Assembly (NCBI GenBank): GCA_965237955.1
Contig: OZ250169.1
Coordinates: 5,504,001 to 5,568,000 of the forward strand
DNA length: 64,000 nucleotides
DNA from: Candidatus Marinacidobacterales bacterium
GTDB taxonomy: Bacteria; Acidobacteriota; Vicinamibacteria; Marinacidobacterales; SMYC01
Direction of reading: 5' to 3'
The notes beneath the pieces were generated by a model. The model was not told the DNA's origin, searched no databases, and saw only the letters and a program-made list of their open reading frames with translations. Position 1 is the first letter of the stretch; every line of letters starts with the position of its first letter. Shown piece after piece: positions 1-64,000 of this stretch. A program made the position numbers and the translations under genes.

Positions 1-494
1 TTGACTGGCCGCGCCAGCAGCCGAACGTGGCGCAACCTCTGATACTCCCCGGCGACCGCGTTCTCGCGTCGGCGGGATACGGTGTCGGCGCTAGGCTGTT
101 CCACATCACCGAGGACGGAGCGGAGCTCGTGTGGGAAAGTCTGCGCCTCAAAGCGAAGTTCGCGCACCTCATCTACTACGAAGGCTACGTCTACGGGCTC
201 GATGATGGCATCCTCGTTTGCCTGGATCCGGAGACCGGTCGAAGAAAGTGGAAGCGCGGGCGGTATGGACACGGGCAGCTATTGCTGGTCGAGGACTTGT
301 TGCTCGTCCAGGGCGAGCACGGTGACATCATTCTTATAGAGCCTTCACCCGATGAACTTCGCGAGCTCGCTAGGTTCACGGTGATGGACGCCAAGACCTG
401 GAACACGCCCGCTCTGGCAGGCCGATATCTTCTCGTGAGAAACGATGCGGAAGCGGCGCTCTTCGAGATGCCTGTGGTAACATCCGGACAGTGA
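1..494 (+). CDS. PQQ-binding-like beta-propeller repeat protein (5' end outside window)
   Basis: Frame open from the window start (DWPRQQPNVAQP...); propeller motifs 'GYVYGLDDGILVCLDPETGRRKWK' and 'TWNTPALAGRYLLVRN'. Confidence 0.8.
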   Translation, partial: DWPRQQPNVAQPLILPGDRVLASAGYGVGARLFHITEDGAELVWESLRLKAKFAHLIYYEGYVYGLDDGILVCLDPETGRRKWKRGRYGHGQLLLVEDLLLVQGEHGDIILIEPSPDELRELARFTVMDAKTWNTPALAGRYLLVRNDAEAALFEMPVVTSGQ

Positions 495-724
495 ATGGTA
501 GTCCTCTCGCGGCCCTCATCAACGCCTACAGCCTCGTCGTCTTCGTGCGCGTGATCATCAGCTGGATTCAGTTGCCACCGAACAACCCGATCGCGCACTA
601 TTCGCGGGTGCTGACCGAGCCTGTGCTCGAGCCGATCCGGAAGCTCTTGCCAGCGAGTGGCGGTCTCGACTTCTCGCCTTTGATCCTGTTGCTGTTGCTG
701 CAGTTTATCGCCAGACGCGTTTAG
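491..724 (+). CDS. yggT: YggT family membrane protein
   Basis: 'VRVIISWI...NPI...LTEPVLEPIRKLLP..GGLDFSPLI' YggT signature; GTGA overlap with the upstream gene. Confidence 0.88.
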   Translation: MNGSPLAALINAYSLVVFVRVIISWIQLPPNNPIAHYSRVLTEPVLEPIRKLLPASGGLDFSPLILLLLLQFIARRV

Positions 725-741
725 CGTCCGCTACCTCGGGC

Positions 742-747
742 TATACT
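742..747 (+). promoter_or_regulatory. Putative -10 box (TATACT) for a leaderless transcript
   Basis: TATACT 5 nt before ATG 753; no Shine-Dalgarno. Confidence 0.4.
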
Positions 748-752
748 TGGTT

Positions 753-1627
753 ATGGCCCAACTCGGGCAGCGGCTCGCGCACAACGCAGTGGGGATTTCT
801 TCGTCGATTCGAGCTGCATCGACTGCGACATGTGCCGGTGGATGGCACCGGAGACGTTCGTCCAGCGCCGCGGCCAAGCGAGCGTTCATCGGCAACCGTC
901 GACGGAGGAGCAAACGCATCGAGCGCTCATGGCGCTCCTGTCGTGCCCGACCGCTTCCATTGGCACGGAGACGAAGCACGATGTAACCGCGGCGAGCGCC
1001 GCACTGCCGGACCGGATCGAAGACGGCGTGTACCATTGCGGCTACCACGCGGAGTCGAGCTTTGGCGCGACCAGTTATCTCATTGTCCGCGAAGGAGGCA
1101 ACGTGCTCGTGGACTCACCGCGGTTCACACGTCCGTTGGTGCGCCGCCTCGAAGAGCTAGGCGGTGTACATACGATGTTCCTGACGCATCGGGACGACGT
1201 CGCCGATCACGCGAAGTTCCACGAGCACTTCGGCTGCGAGCGGGTGCTGCACGAAGATGAGATTCGCGGTGGCACGCGCGGTATTGAGCGGCCGATCTCG
1301 GGCTTCGAACCAGTGAAGCTGGATGAGGATTTGCTCGTGGTCCCGACGCCGGGACACACGCTAGGATCGTGCTGTCTGCTGTATCGGGACAAGTTCCTGT
1401 TTACCGGCGATCACATCGCTTGGAGCGAAGCGCGAGGTCACATCTACGGATTTCGCAGCGTGTGCTGGTACGACTGGGATGAGCTGGTCGATTCGACGGA
1501 GAAGCTCAGGCAATACGCCTTCGAATGGATTCTTCCCGGGCACGGCCGCCGGTGTCACTTCTCCATTGAAGACATGGCTGCCGAAATGGCAAAGGCGCTT
1601 CGATGGATGAGCGGCGTTACTGTTTGA
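753..1627 (+). CDS. Ferredoxin-fused MBL-fold metallo-hydrolase (1-nt frameshift near 791)
   Basis: Adding one G to the GGGG run at 791-794 gives MAQLGQRLAHNAVGDFFVDSSCIDCDMCRWMAP (CxxCxxC) in frame with ORF 830..1627, which has THRDDVADH, PGHT, TGDH and PGHG MBL motifs. Confidence 0.85.
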
Positions 1628-3410
1628 TGATCTCGACCGTCACCATCACATCGCCTTCTTGAATCCGATCGACGTTCTCCATCCCTTCGGTGACACGGGC
1701 GAAGACCGTGTAGTTGTGATCGAGGCGGTAGTTGTCCACGAGGTTGATGAAGATCTGGCTATCGCCGGTATCGCGACCGCGCGTCGAGATACCGAGTGTT
1801 CCGCGCTCGTGTGACAGAAGGCCTACTTCGTCGCGGATATACTCGGGCCGCCCGACGAACTCGTTCGCGCCGGGACTTCCGCCCTGGAGCACGAAGTTCG
1901 GGGCGATGCGATGAAACGTCAAACCGTTGTAGTAACCTGATTCGGCCAGCTTCGCGAACTGTGCCGCGGTTAGCAGTGCCGCTTCCGGCAGCAGCTCAAT
2001 CGTGAACGCCCCCGCTTCTTTCATCGAAATGCGCGCTTTCGCCCCTGCGAGTGAATCGAGAAACTCTTTGGAGGGGAGGGGAGCCGGTGCGAAGCGGAGT
2101 GTTTTGGCTTCTTTGGATGTGATCGTTGCGGCCAATCCTGCGATGAACGGGTCGAAGTCGTCCAGGAGATACTCGAGGTCGGTGGCCCCACCGAATTCCT
2201 GAAGGCGTTCCAGAAGACGCCGCCTCGGGTCGCGCGATGTCGCGCGTTTTTGATGGGTAACGCGACGGAGCGTTTTCTGGAGTGTCGGCACGGCTGACGC
2301 GCCGTCTTCCCAGCCTTCGAGAATTCCAAGCGCTCTCATCATGAGCCCATAGTCGTCGTTCGCGAGTGCTTCGAGCGCGTGGTGTGGTGTCACCAACGCC
2401 TCGCCGATGACGTTCGGGTGCTCGTCGCCGCGAAGTGTCGCGAGTGCGTCGTCATCTTCCAGAATCTTGGCGGCTTTTGCCCCGTAGACGCGCGCTTGCC
2501 AAACCTGGTGATTGTTGAATCGTGGCAGCTCTCGTCGCGCCGCCGCCGGATCGACCTTCGCGAGCGACACCAGCGCCCGCGCGGAGCGGCGCCAGCTTTC
2601 GCTCTCGAGGAGGGGCCGGAGCGTCTCCGCCGCGCAGTTCTCGCCGAGAGAATCGATTGCGAGGAGCACGACGTGCTCGCTTGCGTCGGTTAAGGCTCGC
2701 TCAGCTCGCGCGCACGACGGCGCTGCCCGCAGAGCCGCATACCGCACCATCGGCGACGGGTCGTCCCGCCATTCCCGGAGTCCGAGGATCGCCAGCCGGC
2801 GCACCCTCGGGTCGTCGTCGAGCCACGCCGCTTCGAGCGTTTCGACGTCTCGATCGTCAGCACGGTTGAGTACCAGCAAAGCGAGCTGCCGAATCTTGGT
2901 GGATTCGGACTCACGAACGACTTGACGCAGCGCGAGCCGGGCGTCGATGCTCGGATCGATGTCGCGCGTTCGCAAGTAGATTTCGATCCCTTTGACCGCT
3001 CCCAGACGAACGGCCTCCGCCTCCGAAAGTCCTCGCAACAACATGACCTCACCGGTGTCGGGTAGTCGGCCAAGCGCCTCGAACAACGCGGGACGTACTT
3101 GGGGCACGGTCTCTTTCGCGAGTCGTTCGCTTACGCTGCCGCCGGTCGCTTTCATGTGCGCGAGCGCGTTGGCGGCTTCGATCCGCAGTGCGGAAGCGTC
3201 GGCGTCGAGCAGGGGGACCACGTGCGCGGCCAGCTCGGGGCGCTCGAAACGTCCGAGCGCGCGCACGGCCTGAACCTGGATGTCGGGGTCCGTGCTCGAA
3301 AGCGCTTCGATCAGGCGTTTGGCATCGCCGCGGGCATCTTCGACGGCGAGGAGCTCGTAGTCGAGGTTGAGTTGGAGGAGTAAAGCGAGTGCGACCGGCA
3401 TCAAGAACAT
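1617..3410 (-). CDS. HEAT-repeat protein with C-terminal cyclophilin-type peptidyl-prolyl isomerase
   Basis: Signal-like start MFLMPVALALLLQ; HEAT repeats; 'GYYNGLTFHRIAPNFVLQGG...GDSQIFINL...LDHNYTVFARV' cyclophilin motifs. Confidence 0.88.
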   Translation of the reverse strand: MFLMPVALALLLQLNLDYELLAVEDARGDAKRLIEALSSTDPDIQVQAVRALGRFERPELAAHVVPLLDADASALRIEAANALAHMKATGGSVSERLAKETVPQVRPALFEALGRLPDTGEVMLLRGLSEAEAVRLGAVKGIEIYLRTRDIDPSIDARLALRQVVRESESTKIRQLALLVLNRADDRDVETLEAAWLDDDPRVRRLAILGLREWRDDPSPMVRYAALRAAPSCARAERALTDASEHVVLLAIDSLGENCAAETLRPLLESESWRRSARALVSLAKVDPAAARRELPRFNNHQVWQARVYGAKAAKILEDDDALATLRGDEHPNVIGEALVTPHHALEALANDDYGLMMRALGILEGWEDGASAVPTLQKTLRRVTHQKRATSRDPRRRLLERLQEFGGATDLEYLLDDFDPFIAGLAATITSKEAKTLRFAPAPLPSKEFLDSLAGAKARISMKEAGAFTIELLPEAALLTAAQFAKLAESGYYNGLTFHRIAPNFVLQGGSPGANEFVGRPEYIRDEVGLLSHERGTLGISTRGRDTGDSQIFINLVDNYRLDHNYTVFARVTEGMENVDRIQEGDVMVTVEIIKQ

Positions 3411-3424
3411 GGCGGGGAGAAACG

Positions 3425-4012
3425 CTATTCTTGCGGGGCTTCCGGAAGCCACCAGCGAGAGATGTCGATCGATACCGTGCTGAATGGCTCGGCCTGAACC
3501 ACGTCGTTATCCACAAACGTATGGAGTAGAGTCCAGGCGCTGTCAGACAGCCGATAAACCTCGAGCGTCTTCGCGATCGGGTTCACGAGCCACAGGTGCA
3601 CTACCTGCTGCCGGGCGTAGATGCGGAGCTTTCGGCCTCGGTCGATTGATTCGGTGCTCGGGGAGATGATCTCACAAGCCCAACCTGGTGCCAGGTCGAA
3701 CCACGGCGCGTCGGGGGGAACTGGGACTCGCTCGCAACGCCAACCGGCGATGTCGGGCACCACGACATCATCCTAGAAATGAAGCTCAGGCTCGTCCAAG
3801 ATCCACCACCCCCCCGGGCGGTCGCCGCCGCCGCTGGGACCGTGAAAGCGGTTCGTGACGTCCGCACCCAGGATGGAGGATGCGTAGGCATGTCGGAGGC
3901 CTGGCCGAGGGCTGGCAAATGGATCGCCATCGAGAATCTCCGCCACGAGATGGTCTGAAACCCCCAGCAGATCCTGGTACGTGGCTGCCTTTCGCGGTGC
4001 CGTCGCACTCAT
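3425..4012 (-). pseudogene. Uma2/DUF820 family PD-(D/E)XK endonuclease with in-frame TAG
   Basis: ORFs 3773..4012 and 3425..3763 share a frame: 'DEPELHF*DDVVVPDIAGW...EIISPST...DRGRK'; single TAG at 3773-3775. Confidence 0.85.
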
Positions 4013-4463
4013 AACCCCAGCTTAGTATGCGGATTCGTAATTACGGTGACATTCGAACGCCGATCCCGGCTGGCTGCGTTGCTCGACGCCTTCCGCAGCG
4101 AGCCTGTTCGAGCGGAGAGCTAGGCCGCGTCAGCGGCCGAACTGGAAAAATACTCATACATCTAGACTTCTCGCGCCTTGCCAGCCGGACCTCTCAACGT
4201 TCTCGGTACTTCACCGTAAACTATGAACCAGGGCACTTAGGATGATCAACTCGCCGGTTGACACAGGGGCTCGTGGGGTGCCCGGGCGCAGCCCAGTTTA
4301 GGAATCCGCCGTTGAGTCGATCTCGCGACCATGCAGGCAAGTCTCGTGCGCCGAGCTGGGTTCCTTTGTCGTCGTTTGATGGAGCGGCCGCTTTCCCTCT
4401 TCGAGCCAACCGGTTGACGAGAAAACCGAAATCCGCTTTTGGCTGATGCCTTGCAAGGTCCGC

Positions 4464-4574
4464 CCGGACTTCACGATCTCCGGCTGTTCGACGGTCGTGA
4501 TGATCGACCCCGAGACCGGCTCCCGTATCGCCGGAGCCGACCCCCGGCGCGATTGCTACGCGCTGGCCTACTGA
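4464..4574 (+). pseudogene. C-terminal fragment of a gamma-glutamyltransferase
   Basis: Reads PDFTISGCSTVVMIDPETGSRIAGADPRRDCYALAY*; GADPRR is the GGT C-terminal motif; no upstream part present. Confidence 0.6.
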
Positions 4575-4932
4575 GGGGAGGTTTTGACTTTACGGAAAGA
4601 GCAATCCGCCCACTTGTTCGATGCGCCGGTACGAGACGCTCGGAGTGTCACTTCACACCCATGCCCCCGGCGGCAGAGGCGCAGGAACCAGGACAACCCG
4701 CCGTTCGTCTCTGGTCAGCGTGAGATCAACCCGTGACGCTGGCGAAGCTGACTCGCGCGGCGAAGAGGCGGATCACAGCGGACTGGCATGGGGCGCTTCC
4801 TCACCTGGGGATCTTCACCGACATGTGGCACCTAAAGCGAAACGGCCCCGTCATGTGATCGCTCGGACTGTTTCTAGCGGGAATATATAGAACGGGCAGG
4901 TAACGTCCCGTCTCCGGCTGCTTCGACCAGCT

Positions 4933-5337
4933 TCAGGTTGGCGTCGGCAAGACCAGCGAACCGACCCGCGAGATGGAATCGAAGTGATCGTCATACGTCA
5001 GAACCGTCGCCCCTGCGCGAGCCGCTAGCGCTGCAATCCAAACGTCGTTCGTAGGAACCATCGTTCCGGGTGAGCGCAAGTCGACCACGATTTCCGCATA
5101 GATTCGGGCGACGTGGGAATCGACCGACAGCTCTTCGACGACCGGGTTTGCCATGAACTCCTCGAGCTCGAGGGAGTTTTCTTCGCGGCGGCGACCGAGA
5201 ACAAAGCCGGTCCACAATTCACCCACCACGATCGCCGGAAGACCGATCCACTCCGCGCTGTCGATGAGCTCCGTCACCCGTCCGTGGCCTCGTTTGAAAT
5301 TGCTGTACGCCGAGGTGTCAAGACAAAGACGGCTCAT
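4933..5337 (-). CDS. vapC: Type II TA toxin, VapC/PIN domain
   Basis: 'LDTSAY', 'GEL', 'PTNDVWIAA', 'LTYDDHF' acidic PIN motifs; ATGA overlap with the antitoxin. Confidence 0.92.
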   Translation of the reverse strand: MSRLCLDTSAYSNFKRGHGRVTELIDSAEWIGLPAIVVGELWTGFVLGRRREENSLELEEFMANPVVEELSVDSHVARIYAEIVVDLRSPGTMVPTNDVWIAALAARAGATVLTYDDHFDSISRVGSLVLPTPT

Positions 5338-5615
5338 TGCCAGAGCTCTTCGTCAACCTGCTCGAAAAAAGCCGTCGCTTCTTCGAACTCTCGAAACTCG
5401 TCCTCGGACCAGGTTCCCGCAAGGCTCGAGAGTCCGTTGCTGCGGGCTCCAGGCCCGACGCCGAGACCTTGCCTCAGGAGCTCGAGCACCGTCTTGTTGA
5501 GAGAATCCCCCCGCCGCTGCCGCTCCTTATCCAACGCTCTCGCCAGCTCGGGAGGAATGTTCCTAACCGTTATATTCTTCAATAGTTTCCCCTTGTTTGT
5601 ATTCATTGAATGCAT
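5334..5615 (-). CDS. FitA/VapB-like ribbon-helix-helix antitoxin
   Basis: 'NITVRNIPPELARALDKE...SLNKTVLELL' RHH plus acidic tail; directly upstream of vapC. Start could be 5606 or 5585. Confidence 0.85.
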   Translation of the reverse strand: MHSMNTNKGKLLKNITVRNIPPELARALDKERQRRGDSLNKTVLELLRQGLGVGPGARSNGLSSLAGTWSEDEFREFEEATAFFEQVDEELWQ

Positions 5616-5637
5616 TCTATAGCATCATATGAATGCA
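5601..5637. promoter_or_regulatory. Palindromic operator/promoter of the vapBC operon
   Basis: GAATGCATTC palindrome (5608-5617) and inverted repeat TGCATTC-N13-GAATGCA overlapping a TAGAAT -10 on the minus strand. Confidence 0.5.
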
Positions 5638-5736
5638 GTCAAAGCCCTGACGTCCTCCCAGCGGACGGATTGCCCCAGGTTTGCCATATTCACGCCCTCT
5701 CCGTGCGGCCAAATAGAACTCGGAAGGAGACGCGGT

Positions 5737-7150
5737 ATGGAATGGCTTCACAACACGGTTCTCGGGAGAGTGGTTCTGCTCGCGGTGTTCGTCCTCTCGC
5801 TGCAGCTTCCGATCCACTGGATCCATGAGCTGGTCGGCGAGCGCGAGGCCAACCGGCACGCGGCCGTAGCGGAGGTGCAAGCTAGCGCGGGCGGTGCGCA
5901 GATGGCGAGTGGGCCGGTGCTGCTGGTGCCGTATCTGCGCTCTCAGTTGGGGTTCTTCGATCCGTCGAGGCCGGCGACGAAGCGGAACTATGCGATCTTG
6001 CGACCGCAAACGCTCGACGTCCGGGGAACGATGTCGCCGTTAGTGAGAACCCGTGGGATCTTCGATGTTCTGCTGTATCGGGCGTCACTACACTTCGATG
6101 CCGTGTTCGCCCGGCCAAACCCCGCGGACCTGGGACTTGCCGATGAGCAGATCATTTGGGAGGAGGAGGTCGTGGCGCTATCGAGCGACGACATCCCCGC
6201 GTCCATCACCGTCGCGGGCGCGAGCGTCACTCTCGAGTCCGGCCAAGTCGAGCCCTACGTGGTGGCGCCCGTGCCGGTGAGAGATTCGCTCTCGGTCGCC
6301 TACGATTTGGAGATCTCGGGAAGCCAAACTTCTTTTCTGGGCGCTCGACAACGTGACGTCGCTCGAGCTCGACTCCGAATGGCCGCATCCGAAGTTCGTC
6401 GGCATCCATCTTCCCGAGAGTCGGGACGTGCGAGCGGACGGATTCACGGCGACGTGGAATTTGGCGCGGCGATTGAGGCCGCGCCTCGAGACCATCGGTG
6501 GCTCTGCCGGGAACGGTGAGCAAGCTGCGTTCGGCGTCGAGCTCCTTCAGCCTGTGGACGCCTATCGCATGACGCGCCGGGCGATGAAGTACGAGTTCTT
6601 GTTTACGGCGTTGACGTTAGGTATCTTTTTTCTTGTCGAGGTCTTCAGCCGGGCCCGCGTCCACATGGTGCAGTACATTCTCGTCGGGAGCGCGCTCGTC
6701 ATGTTCTACTTGTTGATCCTGTCACTGTCCGAGCACTTATCGTTCGCTGTCGCCTATGCGCTCGCTTCGCTCGGTGTCGTTGCCCTCGTTTGGGGATACG
6801 CGCGCGCGGTCTTCGATGAAGCGTCGCAATCAGCCGTCGTCGGCTCGGTGTTGAGCTTGTTGTATGGGTTTCTGTTCGTGCTGCTGGCGGCACAGGACTA
6901 CTCGTTGCTGATGGGCTCGCTCGGCCTGTTTCTCGTACTCGCGAGCGTGATGTTCTTCACGCGGGATGTGGATTGGTATGCGCTCGGGGAGAGGTCGCCC
7001 GCCGAAGGCGGGCGGGTGGGGGGAGCAGCTAACCGGATCCCCAGCAGGCGGGCGGCGTTGTCTCGATACACCTTCTTCAGGATGGGCCGGGATGGGCGCG
7101 ATCGAAGCGATCCCGGGTTTGATCGAGTCCGTCGCCGACGCCACCGGTGA
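5737..7150 (+). CDS. creD: Cell envelope integrity inner membrane protein CreD (frameshift near 6328)
   Basis: N-part 'LVGEREANR...GPVLLVPY...RTRGIFDVLLY'; C-part 'WPHPKFVG.HLP...FGVELLQPVDAYRMTRRAMKY...VHMVQYILVG...DWYAL'; AGGAG RBS before 5737. The 3' end runs into an opposite-strand fragment. Confidence 0.88.
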
Positions 7151-7466
7151 GATTCACCATGACATCGACGTTCTTTCTGTCCATCACGCTCAGCAGTTCC
7201 TCGGGATCGCCGAGAAAGTCGACGCGCTCGCCGAAGGGCTCATCATTATTAGAGCCCAGCGGTACCGCCGACCAGGTGACGTGCGTGTGGAAGTCGATGA
7301 CCGGGAACATCGCGCGCTCGACAGAAGTCTCCGGCACCCTGAGCATGGTGCGCGGCTCGAAATCCTCGAGCGTGAGTGCCGTGCTCGGTGGATCCTCGGC
7401 TGGTCGACGGCATGCACCCGTGGCGGCCGCGAGCGCCAGCCACTCGCGACGGTTCCACCTCGTCAT
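7020..7466 (-). pseudogene. Tat-exported amidohydrolase_2 family gene with large internal deletion
   Basis: N-term 'NRREWL' Tat motif and 'VIDFHTH' metal site joined near 7085 to the family C-terminus 'ILKKVYRDNAARLLG' in another frame. Confidence 0.7.
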
Positions 7467-7490
7467 AAATCCTTCTTGAAGACGCGTGAG

Positions 7491-7922
7491 ATGCTAGTCT
7501 GCGGAGAGGTGGCAGGAGAAGCTTTGCCGTACCGCAACGTGTTTCGGCCCGCGCGGTGGATTCTTGTGTTTCTCGTGGCGTTTCTTGGTTTCACTGGCGC
7601 CGGAGTCGTCTTCCTGTATCGGAGAGAAGGCGTGAGCTGGCTGGCCGCCGGGCTTTCGGTTCTGTCGATGGTGTTCCTCTTCGGCATTGCGGATTGGGTA
7701 GTATCGAAGATCGTGCTCGGCGAAGAAACCCTCGACATCGTCGAACTATTCCGGCGGCGCTCCTACCCTCGATCGGAGCTCGTCTCTGCCAAGGTGGATG
7801 GCGGACACGTATGCTTGGAGCTCAGCCAAGGAGGCTGGGTAACTCTTCCGGACACCGGTGAGAACGCCCTCGGCGTATGCGACTCCGTTCGGGCGTGGCT
7901 GAAGAAGAGGGAGCGCGCATGA
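7491..7922 (+). CDS. Two-TM membrane protein with probable bacterial PH-like domain
   Basis: 3' part of ORF 6966..7922: two hydrophobic helices then a beta-rich soluble domain; ATGA overlap with the next gene. Confidence 0.6.
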   Translation: MLVCGEVAGEALPYRNVFRPARWILVFLVAFLGFTGAGVVFLYRREGVSWLAAGLSVLSMVFLFGIADWVVSKIVLGEETLDIVELFRRRSYPRSELVSAKVDGGHVCLELSQGGWVTLPDTGENALGVCDSVRAWLKKRERA

Positions 7923-8110
7923 GCGTTATCGACCAACGCTTGAAGAAGATAGGGATCGAGCTTCCTGCGGCCAAGATACCGGTCGCCAACTATCTCGGGA
8001 CGAAACGTTCTGGAGACCTTCTGTTTGTGTCGGTCGCGCTCGGCGCGTCACCCGCGCTAGTGATGGGAGCCCGCGCCGCGACGAAATCGACGACGACGCT
8101 ACTCGGATAA
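7919..8110 (+). pseudogene. Truncated RidA/YjgF family protein
   Basis: 'IDQRLKKIGIELPAAKIPVANYLGTKRSGDLLFVS' matches the RidA-like N-terminus; similarity is lost after ~8033. Confidence 0.7.
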
Positions 8111-8127
8111 CGGCAGTGAAGCGGTGG

Positions 8128-9963
8128 TTAGAGAATGCCGTGAAGGCTCTTGCCGCGAAGGGTCAGCTCATCCACGCGCTTCGTGACCGCCGGGTCTTCG
8201 ACGAGCGGTGGTGCGTGATGCGGTTTCAGGCGCGCATCGATGATGAGGGATTTCGCGCAGCCCCAATGTTTGTGCTCGACGAAGCTCTCCACGCCATGCA
8301 CATCATGTGACGGATTCGAGCGCGTGAACGTCACCCACAAGAAGTTCCGCAGGCTCTCGGATGCGAACGCGTCGTCGTCGACGAGAACGATCAGTGGGAG
8401 CTCTGTCAGAGACTCACCTGACAAGTGTTGTGAGGTCGCTGACATCTCTTTGTCGACGGCGTCGTAGCCTGGAAACGGCGGGGCGCCAACGACCGCAACA
8501 CCCGGCAGAGCGAGAGCGGCGTCGCGGTAGGTCGACGGCAACGTTATCGATGGCAGCGACGTTGCCAAATTCCTTCTTTGGGGACCGACAGCGGCGACGA
8601 CGAGCTTGGAGCCCGCGTTGAGCCTGGTCCCCGAGTAATCGAGGGTATCGATCGTCGTGCTCGTGTGGAAGTGCAGGTCGCGTCGGAAATCGACACGCTC
8701 GAGGAGATGCCGGAAGAAGCTCTCGATGTCTTCGATGTCGAGATCGGGGTCGTCTTCTTGGGCGACGATCAAGAGATATTTGGCGAGCGAGGCCTGACCG
8801 AAGCCGAGGATGGCGTTCGCGTTGGTGAGAAGCTCCTGAGGGGCGCGCTCGTCCGCGGGGCCGTAAGGAACATAACGCTCGCTTCCGATCGCGAGCAACA
8901 GAGGATGCACCCCGGCAGCGTCGATCGCGTGGATGGCTCTCACGCCGGGAAGCTCGACTGGCACCATCGGCGCGGTGATCTCGTGAATGAGCTTTCCGAA
9001 CGTCGTGTCTTCTTGCGGCGGACGCCCAACGACGGTGAACGGCCACACGGCGTCGTCGCGATGATAGACAGCGTCGACTTCGAGAACGGGGAAGGGGTGC
9101 GCGAGGCTGTAGTACCCGAGGTGATCGCCAAAGGGACCTTCGGGGAGCGTGCGCTCGGGATCGATTTTCCCGGTGATGACGAAGTCGGCATCCGCGGAGA
9201 TGGGGTAGCCGTCACGGCGTGCAACCCGGAAGCGGCGTCTGTTGAGCATGCCGCCGAACAAAAGCTCGCTCAGACCTTCCGGAAGCGGCATGACGGCCGC
9301 AAGCGTATGCGCCGGTGGGCCGCCGATGAAGATGCTGACTCGCAACGGCTCGCCACGTCGGACGGCCGCCGTGTGGTGCACGCCGATGCCGCGATGGATT
9401 TGATAGTGAAGCCCGACTTCTTTCCCTGAGCGGTACTCGCCGCCGGCGAGCTGTACTCGATACATGCCGAGGTTCGATTTCATGATGCCGCCGCCGTCGG
9501 GGTGCTCGGTCAAGACTTGCGGGAGAGTAATGAAGGGGCCGCCATCGTCGGGCCAGCACTTGATGGCGGGGAGCGCTTCGATGTTGGTTCGGTTCCGAAG
9601 AACCGGACCGGACGCGACCGACATCGGAAGGGATGCCAGTGCCGTCCACGGCGCCGACGCGTACGAGAACGGCCGTCGCCATGCGCTCGATGGGTCCGCC
9701 TTCAACTGAACGATCCGCTGCACCCGCGCGAGGGTGTCGCGGAACAGAAACCGTGCGCGTTCCATCGTGCCGAACAAGTTGCATACTGCGGGGAAGGGCG
9801 AGCCCTTGACGTTTTCGAACAAGATCGCCGGCGCCCCGGCTTCGTAGGCCCGTCGTTGAATCTCTGCCATCTCGAGATTCGGGTTGATCTCTTCTCGGAC
9901 ACGTACGAGGTGGTGAAGGCGCTCGAGATCGGCGATAGCCGCCCGTAAGCTCTTGTAGCCCAT
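8128..9963 (-). CDS. UbiD family (prFMN-dependent) decarboxylase
   Basis: 'WPDDGGPFITLP', 'NLGMYRVQ', 'EGPFGDHLGYY', 'VGRPPQED', 'DTLDYSG' motifs. Confidence 0.92.
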   Translation of the reverse strand: MGYKSLRAAIADLERLHHLVRVREEINPNLEMAEIQRRAYEAGAPAILFENVKGSPFPAVCNLFGTMERARFLFRDTLARVQRIVQLKADPSSAWRRPFSYASAPWTALASLPMSVASGPVLRNRTNIEALPAIKCWPDDGGPFITLPQVLTEHPDGGGIMKSNLGMYRVQLAGGEYRSGKEVGLHYQIHRGIGVHHTAAVRRGEPLRVSIFIGGPPAHTLAAVMPLPEGLSELLFGGMLNRRRFRVARRDGYPISADADFVITGKIDPERTLPEGPFGDHLGYYSLAHPFPVLEVDAVYHRDDAVWPFTVVGRPPQEDTTFGKLIHEITAPMVPVELPGVRAIHAIDAAGVHPLLLAIGSERYVPYGPADERAPQELLTNANAILGFGQASLAKYLLIVAQEDDPDLDIEDIESFFRHLLERVDFRRDLHFHTSTTIDTLDYSGTRLNAGSKLVVAAVGPQRRNLATSLPSITLPSTYRDAALALPGVAVVGAPPFPGYDAVDKEMSATSQHLSGESLTELPLIVLVDDDAFASESLRNFLWVTFTRSNPSHDVHGVESFVEHKHWGCAKSLIIDARLKPHHAPPLVEDPAVTKRVDELTLRGKSLHGIL

Positions 9964-10018
9964 AGGTTCTAGACGATTCTTTGTCGCCCGCGGTGCCGAG
10001 TCAAGGCTTCGTTGTAGA

Positions 10019-11145
10019 ATGGCCCTGGCAATAATGATGAAGCACGCATTGGCATTAATATTGTTGTCGATCAGAGCCGAGGGGCTCGAGGCCCAGAGCT
10101 ACACTGAGAAGGATTTCCTCACACGCACCCGTCGCCTGACGTTTGACGGGGCCAGGGCGGGTGAAGGCTATTTCTCACCGGATAGAACGCGCATGGTGTT
10201 CCAAAGCGAGCGCGAGCCTGGGAATCCCTTCTATCAGATATACGACCTGGACTTGACGACAGGGGACATCCGACGCATCTCGGCGGGGCACGGCAAGACG
10301 ACGTGCGCGTTCTACCAGCACGATACGTTGAACATCATGTTTGCCTCGACCCACCACGACCCGCGCTCGAAAGAGCTCCAGCAAGAAGAGCTCGATGTGC
10401 GCGCGTCTGGGCGGGAGCGGCGCTATTCGTGGGACTACGACACGGAAATGGAAATCTACGTTTACCAACAGACCACTGGCGAGCTCGAGCGCCTGACGCA
10501 TGCTCTCGGCTACGACGCCGAAGGAAGCTATTCACCGGACGGTGAGTGGATCGTGTTCACGTCGATGCGAGATGCGTACAACCGCGAGCTCTCGAGCGAA
10601 AAGACAAAGCAGCTCGAGGTCGATCCGTCATACTTCGCCGAGATCTACATCATGAAGGCGGACGGGTCGATGCAGACACGGCTGACGAATGTTCCCGGGT
10701 ACGATGGCGGCCCGTTCTTTACCCCGGATGGCGAGCGGATCGTGTGGCGTCGCTTCACCGAGGACGGTCTGATCGCGGACGTGTGGACGATGGACCCCGA
10801 TGGCGGCAACGCGATGCAAGTGACGGATTTCGGTGCGATGAGATGGGCGCCGTACGCGCACCCATCGGGTGAGTACATCTTTTTTGCGAGCAACAAGCTC
10901 GGGTTCACGAACTTCGAGGTCTACATGGTGGACTTCGCCGGAAGGAAAGAACCCGTGCGGGTGACGTATACGGACGGCTTCGACGCTCTTCCCGTTCCTT
11001 CTCCGTCTGCAAGCTCGCGTGGACGTCGAACAGTGACGGCGGTGGCGGAGGGCAAATCTACATCGCCGAGTGGAATCACGAGAAGGCCATGGAAGCGCTT
11101 CTTGCGGCGCCGGAGAAAGGAATGACGCAGGACGGACAACCTTGA
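10019..11145 (+). CDS. TolB-like PD40 beta-propeller protein (frameshift near 11008)
   Basis: Repeated 'EGYFSPD', 'YDAEGSYSPDG', 'YDGGPFFTPDG'; the shifted frame continues KLAWTSN...QIYIAEWNHEKAMEAL to TGA 11145. Confidence 0.82.
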
Positions 11146-11159
11146 CCTTGACCTTGACA

Positions 11160-12950
11160 ATGATGCGCATGATGATTGTGTCGCTGTTGCTATCGGCGAC
11201 GGCCTCCGCCGAGAGTGTCAAAAAGCACGTGACGACGTTGGCCTCCGAAGACATGGCCGGCCGGCTGACCGGCATCGACGGTGCCCACAAAGCCGCCGAC
11301 TACATCATTCAGGAGCTGGAGCGATTGGGTGCGTCGACTTTACCTGGACAAAGCTCCTACCGGATTCCGTTCGAGTTCACGGCCGGAGTCAAAGATACGG
11401 GCTCGAGCTTGAATTTGTCTGGCGGCGTCGATGATTGGACCGCGCCGTCCGACAGCGTACGTGGTCTCTCGTTCTCGGACGTTGGTGAAGTCGACGGGCC
11501 GGTCGTGTTCGCCGGGTACGGCATCACCGTCCCTGAGAGTCAAGATTTCGGCTACGACAGTTACTTCGGACTCGACGTCGAAGACAAGATCGTTCTTGTG
11601 CTGCGCTATTTTCCCGAAGACGCGTCGGCTGACGTCCGAAGTGTTCTCGCGCGCTACTCCGGTCTTCGATACAAAGCGCTCAACGCGCGCGAGCGCGGAG
11701 CGAAAGGGCTTCTGCTCGTGACCGGTCCGCGTTCTCCGAACGCGGGAGAGCTTACCGCGCTCACGTTCGACACCGCGGCGTCGGGCTCGGGCATCGTCGC
11801 CGCAAGCATTACTGGTGAGCTCGCCGAGCGACTCTTCGAGCACGTTGCGGACAAGACGCTCGAGCAAGCTCAAGAGGATCTCGATAGCGCCAATCCTCAC
11901 GTGACCGGATTCGAAATTCCCGACGTCACCCTCCGTGTGAACGTGCAGCTCGAGCGGGAGATGGGGACGGGGTACAACGTGGCCGGTTATTTCCCGGCCA
12001 ACGCCAACGGCAATGCCGCGTTTGCCGATCGATTCGTTCTCATGGGCGCTCATTACGATCACCTCGGAACCGGACGGCATGGGAATTCTCTCGCGGGGAA
12101 GGACGAAGCGGGGCAAGTTCACGGTGGCGCCGATGACAATGCTTCCGGAGTCGCCGCGGTGCTCGGTGCTGCGGAGTGGTTGAAAAAGAGGAACCGCCGC
12201 TCGCACGTTGCGTTCGCGTTCTGGTCGGGTGAGGAGATGGGCCTTCTCGGCTCGGGCTCGTTCGTCGCCTCGGACGCCATCGATTCGGAGACACTCGCAG
12301 CCTACGTGAACTTCGACATGGTCGGGCGCATGCGGGACAACAAGCTCGTGCTCCAGGCTGTGGGCACCAGCGACGTGTGGCCACGTCTCATCGAGCAAAC
12401 GAACGTCCCCGTGGGTTTCGACGTAAAGATGACCGAAGATCCCTACTTGCCGACCGACGTCATGAGCTTCAACCAAGCGGAAGTCCCGAGCATCAATTTC
12501 TTCACCGGTAGCCACAAGGAGTACCACCGGCCGGCCGATCGTGTCGAGCTCATCAATTTCGAGGATCTGGAGCGGATCGTGCAATTCGGTGCGCTTCTGA
12601 CCGAAAAGCTCGCGAACCTCGATGAAGCACCCGAGTTCATCAAAGTCGCGCGCACGAGACAAGAGGGTGGGAGTCGCGACTCGGTGCGGGCGTTCACGGG
12701 CACGATTCCGGATTATTCGACCGAGATCGAGGGGCTGCTCTTGAGCGGTGTGATCGAAGGTGGTCCCGCCGAGGAAGCCGGGCTTCTGGGTGGTGACGTC
12801 ATAATAGAGTTTGCCGGACAGAAAATCACGAACATCTATGACTACACCTATGCGCTCGACGTCGTGAAGGTTGGTGAGCCGATCGAGGTGGTTTACGAGC
12901 GCGACGGTGAGAAGAAGCAAACGACGTTGACGCCGCGCGCTCGCAAGTAG
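11160..12950 (+). CDS. M28 family aminopeptidase with PA and PDZ domains
   Basis: Signal peptide; 'GAHYDHLG', 'GADDNASG', 'WSGEEMGLLGS', 'NFDMVGR', 'EYHRPAD'; C-terminal PDZ 'GTIPDY...GGPAEEAGL'. Confidence 0.92.
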   Translation: MMRMMIVSLLLSATASAESVKKHVTTLASEDMAGRLTGIDGAHKAADYIIQELERLGASTLPGQSSYRIPFEFTAGVKDTGSSLNLSGGVDDWTAPSDSVRGLSFSDVGEVDGPVVFAGYGITVPESQDFGYDSYFGLDVEDKIVLVLRYFPEDASADVRSVLARYSGLRYKALNARERGAKGLLLVTGPRSPNAGELTALTFDTAASGSGIVAASITGELAERLFEHVADKTLEQAQEDLDSANPHVTGFEIPDVTLRVNVQLEREMGTGYNVAGYFPANANGNAAFADRFVLMGAHYDHLGTGRHGNSLAGKDEAGQVHGGADDNASGVAAVLGAAEWLKKRNRRSHVAFAFWSGEEMGLLGSGSFVASDAIDSETLAAYVNFDMVGRMRDNKLVLQAVGTSDVWPRLIEQTNVPVGFDVKMTEDPYLPTDVMSFNQAEVPSINFFTGSHKEYHRPADRVELINFEDLERIVQFGALLTEKLANLDEAPEFIKVARTRQEGGSRDSVRAFTGTIPDYSTEIEGLLLSGVIEGGPAEEAGLLGGDVIIEFAGQKITNIYDYTYALDVVKVGEPIEVVYERDGEKKQTTLTPRARK

Positions 12951-12953
12951 ATA

Positions 12954-13050
12954 TCACTCGGCCTTTTCGGTGGTCGGGTCGAAGATCTTGCGAATCTCCG
13001 TCACCTTCGTCGCAGGAATTTACTCCTCTTCGCGTGCTCGCGGATCACTT
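12954..13050 (-). pseudogene. C-terminal fragment resembling DUF4242 proteins
   Basis: 'EEVIREHAKRS / IPATKVTEIRKIFDPTTEKAE*' across a frameshift. Confidence 0.45.
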
Positions 13051-13178
13051 CTTCGGAGATTCAGCGGATGACGTCCGTGCCTGTCGCCTTATGGGGCCGG
13101 TGCGACATGGCTCTCGATGGGGAGAGCTCCGACGCGCCGGTCCCTGTTGTTTTTCAGTTCAGCATTCAGGAAGATCAA

Positions 13179-13262
13179 CCCCCCTCACCCGCTAGCCTTC
13201 CGCCTCCGCCAAAGGCTACGGCGGACCCGCCGAAGCTCCTAGCGAAGACGGGTGGGGGGAGA
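13179..13262. repeat. REP-like nested palindromic element between convergent genes
   Basis: Outer CCCC.CACCCG / CGGGTGGGGG arms enclosing a TCCGCC-AAAGGCTAC-GGCGGA hairpin. Confidence 0.5.
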
Positions 13263-13273
13263 GTTTTTTGTTC

Positions 13274-13687
13274 TTACGTGTCTTTGGATTTACCGCCGAA
13301 TATCGAGTCGATGCTCAGTTTGCCGGCGCCGTGGGCGGCGATGTAGAGAAAGACGAAGGAGTAGATCACGGCGGACTCACCGCGGTTTTCGATGGGAAAC
13401 AGGTCTCGGGAGGCGTGGGCCATGAAGTACGCCGCCGCCATTTGGCCACTGGCGATGAAGGCGGCCCAGCTCGTCTGGAAGCCGACGGCGACCAAAAGGC
13501 CTCCGAAAAACTCGATGAGGCCGGCGAAGAACATCAGCGAAAGAAACGCCGCCGAGCCTCCATCTTCGCCCATGCCTCCGAGCCAACCGAACAGTTTCTG
13601 CGCGCCGTGCTGGGCGAACATGAGCCCGACCACGATGCGCATGGCGGCGTAGATTAGACCCGAGAACTTACCGAGAAAACTTTGCAT
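13274..13687 (-). CDS. DoxX family membrane protein
   Basis: 'RIVVGLMFAQHGAQKLFG...IEFFGG...AAAYFMAH...GAGKLSID'; GGAGG RBS. Confidence 0.92.
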   Translation of the reverse strand: MQSFLGKFSGLIYAAMRIVVGLMFAQHGAQKLFGWLGGMGEDGGSAAFLSLMFFAGLIEFFGGLLVAVGFQTSWAAFIASGQMAAAYFMAHASRDLFPIENRGESAVIYSFVFLYIAAHGAGKLSIDSIFGGKSKDT

Positions 13688-13806
13688 TAGTGCCTCCGTT
13701 GTACGAGTAAATGTGATTGCGCCAGCCCTCGTTTATTACGAGACGGTCGCTCCCGTCAAGCGCTACTTTCATCTGTGCTAAACTAAACGGTTTAGCCGAC
13801 TCTTCC

Positions 13807-15606
13807 ATGATCCAAGAGAACGTTCGCAACTTCTGCATCATCGCACATATCGACCACGGTAAGTCCACTTTGGCCGATCGGCTGATCCAACGCTGTGGCG
13901 GCGTCACCGATCGCGAGTTTCGCGATCAAATTCTCGATTCGATGGATCTCGAGCGTGAGCGCGGGATCACCATCAAGAGCAATACGGTGACGCTTCTCTA
14001 TGATGCGAAAGACGGGAAGCGATACCAGCTGAACCTCATCGATACGCCGGGTCACGTCGACTTCTCCCACGAAGTGCGCCGCTCGCTGATGTCGTGCGAG
14101 GGAGCGCTGATTCTCGTCGATGCATCCCAGGGTGTCGAGGCACAGACGGTCGCGAACCTCTATCTCGCGATGGAGTACGAGCTCGAGCTCCTTCCGGTGA
14201 TCAACAAAATCGATTTGCCTGCCGCGGATATCGATCGTGCGCGCGAGGAGATCGACGCCGATTTGGGGCTCGACCCGTTCGAGGCAATTCCGGTGTCGGC
14301 AAAACTGGGGCAAGGCGTCGATGAGCTCATCGAGGCGATCGTGGAAAAGCTTCCCCCGCCGTCGGGAGATGCGGCCAAGCCGCTCCAAGCGCTCATTTTC
14401 GATGCGCAATACGACGCCTACCGCGGCGTGGTCGTGCTGTGCAAAGTCGCCGAGGGAACATTGCAGCCCGGGCAGAGCATTCGCTTCATGCACACCGCAA
14501 AAGAGTACGACGTCGAAGAAGTCGGCTTGCTACAACTGAAGCGTGTGAAAAAAAAGGAGCTCGCGGCCGGCACGGTCGGATACGTTATCGCCAACATCAA
14601 GACGATTCGTGATATCGCCATCGGCGACACCATCACCGACGTCGCCAACCCGGCTTCCGACCCGCTTCCCGGATACAAAGAAGCGAAGCCCGTTGTCTTT
14701 TCTTCGATCTATCCGATGTCGACCGACGAGTACGAAGATCTCACCAAAGCTCTCGATAAGCTGACACTGAACGATCCGGCGCTGACATACGAGAAAGATT
14801 CCTCGGCGGCTCTGGGGTTCGGGTTCCGCTGCGGCTTCCTTGGGCTTTTGCATCTCGATGTGATCCAAGAGCGGTTGCAGCGCGAGTACGGCTTGTCGCT
14901 TCTACTGTCGGCGCCCTCGGTGCGCTACCGCATCACGCTCGCGGACGACGAGGTCCAGATGATCGACAATCCGGCCGACTATCCGGACCCGGGGAGAATC
15001 GCGAAGACCGAAGAGCCCTACATCAAAGCGTCGATCATGATGCCGGAGCGCTACGTCGGGGTGGTGATGGAGCTCAGTAGAGAACGCCGCGGCGAAAGCT
15101 CCACGTTCAACTATCTATCGGTGGGGCGCGTCGAGCTTACCTCGGAGCTTCCGCTCGCCGAGGTGCTCTTCGATTTCTACGATCGGCTCAAGACCGTAAC
15201 CCAAGGCTACGGATCGTTCGATTATGACTTGCTCGACTACCGCGAGACGAAGATCGTGAAGGTCGACATCCTGGTCAACAGCGAGCGCGTCGACGCACTC
15301 TCGCAGCTCGTGCACGAAGACAAGGCGCGAGCGCGGGCGCTCCACTATTGCGAGCGGTTGGCCAACACCATCCCGAAGCAGCAGTTCAAGATCGCGATCC
15401 AAGGTGCTATCGGTGCGAAGATCATCGCCCGCACGACCATCAACGCCTATCGGAAGGACGTGACCGCGAAGTGCTACGGTGGTGACATCACCCGAAAGCG
15501 CAAGCTCATCGAGAAACAAAAAGAGGGTAAAAAGCGCATGAAGATGGTGGGATCGGTGGAGATCCCGCAGTCTGCGTTCGTGGCGGTCCTCAAAACGGAT
15601 GAGTAG
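13807..15606 (+). CDS. lepA: Translation elongation factor 4 (LepA)
   Basis: 'RNFCIIAHIDHGKSTLADR', 'ERERGITIK', 'DTPGHVDF', 'GFRCGFLGLLH', 'RKDVTAKCYGGDITRKRKL'. Confidence 0.98.
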   Translation: MIQENVRNFCIIAHIDHGKSTLADRLIQRCGGVTDREFRDQILDSMDLERERGITIKSNTVTLLYDAKDGKRYQLNLIDTPGHVDFSHEVRRSLMSCEGALILVDASQGVEAQTVANLYLAMEYELELLPVINKIDLPAADIDRAREEIDADLGLDPFEAIPVSAKLGQGVDELIEAIVEKLPPPSGDAAKPLQALIFDAQYDAYRGVVVLCKVAEGTLQPGQSIRFMHTAKEYDVEEVGLLQLKRVKKKELAAGTVGYVIANIKTIRDIAIGDTITDVANPASDPLPGYKEAKPVVFSSIYPMSTDEYEDLTKALDKLTLNDPALTYEKDSSAALGFGFRCGFLGLLHLDVIQERLQREYGLSLLLSAPSVRYRITLADDEVQMIDNPADYPDPGRIAKTEEPYIKASIMMPERYVGVVMELSRERRGESSTFNYLSVGRVELTSELPLAEVLFDFYDRLKTVTQGYGSFDYDLLDYRETKIVKVDILVNSERVDALSQLVHEDKARARALHYCERLANTIPKQQFKIAIQGAIGAKIIARTTINAYRKDVTAKCYGGDITRKRKLIEKQKEGKKRMKMVGSVEIPQSAFVAVLKTDE

Positions 15607-16747
15607 GCCCGGCCTCTACGTTCACGTTCCATTCTGCTCAGCTATCTGTCCCTACTGCGATTTTGCCGTCGTCACTGGTGCTCGCGATCGCCGCAAGCGC
15701 TACGTGGAGCACTTACTGCGAGAGCTCGAGGCACGTAACGAGCTCACCGGCTTCGACACGGTTTATTTTGGTGGCGGGACGCCATCGCTTCTCGATAGCG
15801 ATGACCTTCACCGGATTCGCGAGCGAGCGTCGCTCGCTGCTGATGAGCGCGTGTTTCTCGAAGCGAATCCGGAGGACGTGACCGAGAGCTCGGTGGCTCG
15901 CTGGCGCGAGCTCGGCGTGTCGACGCTCAGCCTCGGTATCCAGTCGTTCGATGACGACGCGCTCTCGTTTCTCGGGCGGCGTCACACCGCGTCCCAAGCG
16001 CACGCGGCCATCGAGACCGCGCGCCGGGCCGGTTTCGAGACGCTCTCGATCGATCTCATTTTAGGACTTCCGGATCAATCGTTGCGTACCTGGCAAAGGA
16101 CTCTCGACCACGCGCTCGCGCATGAGCCCGACCACATCTCGTGCTACCAGCTCACGATCCATGAAAAGACGCTCTTCGGCCGCAAACAGCGCGAAGGGAA
16201 GCTCCGGGAGGCGAGCAACGACGCGCAAGCAGAGCTTCTTCGTGAGACGCACCGCGCTCTCGCAGGAGCCGGCTACACCGGTTACGAAGTCTCGAACTTC
16301 GCTCGTGGTGCGGAGCATCGCTCGAAGCACAATGAGAAATATTGGGATCACACGCCGTATCTCGGGATTGGTCCCTCGGCTCATTCTTTCGACGGGCGGA
16401 CGCGCTCGTGGAATACACGCTCGCTTTTCTCATGGCAGAAGCAGATCGATTCCGGTGCTAGCGCGATCGAAGGACACGAGACGCTGGACGACGACGCGCT
16501 TCTTCTCGAGACGATCATGTTGCGGCTTCGCACCCGCGACGGACTCGACTTCGACGATGTGGCCGAGCGCTTCCACGTCGATCTTCTTCAGTGTAACCGT
16601 GAGCTCGTCGACCGGCTGTGCGACGAGAAACTCGTCGAGCTCTCCGGCCGTCGCCTCCGCCCCACCGTCGAAGGATTGGCCGTCGCCGATAGCCTCGCCA
16701 CGTCTTTCCAGATACCGAACCACCCATGGCAGCAGACTCTCCGGTAA
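15599..16747 (+). CDS. hemW: Radical SAM heme chaperone HemW
   Basis: 'LYVHVPFCSAICPYCDF', 'YFGGGTPS', 'YEVSNFA', 'HNEKYW'; canonical lepA-hemW order. Confidence 0.93.
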   Translation: MSRPGLYVHVPFCSAICPYCDFAVVTGARDRRKRYVEHLLRELEARNELTGFDTVYFGGGTPSLLDSDDLHRIRERASLAADERVFLEANPEDVTESSVARWRELGVSTLSLGIQSFDDDALSFLGRRHTASQAHAAIETARRAGFETLSIDLILGLPDQSLRTWQRTLDHALAHEPDHISCYQLTIHEKTLFGRKQREGKLREASNDAQAELLRETHRALAGAGYTGYEVSNFARGAEHRSKHNEKYWDHTPYLGIGPSAHSFDGRTRSWNTRSLFSWQKQIDSGASAIEGHETLDDDALLLETIMLRLRTRDGLDFDDVAERFHVDLLQCNRELVDRLCDEKLVELSGRRLRPTVEGLAVADSLATSFQIPNHPWQQTLR

Positions 16748-18042
16748 CCTACCGGAGAATCTTCCGGCTGTGGGTGCCGCTCGCGGCGACATGGCTGATG
16801 ATGTCGGTCGAGGGTACGTTTCTTGCCGCGGTGATCGCGCGACTCGACGAGCCGACGTTCAATCTCGCGGCCTACGGCGTGGCGTTTGCGTTCGCTCTCA
16901 TCGTCGAAGCGCCCATCATCATGATTTTGAGCGCGGCTACGGCACTGGTCCGAGACTACGAGTCGTTCAAAAAGCTCCGGAACTTCAGCTACACGCTGAA
17001 CCTGTTGATCACCCTGGGGATGCTCCTGGTGCTGTGGCGACCGGTGTTCTCGTGGTTGTCCAAGGATGTGCTGGCGCTTCCAGGTCCGGTCGCGACACTC
17101 ACGCATCGAGCGCTCGAGCTGCTGCTTCCGTGGCCGGCGGCAATCGGTTACCGGCGTTTCTACCAGGGGATTCTGATCCGGGCCGAGCTCACGCGGCGTG
17201 TCGCTTACGGCACCGCGGTTCGTGTCGTCACCATGGCGGCGACGGCGCTCGTCCTTTACACTTTTTTCGCGTTACCGGGCGCACTCGTCGGCGCATCCGC
17301 GCTGTCCGCCGGAGTGGTCTTGGGGGCGATCGCCACGCGACTGATGGCGCTCGGTCTTCCGGAGAGACTCAAGAACCAGCCCGCCGGGGAGCACCTCAGC
17401 TACCGCCGCATCATCGATTTCTACGTCCCGCTGGCGTTAACGTCGATCATTTCGCTGGCGGTGCACCCGATGGTGACGTTCTCATTGGGCCAGAGCCGCC
17501 TTCCTCTGGAATCGCTCGCCGTGTACCCCGTCGTCACCTCGCTGACGTTCATCTTCCGGAGCATGGCACTGTCGTATCAAGAGGTCGCCATCACCCTCCT
17601 CGACGGCACCCGAGACAACTTCCGTCGAATATCCCGATTCGCGGCCGTCCTCGGCACCGTCGCAACTCTCGGGCTCCTCGTGATCGCATTCACGCCGCTC
17701 GCCGGTGTTTGGTTTCGGCACGTTTCCGGCCTCAGCGAAGAGCTCGCCGAGCTCTGTCTCCTGCCGCTGAGACTCTTCAGTCTCATTCCGTTTTTCTCGG
17801 TTTTGCTGGCGTTTCAGCGGTCGATCCTCGTGGTCGGACGGACCACGAGGCCCATGACCGTAGCGACGGTGGTGGAAGTCGTCGGAATCGTGAGTCTCCT
17901 CGTTCTCACGATCGGCGTTTTCGACCTCGTCGGTGTCGTGGGGGCCGTCATCGCGTTGTTCGGAGGCCGGCTGTTGGGAAATACCTACATGATGTTCCCG
18001 GTTTACATCGTACTGAGGTCGGCGGGCGTCTATCCTCGGTGA
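16726..18042 (+). CDS. MATE/ANKH-like multi-pass transporter
   Basis: Two homologous halves ('YRRIFRLWVPLA' / 'YRRIIDFYVPLA'), about 12 TM helices. Confidence 0.75.
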   Translation: MAADSPVTYRRIFRLWVPLAATWLMMSVEGTFLAAVIARLDEPTFNLAAYGVAFAFALIVEAPIIMILSAATALVRDYESFKKLRNFSYTLNLLITLGMLLVLWRPVFSWLSKDVLALPGPVATLTHRALELLLPWPAAIGYRRFYQGILIRAELTRRVAYGTAVRVVTMAATALVLYTFFALPGALVGASALSAGVVLGAIATRLMALGLPERLKNQPAGEHLSYRRIIDFYVPLALTSIISLAVHPMVTFSLGQSRLPLESLAVYPVVTSLTFIFRSMALSYQEVAITLLDGTRDNFRRISRFAAVLGTVATLGLLVIAFTPLAGVWFRHVSGLSEELAELCLLPLRLFSLIPFFSVLLAFQRSILVVGRTTRPMTVATVVEVVGIVSLLVLTIGVFDLVGVVGAVIALFGGRLLGNTYMMFPVYIVLRSAGVYPR

Positions 18043-18131
18043 CTCGGTTGCGCAAGCAGGAATCGCCCGCCATACTGAACACACGCTCAAGTTCATAACC
18101 GGGTAAAGAAAACGACGACGGAGGTCGCCCG

Positions 18132-19010
18132 ATGCTCGAACTGAAAGAGGCGAAGGGAGAGGTGGTAGAGCTGCCTCGCCGGGACCAGGAAAAGACTTCG
18201 CCGAAGCGAGCCCGCAGGGCCCCGCGGCCGACGCGCCGCCCCGCGTCACCTATCGGCGCGTGGCAAACGACCGCGCTTTTCTGTCTGTGCGTGTTGTTCG
18301 TCCTCGCCATCGGCCTCGCGCTCCATGCCTACCAGCGCTCGATGGAGCTCGAGAACCAGCTGCGTGAGACGGTTTCGGAAATGCAGGCGGGAATGCAGGA
18401 GCTCAAAGCCGGTGTCCATTTCGGGTCTACCCGGCAGCAACTCTTGCTCGGGATGCGGGACGAGATTTTGCGAGTCAACGAAGAGATCAGCCTGGGGGAG
18501 GCTTACCGCATCGCGGAGCTTCTGCTCAGAGCAACCGACAAGTACCCGTCCGTGGATCCGGTTCTTTTGCTCTCGATAGGTATCGTCGAGAGCGGGTTCG
18601 AGAGGAAGGCGCGGAGCCCGGCGGACGCTCGGGGCCTCTATCAGATTTGGCCGGCGACGGGTCGGATGCTCGCGGCAATGCTCGGCTGGGAGTACAGCGA
18701 CGAAATGCTGTACGACCAGCACCGCAATACGGAGCTCGCAGCGCTCTATCTCGACGTCCTCATGACGACGTACAACGACGTGGGGATGGCGCTTGCCGAG
18801 TACAACGGCGGACCCATCAACGCCGGCTTGTACCGGGCACGCAGCCACAAAACGGCCGCCGAGACCCGCGACTACGTTCCCAAAGTGCTCGAGCAGTACC
18901 AGCGGCTCATAAAAACCCTCCCGACCGCGCCCGGACTGAGCCACGACATCATTTACCGGGACGCCTCGCGCCCGGGCAAGCAGCTCGGCGTCTCGGCCAG
19001 CGCCGACTGA
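18132..19010 (+). CDS. Membrane-anchored lytic transglycosylase (SLT domain)
   Basis: TM plus coiled coil, then 'IVESGF...SPADARGLYQI', 'ALAEYNGG', 'ETRDYV'; GGAGG RBS. Confidence 0.9.
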   Translation: MLELKEAKGEVVELPRRDQEKTSPKRARRAPRPTRRPASPIGAWQTTALFCLCVLFVLAIGLALHAYQRSMELENQLRETVSEMQAGMQELKAGVHFGSTRQQLLLGMRDEILRVNEEISLGEAYRIAELLLRATDKYPSVDPVLLLSIGIVESGFERKARSPADARGLYQIWPATGRMLAAMLGWEYSDEMLYDQHRNTELAALYLDVLMTTYNDVGMALAEYNGGPINAGLYRARSHKTAAETRDYVPKVLEQYQRLIKTLPTAPGLSHDIIYRDASRPGKQLGVSASAD

Positions 19011-19046
19011 GGCGCAAGCAACTCCACACCTTCTTCGGGGCAAAAC

Positions 19047-19101
19047 CCGTGCCCGAGCCCGACTATTCGACGACCAAAAGCCCTTCCGGGCTCGGGCACG
19101 G
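19047..19101. terminator. 15-bp perfect inverted repeat (terminator or REP-like hairpin)
   Basis: CCGTGCCCGAGCCCG (19047-19061) / CGGGCTCGGGCACGG (19087-19101), followed by A8 rather than a T-tract on +. Confidence 0.5.
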
Positions 19102-19189
19102 AAAAAAAAGATGCCACCATTACGAAACCGTGCTACATTCTAAATACGACAGCAAGACGTAATCATGTCGCCTTATGGGATCTTAGTAG

Positions 19190-19738
19190 ATGCAAAGCGT
19201 TGAACTCAAAAAGGATTTCAGCATTGGTGAGCTGTCCGACGCCGCGTCGGTCACGGCCCGGACGATCCGCTACTACGTGGCTGAAGGGCTTCTCGCCCCG
19301 CCCGAGAAAGGCGGCCGCGGCGCGACCTACAACGAAGAGCACCTTGCGCGCCTGCAGCTGATCAGGCGCTTGAAGGGGGAATATTTGCCGCTTCAGGAGA
19401 TTGCGACGCTCATGCGGGGTCTCGATCGTCAGGCGGTATTGGGTCTTCTCGAGCAGAAGCAACGGACGAGCGTGGCCCCGCGCTCTTCCGCCAAAGCCTA
19501 TCTGCAGGATCTCCTCGAGGCCTCGGGTGGTTCCGCGTCGGATTCGGGTCGTTTGCGGGCTCGAGTCGCGGCGCACCCCAAAGCTGGGAACGAGATCCCG
19601 GAGGGCGTCGAGTGGAGAAGGCTCGTCGTCGATGAGGGGGTGGAACTACATGTTCGGGAAGATCGTCTGGGGGGAAGCTCGAAGGAAAAGGTGAGACAGC
19701 TTCTCCAGTTTGCGAAAGGGCTCTTTCTAACGCGATAG
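19190..19738 (+). CDS. MerR family HTH transcriptional regulator
   Basis: 'FSIGELSDAASVTARTIRYYVAEGLL.PP...Y.EEHLARLQLIRRL...LPLQEI'; C-terminal 'WRRLVVDEGVELHVRED'. Confidence 0.9.
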   Translation: MQSVELKKDFSIGELSDAASVTARTIRYYVAEGLLAPPEKGGRGATYNEEHLARLQLIRRLKGEYLPLQEIATLMRGLDRQAVLGLLEQKQRTSVAPRSSAKAYLQDLLEASGGSASDSGRLRARVAAHPKAGNEIPEGVEWRRLVVDEGVELHVREDRLGGSSKEKVRQLLQFAKGLFLTR

Positions 19739-19781
19739 AGGTTGGGGAGAGCGCGCCGGGGTCAACTGATGGGGGACCTCT

Positions 19782-21068
19782 ATGAACAATCGCGTTGTCA
19801 AGATGCTTCAACTCGAATGTCGCGTCGACCGGGGGCTTCTGCCCGTTGGCCGACCCGCGGAGCGCTACGCTTTGATGACACTCAAGATGCCCGAGGTGGA
19901 CTCGCCAAAAGCGCGCTTGCCGGTGAACTTGAGCCTCATCCTCGATCGCAGCGGCTCGATGCAAGGCGACAAGCTTCGGTTCGTCAAGCGGGCCGTCGCG
20001 CACACACTCCGGCATCTGACGCTGTCGGACATGGTGTCCATCGTCGCCTACGACGATGAAGTCGAAATCGTTGCGCCTTCGTTCAAGGTCACGCCGGAGA
20101 ACACGAAAGCTGCGCTCGCGAACGTCGAGAAAGTGTGGGCCGGTGGCAAGACGAATTTGAGCCTTGGCTGGTTCACCGGCTGCGATCAGATCGCGGATCA
20201 TATCGGCTCCGGCGTCATCAACCGTGCCATGGTGTTGACCGATGGATTGGCCAATGAAGGGCTCACCAACGTCGAGAGGCTCGTCAACCAGGCGCGCGAG
20301 CTTCGCGTGCGCGGTATCACCACCAGCACGTTCGGTGTCGGGTACGACTTCAACCAATTCTTGTTGCAACGCATCGCCGATGCGGGCGGGGGGCACTTCT
20401 ATTTCATCGATGATCCAGAAGTGATCCCTGCCTTTTTTCATGGTGAGCTTAGCGAGATGCTGTCGACGGTCGCGAAGGACATCGTCCTCGAGATCGGCGT
20501 TCCCAAGGGTGCGTCGGTAGAACCACTCAATGGGGTTCCGAGGGAATTGGCCGAGAACCGCCGTGTGCGTGTCCTGTTGGGCGACGCGTTCTCCGGGCAG
20601 ACGCGGGAGATCATTCTCCGCGTGGAGCTTCCTGCGTTTCAGCGGAACCAGCATTTGTTGCTGCCGGTCGCGCTCCAATACGAAGACACTCTCGAAGCGC
20701 GCCGCGTTACGATCGATCAGCCCGGCCTCATCTTCGAGACCGCCGACGAGGCGCGGTGCCGCGCCCAGCGTTCGGACGAGGACGTGCTCCGGGCCGCGTG
20801 CCGCTCCGAGGTCGACCGGGCGAAGATGGAGGCGTTGTTCCGCGAGTTCGAAGGCGATCTTTCCGGTGCGGACGACTCACTGCTCGCTGCCGAAACGACG
20901 ATTCACGGTTTGCTGCCGCCGGACATGGCACGACCCCTCGTCGAGGAGATCGGGACGATGAGCGATGCGCTGCACCTGGGCTTGAGCGACGCTAGCCGGA
21001 AGGAACAACACTATCGCCTCTATCGAAATCAGCGTCGCCGACCGGATCCAGGTACGCCGATTCCGTAG
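19782..21068 (+). CDS. vWA domain protein (YfbK-like)
   Basis: Intact MIDAS 'LDRSGSM', 'GGKTNL', 'VLTDGLAN', 'TFGVG', 'IADAGGGHFYFI'. Confidence 0.9.
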   Translation: MNNRVVKMLQLECRVDRGLLPVGRPAERYALMTLKMPEVDSPKARLPVNLSLILDRSGSMQGDKLRFVKRAVAHTLRHLTLSDMVSIVAYDDEVEIVAPSFKVTPENTKAALANVEKVWAGGKTNLSLGWFTGCDQIADHIGSGVINRAMVLTDGLANEGLTNVERLVNQARELRVRGITTSTFGVGYDFNQFLLQRIADAGGGHFYFIDDPEVIPAFFHGELSEMLSTVAKDIVLEIGVPKGASVEPLNGVPRELAENRRVRVLLGDAFSGQTREIILRVELPAFQRNQHLLLPVALQYEDTLEARRVTIDQPGLIFETADEARCRAQRSDEDVLRAACRSEVDRAKMEALFREFEGDLSGADDSLLAAETTIHGLLPPDMARPLVEEIGTMSDALHLGLSDASRKEQHYRLYRNQRRRPDPGTPIP

Positions 21069-21123
21069 GTAGGGCCCGGCGGGGGGATGTCTTTCGAGTG
21101 CGTGTCGTGTACCGTATGCGGCT

Positions 21124-21681
21124 ATGCGACTGACAGGGACCTTATTGATGCTAGCCTTCGCAGCCGGAGGCTGTCGACTGCCCGAATCGAAAGCCGCGTC
21201 TGGGCTCGAAGACATGGTAGAGCCTCGCTACGACGACGGCGGAGACCTAGTCCGTCCCGAGGGCTACCGTCATTGGGTATTCGTCGGGGCGTCGCTCGGC
21301 CTCAGGTACGCGAAAGATGGTGGACCGGTCGACGACGGTCCCGGCAGCTTCCACAACGTCTACATCCAACCCGAAGCGTACGCTTACTTCATGGACAATG
21401 GGGTCTTTCCCGAGAAAACGATGCTCGCGATGGAAACTTACGAGTCGGGAACGCGCGAGCCGAAGTCCGAGCTCACCGGCGGGTACTACGAAGACGCGTT
21501 CGCGGGGTTCTCGGTGGCGGTGAAGGACACCGAGCGCTTCGACGAAACCTGGGGCTACGTAGGCTTCGATGATGGCGATACCGCGGCGTCGTTTCCAAAA
21601 GAGCAGTGTTACGAATGCCACGCCGAGCATGGCGCAACCGATAACGTGTTCACGCAGTTTTATCCTATCCTACGCAGATGA
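21124..21681 (+). CDS. Cytochrome P460-like c-type cytochrome (probable lipoprotein)
   Basis: Lipobox-like AGGC; 'PEGYRHWVFVG', 'FHNVYI', 'VAVKD', C-terminal CYECH heme motif, 'VFTQFYP'. Confidence 0.85.
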   Translation: MRLTGTLLMLAFAAGGCRLPESKAASGLEDMVEPRYDDGGDLVRPEGYRHWVFVGASLGLRYAKDGGPVDDGPGSFHNVYIQPEAYAYFMDNGVFPEKTMLAMETYESGTREPKSELTGGYYEDAFAGFSVAVKDTERFDETWGYVGFDDGDTAASFPKEQCYECHAEHGATDNVFTQFYPILRR

Positions 21682-21776
21682 GAACTTTCGGGTCCATGTC
21701 ACCGGATGTGAGATGGACCAATTCGAAGAGATCATTGGGTCGTTCCTTCAGTAGCGATCCGATTAGGAGTGTGAAC

Positions 21777-22113
21777 ATGACGACGCGACGATCGTTTCTG
21801 AAGAGTGTTCCGGCGATCGATTTTCATCTCGAGATCGGTCGAGCGCGTATCGAATCTCGCGTCCTCGAGCTCGCGACGGCGCTCAAAAAGGGCCTGCACG
21901 ACGCCGGGATTCCGCTTCTGACTCCGATGAGTGCATCGCTGTGTCTGTACCGTGGCCGTCGCCCCCGAAAAGAGGCGCGAGCTCGTTTTCGAGCTCGACA
22001 AGCTAGGTGTCGCGGGCTCGCCGGCGGGTGGCTTGCGCCTGTGTCCGCACATCTACAACACGGAGGAGCATGTCGAGCGTGCCGTCCTCGCTGTGGCAGC
22101 CCTGATGGCCTGA
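21777..22113 (+). pseudogene. Class V aminotransferase remnant (internal deletion plus frameshift)
   Basis: Tat start 'MTTRRSFLKS' fused directly to C-terminal 'IDFHLEIGRARIESRV.ELA' and 'GLRLCPHIYNTEEHVER'; the PLP domain is missing. Confidence 0.7.
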
Positions 22114-22117
22114 CAAT

Positions 22118-23005
22118 ATGAAACGCGCGAACGTCCTGAGCGGGCTCGCCGTCGACAGGGCTTCGGGCCTTCGGACCGATCCGGTTCGTCTGGCCGAAGC
22201 GTGGGGTCGGCCGGAAACGCGCGTCCTTCCCGTGTGGCGCTCGAAGCACATCGTCGTCTCCGAGGAGCCGTCTCGGGTCGCGTTCGTTGACCCCGATCGT
22301 TTTCGGGATCACGATCGCGACAACGCGATCCTTCTCGGCCGACGCGACGGGGCGACCTTTTTTGCTGTGGATGTTTCCGAAATCGACGAGCCTCTCGACG
22401 AGCTGGGACTCGATGACGTTCATGTGATCATGGGCCTACGCGAAGTCGCATCCCTGTTGTCGCAGTCCGACGGAGCTCTCCTCGCTTACGCGAACGGCAT
22501 GATGAGCTGGCACCGTCGCCATCGCTTCTGTAGCGGGTGCGGTGCGGCGACCGCCTCCGCGCAAGCGGGTCATGTACGAGAGTGTACTTCCTGCGAAGAG
22601 CTTCATTTTCCTCGCACCGACCCCGCCGTGATCATGCTCGTGACCGATGGCGCCGAGTGTCTTTTGGGCCGTCAGTCCGCATGGCCGGACAAGGTGTACT
22701 CGACGCTTGCGGGTTTCGTCGAGCCGGGAGAGAGTCTGGAAGAGGCCGTTGCTCGTGAGGTCCAAGAAGAAGCGGGGATTCGAGTGGAGGATGTTCGCTA
22801 CCACTCGTCGCAGCCGTGGCCGTTTCCCGGCTCCTTGATGCTCGGCTTTACCGCGGTTGCGACGACGCGAGACATCGAACTTTCGACGGACGAGCTCGAA
22901 GATGCGCGTTGGTTCACCCGTGACAAGCTTCGTGCGGCCGAGGAAGTGCGGCTCCCGTCGGAGATCTCGATCGCACGCCGACTCATAGAAGATTGGCTCG
23001 AGTAG
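22118..23005 (+). CDS. nudC: NAD(+) diphosphatase NudC
   Basis: Zn ribbon 'FCSGCG...CTSC', 'FPRTDPAVIM', Nudix box 'GFVEPGESLEEAVAREVQEEAG', 'SQPWPFP'. Confidence 0.95.
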   Translation: MKRANVLSGLAVDRASGLRTDPVRLAEAWGRPETRVLPVWRSKHIVVSEEPSRVAFVDPDRFRDHDRDNAILLGRRDGATFFAVDVSEIDEPLDELGLDDVHVIMGLREVASLLSQSDGALLAYANGMMSWHRRHRFCSGCGAATASAQAGHVRECTSCEELHFPRTDPAVIMLVTDGAECLLGRQSAWPDKVYSTLAGFVEPGESLEEAVAREVQEEAGIRVEDVRYHSSQPWPFPGSLMLGFTAVATTRDIELSTDELEDARWFTRDKLRAAEEVRLPSEISIARRLIEDWLE

Positions 23006-23042
23006 AGCGCGGATCACGTTTCGCGTATGTACGCGACTAATC

Positions 23043-23429
23043 TTACCGCAGCTGGACGCCGCGCGAGATCCGGTCGCGGTTCTCGTCCTCACCGCCCGGC
23101 TTCTTGTCGGCGCCGTATGATGTGACGACGAGCGTCCCGGAGTCGACGCTGAGAGCGAACGGCGTGCCCCACGGGTCGAGCTCTTGACCAGGGTGGATGT
23201 GACCGTCGTCGACGAGCGCTTGCACGGTCTCCGGGTATGCCCCGTTCACGGAACGGTACGTGGCGGCGGCCTTGCGGATCCGAAGGACGTATGCCGTGAG
23301 CGCCGTTTCCGACACCCGCCCCGCCGCTTGGGACGAGGAAATCTCCGGATTGCGTTCGGTGGACTCGCACGCCAAAAAGAGAGTGTTTAGAACGCCAAGA
23401 AGGAATACAAGGGTCAGTGTGATTTTCAT
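23043..23429 (-). CDS. Lipoprotein with type II secretion GspG-like C-terminal domain
   Basis: MKITLTLVFLLGVLNTLFLAC lipobox; 'GAYP...LV...DPWGTPF...VTSYGADKKPGGEDENRD'; ATGA overlap with the upstream gene. Confidence 0.72.
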   Translation of the reverse strand: MKITLTLVFLLGVLNTLFLACESTERNPEISSSQAAGRVSETALTAYVLRIRKAAATYRSVNGAYPETVQALVDDGHIHPGQELDPWGTPFALSVDSGTLVVTSYGADKKPGGEDENRDRISRGVQLR

Positions 23430-24309
23430 TTGAGTTGAGTGATCAAGTCTTCGACGCGACGGCGGAAGAGCGCGCCATCGACCCACATGCGGGCGTCGGA
23501 CTCGAACGCTTCGCCGCCTCGGGTGCGCGCCCAAGTGGTCACCGGTCGCACGAGGTCCTCGTCTCGGATCCGGGCGTTTCGAATGTCGACGCCGCGTCCG
23601 TCGAGCTGGTCGAGAAGCGAGTGGTAGCTCGAAACCTCCGTTTCCGGCACGGACTCTCCGCTCGCGCGCGCCTTCAACGACTCCAGAGAACGGCACAGGG
23701 ATTCGATCGACGCCGTCGGCTGTTGTCCGCCCAGCGATTCGGGGATGCGCGTATTGGCATCGATGATCGCCCGCTCTATTTGCCGGGACGTCAGCCCGCG
23801 GGTGCCCTCGAGGTTGCAACCGGAGAGAGGTTGCAATGATTGAGCTCGGCGCCGGTCAGGTCGGCGCCCTCGAGGCTCGCACCGGTGCCTAGCGACTCGC
23901 GCAGGTCGGTGTTGTTCAAGCGTGCGTCTCGGAAGTCGGCTTTCCGGAAATCGACGACGGTAATCTGCGCACCCGCCAAGTTGACGCCGTAGAGCCGGGT
24001 GCGGCGGAGTTTGGCGCTTGCTAGAACCGCGTTCTCGAGGTTGGCTCGGAACAGGTCCGCGTCGTTCAGAACGATCTCATGGAGCATGGCTTCACGAAGG
24101 TCGGCGTGGCGCAGGTCCGCGCCGTTGAGCTTCGAGCGGATGAGGGTCGCCCCCTTGAGCCGCGCGTGGCTCAGATCGATGCCGTCGAGCTTCGCTGCCG
24201 GCATGCTCAGGCCTGTGAGATCGGGTGTCACGCTGCCGTTCTGAGAGCGCCAGTCGTTCCATTCTTCGATGCCCTGCCGTAGAAGGGCCTCGTGAGCCGG
24301 GTTTGCCAT
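23426..24309 (-). CDS. Pentapeptide repeat protein with unknown C-terminal domain (2-nt slip near 23825)
   Basis: 'MANPAHEALLRQGIEEWNDWR' then A(D/N)Lxx repeats; removing one CT from CTCTCT joins ORF 23791..24309 to 23426..23836. Confidence 0.8.
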
Positions 24310-24486
24310 CCGTGCCCCTTATTCGAACAAAACCAAAGTTTGGCCAAAGTTTGGATTGGGATACCTCTAGAATACCGCCGGATGCCCGAAGACGCCACCG
24401 CCGAAGCGATGGTGCAGGGTGGTGGTTTGTGCTATCGTCGCGTGTTTTGCGCACGCTAAGAGGGGGCGATCATTTCGGCATCGGAA

Positions 24487-25704
24487 ATGAACGGGGAAAC
24501 GGCCGCGGGCGAGACCACAGGTCAGAAACGAGACTACCCGGCATCGCAGGTTCATTTCCTCGAGGTCGACGGACGCGAGTTCATCCTCGTTGGTACGGCG
24601 CATGTTTCCCGCGAGTCCGCTGAGCTGGTTCGTCGTGTCATCGAGCAAGAAAAACCCGACCGGGTGTGCGTCGAGCTCGACGCGCAACGCTACCAGGCGC
24701 TGACGCAGAAGCAGCGATGGGAAGCGCTCGACATCAAGGAGGTCATTCGCAAGAAACAGCTGAGCACCTTGATGGTGAACCTGCTCTTGTCCGCGTACCA
24801 GAAAAGGCTCGGTGTGAAGCTAGGGGTGATGCCCGGCACCGAGCTTCTGGAAGCAACTCGAGCGGCCGAGGAGAACGGCATTCCGGTATCGCTATGCGAC
24901 CGCGATGTGCGGGTGACGCTCCGGCGCGCGTGGCGCTCGACGCCGTTCTTGAAAAAGGCGCTTCTGCTCTCGGCGATCCTCACCAGCGTTTTCGACGAGA
25001 AAGAAGTGACCGAAGAGCAAATCGAGGACATGCTCCAAGGTGACGTGCTCTCCGAGCTCATGAAAGAGCTCGGAGAAGCGATGCCGGCGTTGAAGCGAGT
25101 TCTGATCGACGAACGCGACATCTTCCTCACCCACAAGATGCGCGACTCCGAGGGTGAGCGGGTCGTGGCCGTCGTCGGTGCAGGTCATCTCGACGGCATC
25201 AAGAAAGCGCTCGCGGAGCACCAAACCGCCGACTTGGAAGCCATCAACACCATCCCCAAGGTGTCGCCCGCGTGGAAGTGGATCGGGTGGGGCGTGCCCG
25301 TCGCCATCCTCGGCTCGATCGCATACATCGGATGGTCGAAAGGTCCGGAGGCGGCGGGGGACAACGCGCTGTTCTGGATTCTCGCTAACGGTATTCCGTG
25401 CGCTATCGGCGCGGTGCTCGCTTTGGCGCATCCGCTCACGATTGTCGCCGCGTTCGTATCGGCCCCGATCACGAGCTTGACGCCCGTTATCGGAGCGGCG
25501 TACGTCACCGCGTTCGTCCAGGCGTGGGTGCGTCCACCCGTCGTCAAAGAGTTTCAAACCGTCGGCGAGGACATGAGCGTCGTACGCAAGTGGTGGCAGA
25601 ACAGGCTCCTTCGCGTGTTCCTCGCGTTCTTGTTACCTGGAATCGGTAGCATGTTCGGCTCGGTCGTGGGCGGTGTCGAGATTTTCAGCAACTTGTTCGA
25701 ATGA
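24487..25704 (+). CDS. TraB/PrgY/GumN family protein
   Basis: 'LVGTAHVS.ES', 'VCVELD..RY', 'PGTE', 'LIDERD', 'VVGAGH' plus C-terminal TM helices. Confidence 0.92.
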   Translation: MNGETAAGETTGQKRDYPASQVHFLEVDGREFILVGTAHVSRESAELVRRVIEQEKPDRVCVELDAQRYQALTQKQRWEALDIKEVIRKKQLSTLMVNLLLSAYQKRLGVKLGVMPGTELLEATRAAEENGIPVSLCDRDVRVTLRRAWRSTPFLKKALLLSAILTSVFDEKEVTEEQIEDMLQGDVLSELMKELGEAMPALKRVLIDERDIFLTHKMRDSEGERVVAVVGAGHLDGIKKALAEHQTADLEAINTIPKVSPAWKWIGWGVPVAILGSIAYIGWSKGPEAAGDNALFWILANGIPCAIGAVLALAHPLTIVAAFVSAPITSLTPVIGAAYVTAFVQAWVRPPVVKEFQTVGEDMSVVRKWWQNRLLRVFLAFLLPGIGSMFGSVVGGVEIFSNLFE

Positions 25705-27305
25705 ACCTCACTTACATCGACTTCATCGCGTTTGGGGCGTTTCTTGCCGTCGTTGTTGGGGTGTCGCTCTATGCAGGACGGCGCGAGCGGACGAGCGAAG
25801 ACTACTTTCTCGCGGGACGGAGTCTGACGTGGTGGCTCATCGGGGTATCGCTCATCGCGTCGAACATCTCGACCGAGCACTTCGTCGGCATGGCGGGTTC
25901 GGCATTCGGACGCGTCGGGCTCGCGATCGCGAGCTACGAGTGGATGGCCGCGGTGACGCTCGTGCTCGTCGGTTGGTTTCTGCTGCCGCGGTTTCTCCGC
26001 GCCGGTATCTACACGATGCCCGAGTACCTCGAATACCGCTACGACGCCAGAGCCCGCTCGCTCATGGCGTTTTACTTGATGGTGGCCTACATCGTCGTCG
26101 CCCTCGCCACGGTGTTGTACTCCGGCGCCATCGGCCTCATCGCGATCTTCGATTTGCCTGATTTGTTCCAGGCGCAGTTCGCGCTCGATGCCGAAGGTGC
26201 GCGGTACTGGTCGATGGTCGCGGCGATTTGGTTTATCGGCATCGTGGCGGGGGGGTACACGATCTACGGCGGCCTGAAGGCGGTCGTGTGGTCTGATCTC
26301 ATCCAGGGCACGGCACTGCTTCTGGGCGGCGTCATCGTGGTTCTGATCGGGTTCGACGTTCTCGGGGGTGATGCGGGGATTGCCGCCGGCGTGCGGGTGT
26401 TCCTCGAGGCGAACGGGGACAAGCTCCACACCGTGCTCCCGTGGAACGACCCCGATATGCCCTGGCTGGCCGTGTTCGTGGGCGGCCTGTGGATTCCGAA
26501 CTTGTTCTACTGGGGCTTGAACCAGTTCATCACCCAGAGGACCTTGGGTGCCAAAAGCCTCGCCGAAGGGCAGCGGGGGATCTTCTTTGCCGCGTTTCTG
26601 AAGCTTCTCATCCCCTTCATCATCGTGTTCCCGGGCCTCATGGCGTTCCAGCTGTACGGCAACGAGATCTCGAATCCTGACGAAGCCTATCCGTACCTGA
26701 TAAGCCGTATCCTCCCACCCCAGCTTCGCGGCGTCATGTTGGCGGCGCTCACCGGCGCGGTGATGAGCTCGTTCAACTCGATGTTGAACTCGGCGTCCAC
26801 GATTTTCACGATGGACCTCTACGCGCGGCACTTGCGCCCCGACGCGCCCACGAAACGCTTGGTCCGCGTCGGCCGCATCGCGACCGGAAGCTTCGCCGTG
26901 ATCGCGTGTCTTTGGGCGCCCACGATTTCCCGCTTTGAAGGCGTTTTCATTTATATTCAGACGGTATGGGGTTTCATCACGCCGGGCATCGTCGCAGCGT
27001 TTCTGTTCGGAATGGTCGTGAAAAAAGCGCCGCCGGCCGCCGCCATCGGAGCGATGCTCATGGGTGTGCCGCTCTACGGGTTTTTGTTGTGGCAGCTTCC
27101 GGAAGTGGCGTTCTTGCACCACATGGCGATCACGTTCATGGTGCAGGTCGTGTTCATGGCGGCCCTCACCCGGGCGCGACCTCTCAGCGAGCCAGTGAAG
27201 TTACCGGACGCGGGACGGGTGGACACGACGCCGATGAAAGGAAGTTTCGCGTGTGGAAGCGCCGTGATCGTGGCGACGGTCGTGCTCTATATCCTTTTTT
27301 GGTGA
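25701..27305 (+). CDS. Sodium:solute symporter (SglT-like sugar cotransporter)
   Basis: 'DYFLAGRSL.WW.IG.SLIASNISTEHFVG', 'YGGLKAVVWSD', 'YWGLNQFITQR.L'. Confidence 0.93.
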   Translation: MNLTYIDFIAFGAFLAVVVGVSLYAGRRERTSEDYFLAGRSLTWWLIGVSLIASNISTEHFVGMAGSAFGRVGLAIASYEWMAAVTLVLVGWFLLPRFLRAGIYTMPEYLEYRYDARARSLMAFYLMVAYIVVALATVLYSGAIGLIAIFDLPDLFQAQFALDAEGARYWSMVAAIWFIGIVAGGYTIYGGLKAVVWSDLIQGTALLLGGVIVVLIGFDVLGGDAGIAAGVRVFLEANGDKLHTVLPWNDPDMPWLAVFVGGLWIPNLFYWGLNQFITQRTLGAKSLAEGQRGIFFAAFLKLLIPFIIVFPGLMAFQLYGNEISNPDEAYPYLISRILPPQLRGVMLAALTGAVMSSFNSMLNSASTIFTMDLYARHLRPDAPTKRLVRVGRIATGSFAVIACLWAPTISRFEGVFIYIQTVWGFITPGIVAAFLFGMVVKKAPPAAAIGAMLMGVPLYGFLLWQLPEVAFLHHMAITFMVQVVFMAALTRARPLSEPVKLPDAGRVDTTPMKGSFACGSAVIVATVVLYILFW

Positions 27306-27309
27306 GCCA

Positions 27310-28673
27310 GTGAGCTCTCGAGATTGGCTGGAGCTCCTCGTGCCCACCGAGGAGGAGAAGGACCCGCGCTTTCGAGCCCAAGTCGATCGACTTTCGATCA
27401 TCGGGCTTCGCATCATCGCCGGGGTTTGTTTCGGCAGCGTGCTCTATTTCACGCTGACGGGACTCCTTCTCCCGCTCCCGGCCGAAGTTCAGGAAGAGCT
27501 GGGCGGGCTCGCGCATCCGATAACCATCTTGTCGCTGGGCGCGTTTGCGGTGGTGGTGTCGTTTTGGCGCCCTGCGAGGCCCCATGCTCGGTTGGCGGGG
27601 ATGTTCGTGGGTTACGGCGTTGCCGTGATCGATTTTTTAGCCTCGGCTCGATCGTAGAGAGTCCCGAGGTTGGCTACTTCCTCTTCTCCGGCATCGTCAC
27701 CGGCGTCATGCTGATCGGTATTACCGCGCTACCGCTGAAACCTCTTCAAACCTTGGGACTCGGTGGCGCAATCGCTGCCACCTATGGGATCGCGATCCCG
27801 CGCGTGTTCCCCCAGCTCGCTGGACAACGCGGTATCGAGCTCGTGTTCGTCGCTCAAGTCGTTTTCTTGTGCACGGCACTCACGATGGTGGTCTACCGCC
27901 AGCGGGTGCTCGCATACCGAGCCCGCCGCTCCGCGCGGGAGGCTCTCGACGAGCTCAGGAGGGCGCAGGCCCGCCTGCTAGTTTCCGAGAACGCTCACTC
28001 GCAGAGCCGTTTCGCGGCCGCACTGAGCCACGAGCTGAATACGCCGCTCGGCGCGCTGACGAGCGCTTTCGATACCATGCGCCACGTGTGCCACAAGGAG
28101 GGGCTCGGCGCCGACGAGCGCTATGCGGAGATTCTTGCGGGAGCCGAGACCGCTGGCCGAGGCTCGGCTGCCAGGCTCCAAGAGACGATCGAGCGGATGA
28201 GCTACCTGACGAACCTCGATCGGGCCGAGGAGCAGACGGTCGACTTGAACGAGCTTTGCCGCGAGACGGCGGCGTCGCTCAAGAGCCATTTGGAAGCGAA
28301 AACCGACTTGGATTTCGACTTGGGAGTGCTTCCGCCTCTTCGGTGCCGTCCTCAGCAGCTCAGCGCCGTGCTCTCGAATCTTCTCAGAAACGCCGCCGCC
28401 GCGATCGAAAGCCGAGGCCGTATCACCGTCTCGACGCGCAAGCGCGAGGGCAACGTCGTCCTTGAGGTCCGCGACACCGGGCGGGGCATCCCGAGCGCTC
28501 AGCTCGCGACTCTGTTCGAGCCGGCGTTTCAAGTCGAAAAGGGGCGCGTAGCGACCACGAATTGGGGGCTATTCGTGTGCCGGACGATCGTCACTGAGCA
28601 CGGCGGCCGGCTCGATATCGATAGCGAAGTCGGAAAGGGAACGACCGCGAAGATCGTGTTGCCTTGGATGTAA
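27310..28673 (+). CDS. Membrane sensor histidine kinase (frameshift in T run near 27635)
   Basis: TM-rich N-part in 27310..27657, rest in 27324..28673 with H-box 'LSHELNTPL', N-box 'NLLRNA', 'DTGRGI', 'GKGT'. Confidence 0.85.
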
Positions 28674-28862
28674 ACGTCCTAAGAAACATCGGCACCTACA
28701 CCCAGTTTTCCACATAAAGCGAAAGTCGTCCTCGAGGAAAATCCCTTTATTCTGGCTAGTTGCAAGCATCCGCAGCCCCTCGAACAGGTTTTCAACAAGT
28801 TTTTGCACAATGTTTGTGCGCTTGGACGGGTGGGGCAAAACGCGCAGTCTCGGATAGCCGCG

Positions 28863-29084
28863 TCAGCTTTGGCTTTGGCGTGACGCGAGGTGGAATCCAA
28901 TCACGGCTCCCACGGTGAGGCTCGCGAGCGTGGTCACTTTCTGGAGGAGCTCTCCCGCGGTAATCGAGTCCATCATGCCGAGATGCCGCGCGCTCTCGAC
29001 CATGCCGAACAGGACGATATAGACGCCCGCGACCATCAGGATCAGGTAGCGCGCACTGGCCTGGTTCAAACCTCTCATGTTCAC
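28863..29084 (-). CDS. Small two-TM hypothetical membrane protein
   Basis: 73-aa ORF with two hydrophobic segments in an otherwise empty intergenic gap. Confidence 0.5.
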   Translation of the reverse strand: MNMRGLNQASARYLILMVAGVYIVLFGMVESARHLGMMDSITAGELLQKVTTLASLTVGAVIGFHLASRQSQS

Positions 29085-29196
29085 CTATCGGTTCGGAGCG
29101 GAAGCTCCCTGAGTTGTGGGTGTACCATCTATAGTAGAGATGGACGGAAGATCTGTCAAAAATCCAAGACGGTGCGCAGGATCCTATAATGCAGTG

Positions 29197-30183
29197 ATGG
29201 AGACCCGTCGTTTGGGCAACACGAGCCTCGAGGTTTCGCGCATCGGGCTCGGGTGTTGGGCGATGGGTGGCGGCGACTGGCTGTTCGGATGGGGCCACCA
29301 AGACGATGCGGACTCGGTGGCGACGATCCGGCGCGCGGTCGAGCTCGGCATCAACTGGGTCGACACCGCGCCGGTCTACGGGCTAGGACACTCCGAAGCG
29401 GTCGTCGGGAGCGCGCTCAAGAGCATGCCGGCGTCGGAACGACCGCTGGTGTTCACTAAATGCAGCCGGGTGTGGACGCCGAGCGGTAAGATCCGGCACG
29501 CCCTCGAGGCTCGTTCGATCGAACGCGAGCTCGAGGATAGCCTCCGCCGGCTCGGTGTCGACACCATCGACCTCTATCAGATTCACTGGCCCGCTTATCC
29601 CGCGGACGGCCCCGCGCCCGACATCGAAGAGGGCTGGGAGACGCTCTCGCGACTGAAAGACTCCGGAAAAGTTCGGGAGATCGGTGTGTCGAACTTCAAT
29701 GTCGAACAGCTCGAGCGCATTCGGCCGATCGCGGAGATCGGCTCGCTGCAGCCTGCGTACTCGCTCATCCGGCGCGATATCGAGACGGACGTGTTGCCCT
29801 ATTGCGACGAGCACGGAATCGGCGTGATCGTCTACTCGCCCATGGCGTCGGGGCTTCTGAGCGGCAAGATGACACGGGAGCGCATCGCGTCGTTTCCGAG
29901 TAACGACTGGCGCAAAACGAAGAGCTTGGAGTTTCAGGAGCCGGCGCTCACGAAAAACCTCGCTTGCGCCGATCGCGTGCGCGCGGTCGCCGAGCCCCTC
30001 GGGCACTCGACCGCCGAGGTCGCCATCGCGTGGACGTTTCGCCATCCTGTCGTGACCGGCGCCATCGCAGGCGCGCGTCGTCCCGAGCAGCTCGACGATG
30101 TGGTCGGTGCGGCGGCCGTCGATTCAGTCGCGCTTGCCGGTCTTGATGAGCCAGGAGTAGTAGAACATCGGGATCAGAACTAG
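29197..30183 (+). CDS. Aldo/keto reductase
   Basis: 'GLGCWAMGG', 'DTAPVYG', 'DLYQIHWP', 'IGVSNF', 'YSPMASGLL'; TATAAT 6 nt before the ATG. Confidence 0.95.
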   Translation: METRRLGNTSLEVSRIGLGCWAMGGGDWLFGWGHQDDADSVATIRRAVELGINWVDTAPVYGLGHSEAVVGSALKSMPASERPLVFTKCSRVWTPSGKIRHALEARSIERELEDSLRRLGVDTIDLYQIHWPAYPADGPAPDIEEGWETLSRLKDSGKVREIGVSNFNVEQLERIRPIAEIGSLQPAYSLIRRDIETDVLPYCDEHGIGVIVYSPMASGLLSGKMTRERIASFPSNDWRKTKSLEFQEPALTKNLACADRVRAVAEPLGHSTAEVAIAWTFRHPVVTGAIAGARRPEQLDDVVGAAAVDSVALAGLDEPGVVEHRDQN

Positions 30184-30234
30184 TCCCGGCAGCACGAACA
30201 GCAGCAAGAAGCTTCCAAACGGCAACCCGAACAT
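30124..30234 (-). CDS. 36-aa single-TM peptide, likely accessory subunit of the symporter
   Basis: MFGLPFGSFLLLFVLPGLVLIPMFYYSWLIKTGKRD; TGATG overlap with the symporter stop. Confidence 0.6.
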   Translation of the reverse strand: MFGLPFGSFLLLFVLPGLVLIPMFYYSWLIKTGKRD

Positions 30235-31700
30235 CACGCCTTCTCCGGGAAAAACTTCGCTACCGGTGCACCGTCTAGGGGTTTGGTCATGGCGGCCACC
30301 ACGAAAATGAGTACGCCCCCGGTCGCGAGCCCGATCACGCCCGGATGAATATCCTGAGCCCACGTGGCTCCCGCGATGCGCGCCCACGTCCACACGCCGC
30401 AAACGAATGCGCCACCGACCGACGACGCGATGGCCGCTTCCTTGCTGACGTGCTTGGTCGTGAGACCTACTATGAGCGGGAAGAAAAACGTCGAGCCCAG
30501 GACCGCCACGGCATAGGACACGATCTGCAAAATCAAATCGACGTCGGGTATCGCTCCTATTAACGCCACGACACCGACGATGAGGATCGTCCATCGTGAG
30601 GCGCGCAAATAGTAGCTCTCGTCTTTTTGAATCCCTCGGGGCTCGTGGATGCATTTGCGCATCAGGTCGTGCACGACCGCGGCACCTGACATCAAGAGCA
30701 GCGAGTCCGTCGTCGACATCGCGGCGCTGGCGATGCCGGTGAGAGCGAACGCCGCGAAGAGCGGTGGCAAGATCGCGGTGACGAGCGCGGGAAACGCTTG
30801 ATCGGGAGAGGAGATGGTGTCCCACACGAGAATCCGGGCCGCGCCCCCGATGTAGAAGTTTCCGTAGAGCAGAAAGATCATCACCAGAAGGATGGTCCAC
30901 GGAAGCGAGCGCCGTGCGATCTTGTCGTCACGGGCCGCGTACATTTTCGTGATGAGCTCCAGGCGGGTGCAGTAAGCGACGAACCAAATGATGTACCACG
31001 AGATGAGAAAACTGAGGGTCCACGAGGTCCCTTGAGGGCTCGTCCACCCGGGCGCGAGTGCTTCGACCTGATCGATGACGTCGTACCAACCGCCGACCTT
31101 GTCGTAGACGTAGGGGCCCATCAACAGCAAACCGAGCCACATGAAAACGAATTGGGCGATGTTCGTCCACACGACGGCGAGCAAACCGCCGATCGCCACG
31201 TAGAACACGAACACCGCGGTCCCGACGAACATGCCGGCAAGAAAACTCACGCCGATGAGCTCTTCGAGAATGAAGCCCATGACCCGTATCTGAGCAATGA
31301 GATAGATGATGCTCGAAACCCCGACGACGACGGCGCTGAAGCCGCGAAGAAACGTACTGTCGAAGCGGTCGCCCATGTAGTCCGGTAGCGTGAAACCGCG
31401 CGAGTCGCGGAGTTTCTTGGCGAAGAAGAAAAAAATCACAGCGACACCGCCGACGAATCCGAGGTAGGGAAGTCCGGCAACGCCTCCGATGTTTCCCATC
31501 AACGCGACGCCGCTCAGAACCGACCCACCGTGCATGATGGCGGCCATGTTCGCCATAACGAGCACCGGGAGGCCGATGCGTCGGCTCGCCACCCAGAAAT
31601 CCGCCGAGGTCTTCTGGTGCCGCGCCGACGCGATGCCGACCGCGACCATGACTAAAAGATACAGGGTGAAGAGTAGAAGACCGATGGTGTGAACCGACAT
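30234..31700 (-). CDS. Sodium:solute symporter family protein (PanF/PutP/ActP-like)
   Basis: 'DFWVASRRIG', 'TLPDYMGDRF', 'GGLLAVVWTN', 'SAAMSTTDSLLL'; start MSVHTIG at 31700. Confidence 0.9.
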   Translation of the reverse strand: MSVHTIGLLLFTLYLLVMVAVGIASARHQKTSADFWVASRRIGLPVLVMANMAAIMHGGSVLSGVALMGNIGGVAGLPYLGFVGGVAVIFFFFAKKLRDSRGFTLPDYMGDRFDSTFLRGFSAVVVGVSSIIYLIAQIRVMGFILEELIGVSFLAGMFVGTAVFVFYVAIGGLLAVVWTNIAQFVFMWLGLLLMGPYVYDKVGGWYDVIDQVEALAPGWTSPQGTSWTLSFLISWYIIWFVAYCTRLELITKMYAARDDKIARRSLPWTILLVMIFLLYGNFYIGGAARILVWDTISSPDQAFPALVTAILPPLFAAFALTGIASAAMSTTDSLLLMSGAAVVHDLMRKCIHEPRGIQKDESYYLRASRWTILIVGVVALIGAIPDVDLILQIVSYAVAVLGSTFFFPLIVGLTTKHVSKEAAIASSVGGAFVCGVWTWARIAGATWAQDIHPGVIGLATGGVLIFVVAAMTKPLDGAPVAKFFPEKA

Positions 31701-31723
31701 AAGCTGGCGCAATCTAGCGAAAT

Positions 31724-31739
31724 TGCACCGACAATGCCA
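31724..31739 (-). promoter_or_regulatory. Possible sigma-54 promoter of the symporter
   Basis: TGGCATTGTCGGTGCA, with -24 GG and -12 GC correctly spaced, 24 nt upstream of the ATG. Confidence 0.35.
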
Positions 31740-31867
31740 ATATGGTGTCCGCAAGCGATGTGGACTCCCGCCGAGAGAATCCGACACCCTTTGCCGGAAG
31801 TGCATTGGCCAACTGCCGATGAGGCGCGCGCGTCGCTTTGGTTCAGTCCCATCGGAAGACCCATTTT

Positions 31868-32457
31868 GATGAGGGACAGGGCGACATTTGGACCTGGACG
31901 GCCATCTGCGCCGACACAAAGCTCGTCCCCTCGTTCCTCGTGGGCGGGCGTGATGCCGGTTACGCTACAGAGTTTCTCCAGGATCTCGCGGGCCGCCTTG
32001 CGAACCGCGTGCAGCTCAACAGCGACGGCTCCAAGGTATACCTCCAGGCCGTCGAAGATGCTTTTGGCGCGGACATCGACTACGCGATGCTGGTCAAGCA
32101 CTACGGGAACGCGCCGCGGCAGGCGAGAAGCGCTACAGCCCCGCCGTCTGTACTGGCACGACGCAGAAGGCCATCACCGGGAGCCCCGACGAGAAGCACA
32201 TCTCCACGAGCTACGTGGAGCGCCAGAACCTCACAATGCGAATGAGCATGCGCGGCTTCACGCGGCTCACGAACGCCTTCTCGAAGAAGATCGACAACCA
32301 CTGTCATTCCATCGCGCTGCACTTCATGTATTACAACTTCGTGCGGATTCACCAAACGCTCAGGACCACCCCGCGATGGCAGCGGGCGTCACTGACAAGC
32401 TGTGGGACATCGCCGATATGGTCGCGCTGCTGGATTAGAGTGAAACTAGATCTACCC
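31868..32457 (+). mobile_element. IS1-family transposase remnant (5' truncated, frameshifted) with right end
   Basis: 'GDIWTWTAICADTKLVPSFLVGGR...VQLNSDG', 'STSYVERQNLTMRMSMR.FTRLTNAFSKK', 'PAMAAGVTDKLW'; ends AAACTAGATCTACC. Confidence 0.82.
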
Positions 32458-32707
32458 GAAATCCTCCCTGAGATCGAGCTCAAAAATGCCTGGGGGCACT
32501 CCCATCGCACGGCATATCACCCGAATGATGTTAGGTTCGACGATATCTTCGGGGGGCCATTCGCGTACGTCTGCCGTTTCCTCCTTCTCCAGCGGTTACC
32601 GCAGACAAACGCCTGCTAGTCTCACACCGCCATTTCGGTGCGGGACCGTGCAAATCGGAGTCGCAAACTACCCGGTTGCGTTCTCGACACACGTCCTGTC
32701 ACAATAT

Positions 32708-34276
32708 ATGAAAGTCCCAACAACTGAAACGTGTAGAAGAGTGGCGACGATTCGATTCGCGTCGGCCGGGCTCCGCGTGTGTCCGGTCGTCCTCCTCCTC
32801 GTGTGCGCGGTGTGGTCGACTCCTGTACACGCGCAGCCGGATATCGATCACCCTGGCATCGAGTGCATCGAGCCGGGGAAGTACGTGGTCATCCTTTCCG
32901 GGATCGATCCCGAGCGGGAGGTCCAGACGGCCAAAGTCTACTTTCGCTCGATCCTCTATCCGGACTTCTACTACGTGGAGATGACGTACGAGAACGGTCG
33001 CTTCCAAGGCATTCTTCCCAAACCATCGCCGGAGACGACGCAAATCATGTACTACCTCGAGGCGGTCGACAGTGTGTTCAACGGCACCCGTTCTCTGGAA
33101 TGGGATCCGCTCGTCCAAGAATGCGATGACGATCCCGCCGCCGCCTACTTCACCGGCGAGGAGACCGGGATCGTCATCGGTGCCACGACCGCGGGGCAAT
33201 CGGCGATTCCTGCCGGCTTCTCGGCCGCTGGCATTGTCGGTACGATCGCAGCCACGGGCTTTGCCACCGGTCTCGGCGGAGGCATCGGAGCCGGCACCGC
33301 GGTCGCCGTGGGAGCGGTGGCGGCGGGTGCTGCAGGAGCGGTTGTCGCGACGAGTGGCGGCGAGGAAGAGCCCACGACAACGGCGGTGGCCGCTGCGACG
33401 ACGACGTTGCCCGCGGTCCCGGATCCCGCGCCAAGCTCGACGAGCGCTCCGGGGCCGGGGAGCACGACGACGGTCGGCAGCACCACCACGGTGTCAGGTA
33501 CTACGAGGTCCATCAGCGGGAGCACGACGACGTCCACGGGTGGCGCTTCGACCTCGACAACGACTGCCTCGACCACGAGCATCGTCACCACCACGATTGC
33601 AACGACGACCGTCGCCCTTCCGCCGCTCAACGCGGGCTGTTTCACGATTCAAGTTTTGGGCGATTGCAAGGTTCGGGTCGACGCCACCTGCGTCAACTTG
33701 CCCGTCGATCGCTACGAATGGATTTTGGATATCGACAATCGCTGGCAGCGCGTGACTCTTTCCAGCGGGCCGTCGATCGTGGTCCAGAACTGGAGCAGCT
33801 CTTGCGACGACGATGATGAAACGATCCGATTTCAGCTCACGGTGCACCGCGGCGTCGATTCGGATTCCGCGGTCAAGAGCATCGTCGTTCCCGGCGACGA
33901 CCTCAGAACGATTCCCGATGCGCCCGAACGAAGCGTGCCGCGGGCTCGTTTCGAAAGCCATCTCGATCTGCCCGGTGTCGCCCGCGGTCGTATCGTCGTC
34001 AACGGAACATCGGGTCGGATCATCGATAGCTCCCAACCGGTGGTGATCGACGCGCGCGGCCCGAGGGGCGTGAACACCATCATTGGGACGCTCATCGGAG
34101 GTTCGCGTGACTCGGGCGTCTGGCGATTCGATTTCCGGAACGAGCCACGGTTCGAGCGCGGTAGTCTTGCGATCGTACGAGGCGACGTGTTGACGGTCGG
34201 ACCGAACGCCATCGTGTTTCGCTTGAGTGGACGTCCGGGCGAGAGCGTCGAGTTCACCTACGAGCTTCGTCCCTAG
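32708..34276 (+). CDS. Secreted/surface protein: Ig-like domain, Gly/Ala-rich segment, Thr-rich linker, beta-rich C-terminal domains
   Basis: Signal peptide ending 'TPVHA-Q'; 'AKVYFRS...FYYVEM...YYLEA'; long poly-Thr stalk. Start uncertain (32708 or 32741). Confidence 0.72.
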   Translation: MKVPTTETCRRVATIRFASAGLRVCPVVLLLVCAVWSTPVHAQPDIDHPGIECIEPGKYVVILSGIDPEREVQTAKVYFRSILYPDFYYVEMTYENGRFQGILPKPSPETTQIMYYLEAVDSVFNGTRSLEWDPLVQECDDDPAAAYFTGEETGIVIGATTAGQSAIPAGFSAAGIVGTIAATGFATGLGGGIGAGTAVAVGAVAAGAAGAVVATSGGEEEPTTTAVAAATTTLPAVPDPAPSSTSAPGPGSTTTVGSTTTVSGTTRSISGSTTTSTGGASTSTTTASTTSIVTTTIATTTVALPPLNAGCFTIQVLGDCKVRVDATCVNLPVDRYEWILDIDNRWQRVTLSSGPSIVVQNWSSSCDDDDETIRFQLTVHRGVDSDSAVKSIVVPGDDLRTIPDAPERSVPRARFESHLDLPGVARGRIVVNGTSGRIIDSSQPVVIDARGPRGVNTIIGTLIGGSRDSGVWRFDFRNEPRFERGSLAIVRGDVLTVGPNAIVFRLSGRPGESVEFTYELRP

Positions 34277-34505
34277 TCACCGAATTACGCTAGCCCATGT
34301 TTCCCTTTAGGTCTCTAAGTCATCCAAAACAAAGGATCGGGATCTGCCGTTTGTTCACTACAACTGACGGATGCTCCTTTGAGAAAGGGCTGGCGGGTCC
34401 TTACTTTCAGAAGTACATACTACGTAGGTAAGAGTAGCTAAGTGGTCTTCACCGAAGCCGAAAAAGAGGCGCAGAAAATCAAACTAGACCACTAACGTTT
34501 TTTCC

Positions 34506-35952
34506 GGAGGTGCCCCCACCATAGTTGAAGGTTCGAGGTGGTGGCGGCTCCTGACACATGGTTTACCCGACTTTGGCGTGCTTGTCGAGCGCTTGATTCT
34601 CAGTGACCTCCGCTAACTTCGCTTCGAGGATCGGTAGCGATTGGTATCCAATGATACGACGGAAATTTTTCTCCGTGGCGAGCAGAGCCGAAGCGGCCCA
34701 TCTCAGAACCATCTTGCCATTGCGCCAGCGGGTGACGCGAACGGGTACGACCTCGCGCACCGCTGAAGCACGACTCGATGATGTTCGTCGATCCAAGGCA
34801 GCGTTTCAGAGATGCGGGGAGGTCGAGCTCGTTGATGGTGAACATCTCGTCGAGCCCCTCCCGGATGCTCTCCGCCGCCGAGGGGTAGTCGTCCTCGAGC
34901 CACTTCGCCTGTTGCTCCAACCGCGCTTTGCCCTTCTTTGCTGGGAGCTGCCAGGCCGAACGCAGGCTCGCTTGCACTTGCGGCTTCAGCTCCTGCGGCA
35001 GATAACCGAGCACATTGCGCTCCTTGTGCTTCCTGCAACGCTGGACCTTGTTGTGGGTACCGAACACAGCGTCGACGGCGACCCGTAGCGCCTTGGAGCC
35101 ATCGATCACGAACAGCCGACACCGCTCTGGGCTCAGGCCTCGTTCGACCAGGTCCTCCAGCAGCGCCTTGCACACTATCTGGTTCTCCGATGCTCCATCC
35201 CGAAGCCCCAGAACATGCTTGTATCCCTCTGTATCTACGCCGATTGCCGCCAGCGCGTGGTGCTCGCCGAAGCGAATCCCGTCCAGGTACACGACCGCGA
35301 TCTCCAGCTCGTCCAGCGGACGCTCCATCAGCCCCTGCAACTGCTCCGCGCTTGCTTCCACGAACTCACGGCTCACCTCGCTCTTGCTAACCCCTACCGT
35401 CTCCGCCATCTCGGGAAGAACCGACGCGTACTTGCGCGTCGACACACCCAGCATCAGGATTTCCCAGATGCGTTGGCTCAGCCGAGACGAGTTGTTCACC
35501 GCTTCGTAGGCAGGAATCGCAACCTCCCCTCCCTCTGCCTTTCCCTTACGCCGCAGACGTGGCCGGCTCACTCTCAACTTCCGCTCCGCAAGGCTTACTA
35601 CGCCACCCTGCCGGCCGTGCCAGCGAACATCGCTACCCTTCTTCCCCGGGTGTTTCTCCCCAGCCACACTTTGGGCTGACAGATCCAAGACCGCTTCGAT
35701 CGTCGCTCGGCCAGCAACGTCGATCACTTCGTCGATCGCTATCTCGGTTCGCTCAATCGCATCCAAGAACGGCAACAGAGCTTGCCCCTTCGAGCTCAGT
35801 ATCTCTCGAAGCTTCTTCCTGTTCTTCGCATCGATGATTTGGTAATTTGACCATCGTGGTGGCTCCTTTCTTTTTCCTTCACAGCCGGATTCTATCGAAC
35901 CCGGCCTTAGGAGCCGCCACTCCTAACCTTCAACTATCTCAGGGGCATCTCC
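34506..35952 (-). mobile_element. IS256-family insertion sequence, 1447 bp, 8-bp TSD TTTTTTCC
   Basis: IRs GGAGGTGCCCCCACCATAGTTGAAGGTT / GGAGATGCCCCTGAGATAGTTGAAGGTT; TTTTTTCC at 34498-34505 and 35953-35960. Confidence 0.92.
34563..35854 (-). pseudogene. IS256 (Mutator) transposase with frameshifts near 35845 and 34745
   Basis: 'GVSTRKY', 'VYLDG', 'GASEN', 'FVIDGSKAL', 'QRCRKHKERN', 'STNIIES'; C-terminus 'RVTRWRNGKMVLRW' in ORF 34563..34796; GAAAGGAG RBS before ATG 35854. Confidence 0.9.
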
Positions 35953-36114
35953 TTTTTTCCATCGGGTTTTGTTGCAGACGCGACGGGTGAGCTCCTCGAC
36001 TTCGATGGGATTTCCCCCCCAGGTGCGTTGCCCAATCCCCTCGGCTTGTGAAGGGACCCTCCCTGTAACTCATTGTCCATAAAAGCGATTGCTGGAAATC
36101 CCCGGTCCCGGCCC

Positions 36115-36130
36115 TGGCATGGCAATTGCA
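36115..36130 (+). promoter_or_regulatory. Sigma-54 (RpoN) promoter
   Basis: TGGCATGGCAATTGCA matches TGGCAC-N5-TTGCA, 115 nt upstream of ORF 36245. Confidence 0.6.
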
Positions 36131-36244
36131 CTTTTACGTCCCTGATCCGGCTTCTTGGGCTGGGCAAATCTGTCTCGGAAAAGGACGTGAAACGGGGCCA
36201 CTACGGATGCAGGGACTGGCAATGGACCAGGACAGAGGAAAACC

Positions 36245-36733
36245 ATGACGTGTAAACAGATGACATACTTTGGACTCGCGTTCGGCCTGCTCATGCTCGT
36301 CCCGTCCGCGGAGAGCGTGGCGGCGTCCACCGTCGCCAAACGCTCACGGTGCTACAGCGTCTTCGTGAGCTCACCCGAGGCAGCGAAGACGCGCCGCAGA
36401 AGGCCCAAGTTCTCGGCGGCGGAGATCATGGACATCCAGCTCCAGGCGCTCGTCTCGCGGAAGCTCACGGGCCACCACAGCCTCGAGTTCAAGATCTACA
36501 CGCCGAAAGGCAACCTCTATCAGTCGATGACGCTTCAGTTCGACGCGGACGCGCCGATACCGGAAGGCGCGCGGCGACGGAGCCGTCGCTTCCAGGAAGT
36601 GAATGCGGTCTTGCCCGTCGCAGGCACGAGCATCGTCACCAGCTCGATGTACGGTACCTGGAAAGTCGAGGCCTTCCTCGACGGCGACGAGCGAAGGTGC
36701 TCGCGCCCGAGAAGATTCAAGATCCAACCGTAG
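36245..36733 (+). CDS. Secreted basic hypothetical protein, probable Ig-like fold
   Basis: AGAGGA RBS, signal peptide, beta-rich 'LEFKIYTPKGNLYQ...LPVAGT.I....MYGTWKVEAFLD'. Confidence 0.75.
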   Translation: MTCKQMTYFGLAFGLLMLVPSAESVAASTVAKRSRCYSVFVSSPEAAKTRRRRPKFSAAEIMDIQLQALVSRKLTGHHSLEFKIYTPKGNLYQSMTLQFDADAPIPEGARRRSRRFQEVNAVLPVAGTSIVTSSMYGTWKVEAFLDGDERRCSRPRRFKIQP

Positions 36734-36977
36734 CTTTTTGCCTGTCCATCGTCAAATCATCGGGTCGTGCGAGCGTGCCATCCCGTTCTTGTGCGACGCG
36801 TATTCGGAAGAAACCCTCTCCTCCTGTGTGCTTTAGAGACTGCCGTTTGCGTCTGCCGTCAAATCCCCGTAACCTTTCCGTAGGTCCCCCAAAAGCGAAT
36901 AGCAAACCGTACCAGGGCGCGCCCGGCGGTCCGCCGCCCGGGCCGGTGGCCGCTTCCTTGGTGATCGGAGCGTCAGC

Positions 36978-37183
36978 ATGCCCAAATACACGATTCACTT
37001 TTCCAACAAAACCGACAGAGATCTCGCGCGCCTGACGAAAGCCCTCGGGTCAACTCCAAGGCGGACGTTGTTCGAAGAGCTCTGAACCTGCTTCGCCACG
37101 TGCTTGATGAACAGAAGGCAGGGGGAAGACTGGTCGTCGAAAACAACCGGGATAAGACGAAGAAAGAGCTCATCCCCATCTAG
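36978..37183 (+). CDS. CopG-like ribbon-helix-helix protein (1-nt frameshift near 37048; absent from the ORF track)
   Basis: One extra G gives MPKYTIHFSNKTDRDLARLTKALGVNSKADVVRRALNLLRHVLDEQKAGGRLVVENNRDKTKKELIPI*; GGAG RBS. Confidence 0.7.
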
Positions 37184-37194
37184 ATCCCGACACT

Positions 37195-39822
37195 ATGCGC
37201 GGAAGCCTGACCCCAGATGACCTCGCGCGCGTCCTGCGAGGGCTTGCGGTAAACCGTAAGGAGGGGATTCTTCATCTCTCGAGCGACGGTGTTTCCAAGC
37301 GCATCTACGTCAGCGGGGGCTCCATTATCTTTGCCGGCTCCGACGACGAGCAGGAACGCCTCGGAGAGATCCTCGTCCGCGCGGGCAAACTTGAGCGCAC
37401 CGATCTCGAGCTCTCCTTGAAGGTCATGAAGGAGACCGGAGAGAGTCTCGGGACAACCATCAGCGAAATGGGCTTTACCTCACCCGCGGACATAGCAGCG
37501 CACGCACTCGAACGGACGAAGTCGATCATCTGTTCGCTATTCGCTTGCTCGTCTGGAACCTTCTACTTCGAGGAGCGCGCGACGGGCGTCAGCGAAGACA
37601 TGGCACTCGAGCTCTCGACCCACGAGATGATCCTCGAGGCGGCTCGCAGTATCAAGCACCCTGAGCTCGTGCGGCGAGGCCTCGGCGATTTGAAGGCCGT
37701 ACTCCGCCAGCCACCCAACCCCCTCGTCCCCTACGAGGGGGGGAACCTGAGCTCCTCCGTCGATTGGATTCTGTTCCAGGCGAACGGCGTTTCCACCATG
37801 GAAGAGATCGTTCGAAGCTCGCCTCTTGACGAGGACAAGACCCTACTATCTATCTACGCCCTCGTGCTCGCAGGGATTTTGGAAGTCGAGAACCCAGAGA
37901 GAGCGCTGGCTGCGAGAACCGACGCGACCAAGGTGACTTTCGGGCAACACGGACCGCCGCCACAGAGCGCCTCGTCCACCTCCGGCACCGACGAGCTCCC
38001 ACAAAAACTCGGGCGGTACGAAGTGGAGAGACTCCTCGGCCGCGGGGCCATGGGGGCCGTTGACCAGGCGCGAGACCCCGCAATCGACCGAACGGTCGCG
38101 ATCAAGCTCGTGCAAACTGCCGTGCAGCTAAGTCCTTCGGAGCTCGAAAAGTACCTGGAACGCTTCCACCGAGAAGCGAAGGCGGCGGGAAAGCTCCTCC
38201 ACCCGGGAATTGTTACCGTCTTTGATGTGGGGCATACGAACGAGGAAACACCCTTCATCGTGATGGAATACGTTGAGGGAAGGACGCTCCAAGAGATCCT
38301 CGAGTCCGAGAACCTCGAAACGGACGAAGTGCAACGCCTTTCGGTCGAGATCCTCGAGGCGTTAGCCTTTGCTCATTCGAACGGAATCGTTCATCGGGAC
38401 GTTAAACCTGCGAACGTTCTCGTGACCGAGGAGCGTCGAATCAAGATCATGGATTTCGGCATCGCACATGTTGTGGGCTCCGAGTTGACTCAGGCCGAGG
38501 ACGTTATCGGAAGCCCCAACTACATGGCCCCAGAACAGCTCTCCAAGGGAACTATCGACCCCCGGACCGATCTCTTTGCGTTCGGAGTGATGCTCTACCG
38601 AATGCTCACCGGCACGCTACCGTTTGTGGGCGACTCCTTCGCCGCCATCGCGCAGGCTATTCTTGTTGAGGAGCCGCCACCGCCGTCGAGCGTCGACCCC
38701 GCGATTCCGGACCACCTGAGTAATGCTGTCGTTCGCTGCCTCGCGAAAGACCCCGACTCACGTTTCGTGACCGCCGACGAGTTGAAGCACACATTGCGAC
38801 ATCCGTCCGGTGACGGCATCGCCGCGGACAACGAGATGGTTTCGTCCGAAACCAGAGCGGGGGTCCCTACCGGAGAGAGCTCGAAGATCCCCAAGGTCGC
38901 CGACGTTCCGGTCGAGCCGCTTCAGAACAAACGCAAGAGCCTCTATTTCGGATCGGCTGTTGCTGCATCCATTGCGGCCGCTCTTTTTGTAGTCTTTGCC
39001 TTCTCAGGAGGAAGATCGGAGGAGAGCGTCTCTCCGGAGCCACAAGCAACACCCCCGGAGGTGTCAGGACGGAGCCCCATTCCCGACGAGCCCCCAACGA
39101 GCTCGGACCCCTTCGATACGGCAGAAGAGTCGAGCGAGACAATACCCGAACAACCAAGCGATGCCGAGTTCTATCACCAAGCCAGTATCGCTTTCGAGCG
39201 GGGTGACCTCGACGCCGCCAAGGCGGCTCTCGAAGAGCTCGTCCGCAGCAATCCTGGCTTCGAGGGAGCTCCCGAGCTCCTCGTCAAAGTGAACGAGCAG
39301 CTCCGCAACGAGATACGAAGTCCGGAACGCGAGCCAACACCGGCGGCCCCGCTCGAGCCCAAACCCACCGCGGCACCCACCGAAGCCGAGCTCTTCTACC
39401 GGGCAAGGCTCGCCTTCGAAAACGGAGACCTCGAGGGTAGCAGGGACCAGCTCGAGGCACTTCTACGAACCAACCCTTCCTTCGAAGGCGCCTCTGAGCT
39501 CCTCGTCACCGTCGACGACGAGCTCTGGAAGAAAACCTTACCCTTCTCGTACCGTGCCAAACACAATCACCGCCTCGGTAGCTGCACAGGCACCCTGAGT
39601 CTGGCAGCGTCGGGCATTCGATACTCCTCGAAGGACCACGAGTGGAGCTGGGATTTCGATGCCATTCGGCTGATGGACCGTGACGGGCGCAGGGTCCTCA
39701 ACGTTGAAACATACGAAACAGACGTTTTGGGACTGGGCAAGCCCAAGAACTATCGATTCGAGCTGCTGCGTGACTCACTGCGGCACGAAGACTGGATGAG
39801 GTACCAGCGGTTGATGCGGTAG
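37195..39822 (+). CDS. Hanks-type Ser/Thr protein kinase with N-terminal DUF4388-like domain, TM helix and two TPR-like repeats
   Basis: 'LGRGAMG', 'VAIK', 'HRDVKPAN', 'DFGIA', 'YMAPEQ'; duplicated 'AFE.GDL......LE.L.R.NP.FEGA.ELLV.V'. Confidence 0.92.
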   Translation: MRGSLTPDDLARVLRGLAVNRKEGILHLSSDGVSKRIYVSGGSIIFAGSDDEQERLGEILVRAGKLERTDLELSLKVMKETGESLGTTISEMGFTSPADIAAHALERTKSIICSLFACSSGTFYFEERATGVSEDMALELSTHEMILEAARSIKHPELVRRGLGDLKAVLRQPPNPLVPYEGGNLSSSVDWILFQANGVSTMEEIVRSSPLDEDKTLLSIYALVLAGILEVENPERALAARTDATKVTFGQHGPPPQSASSTSGTDELPQKLGRYEVERLLGRGAMGAVDQARDPAIDRTVAIKLVQTAVQLSPSELEKYLERFHREAKAAGKLLHPGIVTVFDVGHTNEETPFIVMEYVEGRTLQEILESENLETDEVQRLSVEILEALAFAHSNGIVHRDVKPANVLVTEERRIKIMDFGIAHVVGSELTQAEDVIGSPNYMAPEQLSKGTIDPRTDLFAFGVMLYRMLTGTLPFVGDSFAAIAQAILVEEPPPPSSVDPAIPDHLSNAVVRCLAKDPDSRFVTADELKHTLRHPSGDGIAADNEMVSSETRAGVPTGESSKIPKVADVPVEPLQNKRKSLYFGSAVAASIAAALFVVFAFSGGRSEESVSPEPQATPPEVSGRSPIPDEPPTSSDPFDTAEESSETIPEQPSDAEFYHQASIAFERGDLDAAKAALEELVRSNPGFEGAPELLVKVNEQLRNEIRSPEREPTPAAPLEPKPTAAPTEAELFYRARLAFENGDLEGSRDQLEALLRTNPSFEGASELLVTVDDELWKKTLPFSYRAKHNHRLGSCTGTLSLAASGIRYSSKDHEWSWDFDAIRLMDRDGRRVLNVETYETDVLGLGKPKNYRFELLRDSLRHEDWMRYQRLMR

Positions 39823-39845
39823 GCTGGTATCCGGGGTCTGGCGCG

Positions 39846-40250
39846 ATGCACGATGCCGCCGGCCAAGCGGTGAGCGCGTTCATCATGATCTCGATCTTCG
39901 GCGCTCTCGGCGGCCTCGTCATGACCGCGCCCCGCATCATCTACGCGCCGGCATCACAATACAAAGACAGTGAGCTCGTCCCCCTGCAGCTCATGAACGT
40001 CGCGACCGGCGCCGCTGTGTTCCGCCTGAGAAAGCGCTCTATGGAAAATCGCCACAACGATCAGTATTTGACGCCCGGCTATCCGGTCGTGCCGCTCGTC
40101 TTCATCGTCGTCATGACGCTCTTGATGGTGAACGCGGCAGTCTATAACCCGCTTGATACGTTCATCGGGGCTCGCGCTGACCGCGCTCGGACTACCCGTT
40201 TATCTTTGGATCGTGAGAGGGAGCGCCGGGTCACCGAAGAGGTGATAGAT
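39846..40250 (+). pseudogene. APC family amino acid permease remnant with internal deletions
   Basis: 'IMISIFGALGGLVMTAPRIIYA' and 'AVFRLRK...YLTPGYPVVPLVFI' with intervening helices missing. Confidence 0.65.
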
Positions 40251-40832
40251 GGCGATGAGCTCCGGCATGGCGCCGGTGTCGGCGAAGCGCTCCTGGGCCT
40301 TGAGCACGGCATCACCGATACGGCGGTGGTTTCCGTTCACGAGCTCTTCCAAAAGGATCTCATGGTAGCGGTGAGCGGGTCCGTCGAGACTGAGTCCCGT
40401 GGGTGAGAACGCTGCGATGGCGCCTTTGCCTTCAGCCTTCACCATTCCTTCCGCGAGCGAGTCGAAATACGGAAAGTGAAAGAATCCGTTCAGACAGTTC
40501 ATCGTCAGCAATATCGGCTGCTCGGCTTGAGGCGCCAACGCGTCGATGTCCCCGGTGTTGAACACGTTCTCGTCCGCCCACAAGTGAATTGCACCGTGAC
40601 CCATATAGCTTACTAACGTTGCCCCGTTGTCGAGCGCTGCCCGCACTTCGCTCCGAACACCGGACGTGAGAAAAAATCGCGTTTCCCAAGGGAGATGGGG
40701 ATGGTTGGTCCACACTTCTGTCAACTAGGGGGTCGGGTCCGCGCGGTACGGATTCACCCGATATCGTATCGGCGTTTCGTTGGTGCGTATTGCTAGCGCT
40801 TTAACAAGTCGGGCTGCGTGTGCTCAACGCGC

Positions 40833-42399
40833 TCACGTCGGCACGAGTGTCGATACCATCTTCGGCCTCCAGCGGAGGCGAATCCACTGCAAGATATCGT
40901 AGGTGAGGGCGACCCACAGAGATTCAGTGCGCACTTTGGCGACTCCGCGCACGCTAAACTGCCGCAGGCCGAACTTGGTTTTGATCCAGAGATTCGGAAA
41001 CTCGGCCACCTGCGAGCGTGTCTTATAGATGGCCTTGGCTTCGTCGGTCTGCATCTTCTTCCGGAACGCGGCTATGTCGGGCAAGAGTTCGCGCCGCTCG
41101 ATCGAGCGGCCGTGCTGCGTACGAGGACAACACTGCTCTTTGGCCGGACACGTCTGGCAGTCTTGCTTAGACGCCTTATATCGATAGCGCATCGTGCCAT
41201 GGCTTTCCTGCTTGGCGTCGTAGCGTAAGTGCTTGCCCTGCGGGCACACATACGTGTTGGTCTGCGTATCGAAGACAAACTTCGACGCCTCGTATTCCGC
41301 TTTCACGCCGTGGTGCTTATACGACTTGCGCCGATTGGCCTCTGCTGCCTTGTTCTCGTGGTCGGGGCCGACGAGATCGATGCCGCGCTTCGCCATCTCC
41401 GCGATGTTGTTGCTACTAATGTAGCCTCCATCTACGACCATCTGCTCGGGCCGCACGCTGCATGCTCTGCTCAATCCGTTCTATGGCCGGCGTCAGCTGC
41501 TGATAATCGCTACCGGCCTGCGTGGCATCGATGTCGACAATCAGGCCGTGTGCGGCATCCGTTGAGACTTGGACGTTGTAGTTAGGTGCGGAGCCGCCCT
41601 CGGCTTGCTTCATCACCCGCGCGTCGGGATCGGTCGTGCTCACGCGGTCTATGCGGCTTTTCGCGGCTTTCAGCTTGTCATACTCCTTCAACGCTGATTC
41701 TAGACGATCCTGTCTCTCTCGCCTGGCGCGTTGCTGCGCTGCCTGCATCTGCCGGCTCGATTCCTCCTCCGTCTGGGCGTTGAGAGTCTCTACCGCCTCA
41801 CGCGCCTGCTCCAGACACTCTTCGACCGTCGGCTTGCGGCGAAATCCACTCGACGAAGCGTTCGCGCGCACCTTCGTCCCATCCAGCATGACTCGCTCGA
41901 GCGTGATCAATCCGTCCGAACTCAGAACTCCCAGAGCTTGCACAAACAACTCGTCCAGGATCTCCCTATGAATCATCCGAAAGTCCGACAGCGTGTGCGC
42001 ACTGATGCTCTGCATTCCGCTGAGCCATTGATACGCCGGATGATGTTCGCACAGCCGCTCAACCGCGCGGGCCGAACTCACGGCTTGGCTGTAGCTGTAG
42101 ACCCACAGGCTCACCAGTAGCTGAGGATCAAACGCAGGCCGGCCTGCGCCACCCGCGACCGAGCGGACTTGATCCGTGTACCCGCTGAGATCCAGCCGAC
42201 CCACGAACTCCCAGATCGCACGCGCTGGGTGATCCTCTGGGATCAAACGCTCCACGTCGACCGTCCGCAGCAGCAGCTGCGCCCTATCGACCACCTTCAA
42301 CCGAGCTTGTGTCACGCGCGCTCCCTCATCGCCGTCATCACCATCGCTGCGTTTTCGCGGACTCGGAAAGCCTGGAAGTGACGTTTGCTTATCACCCAC
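40833..42399 (-). pseudogene. IS1182 transposase (frameshift near 41450)
   Basis: 'LIPEDHPAR', 'GRPAFDP', 'LDGTKVRANAS', 'STTDPDARVMK', 'YNVQ', 'VDGGY', 'YVCPQG', 'RSQVAEFP'. Confidence 0.9.
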
Positions 42400-42595
42400 G
42401 TTTACCCCGCTTCCTCCCACGCTTTGCCTTAGGCGTCCGACGCACAATCAGTGTGTTTCGATCCTCCACCACCCACTCCAGCTCCTCGCCCGGCTCCATC
42501 TCTAGCGCCTGGGCTAAAGGTGACGGGCAAATCACATAGAACTGACGGGTGTCGTTGGCTCGCTTGATCACCTGCAGCTTTGTCACGTATCCCAT
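42392..42595 (-). CDS. AbrB/MazE/SpoVT-like small DNA-binding protein inside IS1182
   Basis: MGYVTKLQVIKRANDTRQFYVICPSPLAQALEMEPGEELEWVVED swapped-hairpin pattern with basic tail; overlaps the transposase GTG. Confidence 0.72.
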   Translation of the reverse strand: MGYVTKLQVIKRANDTRQFYVICPSPLAQALEMEPGEELEWVVEDRNTLIVRRTPKAKRGRKRGKRG

Positions 42596-45500
42596 GCTGG
42601 TCACTCTATAACATAGCTGCACCGCTAGTCAAGCTTAATTTTTTCTCACGTCCACCGTCGGGACCGAGGCGCGACAAGAACACTTTTTGCGTCGGGAACG
42701 GCGCGAGAACGCCGCGAGAGAGCTCGTCGGCGTGGCGCTCGAAATTGCCCGCTTCATCGGCGTCGTCCGCGACGAGTACCACCGAAGAAACTCCCGAAAA
42801 CTCGGTTCCTTCGTACTCGAGAATTTTCTGCACCATCACCCGTACGTCCTTGACCGTCGCCGCGGGCAGCCGACCGATGGCGACATCCGGCAAGAGATCG
42901 TCGCCGTTCACGGCCGCGTAGGCGGGATCCGACGCCGTCCACAGGTAGCTCGTGCGCACCATGACCGGCGGCACGTGATTGACCGTTCCCGTCCTCAGAT
43001 GGTCTTCGAAATCGTAGGTTCCATCTCCGAGAAGCACGACATAGCGATACGAATGTTTCTTCCATTCGTGATAGGCATAGCGTAGAAACTCTTGGATAGC
43101 TTCCGGTCTAGCCTCGCCGCCGAACGCTTGGTAGATATCCTCGGTCGCAACCGATTGCACTTTCAGCCCCTGCCTGCGCCGGTGCTCCACCAGCGGTCGT
43201 GCCGCATGTACAAAAGAGCGTGGTCCAACCAGAATCCAGTCGGCTCGCTTTCTTCTCAGGAGCCTCGAGCGGTCCACGCGCGAGACGTCGGGCGCGTGCG
43301 TTTTCTGGGTCACGATATAGCGGTGTCCTTCTTCGAGGCTGAATCCGGTGACCCAGCGCGGCGCCCCCTCGGTCGTATCGACGACCCACGAGGCCTCGAC
43401 GACAGCGGACTCGTGCCACATCCCATGAGTCTGCCCCTCGCTAGGAAGGCGCCGGTAGTCCACTTCGAATGCATCCAGCATCACGAGCGAGTAGGTAGCT
43501 TCGGTGTCTCCGACGTTCTCGACCTCGAAAACGTTCTCTCCTTCACGTAGCGTCCCCGTTGGCAGCTCGCCGTCGAGCCGGATCTCGTCTTTGCCGTCCC
43601 AGCGTCCCTCGGTCACGAAGATTCCGTTGACCGCAACGCGTACGTGGTGGTCCTCATCGGTCTCGAAGTCGCTCGTGCCTTGCAGCCAAACGCGTAGATA
43701 CGCAGGTCCCGGCGCGAGCCCCGCAACGTCGAACGTGTACTGCCTCGTCGCCGGTGCAAACAACGCGTCCCACAGCCACGGGTCGTCGCGGGCGACGAGC
43801 CCGGCCTGGTAGAGCAAGCTTTCCTCGCGCCGCTCGGTATGCCACACCGCCTCGGTTGATGGCCCCGCCGCACCCGACTCGAGGATCGACATCACCGTTC
43901 CTCGAACCCCGGATTCGAGCTCATAGATAGCACCCTCGCCCTCGCCCACGAAGAACAGCGTGCGGCCTTCGACGTGGAAGGGGACGTTCTCGCCGTGACG
44001 GCTCAAGCGAAGTTGTCTGGAGCGTGTGCGAAGCGGGTACGCGTAGAGCCCCGCCTCCGGTGTCGTCAGACGCCAAATCCTTTTGACCCGACGCGTTTTC
44101 GCCTGCCGCGCCGGCTTCTTGAACGCAAGACGCACGTAGAGCCGCGTGGCCATCGACAGCTCGTTGCCGTTCCAGTAAAACGGCGAGAGCTCCACGAGAG
44201 CTTTCTTCTGCTCTCCCTGAATCGCGACGTCCACGAGCTCGGCGTGTGTCGTCGAAGCTTCGATGCGTTTTCGTTCCCTCTGGCGAAGCCGCACGCCCCC
44301 ATCCGCGGTGGCGACCAGCTCGGCAACGGTAGCACCAGGTCGCAGGCTCGAGAACGCGCGCACGTCCCGCGTCCACACGCGTTTCAAGACGACGTCCCGA
44401 CCTTCGGTCGCGTCGACCCACGCGCGGTTCACCGGAAGCCCGTCCGCCTCGTCGAAGCCCGGGACGCTCAGCCTCACCCGAGCCGTCGTCGAGCGGCTCC
44501 GCGAAGAATCCCGACGTCTTCAGCTCGATCACGACGTAGTTGGCAGTGCGCTTCACGATGCGCAGGGCGTTCTCTTCGGGTGTGCCATAGGCAATCTGCG
44601 TTCTCGCTTGTTGCTCGGATTCGTCCGAGGCGTCGCCAAGCGTTACGGCGATGGGGCCGTGACGCTCGGTGCCGCCCGTCGTCCCGATGTCTTCGAGCTC
44701 GTAGTAGTACATCTTTCCTGTCGCCACACCCTCGTTGACGTAGCGATACGATGCGCCTACGGGTGAGGTCCCGAGCCCCGGTACCGGTTGCGCCGTCAAA
44801 CGCTCGAAGGGTCCTTCCGCGGACGTCGACCGATAGAGGTGGAAGCCCAGGTTGTCGAGCTCCGACGCCGTCTCCCATTCGACCACGACCCGGTCACCCT
44901 CGCGCACCGCGATGAACGAGACGAGCTCCACCGCGGTCGTCACTGCGAGATCGTCGGCGCCGATGTCCCAGAGGGTCTGGCGCAGCCCATCGTCGATGTC
45001 GTTGGTGAGAAACGCGCTCAAATCGACCCCGCTGTTCACGGCGTCGCTGCCGGTACGGATGTGGAAGTCGTTCGCGAGCGGGGCTTGGAACAAGGCGAAC
45101 GCCGTCTGAAGCGTATCAATACCGCCGCCGGCCGGACTGTGGGGGATTCCGGTCCCGTCGCCCGCCAGGTTGTTGCTGCTCGCTCCGGTGATCGTAGGCC
45201 CACCGCCGGGATCGAAATCGAAGTCGGCGACTGCGTTGTTGTACGCGATGTTGTTTTGAAGTGTCACCATCGGATACGGCCCCGTGCCGTCCCGCCCACT
45301 GATACCACGACCATTGTTGAAGGTTGTGTTGTTGAAAATATCGCCCTGCGTCACCGCCTGGCCGAAATGGATGCCGTCACCCGCGTTGTAGACGATGTTG
45401 TTGCACAGCTCGATGACTTGCGACGCATCCCTGATGCGAACGGCCTCATTGAGCTGGCCGTGAATGAGGTTGTTTCTCACCACCTGTTTATTCGTCGCAC

Positions 45501-47485
45501 CGATGAAGTCGAACACGATCCCACGACTTCCGTCGTCGATCTCTAGCCACTCGATCGTCACAAAATCGACTCTCGCGTTGATGGCCGTCACGCCCGGGAC
45601 GTTGATGACAGCTCCGTTGCCCGGAATCCCGTAGTGCCGGTTGCCGTCGTCAGCCGTGAGAGTGATGACATGGCTCGCGTCGGTGATGGGTCCATCCAGG
45701 TTGAAACCCGCGGTGAACACACCGTCGTCGTAGACGATCCCGACTTCGCTCCGGTCGTCGGCGACGAGGCTCGGGCTCGCCGGAGGAAAGAAGTTGCAGA
45801 AGGCGCCATTCGCCTCAATGCAGTTCTCCCAGTCGGACAACGCCGATGCAAGCCCGGTGAACTGGCGTGAGATCGTATACCCACCCGCATAGTTGCCGCC
45901 GCTCACGGGAGCCGTCAGCGTGAGCTGGGTGTTCGTATCGACCGAGAGGATCGTGTAATCGCTTGCGTTGATCTGGATGCGGTCGCCTCTTCCACGGTTG
46001 TTCACCCGCCATGCGGTGCCGATGCCGTAGACGACGGGCCAGCCGTCGGTCGCCACGATCGTGCCTGCCACGTAGTCGGCGGCGTTGCCGATGGACCGAT
46101 AAATCGTGTTCGATGGATTGAACTCGTCGGCCCCGATATCCCAGATTCCTGAGCTTCTCGACTCACCGTCGACGTCACAGCAAAAAGATCGTGTCCCGGC
46201 GTTGTCGATCGCTTCGGAACCAGATATCAAATGAAAGTTTCTCGCCGCGGTGCTGACGAACTGGAGGGCGGACGACCTGCCGGGAAAGCCCACGGCGGTC
46301 GCGTCGGACGACATGTTGTTGATCTGGGTCGTGACGTCCTTGAAGTCGTCACCGGTATTGTCCATCGCGATCGTGTTGATGACGGTGTAGGTGCCTATGT
46401 CCTCTTTCACGCCGCCGTCGACGGTCATGTTGTAGACGGTGCAATTCTCGATGAGAGCCGTCGTGCCTTCGTCGTGGACTGCCTCGAGGCTGTCGTAGAA
46501 GATGCTGTTGCGCAGCGTGAAGTTTGAGCCGCCCTCCGCTTTGATCCCAAAGTCAGCGTCATGGATGAGAAGGCGGTCGAGAACGACGTTGGTAACGCCG
46601 GGACTCAGCAGGATGGCCCGCTCCAACGTATGGTCTTCGAGCTCGAAACCCTCGATACGGGTAAAGTCCTCGAGAACGTTGATTCCGTTGGTCCCGCCCA
46701 AGCCATCGAGTAGGACGCCCGTGCCCGCGAGGCCTTTGTGTCCGTGGCCTTTGGCGACTGCGAGGTGCATGTAGTTGGTGGCGTTCGACGACAGCGTGTC
46801 GATGGTGACGACTCCGGTGAACGCCGGGCCGTCGTCGTACGCGACGCCGACCTCGGTGCGGTTCTCTAAGACCAAATCGCCATCGCGCGCACTCTCCCAG
46901 GCTTGGAGACCCGTGGCACCCGTGTACGCACGTCGGATCTCGTAGCTCTCCCCCGGGTGGCCTGCGGCTGCGGTTCCGTGGATGGTCACGAGATCGGGTC
47001 CGTTCACGGCGAGGATGTAGAAGATTTCCTGATTGCCGCCACCGGGATCCAAAGGTGAGCTGGTCGCCGACCCCGATCACGTCGACTGGCAGGTTCGGTG
47101 TCGTCAACGTGACCTGGGTTCCCCCAGCGCCGATCGTCGCCTCGCCAGCGCCGCCGGCATGCAGGATCCCGGCGTTCGTTCCGATGGAACGGTAGTTCGT
47201 TCCACTCTACGTCGGGCACGGGCACGTCTGTGCGGCGGCGTCGCGCCCCACGAGGAAACACACCGCCAGCAACAGTCCGGGTGGGAGGCGTCGGCTTTTC
47301 ATAATGTTCCGGGAAAATTAATGCAAGTCGCATGCTCAAAAACAAAAGCCTAAATCTCTGTGACAAAGAGACTTAGCGGAATTGGTTTTGGAAGGCCGCG
47401 GTGAAAACCCTACGGGCATGGGGATTATCCGACGACGTTTCTGAAATTCGTCTCTCACCCCAGCCGGATGCAGACTCGCCGGGCT

Positions 47486-47721
47486 ATGACGTATCTCAGA
47501 CTTTGCCTCGTTTTGATGCTGGTGGTCGCTGGCTGAGTGGCCAATCCGGTCCCGAGCCGGCCGACCTAGTGCTGCTCTACGGCAAAATCGTCACCGTCGA
47601 TGACGATAGGCCCGAGGCGCAGGCGCTCGCCGCAAAAGACGGCGTGATCCTCGCCGTCGGGAGCGACGCCGAGATCGAGCCCTACATCGGTGACGACACC
47701 CGCGTTCTCGACATCGAAGGG
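47486..47721 (+). pseudogene. N-terminal fragment of an amidohydrolase_3 (YtcJ-like) lipoprotein
   Basis: Signal peptide broken at the lipobox, then 'PADLVLLYGKIVTVDD..PEAQALA..DG.ILAVGS...TRVLDIEG', cut at the repeat boundary. Confidence 0.72.
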
Positions 47722-48348
47722 ATGAATAGGAACTTTGACCAAAACACCGTGCGTGTTGGAGCGAGATTGCGGGCTCGCGAGTGATGTGGGTGGGAAACGT
47801 AGGGATTGGAAGAGGGAATCGGACACTGGAAGGCTCGATGGCTATCGGGCGGTAGTTGGGCACAGAGGGTGCCCGGAAGCTGACGCGTAGAGTAGCGAAA
47901 ACGAAATACGGTTCAATCTCGCTTTGGCTCGAAACGTACCTGCAAGCCTCCGCTCGAGACGCGCGGGAGGTTCCTCAGGAAGAGAAACCACAGGAGCGAG
48001 TTCGCCAGCATCTCCAACGTTTCTTCGGCGGATCGCGAAAAGTGCTGGAGCGTGTCGTAGCCTGAGCGAGCAAAGCGTGCCTGAGCCCTTGCGTCGAAGT
48101 TGGTGTTCTCTGAGATATACGTGTGCACGTTGGAGCATGGTCAGGCTCGAGACCTTCGAAGAAGTCCAGCACCACGGCGAGCGCGAGACAACCGATGGCG
48201 CTCACGAGCACGAGGCGCGATGAGCGGGTATCGAGCTCCTTCCACAGGAAGACGAGCATGAACAGACCGAACGCGCCGAAAAACGGTAAGAACAGAACTT
48301 GCCACGTATAGCTCGGAAAAGAGGCCAGGAGAGCCGACGAGTCTTCTT
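47722..48348. repeat. Copy 1 of a ~627-bp direct repeat (3' half of a membrane protein gene plus downstream DNA)
   Basis: About 97% identical to 50260-50887 by manual comparison, with a 1-nt indel near 48130. Confidence 0.95.
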
Positions 48349-48349
48349 C

Positions 48350-48759
48350 CGGAGGAGGTGGCGAGGTCCCGTTCGTGACGACCTTCACGGGTCAGGGGTT
48401 CCGCGTCCTTCCACACGTGCAGGCGTCCCCTCTTCTTCGTCTTCCGGACGATTCCTTCCTACTGCTCCCGACGCGAGCGTACGATTTCGACGAGAGCGCT
48501 CCACGAATTCCAAGGGATCGGGCTTCTTCAAGGTGTCTTGATCGAGCACTGGGCTGGACGGGTCGCTGTCTTCGGCGAAGCTGCGGCCTTTTCCGCCCAG
48601 ATCCAGGAACGGGAAGCAGGCCCGTACCCTTTCGGCATGAATAACCCTGCCTCTCCGCACAACGCTCGGTTTCTACTGAACGTTATGGGTTGGCTATCGG
48701 ACGGAGAACACCTCCGGGTCGACGGCGACCGCGGCGTGGTGGCGCGAGTCGGTCGGTAA
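48350..48759 (+). pseudogene. C-terminal fragment of a DUF4350-like (GATase-like) protein
   Basis: 'TFTGQGFR...PLLRLP' then, after a frameshift, '[15 protein letters not shown]...[22 protein letters not shown]'. Confidence 0.62.
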
Positions 48760-49149
48760 CTGCTCTCGACTTCTCCTGATCGTCGTGGAGAAGAGTAGAC
48801 ATCGCTTGAACCTCGTAATGTACCGAAACTCGCCCGAACGACAACTCCATTATTATTATAGAAGCCCTGTCGGGGCCTGAAAGCACGAACGCCGCGATCA
48901 GGACCTATCGGTCTCCGCCAGATACGAGCCATCGAAGTCCAGAGCCGGCTGGAATGGATGCGACTTCCAAACCACCGCGAGAGGCAGAGCTTGCGTCGGA
49001 TCGAGCGGGGCAATACGATTGGCGTGGCGGTCGACCGAATTTCACCTCGGCGTCATCGACGCTCCGGCACCCGTGGTGTTCGAACTGATCGAGACAGAAA
49101 CCGCGCTGCCCTCTCCGCTTCACTGCAGCCGCCAAGAACAAGGAGGAAA

Positions 49150-49815
49150 ATGATGCTCAGGCTAAGAAAGCTTGCAGTGCTCTTGGTCATCCTCTTGGGC
49201 GTGTCTTGCTCGGGCGCGGAACAAGAGGTCGTTAATTCGTTCTTGACTGCCATACAAAGCGGAGACGAAGCTGCCGCGAAAGCCGCCTCACTGGTAGAGT
49301 TTCCGGGAGAGGTCGTATCCTGGGAGATCGTCGAGCTCGGCCCGGCGTCGACTGAGCCTTTCGCGCTCCCGGAGCTCTACGACAAGAGGTCCGAGGTCTC
49401 GCGTGAGCGCAGGCGCGTGAGCGACAAGAACACGTACTTCGTGCAAGATCGCCGAAGCGCCTTCGAAGAGTACGAGGCCAAGCGTAAGGACGATCCGGAG
49501 TACGAGTTTACGGGAGAGCTGGCGGAATTCCAGAAGCAATGGGAAGAGAGGCTGAGCAAGCAGGAGGAGGGCGACCGCGTTGCGATCGATTTGGATAAAG
49601 AGATCAGTCACCTGCGATCGGCCGCCGGCCTGTCGGTGAGTGTCACCGTCAATGAGAACTACGGGGGCGAAGTCTCAGCGAGGGAGCTGACGCTCAGGGT
49701 CAACGACGGGTCGACCGAAAAGACCCATACGTTCACGCTTCAAAAGTTTAATATCGTCGACACGGAAACAAACCTCAGCCCCATCGGGCGCTGGGTCATC
49801 ACCGATATCAGTTGA
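49150..49815 (+). CDS. Hypothetical lipoprotein with coiled-coil insert
   Basis: AGGAGG RBS; MMLRLRKLAVLLVILLGVSC lipobox; charged helical middle. Confidence 0.75.
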   Translation: MMLRLRKLAVLLVILLGVSCSGAEQEVVNSFLTAIQSGDEAAAKAASLVEFPGEVVSWEIVELGPASTEPFALPELYDKRSEVSRERRRVSDKNTYFVQDRRSAFEEYEAKRKDDPEYEFTGELAEFQKQWEERLSKQEEGDRVAIDLDKEISHLRSAAGLSVSVTVNENYGGEVSARELTLRVNDGSTEKTHTFTLQKFNIVDTETNLSPIGRWVITDIS

Positions 49816-49986
49816 TATTCGTCGCAGCACGAATGCGTGTGGCAGCGGGCTATACCCCGGGACTGCTTCACGGTAGCTGATGTCGCACGGACATTCCCGT
49901 GGCCACGAGCTTGCCATCCTCCTCTCGGATGCCTCCCTCCGGCATCGGAGGGCTGTCGTGATCTCTGAAGAACAAGGGCAGCCCCT

Positions 49987-50259
49987 TGGGCGGCGTGAAC
50001 CGGAACTGACCGTTGCTCTCGAGCCCTTCCTACTGCGAATAGAGGTCGAGGCTCAGACTTCGTGCCCATGACTCCGTCTCGAGCAGACGCTTGCGCTTTG
50101 CAATGGCGACGGCGAAACCCGGCACGCCCTCGATGCACTTGTTGGCAGACGACACCAGATAATCGATACCGGTGGCCTCGAAGTCGATCGGGACGGCACC
50201 GAAGCTTGACATCGCATCCACGAACGAGCACCGTCCGTGTTTGCGAACGACGGCGCCGA
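49987..50259 (-). pseudogene. phnW: Internal fragment of 2-aminoethylphosphonate-pyruvate transaminase
   Basis: 'VDAMSSFGAVP...SSANKCIEGVPGF...RSLSLDLYSQ*EGLESNGQFRFTPP'; TAG at the conserved Trp position. Confidence 0.78.
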
Positions 50260-50887
50260 ATGAATGGGAACTTTGACCAAAACACCGTGCGTGTTGGAGC
50301 GAGATTGCGGGCTCGCGAGTGATGTGGGTGGGAAACGTAGGGATTGGAAGAGGGAATCGGACACTGGCAGGCCCGATGGCTATCGGGCGGTAGTTGGGCG
50401 AAGAGGGTGCCCGGAAGCTGACGCGTAGAGTAGCGAAAACGAAATACGGTTCAATCTCGCTTTGGCTCGAAACGTACCTGCAAGCCTCCGCTCGAGACGC
50501 GCGGGAGGTTCCTCAGGAAGAGAAACCACAGGAGCGAGTTCGCCAGCATCTCCAATGTTTCTTCGGCGGATCGCGAAAAGTGCTGGAGCGTGTCGTAGCC
50601 CGGGCGAGCAAAGCGTGCCTGAGCCCTTGCGTCGAAGTTGGTGTTCTCTGAGATATATGTGTGCACGGTGAGAGCATGGTCAGGCTCGAGGCCTTCGAAG
50701 AAATCCAGCACCACGGCGAGCGCTAGACAACCGATGGCGCTCACGAGCACGAGGCGGGATGAACGGGTATCGAGCTCCTTCCACAGGAAGACGAGCATGA
50801 ATAGACCGAATGCACCGAAAAACGGTAAGAACAGAACTTGCCACGTATAGCTCGGAAAAGAGGCCAGGAGAGGCGACGAGTCTTCTT
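50260..50887. repeat. Copy 2 of the ~627-bp direct repeat
   Basis: Matches 47722-48348; this copy overlaps the intact gene. Confidence 0.95.
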
Positions 50888-51329
50888 TCAGTGTCTCGAC
50901 GGTGGTTCCGAGACGCTCGTGGAGCTCGGCGCCATCGTCGATGGCCATGTAGGTGAAGAATAGGGCCAAGGCGAGCCATGCTGCTTTCCACCACCGGGGC
51001 TTGGGCTGAGGCCTCGCGATGATGTAGGTGAACCACAGGGTGAGCGCTGCCAGGAGCGTTTGCGTCGTTCCCAACCACGAGGCCAGCCCGTCCTCTCGCG
51101 CCGTGTTGAAAAGCCGTCTTATGGCGCCGATGTTCGTCGCTCTTCCGTAGTTGACGTGGTAGTCGAGGAGAAAGAGCGCGAGCTCGGCGAGAACGCAGAC
51201 CAGGAGCACGCGGCGGGCCACACGCTCGGCATCCAACGACAGGATGACGGCGTGCGGCCTATCGGGCGTTGCCTCTTTATCAGCTGGAGGAGCTGTCGTC
51301 TGAGGAGTTGTCATCGGAGGAGTCGTCAT
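50451..51329 (-). CDS. Multi-pass membrane protein of unknown function
   Basis: About 6 TM helices with 'REDGLASW', 'MAIDDGAELHE', 'EETLEM' acidic motifs; start uncertain. Confidence 0.75.
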   Translation of the reverse strand: MTTPPMTTPQTTAPPADKEATPDRPHAVILSLDAERVARRVLLVCVLAELALFLLDYHVNYGRATNIGAIRRLFNTAREDGLASWLGTTQTLLAALTLWFTYIIARPQPKPRWWKAAWLALALFFTYMAIDDGAELHERLGTTVETLKEDSSPLLASFPSYTWQVLFLPFFGAFGLFMLVFLWKELDTRSSRLVLVSAIGCLALAVVLDFFEGLEPDHALTVHTYISENTNFDARAQARFARPGYDTLQHFSRSAEETLEMLANSLLWFLFLRNLPRVSSGGLQVRFEPKRD

Positions 51330-52140
51330 CGTCGCATTTGATGCGAATGCTCTCCGTCAGCTCCCAGTCACCAGCTCCGTTGTCGAACGTACCCGTGAGT
51401 CGAACGTCGACGCGCTCGCCCTCGGACACGTCGGCCACGATCCCGATGACCGCTGGGTTGTCGAATACCACCTCGATGCGGTCTCCGTTGAGAACTACGC
51501 TCGCCGGCGTTACCTCGACACCGCTCGGTCCTACCAGACTGATGCTCTCGAGGTCGACGTCACCGATGGAGTCACCCTTGAGTGTAGCAAACACGGGGTC
51601 GTCGTCCGAGTTGCCACCGGCAGCCCACTCCGGACACCAGTTATCGGGGTCGAGCTCCATGTCCAGGCCAGCGTCCTCACTGTTGTCATCGGAGCTCCCG
51701 TCGTCGGAGCTGTCGTCCTCCATGGTCCGTTGCATATCTACGAGAACGACCGTGTCGTTGGCAGTGAGCTCCAACGTGACTCGAATTTCTTCGGTGGAAG
51801 CCACACCGCGGATGTCGACCTCCCCGATCTTGGCGCCATCGCGGGTAAAGATGATCGTGACCCTGCCCAAGGGAACATCTTCGAGGGTGAAGGTGCCGTT
51901 CGAGCTCACGGCGACCGTGATCCTCGCGTCCTGCCGCACGGAGACGTTGATGCCGTCGTAGGACGTGTTGGCACGCGCGGTTTGCCGGGAGGCTGCGCTC
52001 GTCTCGGAAACGAACGAGCCGAGGATGCGGTTCGAGCTCGCTTGTCCCGTCGTCGGAGACGTGGGAGAAGAGTCGCAAGCCGTGAGCGCTGCGAGCGCTG
52101 TCACGACAACTGCGATGAACACACGACAAAACTGTGACAT
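51280..52140 (-). CDS. Hypothetical lipoprotein with two beta-rich domains and Ser/Asp-rich repeats
   Basis: GAGGTGA RBS; LTAC lipobox; 'SSDDGSSDDNS' and 'SSDDNSSDDSSS' tracts. Confidence 0.78.
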   Translation of the reverse strand: MSQFCRVFIAVVVTALAALTACDSSPTSPTTGQASSNRILGSFVSETSAASRQTARANTSYDGINVSVRQDARITVAVSSNGTFTLEDVPLGRVTIIFTRDGAKIGEVDIRGVASTEEIRVTLELTANDTVVLVDMQRTMEDDSSDDGSSDDNSEDAGLDMELDPDNWCPEWAAGGNSDDDPVFATLKGDSIGDVDLESISLVGPSGVEVTPASVVLNGDRIEVVFDNPAVIGIVADVSEGERVDVRLTGTFDNGAGDWELTESIRIKCDDDDSSDDNSSDDSSSS

Positions 52141-52197
52141 ATCTCACCTCATCGAACTGTAATTTCCTGCTGAGGATCGAGTGATGTGGCTGGATGT

Positions 52198-52213
52198 TGC
52201 AAAGAGCGCGCCA
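52198..52213 (-). promoter_or_regulatory. Sigma-54 (RpoN) promoter
   Basis: Minus-strand TGGCGCGCTCTTTGCA, 58 nt upstream of ATG 52140. Confidence 0.55.
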
Positions 52214-52351
52214 TTCGTCCCTGGCGCTTCGGCAAAATCTGACGTTGGGTAAGCGACTGGCTGCGAGAGATTTAGAGCGCGTATCCGTGCGCTCGCGTCG
52301 GTTTGTGATCGTGAGTGTCCAGAGAAACCCTACACGTCCGGTAATTGTTAC

Positions 52352-54070
52352 GCCTCTCCTGCCATTTCAGTGGATCCTCTCGAGGGTGAGACCGCCACAG
52401 TTTAGGTAGACGAGACTGATGAGAGCTTCGGCAGAGTGGAGTCCAAAGCTGCGGTGGCTCAGCAGCCGGATTTTGTTGTTCATTCCTTCGAGTCGGCCGT
52501 TGCTGAGTCTCCACGTGACCCACGCGATGACGCCATCGAAGTGGCTGCGGATCATCTTCGCCGCGCGTTTGACGGGCTCTATCCTCGAGCTCATAGCGCG
52601 CCGCAGCCATCCTCGGAGAAACTTCTTGGCCCATGTCTCGGTTTTGTAGGTGTAGAGGTCCATGAAGTCGTCGCGCAGAAGCATGGCGCGGTAGAGGCGA
52701 CGATTAGCTCGCACCTGCTCGCGGAGCACCCGTTTGTCTTTCGCGCTGCGGTTGTGTTTGGCCTTGAGAAGGGGAAACTTGGTGTTCTTGAGGTTGCGCC
52801 GGGCAGTCCCTTTGAGCTCGCGCACCAGCTCGCGCCGGGTCTTATCCACGGCCTCGTTCAGATGCTTGACGATGTGGAAGCGGTCAAAGATCACCCGTGC
52901 CTGAGGAGCCTTTTTGCCGACGACAGTTATGTACGGCTCCCACATGTCCATGCTGACCGCTTCGAGCTCCGCGGCTCTTTGTGGTCCGAGCTTGCGGAAA
53001 AACCGCAGCAGCGTCTTGGCCTTGCGCTCCTTTCCCGCCCAGACGACCCGGCCGCTGAGATGGTCTATTACCACTGTTAAGTACTTGTGGCGTTTGCGGT
53101 AGCTGATCTCGTCCATCCCAATCACCCGCAATCCATCGAGCTCGCGCCGCTCATCCCGCTGCTCGGCAACCACTCGCTGGATGATCCGTCGCACCGAACG
53201 CCACGTCACTCGGAAATAGTTCGCTACGGCGCTGACGTCCGTCCTCTGTGCCAGCCACGCTACCTCTTGTTCGAAGCTTTTGGTAAAGCGGCTTCCCTTG
53301 TCGGCCCAAGGCACCTTTTCTCTGACCACTCCACACCGCCGACATACCACTCGTCGGATCGAGTAGCGAAGATAGGTCCGGACTCCGAACAGGTCCAAGT
53401 GCCGCCAGTAGCGATTGTAGCGATCTTTGTTCTTGCGGACCTTTCGTCCGCAAATCCCGCACAGAGGCTTCCTCCTCCGTGGTACTACATCCACCACCAC
53501 TCTGGCTTTGTCCGCCTGGAAGTGGAAACCTCGGACCCACAGGCCTTGCAATCCGATGAGCTTGTTGACTAACGTAGTAACGCGCATCGCGGGAACGCTC
53601 TTTTCTCTTTCGGAAAAAAAGATTCTAGCGTTCTCGCCGATGCGCATCTACACATGGCTTACCCTCTCAACCCACGGGCCTCACCAAATGCCACTGCCCC
53701 TCAGCGGGAGACGAGGCTGTGGGAAACGCCCCCACGGTTCTGGTCGTTCAGACCTTGCTCACGACTGAGTTCTCTTCGAAGCCTGGAAGGGCGTTTTCCA
53801 TAGCCTCCACTAATCGAGCCCCCCCTTCCTTATTCCATATGAATTAATCTTTCTTGTATATATATCAGGAGGGGCCTGTGGGCGCTCGTGGGAAACGCGA
53901 AGCGTTTTCCAAGCGATTGTGGAAAACGCCGCTCCACGTTTGTACGTGCTCACAACCTTTCCCTAAACGCCTCTCTCGCCCGGAGTTTCCGGCGTTTTCC
54001 ACAATCGCGGCAGCGTCCATAGGCCATGCCCTCCAACACAAATCAGATCCCCCGAAACGACAGGAGAACC
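52352..54070 (-). mobile_element. ISL3-family insertion sequence, 1719 bp, 8-bp TSD ATTGTTAC
   Basis: IRs GCCTCTCCTGCCATTTCAGTGGATC / GGTTCTCCTGTCGTTTCGGGGGATC (19/25); ATTGTTAC at 52344-52351 and 54071-54078. Confidence 0.93.
52367..53587 (-). CDS. ISL3 family transposase (intact)
   Basis: Zn finger 'CGICG...CRRCG', 'IGMDEISYRK', 'VSMDMW', 'FDRFHIV', 'SNGRLEGMNNKI'. Confidence 0.95.
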   Translation of the reverse strand: MRVTTLVNKLIGLQGLWVRGFHFQADKARVVVDVVPRRRKPLCGICGRKVRKNKDRYNRYWRHLDLFGVRTYLRYSIRRVVCRRCGVVREKVPWADKGSRFTKSFEQEVAWLAQRTDVSAVANYFRVTWRSVRRIIQRVVAEQRDERRELDGLRVIGMDEISYRKRHKYLTVVIDHLSGRVVWAGKERKAKTLLRFFRKLGPQRAAELEAVSMDMWEPYITVVGKKAPQARVIFDRFHIVKHLNEAVDKTRRELVRELKGTARRNLKNTKFPLLKAKHNRSAKDKRVLREQVRANRRLYRAMLLRDDFMDLYTYKTETWAKKFLRGWLRRAMSSRIEPVKRAAKMIRSHFDGVIAWVTWRLSNGRLEGMNNKIRLLSHRSFGLHSAEALISLVYLNCGGLTLERIH

Positions 54071-54468
54071 ATTGTTACAATGTCGCCCCTTTCCACGGAG
54101 CGTGACCATGCACAAGTTTTCGGCTTTGTTTCTTCTTACGGCGGCATTCACCGGATGGAACACGACCGAGGCGATGGGGGCGTCGCGGCAAGTCTGTGGA
54201 GCCCCGATGACGATCCTCACTTAGCGAAGCGCCGTCGGGAGGCAGCGCGCAACGCGCGGGTGAACGTGTTCGCGTCGTCGCCCAGCTCATCGACGCATCG
54301 ACGGATGAGTGGAAGGCTTTCGGGCACCCGATCACGCTCCTAACACGGCGGAGCCGCAACCAACTTCATCAGCCCACTCGTGAATCTTCTTGACCGCGTC
54401 TTTCTCTGCGCCGCCTTTGCTGGACCATGAACCTCTGGTCATGAATCCCTGCTTACCTGCGAACATTT

Positions 54469-54551
54469 GATCTGGTCCGATGTCGAGACTGACTCCGCGG
54501 GCTGCTGAAATATTACTACCGGAACGCCGCATGAGTTTATTGACCCAACGG
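54469..54551 (+). mobile_element. 3' remnant of an rve/integrase-core transposase with terminal sequence
   Basis: 'DLVRCRD*LRGLLKYYYRNAA*' followed by GTTTATTGACCCAACGG. Confidence 0.55.
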
Positions 54552-54703
54552 GCAAACAGAGAACACAAACTTCGTCCCGTAGCTCCGGGAGACTCCTGCC
54601 TACTCGAAGAGAGAGAACCTCGTACAACTCAGCTTGGCCTGGTTGACGAGTCATCCGACCAGCGCCGATGGTAACATGGCGGTTCTGTCAGAGGAGCGCT
54701 GCC

Positions 54704-56734
54704 ATGAAAAAGCTAGCTATCGCTGTCTTGAGCGTAGCCTTGTGGCCTGCCGCCGGCCTTTCCGAAGTCGTCCGCCTGGATGTGGAACGACGAACGGACG
54801 TGGCCAATGGCCACGAGTTCGGCCTGGCCGGGGCCTATGAAAAGATCGTCGGAAGGGTTCATTTCGCCGTCGATCCAAAGCTGAGTCCAAATCAGATCAT
54901 CACCGACATCGGAAAGGCCCCGACGAACGATCGAGGACGTGTGGAGTGGTCGGCCGAGTACTTTCTTATCAAGCCGAAGGACGTCACTCGCGGCAACGGC
55001 TCCGTTCTTCTCGAAGTCGGCAATCGGGGCGGCAAGGGCGTGCTCGGTTTCTTCAACGGGGGTCAGAGGAGCACCGACCCGGTGACGGAAGAGCACTTCG
55101 GCGACGGCTTGTTGCAGCGTCACGGCTTCACGCTTCTCTGGGTGGGCTGGCAATGGGATACGCCGGAAGTCGAGGGGAGGATGCGGATGTATCCTCCCAT
55201 CGCCACCGATAACGGCAAACCCATTCGCGGGCTCGTACGCGCCGACTTCGTTCCCGGGGAGCAGGAGACCGATCACTCGTTGTCCGATCGGAACCACATC
55301 GTCTATCCCGTGGCCGATCCCGATGCAAAGGAGAACGTTCTCACCGTGCGCGACGGGGTCGAAGCAGAGCGAGAGCTCATCCCGCGCTCTAAGTGGAAGT
55401 TCGCCCGGGTGGAGAACGGTCAGGCGGTGTCCGATGCCACGCGGGTTTACCTCGGAGGCGGATTCCAGCCGCACAGAATCTATGAAGTCGTTTACGTATC
55501 CGAGAATCCGCCTCTCGTCGGTCTTGGCCCTGCCGCCATCCGCGACATGATTTCGCACTTGAAGTACGAATCCTCGGAGGCGCTCTCGATCCCCAAAGGA
55601 GCGATCGACCGGGCTCTCGCTTTCGGGATTTCTCAAAGCGGGCGGTTTCTGCGGACGTTCCTTTACTACGGTTTCAACGAGGACGAGTCCCATCGAAAGG
55701 TTTTCGACGGCGTCATCTCCCATGTGGCCGGCGGGGGGAGGGGAAGCTTCAACCACCGTTTCGCTCAAGCTTCACGCGACGCTCACCCGTTTCTCAACAT
55801 GTTTCACCCGACGGACATCTTCCCCTTCACCGACTTGGAGCAGATCGATTTTCAAACCGGGACGAGCGATGGGATTCTGGTGTACCAAAAGCCCGAGTTT
55901 CACCCGAAGGTTTTCTACACGAACTCCTCCTATGAATACTGGGGCCGGGCCGCGTCTCTCATCCACACTGCGATCGATGGCAGAGAGGATGCCCCGATGC
56001 TGGACACCACCCGCGTTTATCACTTCGCCGGAACCCAGCATGGCGCGGCGCCGTTTCCACCCAGGAGAACCATCGGACAACAAGCCAGCAATCCGATGGC
56101 CTATCACTGGTCGATGCGGGCGCTCCTCTTGGCCATGGATCGCTGGAGCGATGAGGGAACGGAGCCGCCAGAGAGCCAGTATGGTCTGATCGAGAAAGGT
56201 ACGCTCGTCACTCCTGAGAACCTTGACTTCCCGAAGATTCCTGGTGTCGAGAGGAGCACGCGGATTCACAAGGCCTTCCGGGCTGACTACGGGCCGAAGT
56301 TTCGAAGCGAAGGAATCGTCACCGAGCAACCGCCCGAGATCGGACGCGCCTATCCGATGATGGTCCCGGCGGTGAACGGGGATGGAAACGAGATTGTCGG
56401 GATTCAGATGCCCGAGCACTCGGTGCCTCTAGCGACTCATACTGGCTGGAACCTTTTCAACGCTGACGCCGGGCCACCCCACGAGCTCTCCAGCATGCAG
56501 GGCTCTTACATTCCGTTTCCAAGAACCGAGGCGGAGCGGAAGGCGAAGGACGATCCACGGCCCTCCATCGAAGAGCGCTACCACAACCGCGAGCACTATC
56601 TCGGTCTCGTAGCGAACGCTGCCGTTGATCTGGTCGATCAAGGTTACTTGCTTGCCGAAGATGTTCCGGTCATTCTCCGCCAAGCGCGCCGACACTGGGA
56701 CCACTTAATGGCGGGCGGCTCCTCCGATGAGTGA
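54704..56734 (+). CDS. Secreted alpha/beta hydrolase domain protein (Abhydrolase_10-like)
   Basis: GAGGAG RBS, signal peptide, nucleophile elbow 'FGISQSGRFLR', 'EYWGRAASL', 'AGTQH'. Confidence 0.88.
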   Translation: MKKLAIAVLSVALWPAAGLSEVVRLDVERRTDVANGHEFGLAGAYEKIVGRVHFAVDPKLSPNQIITDIGKAPTNDRGRVEWSAEYFLIKPKDVTRGNGSVLLEVGNRGGKGVLGFFNGGQRSTDPVTEEHFGDGLLQRHGFTLLWVGWQWDTPEVEGRMRMYPPIATDNGKPIRGLVRADFVPGEQETDHSLSDRNHIVYPVADPDAKENVLTVRDGVEAERELIPRSKWKFARVENGQAVSDATRVYLGGGFQPHRIYEVVYVSENPPLVGLGPAAIRDMISHLKYESSEALSIPKGAIDRALAFGISQSGRFLRTFLYYGFNEDESHRKVFDGVISHVAGGGRGSFNHRFAQASRDAHPFLNMFHPTDIFPFTDLEQIDFQTGTSDGILVYQKPEFHPKVFYTNSSYEYWGRAASLIHTAIDGREDAPMLDTTRVYHFAGTQHGAAPFPPRRTIGQQASNPMAYHWSMRALLLAMDRWSDEGTEPPESQYGLIEKGTLVTPENLDFPKIPGVERSTRIHKAFRADYGPKFRSEGIVTEQPPEIGRAYPMMVPAVNGDGNEIVGIQMPEHSVPLATHTGWNLFNADAGPPHELSSMQGSYIPFPRTEAERKAKDDPRPSIEERYHNREHYLGLVANAAVDLVDQGYLLAEDVPVILRQARRHWDHLMAGGSSDE

Positions 56735-56833
56735 GGATCCGAGAATCAAAGCTTACCCCCAGAGCAACGCTTTGCTCTGGACTCGGCTCCAGAGACCCTA
56801 GTTCCTAGCACGCATGAGCCGACACCTCTTTCG

Positions 56834-57124
56834 GCCGCCATCGCCGTCGCCAACACACTCGCCCCGATCGTCTGGGCCGTCTCTACCCGCGAGGTGGAGT
56901 TTCGTTCCGTGCGTCTAGCCGCTCAGAGGTTCTACTCTCGTGTTTTCTTTTTTCCCTTCCGACCGAGGCTGCGACGATACCCATCCTTCTGATGGCGTAC
57001 CGCGCGGGGGCAAGCTGATAACTTTCGTGGGCGTAGTGTGAACTCGGCCGAAGCAAATGCCGAGTGTTGGCACACAGGTGGCGTGAAGACCGTCAAGCTG
57101 CCGGCGAGGAGTCCGAATCTGAAG
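56834..57124 (+). mobile_element. IS110/IS1111 transposase C-terminal remnant with part of its 3' noncoding end, joined to an rve fragment
   Basis: 'AAIAVANTLAPIVWAV' resembles IS110 'AVANKLARIVWA'; 57080-57124 reads 'GVKTVKLPARSPNL'. Confidence 0.55.
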
Positions 57125-57579
57125 GATATAAAAGAGCGCCTGTCTGCCATCGGGAGGGACAAAGTCTCACGGTGAGTCCAGGAAGCGGTCGGAGGCCGAG
57201 CCGATTCTCGTGCCGACAGTATGCTCGGGGCCCATCACGTCGCACGATCCCTGGATTGGAATCTACGCGCTCCTGACGCGAAGAGACCGGGCGACGGCGC
57301 ACGGAGGGGGCGCCCAGTTTCGCGTCTTTCGCGTGCTCCCACTGACTTATTGCATCTAGTCCCCTGTATCAGAAAAAAATAGACAAAGTAGAGCTTGCCG
57401 AAACCCTTCTAAGTGCATGAAGCTTATGAATCTTATGGGCTGGCGAAAAGCCTAACTTTGTATAGTAATCAAAGATCCAGGGGACTAGCGTTGATTGCCC
57501 GACCCTTCGTTCAACACACCGTGCGCGGTTTGTCCCGGTTTCCAGAAGCTGATAAAAGATTCTCCAGGAGGACGCTGTC

Positions 57580-58413
57580 ATGGCTTTGAAACTCTTTGCT
57601 CTTGCGTTAGCGGGGATGCTCGTCGTCCCCGTGGCTATGGCTGATGATGAAGACGTGGGCGCTATCGAGATTGCGTCGGAGCCCGAGGGGGCCTCGGTCT
57701 ATATCGAGGGCATTCTCGCGGGAACTACGCCCATGACCGCGGAGAACTTGCCGGAGGGCAAGTATCGCATCGTGTTCAAGAGTCCCTCCGATGGTGGTGA
57801 CTTCGTTCAAGATGTCGCAGTGACGAAGCAGCAAACGACGAGAGTGACCGCGACGCTCGCGAGCAGTGGCTGGCGCTCACCGGTCCGGGAAGAGGACGAC
57901 TGGAGCGCGGTCGTGGGTAAGGATTCAAGAAAGCCCTACGAGAAGGCGAAAAGCACGAAGAAGCTTGGGGAGTATGAAGTTCTCGAGATCGCGAATTTTC
58001 TCGTCAAAAGCGAGGAGCCCCTGGAGCCAGCACGCTCCTACGCCATCTTCCGCGATCTCGCGCGCCAGCTCGATGACAAGACGAAATTCGCATCGTTCGT
58101 CACCAACTACACACCCGGAGTCTCCGAGCGCTGGATCGAGGCCGATGGCAAGGATGCCCCGACCCTCGTTCTTTCCGGCGTCATCACCGAGTATCAAGGG
58201 GGGAGCCAGGCGAAGCGCTACCTCGTAGGCTTCGGCGCCGGCAAGACCCGCGCCTACTGCTTGTTCCGACTCGTCGACAAGGCTACCGGCGAGGTCGTCT
58301 TCGAGCGAATGGAGAATGGGTCCGTCTCCATGGGAATGTTCGGAGGATCCAGCTCCGGTGCGATGAAAGAGATTGGAGAGGACATCGCCAAAAGCGATCC
58401 GTAAGAACTGGTA
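57580..58413 (+). CDS. Secreted PEGA domain + DUF4410-like protein (terminal 1-nt frameshift)
   Basis: AGGAGG RBS; PEGA 'IASEPEGASVYIEG...GTTP...L.EG.Y.I'; 'ITEYQGGSQAKRYLVGFGAG'; one fewer A near 58392 gives AKAIRKNW*. Confidence 0.8.
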
Positions 58414-58559
58414 GCGCACGGCTTCCTTGACCAGGGCATCGCGGCGAGGTAGGGCAGGTTCAATACATTATGTCTAAGTTTCTACCCGATCGCGGCGACT
58501 TGCAGCTCGGGTTGACCCATCTTAGAATCGTCCGACATCGCTTGACCAAGGGGGTCATC

Positions 58560-61169
58560 ATGAACGTGCCTGGTCGCAAAGCGCTACTGACGGGTCTCTC
58601 CGTTCTCACGTTCTCGTCTCTCACACTAGCCCATTGGGGTGTTCCCGAGCTTCCGCGCGGACCGCTTGAGCGCATGTACCCGGCGGCACGCCACGGCGGG
58701 AACTACATGCACAACTACTACTTTCCGCCCGCGCCGAGCTCGACGCCGTGGGCGCCGGCGTGGTCGCCCGATGGACGCTACGTTGCGGTCTCCATGGCCG
58801 GTTCGATCTGGCGCGTGGATCTGGACACCGGCAAGGCCGAAGAGCTCACTTACAACAGTAAGTACCACTCTTCACCGGATTGGTCCCCGGACGGCAACTG
58901 GATCGTCTACACCGCTGACGACGGCGGCAAGACCATCCAGCTCGAGATTTTCAACGTTGCCACCGGCGAATCGCGTGCGCTGACCGATGACGAGTACATC
59001 TACGCGGATCCGATGTTCTCGCCGGACGGCAAGACCCTCGCTTACGTGTCGACGAAGCCAAACGGCTACTTCAACGTCCACACTCGCGACGTCCAAAACG
59101 GCGAGTGGGCGGGTGACGAAGTCGCGATCACCGAGGACAACCAATACCTGCGAGACCGACTGTACTTCGGCGAGTGGGACATGCACATCACGCCGGAGTG
59201 GACACGTGACGGGAAGCAACTTCTCATCGTGTCCAACCGGGGCGTTCCGCTGGGCTCGGGGAACATTTGGCGCGCGTCCGCGTCCGCGAACGCGATGGAA
59301 GAGGCCGAAGCCGTGCTCGAAGAACAGTCGCTCTACCGGGCAAGGCCGGATGTATCGATCGACGGCAAGCGTTTCGTCTACTCCTCGACCGGCGGGTCTT
59401 CGGATCAGTACGCGAACCTCTACGTTCTTCCCGTGGCCGGCGGCGAGCCCTACAAGCTGACATTCTACGAGCACGACGCTTTCCACCCGCGGTGGTCTCC
59501 CGACGGAGAGTGGATCGCTTACATCTCGAACGAAGGAGGCCTCCCGCAGCTCGAAATTCTCGAGACCTACGGCGGCAAGCGCAAGAAAGTCCGCATCACC
59601 GATCGCCGGTGGAAACGACCCATGGGGATCGTGTCGGTGCGCGTCGTGGACGCATCGCGGGAGGAGTCGACACACGCGCGCATTCACCTCACCGCATCGG
59701 ACGGGAAGTTCTACTGCCCGCTCGAGACGTTCGCGCGCTTTACCCAAGGCGGGAACGATCACATCTTTCACTCCACCGGGGCGTTCCGTCTAGAGGTTCC
59801 GGCGGGCACGTTGAGTTTCATGGCGGTCAAAGGTTTCGAGTTCTGGCCGACAGAACTGGAAGTCGAGATCCGCGCCGATGAAGTGACACAAGTTGAGCTC
59901 AGGCTCGAGCGCATGACCGACATGGCCGCCAAGGGTTGGTACAGCGGCTCGACCCACATGCACATGAACTACGGTGGGAATCTACACAACACGCTCGAAA
60001 ACCTCATGCTCATGTCGGCTGCGGAAGATCAGGACGTCGTTAACGAGCTCATCGCCAACAAGGACAATCGTATTCTCGACTATCAGTACTTCATTCCCGG
60101 TGGCGGTGCCCATCCTCTATCGACGCCGGATCGCTTGCTCATGGTGGGTCAGGAGTACCGCCCGCCCTTCTACGGGCACGTGACCCTGATCGGGCTTCGC
60201 GATCATCTTCTCTCGCCGTGGGCGACCGGTTATGAAGGGACCGCGGTCGAAAGCCTGTACCCGAGCAACACCGACATGTTGCGCAAAGCCAAGGCGCAGC
60301 ACGCGACCACGGGCTACGCGCACGCGTTTGCTGGTGAAGAAGATCCGATCGATCGTGGGCTCGGCGTCGCCCGGGGATTCATGGTGGACGCCGCCTTCGG
60401 TACCACCGACGGCGTGGAGTGGTCGTTCTCGGGACGAGCCGCTTTCCACCCGTGGTATGCCGTTTTGAACAATGGTCTGCGAGTGACGGCAACGGGCGGA
60501 GACGATGCGATGAGCGATCTCCACGTGAGCAAAATGCCCGGCTCCGCGCGTACGTATGTCTATACGGGCGGCGCCGGCCTCGATCCCGAAGCGTGGAAGC
60601 GCGGCTTGCGCGAAGGCCGTGCGTTCGTCAGCACCGGGCCGCTCGTGGAATTGACCGTCGACGGAAGAATGCCGGGCGAAGAAGTGACGCTTCCAACGTC
60701 AGGCGGTGACGTCGAGATCCACGTTCGCATCCGCTCGATCACGCCGGTTTCCAACGTGATGCTGATCCGGAACGCGGAGTTCGTCGAAGAGATCCCGCTG
60801 CCCGAGAACCGGAAGAGCATCGACTACACCACGAAAGTCAAGGTGAGCCGAAGCGGGTGGTTTCACGTACGCGCGGAAGGCGTGCGCGAGGAGAGCTATC
60901 CCCTCGACACCGGCTTCGCTCAGGGATTCACGAACCCCGTCTGGGTCACGGTGGGTGGGCAGCCCGTCCGCAACCTCGAAGCGGCAGAGTACGCAATCGA
61001 ATGGATTGACAAGCTAACGGCTATGGCCGAAGCAGCGCCAGGGTGGCGCTCCCAGTGGGAGAAGGATCACGTCTTCGCGCAGTTTCAGGAAGCGCGGGCG
61101 ATGTACGAGCGTTTTGCTCGCGAGGCGAGAGGCTCCGAGCCAACGGCCGACTCTGGGAGCCCTGACTGA
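58560..61169 (+). CDS. PD40/TolB propeller + CehA/McbA family PHP-like metallohydrolase
   Basis: Multiple 'P.WSPDG' repeats; 'GWYSGSTHMH', 'GQEYR...GH', 'YAH', 'GRAFVSTGP', 'FTNPVWV'. Confidence 0.88.
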   Translation: MNVPGRKALLTGLSVLTFSSLTLAHWGVPELPRGPLERMYPAARHGGNYMHNYYFPPAPSSTPWAPAWSPDGRYVAVSMAGSIWRVDLDTGKAEELTYNSKYHSSPDWSPDGNWIVYTADDGGKTIQLEIFNVATGESRALTDDEYIYADPMFSPDGKTLAYVSTKPNGYFNVHTRDVQNGEWAGDEVAITEDNQYLRDRLYFGEWDMHITPEWTRDGKQLLIVSNRGVPLGSGNIWRASASANAMEEAEAVLEEQSLYRARPDVSIDGKRFVYSSTGGSSDQYANLYVLPVAGGEPYKLTFYEHDAFHPRWSPDGEWIAYISNEGGLPQLEILETYGGKRKKVRITDRRWKRPMGIVSVRVVDASREESTHARIHLTASDGKFYCPLETFARFTQGGNDHIFHSTGAFRLEVPAGTLSFMAVKGFEFWPTELEVEIRADEVTQVELRLERMTDMAAKGWYSGSTHMHMNYGGNLHNTLENLMLMSAAEDQDVVNELIANKDNRILDYQYFIPGGGAHPLSTPDRLLMVGQEYRPPFYGHVTLIGLRDHLLSPWATGYEGTAVESLYPSNTDMLRKAKAQHATTGYAHAFAGEEDPIDRGLGVARGFMVDAAFGTTDGVEWSFSGRAAFHPWYAVLNNGLRVTATGGDDAMSDLHVSKMPGSARTYVYTGGAGLDPEAWKRGLREGRAFVSTGPLVELTVDGRMPGEEVTLPTSGGDVEIHVRIRSITPVSNVMLIRNAEFVEEIPLPENRKSIDYTTKVKVSRSGWFHVRAEGVREESYPLDTGFAQGFTNPVWVTVGGQPVRNLEAAEYAIEWIDKLTAMAEAAPGWRSQWEKDHVFAQFQEARAMYERFAREARGSEPTADSGSPD

Positions 61170-61194
61170 ACTCGACCTAGGGTCAACATCCCTC

Positions 61195-61340
61195 ACGATA
61201 AGGTGTGATTGAGTTGCTTTTTCTATTATTTACATTTTTCCACCAATATTGTTCACATATATCCTAAATAAGAATCATAAATCGTTAATAAATAACTCAT
61301 TATATGTATGTTTGACGCTTCGCATATCACTTGACATATA
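61195..61340 (+). promoter_or_regulatory. AT-rich promoter/operator region of the sugar operon
   Basis: Sharp AT-rich island with TTGACA/TTGACG hexamers and two ACATATAT copies. Confidence 0.5.
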
Positions 61341-61404
61341 TGGGCATCTGGGCACCATATGGGCTCGTCAGAGGGAGGATTCGGCCGCTGGGCCGATCTG
61401 AAGG

Positions 61405-62295
61405 ATGAGCTCCGAATCGCCAATCGTGGTCGGCCTAGGTGAACTGCTGTGGGATCTGTTGCCCGGCGGCAGGCGGCTGGGCGGCGCCCCCGCAAATTTC
61501 GCACATCACGCCCATCAACTGGGGATGGAAGGTTGGGTCTGCAGCGCCGTCGGCACCGATGCGGCTGGAGACGAGTTGGTTGAGGAAATGGAACGCATCG
61601 GCCTTCGAGGTTGTCTTGAGCGACTCGATTTACCGACGGGTCAGGTCGATGTGGAACTCGACGGAGACGGGCAGCCGGCCTATCGCATTCGGGAAGGGGT
61701 GGCGTGGGATCGCGTTCCGTTCTCAGATCGTGTCGCGGACCTGGCGTCCCGAGCCGACGCGGTCTGCTTTGGGACGCTTGGGCAACGCGACCCGGTGGCG
61801 CGACGCACCGTTGGTCGATTTCTCGGCGGCTTGCCGAGCCATTGCCTGAAGATCTTCGACGTCAATCTGCGCCAGGGCTACTGGGACGTCGACGTCCTGG
61901 GCGATTCGTCCCACGCCGCGGATCTGCTGAAGGTCAATGACCAGGAATGGGCCGTCTTTGCCGAGGCGTTCGACCTCGCCGAGTCTCATCGTGAAGCGGC
62001 CACTGAACTCTGTCAGCGGTTCGGTTTGCAATGGATCGTCCTAACGCGCGGCGGAGCCGGAAGTCGTCTGTTTTCCCCCAACGGTCAGTGGAGCGTCGAC
62101 GCGACACCGGTGGGTGTGGTCGACACGGTCGGCGCCGGTGATTCGTTCACCGCTGCGGTCGTCGCCGGCTTGCTTCGCGGCCGATCGGCGCACGAAACCC
62201 TGGAGCACGCGACGCGCGTCGCGGCGTATGTCTGTAGCCAGTCCGGCGCCACGCCGTCTCTGCCGGTTGAACTGATTTCATCGAACGCACCGTAA
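61405..62295 (+). CDS. PfkB family carbohydrate kinase (fructokinase-like)
   Basis: 'GLGELLWD...GGAPANFA', 'FDVNLR', 'KVN', 'DTVGAGDSF'. Confidence 0.93.
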   Translation: MSSESPIVVGLGELLWDLLPGGRRLGGAPANFAHHAHQLGMEGWVCSAVGTDAAGDELVEEMERIGLRGCLERLDLPTGQVDVELDGDGQPAYRIREGVAWDRVPFSDRVADLASRADAVCFGTLGQRDPVARRTVGRFLGGLPSHCLKIFDVNLRQGYWDVDVLGDSSHAADLLKVNDQEWAVFAEAFDLAESHREAATELCQRFGLQWIVLTRGGAGSRLFSPNGQWSVDATPVGVVDTVGAGDSFTAAVVAGLLRGRSAHETLEHATRVAAYVCSQSGATPSLPVELISSNAP

Positions 62296-62299
62296 ACAC

Positions 62300-63510
62300 A
62301 TGGCCCGTCCCAGAACCAAGAACGACCAGATTTTCCGTCACCTCGTCAAGGCGATTCGGGGCGGTGTCTACAAACAGGGCGACCGCCTTCCGGCCGACCA
62401 TCAGATCCGGTCAGGAGTTTGGTGTTTCGCGTCCGACCGTGGCCAAGGCGCTCAATGAACTGCAAAGCGCCGGCCTCGTCGAACGGCGCATCGGCTCGGG
62501 CACCTACGTGACCTACGAGCCGGCCAACGGCGAGCGGATGATGCTCGGGTTGCTCATTCCGAATCTCGGCGAGACCGAGATCTTCGAACCCATCTGCGGC
62601 GGCATGGCCGACCTGGCCCACTCGTACAGCGCCGATCTGTTGTGGAGCGGTCGCATCAGCGAAACGATCGCCGATCCCAAGCGTCAGGCGCTGCAACTGT
62701 GTGACCGGTACATCGACCAGGGCGTCGGCGGTGTGTTTTTCGCACCGATCGAGTTCGATCCGGAAGCCGACGCCATCAACGGTCAGATCGTCGACAAGCT
62801 CGTCGCCGCCGGTGTGCAGATCGTGCTGCTCGATCGCGACCATCTGCCGTACCCGCGACGCAGCAATTTCGATCTGATCGGCATCGACAATTTTCACGCC
62901 GGGTTTTCTGTTGCCGAGCACCTGATGGCGACCGGCTGTGGCCGCATCATTTTCCTCGGTCGGCCCCAGTCGGCTTCGACCGTGCAGGAGCGCGTCTTCG
63001 GTTATCAGGCGGCCCTGCTGCATCACGACGTGCAACCCGATTCGGCGCACGTGATCTGGTGCGATCCGGAAGAGAGTCCTGCCTGCAGCGCGCCTTTCAG
63101 GACCGGCCTTTCGCAGCGGCTCAAGGGACTGAACATCGACGCGGTGATCTGCAGCAACGACGCCACGGCGGCATCGCTGATGAAACAGTTGCAGGCGGCC
63201 GGCATTCGGGTGCCGGGTGATTTGCGCGTTGCGGCGTTCGACGACGTCAAGGCGGCCCTGCTGCATCACGTACGCGCACCGGCCTTTCGCAGCGGCTCAA
63301 GGGACTGAACATCGACGCGGTGACTGATTTGCGCGTTGCGGCGTTCGACGACTGAGCCCTTCGCTGACGACCGTTTGTCAACCGTGTGCTTCGATCGCCG
63401 CGGTGGCCATGAACACGATGAAGACGCGTCTGGACGCGACCGACCTACCGGCCCGCACGGTTCGGCTCCGGGGTGAACTGGTCGTGCGCGAGTCCAGCGT
63501 TCAAGCTTGA
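62300..63510 (+). pseudogene. GntR-HTH + LacI-type sensor regulator (AraR-like), frameshifted and with scrambled inserts
   Basis: MARPRTKNDQIF...GDRLP; extra C near 62406; 'FGVSRPTVAKAL'; 'IDNFHAG', 'ICSND', 'AAFDD'; the C-terminus 'LTTV.QP...ELVVRESS' is recovered after removing three inserts. Confidence 0.85.
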
Positions 63511-63542
63511 ACTTCACGATCCTTTTGATGAGGAGCTTCGAC

Positions 63543-64000
63543 ATGTTTCGATTCACGCTGGCAGCCGCAGCACTCGTTGCGATGACACTCGTCGCATGTG
63601 GCAATTCCGACCCCGCCAAGGACGGTGGCGCCAAGAAGGTCGACGGCAAACAGAAAGTCATCGGCATCACCATCATGACCGCGAAGAATCCGTTCTTCGT
63701 TCAACTCGCCGACGCCGCGAAGGCCGAAGCGAAAAAAAACGGGTTCAAGGCCGTCATCCGTGACGGCGCCAACGACGCCGACAAGCAGGCCTCGCAGATT
63801 CAGGACTTCATCGAGCAAGGGGTCGACGCGATTCTGCTCACGCCCTGCAACGCTCAGCTTGCCGGAGCTGCCGTTCGGGAGGCGAACAAGGCCGGCATTC
63901 CGGTTTTCACCGCCGACACCGGCGTGCTCGACGAAAAAGCGCAGATCGTTTGCCACATCGCCACCGACAACTACGCCGGCGGCAAACAGGCCGGCGCTGC
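63543..64000 (+). CDS. Sugar ABC transporter substrate-binding lipoprotein, RbsB-like (runs off window)
   Basis: GAGGAG RBS; LVAC lipobox; 'NPFFV', 'QIQDFIEQGVDAILL.P', 'AGIPVFTAD', 'IATDNYAGG'. Confidence 0.9.
   Translation, partial: MFRFTLAAAALVAMTLVACGNSDPAKDGGAKKVDGKQKVIGITIMTAKNPFFVQLADAAKAEAKKNGFKAVIRDGANDADKQASQIQDFIEQGVDAILLTPCNAQLAGAAVREANKAGIPVFTADTGVLDEKAQIVCHIATDNYAGGKQAGA

Follow-up and report, generated by a model that had tools for sequence, protein, structure and literature searches.

The described systems that come closest to the locus analysed here include the protease PorU and the gingipains. PorU cuts its cargo after Thr, Ser, Asn or Asp and ahead of Gly, Ser or Ala, and passes it to an amine acceptor. 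Published consensus sequences for the site are PT/GI (PMC11969387) and X/(GSA)(VLI) (PMC4560394), and Arg722 is conserved in PorU (PMC4560394). Among the gingipains, RgpA and Kgp are protease-adhesin polyproteins (PMC5445135). In one sediment study, C25 genes made up more than 40% of the predicted exported peptidases (PMC6752024). The gene described below fuses a passenger and a tag domain to a C25 protease, and no description of such a fusion family was found in the literature searched, which covered few subscription papers.

A disrupted fusion gene

The window, that is, the whole stretch of 64,000 nucleotides analysed from a Candidatus Marinacidobacterales genome, carries four minus-strand pieces of 87, 855, 607 and 152 codons (Table 1). 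The original prediction had read them as one fusion of about 1,700 residues. The pieces do sum to that length and align along an intact 1,798-codon open frame in a relative (L067; 52% over 889 columns by tblastn), but they are split by an in-frame stop, two frameshifts and an IS1182-type element within the C25 domain, and therefore no single polypeptide is made. Long-read sequencing error was ruled out as the source of these breaks because short-read contigs reproduce the lesions: contigs from X1 and X2, which are runs of two studies (one may be the source sample), span 42626-47400 with zero differing letters and zero gaps, and the other IS junction is spanned by an X1 contig. A contig of run X7 has one base fewer at 47051, at the site of frameshift 1. 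The window copy is a pseudogene of a large family of exported proteins, and being dead it adds little itself. No RNA data set was listed as carrying the locus, a result that does not bear on whether it is expressed. Its host genome is rich in IS elements, and all 11 of its 11 C25 loci are broken.

Table 1. Features of the broken fusion gene, in the order of its reading direction (positions in the window)
Feature	Position	Strand	Details
Piece 1	47042..47302	-	ATG start, predicted Sec signal peptide (~47302-47231), start of passenger
In-frame TAG, codon 32	47209-47207	-	in a 7-codon stretch missing from the closest relative (L067 alignment)
Frameshift 1, near 47045	47041..47051	-	one extra base
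Passenger	44938..47040	-	two related repeats, beta-helix character, each with choice-of-anchor-Q-like WDIGAD close
TAVEL domain, predicted fibronectin type III (FN3) fold	44644..44937	-	opens with Thr(44937-44935)|Ala-Val, where the cut is proposed
Gingipain-like prodomain (Propeptide_C25)	44118..44589	-	broken by frameshift 2 near 44475
PorU-like N-terminal region	43245..44075	-	NF033707 and Foldseek matches of intact relatives
C25 catalytic domain, first part	42654..43244	-	PF01364 positions 2-198, E 3.4e-41
IS1182-type element	40662..42653	-	16-nt inverted ends, 3-nt target duplication, transposase frameshifted
C25 catalytic domain, second part	40200..40658	-	PF01364 positions 219-374, E 1.6e-30; His 40598 (GHG), Cys 40496 (MNC)

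Read across the breaks, the gene has most of the parts originally assigned to it: a signal-peptide-like start at 47302, the linker (TTAVEL at 44940, WETASE at 44877; hereafter the tag) and a C25 domain with both catalytic residues, Pfam assigning Peptidase_C25 to both protease halves above the gathering score (142 and 107 bits). The protein ends five residues past GDPAL with no type IX (T9SS) C-terminal domain (CTD), as had been proposed, and its relatives likewise lack one. The tandem beta-helix passenger was borne out in part. Both repeats are there, closed by WDIGAD at 46143 and 44970, and the passenger matches Pfam Beta_helix (E 1.3e-10) and NF041518 (E 4.4e-6), but with two stretches counted, only the second repeat has a best Pfam beta-helix stretch.

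The element that splits the catalytic domain belongs to the IS1182 family by its transposase match, inverted repeats, target duplication and multiple copies. It is 1,992 nt long, its inverted ends are perfect over 16 nt and the duplicated target is GGT. The first piece of its frameshifted transposase gene alone scored 247 bits against NF033551 (cut-off 270), the transposase also matches DUF772 and DDE_Tnp_1_6, and the host genome holds at least seven near-full-length copies.

Intact relatives

Vicinamibacteria proved rich in intact relatives, in which a passenger that varies is followed by the TAVEL domain with its FN3 fold, a prodomain of the gingipain type, a PorU-like N-terminal region and the catalytic domain. 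The 120 homologues compared had passed a length filter of 1,092-3,115 residues, which biases the set towards fusions. Among the matches listed, all 120 carried the tag 900-1,040 residues before the C-terminus (truncated P0073 aside), behind passengers that were unrelated to one another and included lectin-like and beta-helix domains. Passengers of these types are typical of surface proteins. The catalytic His was present in 119 homologues and the Cys in 118, the exceptions being truncated sequences; the His motif lay 132-142 residues before the C-terminus in 117 of the 120, and the pair aligned to those of RgpB and PorU. At the position of the RgpB aspartate, which we take to be its S1 pocket residue, sequence alignment gave no conserved acid in the family. 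With PF01364 scores of 220-274 bits in 18/18 intact relatives, family members belong to peptidase family C25. Overall, these data support a conserved family in which varying passengers sit on a constant tag-plus-C25 module, which the original prediction had set as a check.

The TAVEL domain was modelled with a pLDDT of 93.4 and matched FN3 structures at Z ~10. Among the fold matches listed, the top ones were mostly FN3 domains and no CTD structure was seen; neither a Pfam family nor an NCBIfam model matched the domain. Its profile also matches generic FN3-like repeats, and the 28,231 hits at 1e-10 in a representative library, mostly multi-repeat FN3-like proteins, are not a family size. Some proteins carry the tag internally, in tandem. 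For the prodomain, the relatives' profile matched the Kgp (E 4e-18) and RgpB (E 3.5e-13) prodomains, with fold matches to 4IEF_C and 5MUN. The best Foldseek match of the relatives was 6ZA2, over 773 columns, and PorU is the closest solved fold to the family. In the PorU model NF033707 (1095 positions), the match of intact relatives runs from about 100 to 732.

Tag junction, split genes and proposed processing

The junction residue was Thr in 117 of the 120 homologues, with Val two residues further on in 119, and the pattern [STND][GSA][VIL] stood at the junction in 91/120 compared with 1.6% per position in passengers. As a sequence motif, the junction Thr|Ala-Val fits the published PorU cleavage consensus. 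In the model, Thr-Ala-Val lies in coil directly ahead of the first strand of the tag. The preference extended to distant loci, where P1 was Ser, Thr or Asn in 23 of 26 tags, and to shorter fusions, where a by-eye reading gave Thr at P1 in 21/21, with a small residue after it in only three of the 21. Read in the same way, CTD-bearing tags had Thr ahead of the domain in only 2/7. Four further proteins (P0139, P0152, P0177 and L076:6265-7509) end in a PT(A/N)x(V/I)-type motif, a membrane helix and a basic tail; no FN3 follows the motif, and the layout is that of a sorting signal. The Thr could nonetheless be structural, because the tag profile matches generic FN3 repeats and the tag is found in tandem.

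Normally separate passenger and C25 genes had been named in advance as evidence against a fused system. In Chloroflexota and Holophagae, the tag/cargo and C25 parts are indeed separate genes, yet these genes adjoin and co-occur and therefore favour, rather than refute, a cargo/enzyme pair. At L075-L080 and L084, cargo genes with a C-terminal tag lie upstream of a C25 gene that stands alone. The tag occurred in 15 of 120 sampled Chloroflexota genomes, and C25 in 15/15 of these but 2/105 of the others; in Acidobacteriota, the phylum of the window, C25 was present in 46/50 tag-positive genomes compared with 21/100 others, counts that are overstated because the genomes are kin. Tag and C25 genes adjoined in eight of the 15 tag-positive Chloroflexota genomes among the matches listed, and the pairing recurred across several separate C25 clades in a quick tree that left out 20 of 62 rows. 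L089 and L090 have no passenger: a signal-peptide-like segment leads into the tag, and a C25 gene adjoins; G059 holds many short frames with the tag, and the Holophagae C25 has a lipoprotein-like start. The Thr junction with its PorU consensus and the occurrence of the parts as split genes both go beyond the original prediction.

The reading we prefer on comparative evidence, with a probability of roughly 0.55, is that in intact members the C25 protease cuts at the tag Thr and thereby releases the passenger fused to it, with no need for a type IX secretion system. The fusion protein would be exported via Sec, the prodomain would keep the protease latent until the protein is beyond the cytoplasm, and the FN3 tag would be recognised either in cis, by the protease of the same chain, or by that of a sister molecule. 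The cut would fall after the junction Thr, and the acyl-enzyme could be resolved by water, releasing the passenger, or by a surface amine, anchoring it as in PorU. Covalent anchoring of cargo is a possible outcome to which we give about one half of this reading. Points counted against self-cutting are the missing Arg722, NF033707 scores below the cut-off, a gingipain-like prodomain as in the degradative gingipains, the passenger-less tags at L089/L090 and the rarity of a small residue after Thr in short fusions. More tentatively, the data may point to an undescribed sortase system outside type IX, in which a PorU-like C25 protease reads an FN3 tag opening Pro-Thr|Ala-Val and anchors cargo covalently to the envelope, in trans in Chloroflexota/Holophagae and as self-anchoring, one-enzyme-per-cargo fusions across Acidobacteriota. 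A tag/protease pair without T9SS, split and fused and in at least two other phyla, would, if real, mean sorting uncoupled from the translocon, and many soil and sediment C25 genes counted as degradative would be sorting enzymes. The single-polypeptide system offers a direct testbed for cleavage and transpeptidation.

Homology of the prodomain to its Kgp and RgpB counterparts, the lack of Arg722 and the lectin-like and beta-helix passengers would also suit a gingipain-like feeding or attack protease, whose C25 domain digests outside proteins while passengers aim it, FN3 serves as a spacer and self-processing is limited to prodomain removal, as in RgpA and Kgp. Those two are known protease-adhesin polyproteins (PMC5445135), and sediment C25 genes are usually taken as degradative (PMC6752024). 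We consider this unlikely: the PorU-like N-terminal region, PorU as the best fold match and the absence, by sequence alignment alone, of a conserved acid at the RgpB S1 position all speak against it, and it leaves unexplained both the conserved Thr junction and the separate tagged cargo and C25 genes that co-occur and adjoin.

Passenger-less tags beside C25 genes (L089, L090), the many short tag-bearing frames of G059 and tandem tags within proteins would fit docking without cutting, in which the FN3 tag is an accessory or assembly domain that attaches to the C25 module by non-covalent contacts, fusion fixes the partnership and the Thr is structural; the lipoprotein-like start of the Holophagae C25 could then anchor bound cargo without chemistry. 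A junction that matches PorU cleavage sites, the retained catalytic pair and motif-plus-membrane-helix tails that occur without FN3 make this rather improbable.

The export route bears on the proposed independence from canonical T9SS, which is upheld in that neither SprA nor PorV turned up in the host or its relatives while controls were positive. By profile, SprA was absent from 14 related genomes and from 12 hosts of CTD-less distant loci (0/14 and 0/12; 2/2 controls positive), and PorV from three genomes (0/3; controls positive). GldM did not turn up either, but here no control was positive. Family members lacked the T9SS CTD, their NF033707 match ending at 732 of 1095, and the host has secretin genes that score under the GspD cut-off. 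No dedicated export or anchor locus was found beside the fused genes among the loci inspected. Two neighbours other than IS elements recurred, a DUF4388 kinase (eight loci) and a response-regulator-like gene (six loci), and no others. Although fused genes without export machinery alongside, four weak Por_Secre_tail matches in the host and a genome completeness of 98% rather than 100% leave some room for proteins that stay inside the outer membrane or cross it by a divergent type IX system missed by profiles, this is highly improbable, given that the SprA and PorV profiles picked up divergent copies in two control genomes and none in relatives, that the best tail match is internal in an unrelated protein and that the passenger types are usual for surface proteins.

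Comparison with known systems

Family members resemble PorU (NF033707) in the N-terminal region and C25 catalytic domain, the His/Cys pair and the ADNxD motif, and their junction agrees with the PorU cleavage consensus; to the cutting and transfer by PorU itself, the likeness is that motif match. In contrast to PorU, they score 180-224 bits in 10/10 homologues against a curated cut-off of 420, lack the last third including the CTD, and by sequence alignment have Gly at the Arg722 position (FSPSGL in 91 of the 111 scored). They also have a prodomain and cargo fused to the enzyme, an FN3 domain as tag instead of a CTD, and hosts with no detectable SprA or PorV and 1-20 matches per genome.

With the gingipains RgpA, RgpB and Kgp, the family shares prodomain and C25 domain, and RgpA and Kgp process themselves as protease-adhesin polyproteins, as we propose for family members. 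Here, however, passengers are N-terminal, a PorU-like region stands between prodomain and catalytic domain, a C-terminal Ig domain or CTD is missing, and Arg/Lys specificity finds no support in the alignment.

The linker had been called typical of T9SS cargo, and by profile the same domain, as an FN3-like LPVEL domain, does precede T9SS type A or FlgD-like CTDs elsewhere (L082 cargo, P0129 and an Atlas cluster with Por_Secre_tail), whereas no CTD follows the tag in the family; a search for CTD-bearing tag relatives returned the query alone. As in the sortase pairs LPXTG/sortase A, PEP-CTERM/exosortase, GlyGly-CTERM and MYXO-CTERM, tag and enzyme co-occur and adjoin, and some proteins carry a motif, membrane helix and basic tail. 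Unlike in those pairs, the enzyme is of another family, the tag usually takes the form of a folded domain, and fusion of cargo to enzyme is the rule in Vicinamibacteria.

Lesions in the window gene and its host

The window's C25 (gingipain/PorU-type peptidase) fusion gene is a pseudogene. Every part named in the original prediction was found in its four coding pieces: a signal-peptide-like start, two passenger repeats, the TTAVEL motif opening the tag domain, and the C25 His and Cys. The parts of the predicted fusion stand, but the window copy itself is broken by an in-frame TAG, two frameshifts and an IS1182-type element. As short-read contigs from runs X1 and X2 span 42626-47400 with zero differences from the window, and an X1 contig also spans the second IS junction, these lesions are real. 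The additional base that causes the first frameshift is missing from one X7 contig of shallow depth. Only one of eight aligned copies of the IS1182-type element has an unbroken transposase frame, and four of the other insertions of this type sit next to a shared palindrome-like sequence.

Features of the window and of C-terminal ends elsewhere
Feature	Position	Strand	Remarks
Fusion gene, four coding pieces	47302 to 40200	minus	87, 855, 607 and 152 codons
In-frame TAG	codon 32 of fusion gene	minus	
Two frameshifts	near 47045; near 44475	minus	
TTAVEL	44940	minus	tag start
IS1182-type element	40662-42653		inside fusion gene; perfect 16-base inverted ends, 3-base duplication
C25 catalytic His	40598	minus	
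C25 catalytic Cys	40496	minus	
DUF4388 + Ser/Thr kinase + TPR gene	37195-39822		intact; convergent with C25 gene
Mutator-type IS	34503-35956		high-copy; up to 38 matches
ISL3-type IS	52345-54077		high-copy; up to 62 matches
Partial local duplication, broken copies of membrane-protein gene	47975-48388; 50451-51329		upstream of C25 gene
Partial local duplication of neighbouring segment	47566-47826; 50053-50364		upstream of C25 gene
PT(A/N)-type motif directly followed by membrane helix and basic tail	P0139, P0152, P0177, L076:6265-7509		at C-terminus

The host genome is a single 8.13-Mb contig (98% complete), ∼15% of which consists of repeats with at least four copies (808 blocks). It contains 14 C25 matches at 11 loci, none with an unbroken passenger-to-protease frame, and the search for other tag proteins proposed with the original prediction placed every strong tag match in C25 loci. 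An IS lies inside six of the seven tag-keeping loci, compared with 36-41% expected for random 5.1-6.5 kb stretches. In this lineage the family seems to be in decay. The nearest named loci to the window gene belong to Vicinamibacteria, mostly labelled Ca. Marinacidobacterales, which makes the host presumably an acidobacterium (Acidobacteriota). Kinases similar to the one beside the window gene lie near eight related loci.

The fusion family in relatives

When longer proteins were searched, 307 matched, of which the 120 listed form the family set. All 120 listed members carry the tag while their passengers vary, as the original prediction had envisaged, from some 100 to more than 3,000 residues, with beta-helix, LamG, DUF2341, FG-GAP, delta-60 and other domains. 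The missing type IX C-terminal domain (CTD) was also borne out: 117 of the 120 listed lack a CTD and stop 132-142 residues past the catalytic His motif. Signal-peptide-like starts were seen in 68 of the 120 listed versus 5/575 interior controls, and no tag+C25 module contained a membrane helix. Among 30 relatives, 20 have C25 (1 to 20 matches each), and tag counts follow C25 counts. Profile comparison confirmed a prodomain; the isolated tag, which has no Pfam model, has a predicted FN3 fold. The 18 Vicinamibacteria fusions form one supported clade in a quick tree. Further passenger, tag and C25 fusions (P0197, P0208, P0233; L086:7241-12088; L109-L128) are without prodomain, some types having two tag-like domains and one coming from a Myxococcales record.

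Tag and C25 as separate genes

Homologues with passenger and C25 as normally separate genes had been named with the original prediction as grounds for refuting it. The two are separate in the distant loci L075-L080 and L084, where the tag lies at or near the C-terminus of cargo genes and a stand-alone C25 follows downstream, but as neighbours that co-occur they speak for a cargo/enzyme pair and do not refute the prediction. In L082, whose genome has SprA, the cargo ends in tag and CTD. In co-occurrence counts that are inflated by kinship among genomes, the tag was found in 15 of 120 evenly drawn Chloroflexota genomes (the phylum of L077), all 15 with C25, and C25 in 2 of the 105 tag-negative ones, both with weaker scores; across 150 genomes of the window's phylum, C25 accompanied the tag in 46/50 versus 21/100 others. 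The two genes adjoin on the same strand in 8 of the 15 Chloroflexota genomes, and a quick tree shows the pair in several C25 clades that are separate from one another. Tag and C25 share one open frame in 18 of the 150 genomes (hand reading of two tables), mostly as a shorter type without prodomain; all 21 examples fetched of this shorter type keep the junction Thr preceding the tag, and only three have a small residue after it.

The C-terminal motif, helix and basic tail of P0139, P0152 and P0177, which had no NCBIfam match, and of L076 are a candidate for an unnamed sorting signal. A short xLPLVxR-type tail past the last domain closes many of the Chloroflexota cargoes in L091-L108, and their C25 enzymes likewise. 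Read by eye, Holophagae stand-alone C25 enzymes (L074:2011-4344, L079:8567-11683) start with a lipoprotein-like box (LLTAC and LLAC), which suggests membrane tethering, and their cargoes end in the tag and an EF-hand/dockerin-like tail. A radical SAM/SPASM gene lies between or beside cargo and C25 at eight distant stand-alone loci (L074, L075, L079, L081, L083, L084, L096, L103), most of which also have a gene resembling HPr kinase, together with S26-peptidase or, presumably, nucleotidyltransferase-like genes. This set, of which no cassette was found beside fused genes, could build an anchor; it resembles the SynChlorMet cassette but falls below its cut-offs.

Probable cleavage at the junction and comparison with PorU

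A tag/enzyme pair is the simplest account of fused and split forms. Where the two are encoded separately, a single C25 would act on several tagged cargoes, whereas every cargo in Vicinamibacteria has its own enzyme, likely kept latent by the prodomain. Judged from sequence, the fused enzyme likely cuts after the junction Thr (probability roughly 0.55). Of the 120 homologues listed of 307, 117 have Thr immediately ahead of the first strand of the tag, 119 have Val two positions past that site, and 91 have [STND][GSA][VIL] at the junction, versus 1.6% per position in passengers. For PorU, the type IX C25 sortase, the reported cleavage site in P. gingivalis is X/(GSA)(VLI) (PMC4560394, PMC10202324, PMC5445135), and in Prevotella intermedia PT/GI (PMC11969387).

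The predicted module structure of L067, a relative with intact frame (pLDDT 86.8, pTM 0.82), matched PorU best and gingipain prodomains next; that these are gingipain-like degradative proteases with binding modules seems unlikely. Somewhat less probable still is docking of tag and C25 without cutting, a reading favoured by L089 and L090, which have tags without passenger. In line with the predicted independence from type IX secretion, profile searches found no SprA in 14/14 related genomes and no PorV in 3/3 (controls positive), and periplasmic or missed type IX routes are improbable. SprA was likewise absent from 12/12 hosts of CTD-less distant loci and present in both genomes whose C25 carries a CTD; GldM gave no match, nor did any control, and host secretins fell below the GspD cut-off.

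The fusion family was not described in the literature searched, and in the Haft preprint on sorting signals a term search found neither type IX or T9SS nor gingipain or fusion. Because a membrane anchor is lacking in the fused proteins, a passenger cut at the junction would be kept on the cell only if a surface amine resolves the cut; such resolution, a feature of PorU, is plausible here by analogy. Counting against a PorU-like junction cut, the position of Arg722, conserved in PorU (PMC4560394), aligns with Gly in the fusion family, which scores about half of the PorU cut-off. By the criteria tested the family is not PorU, and we infer that it works in a PorU-like manner.
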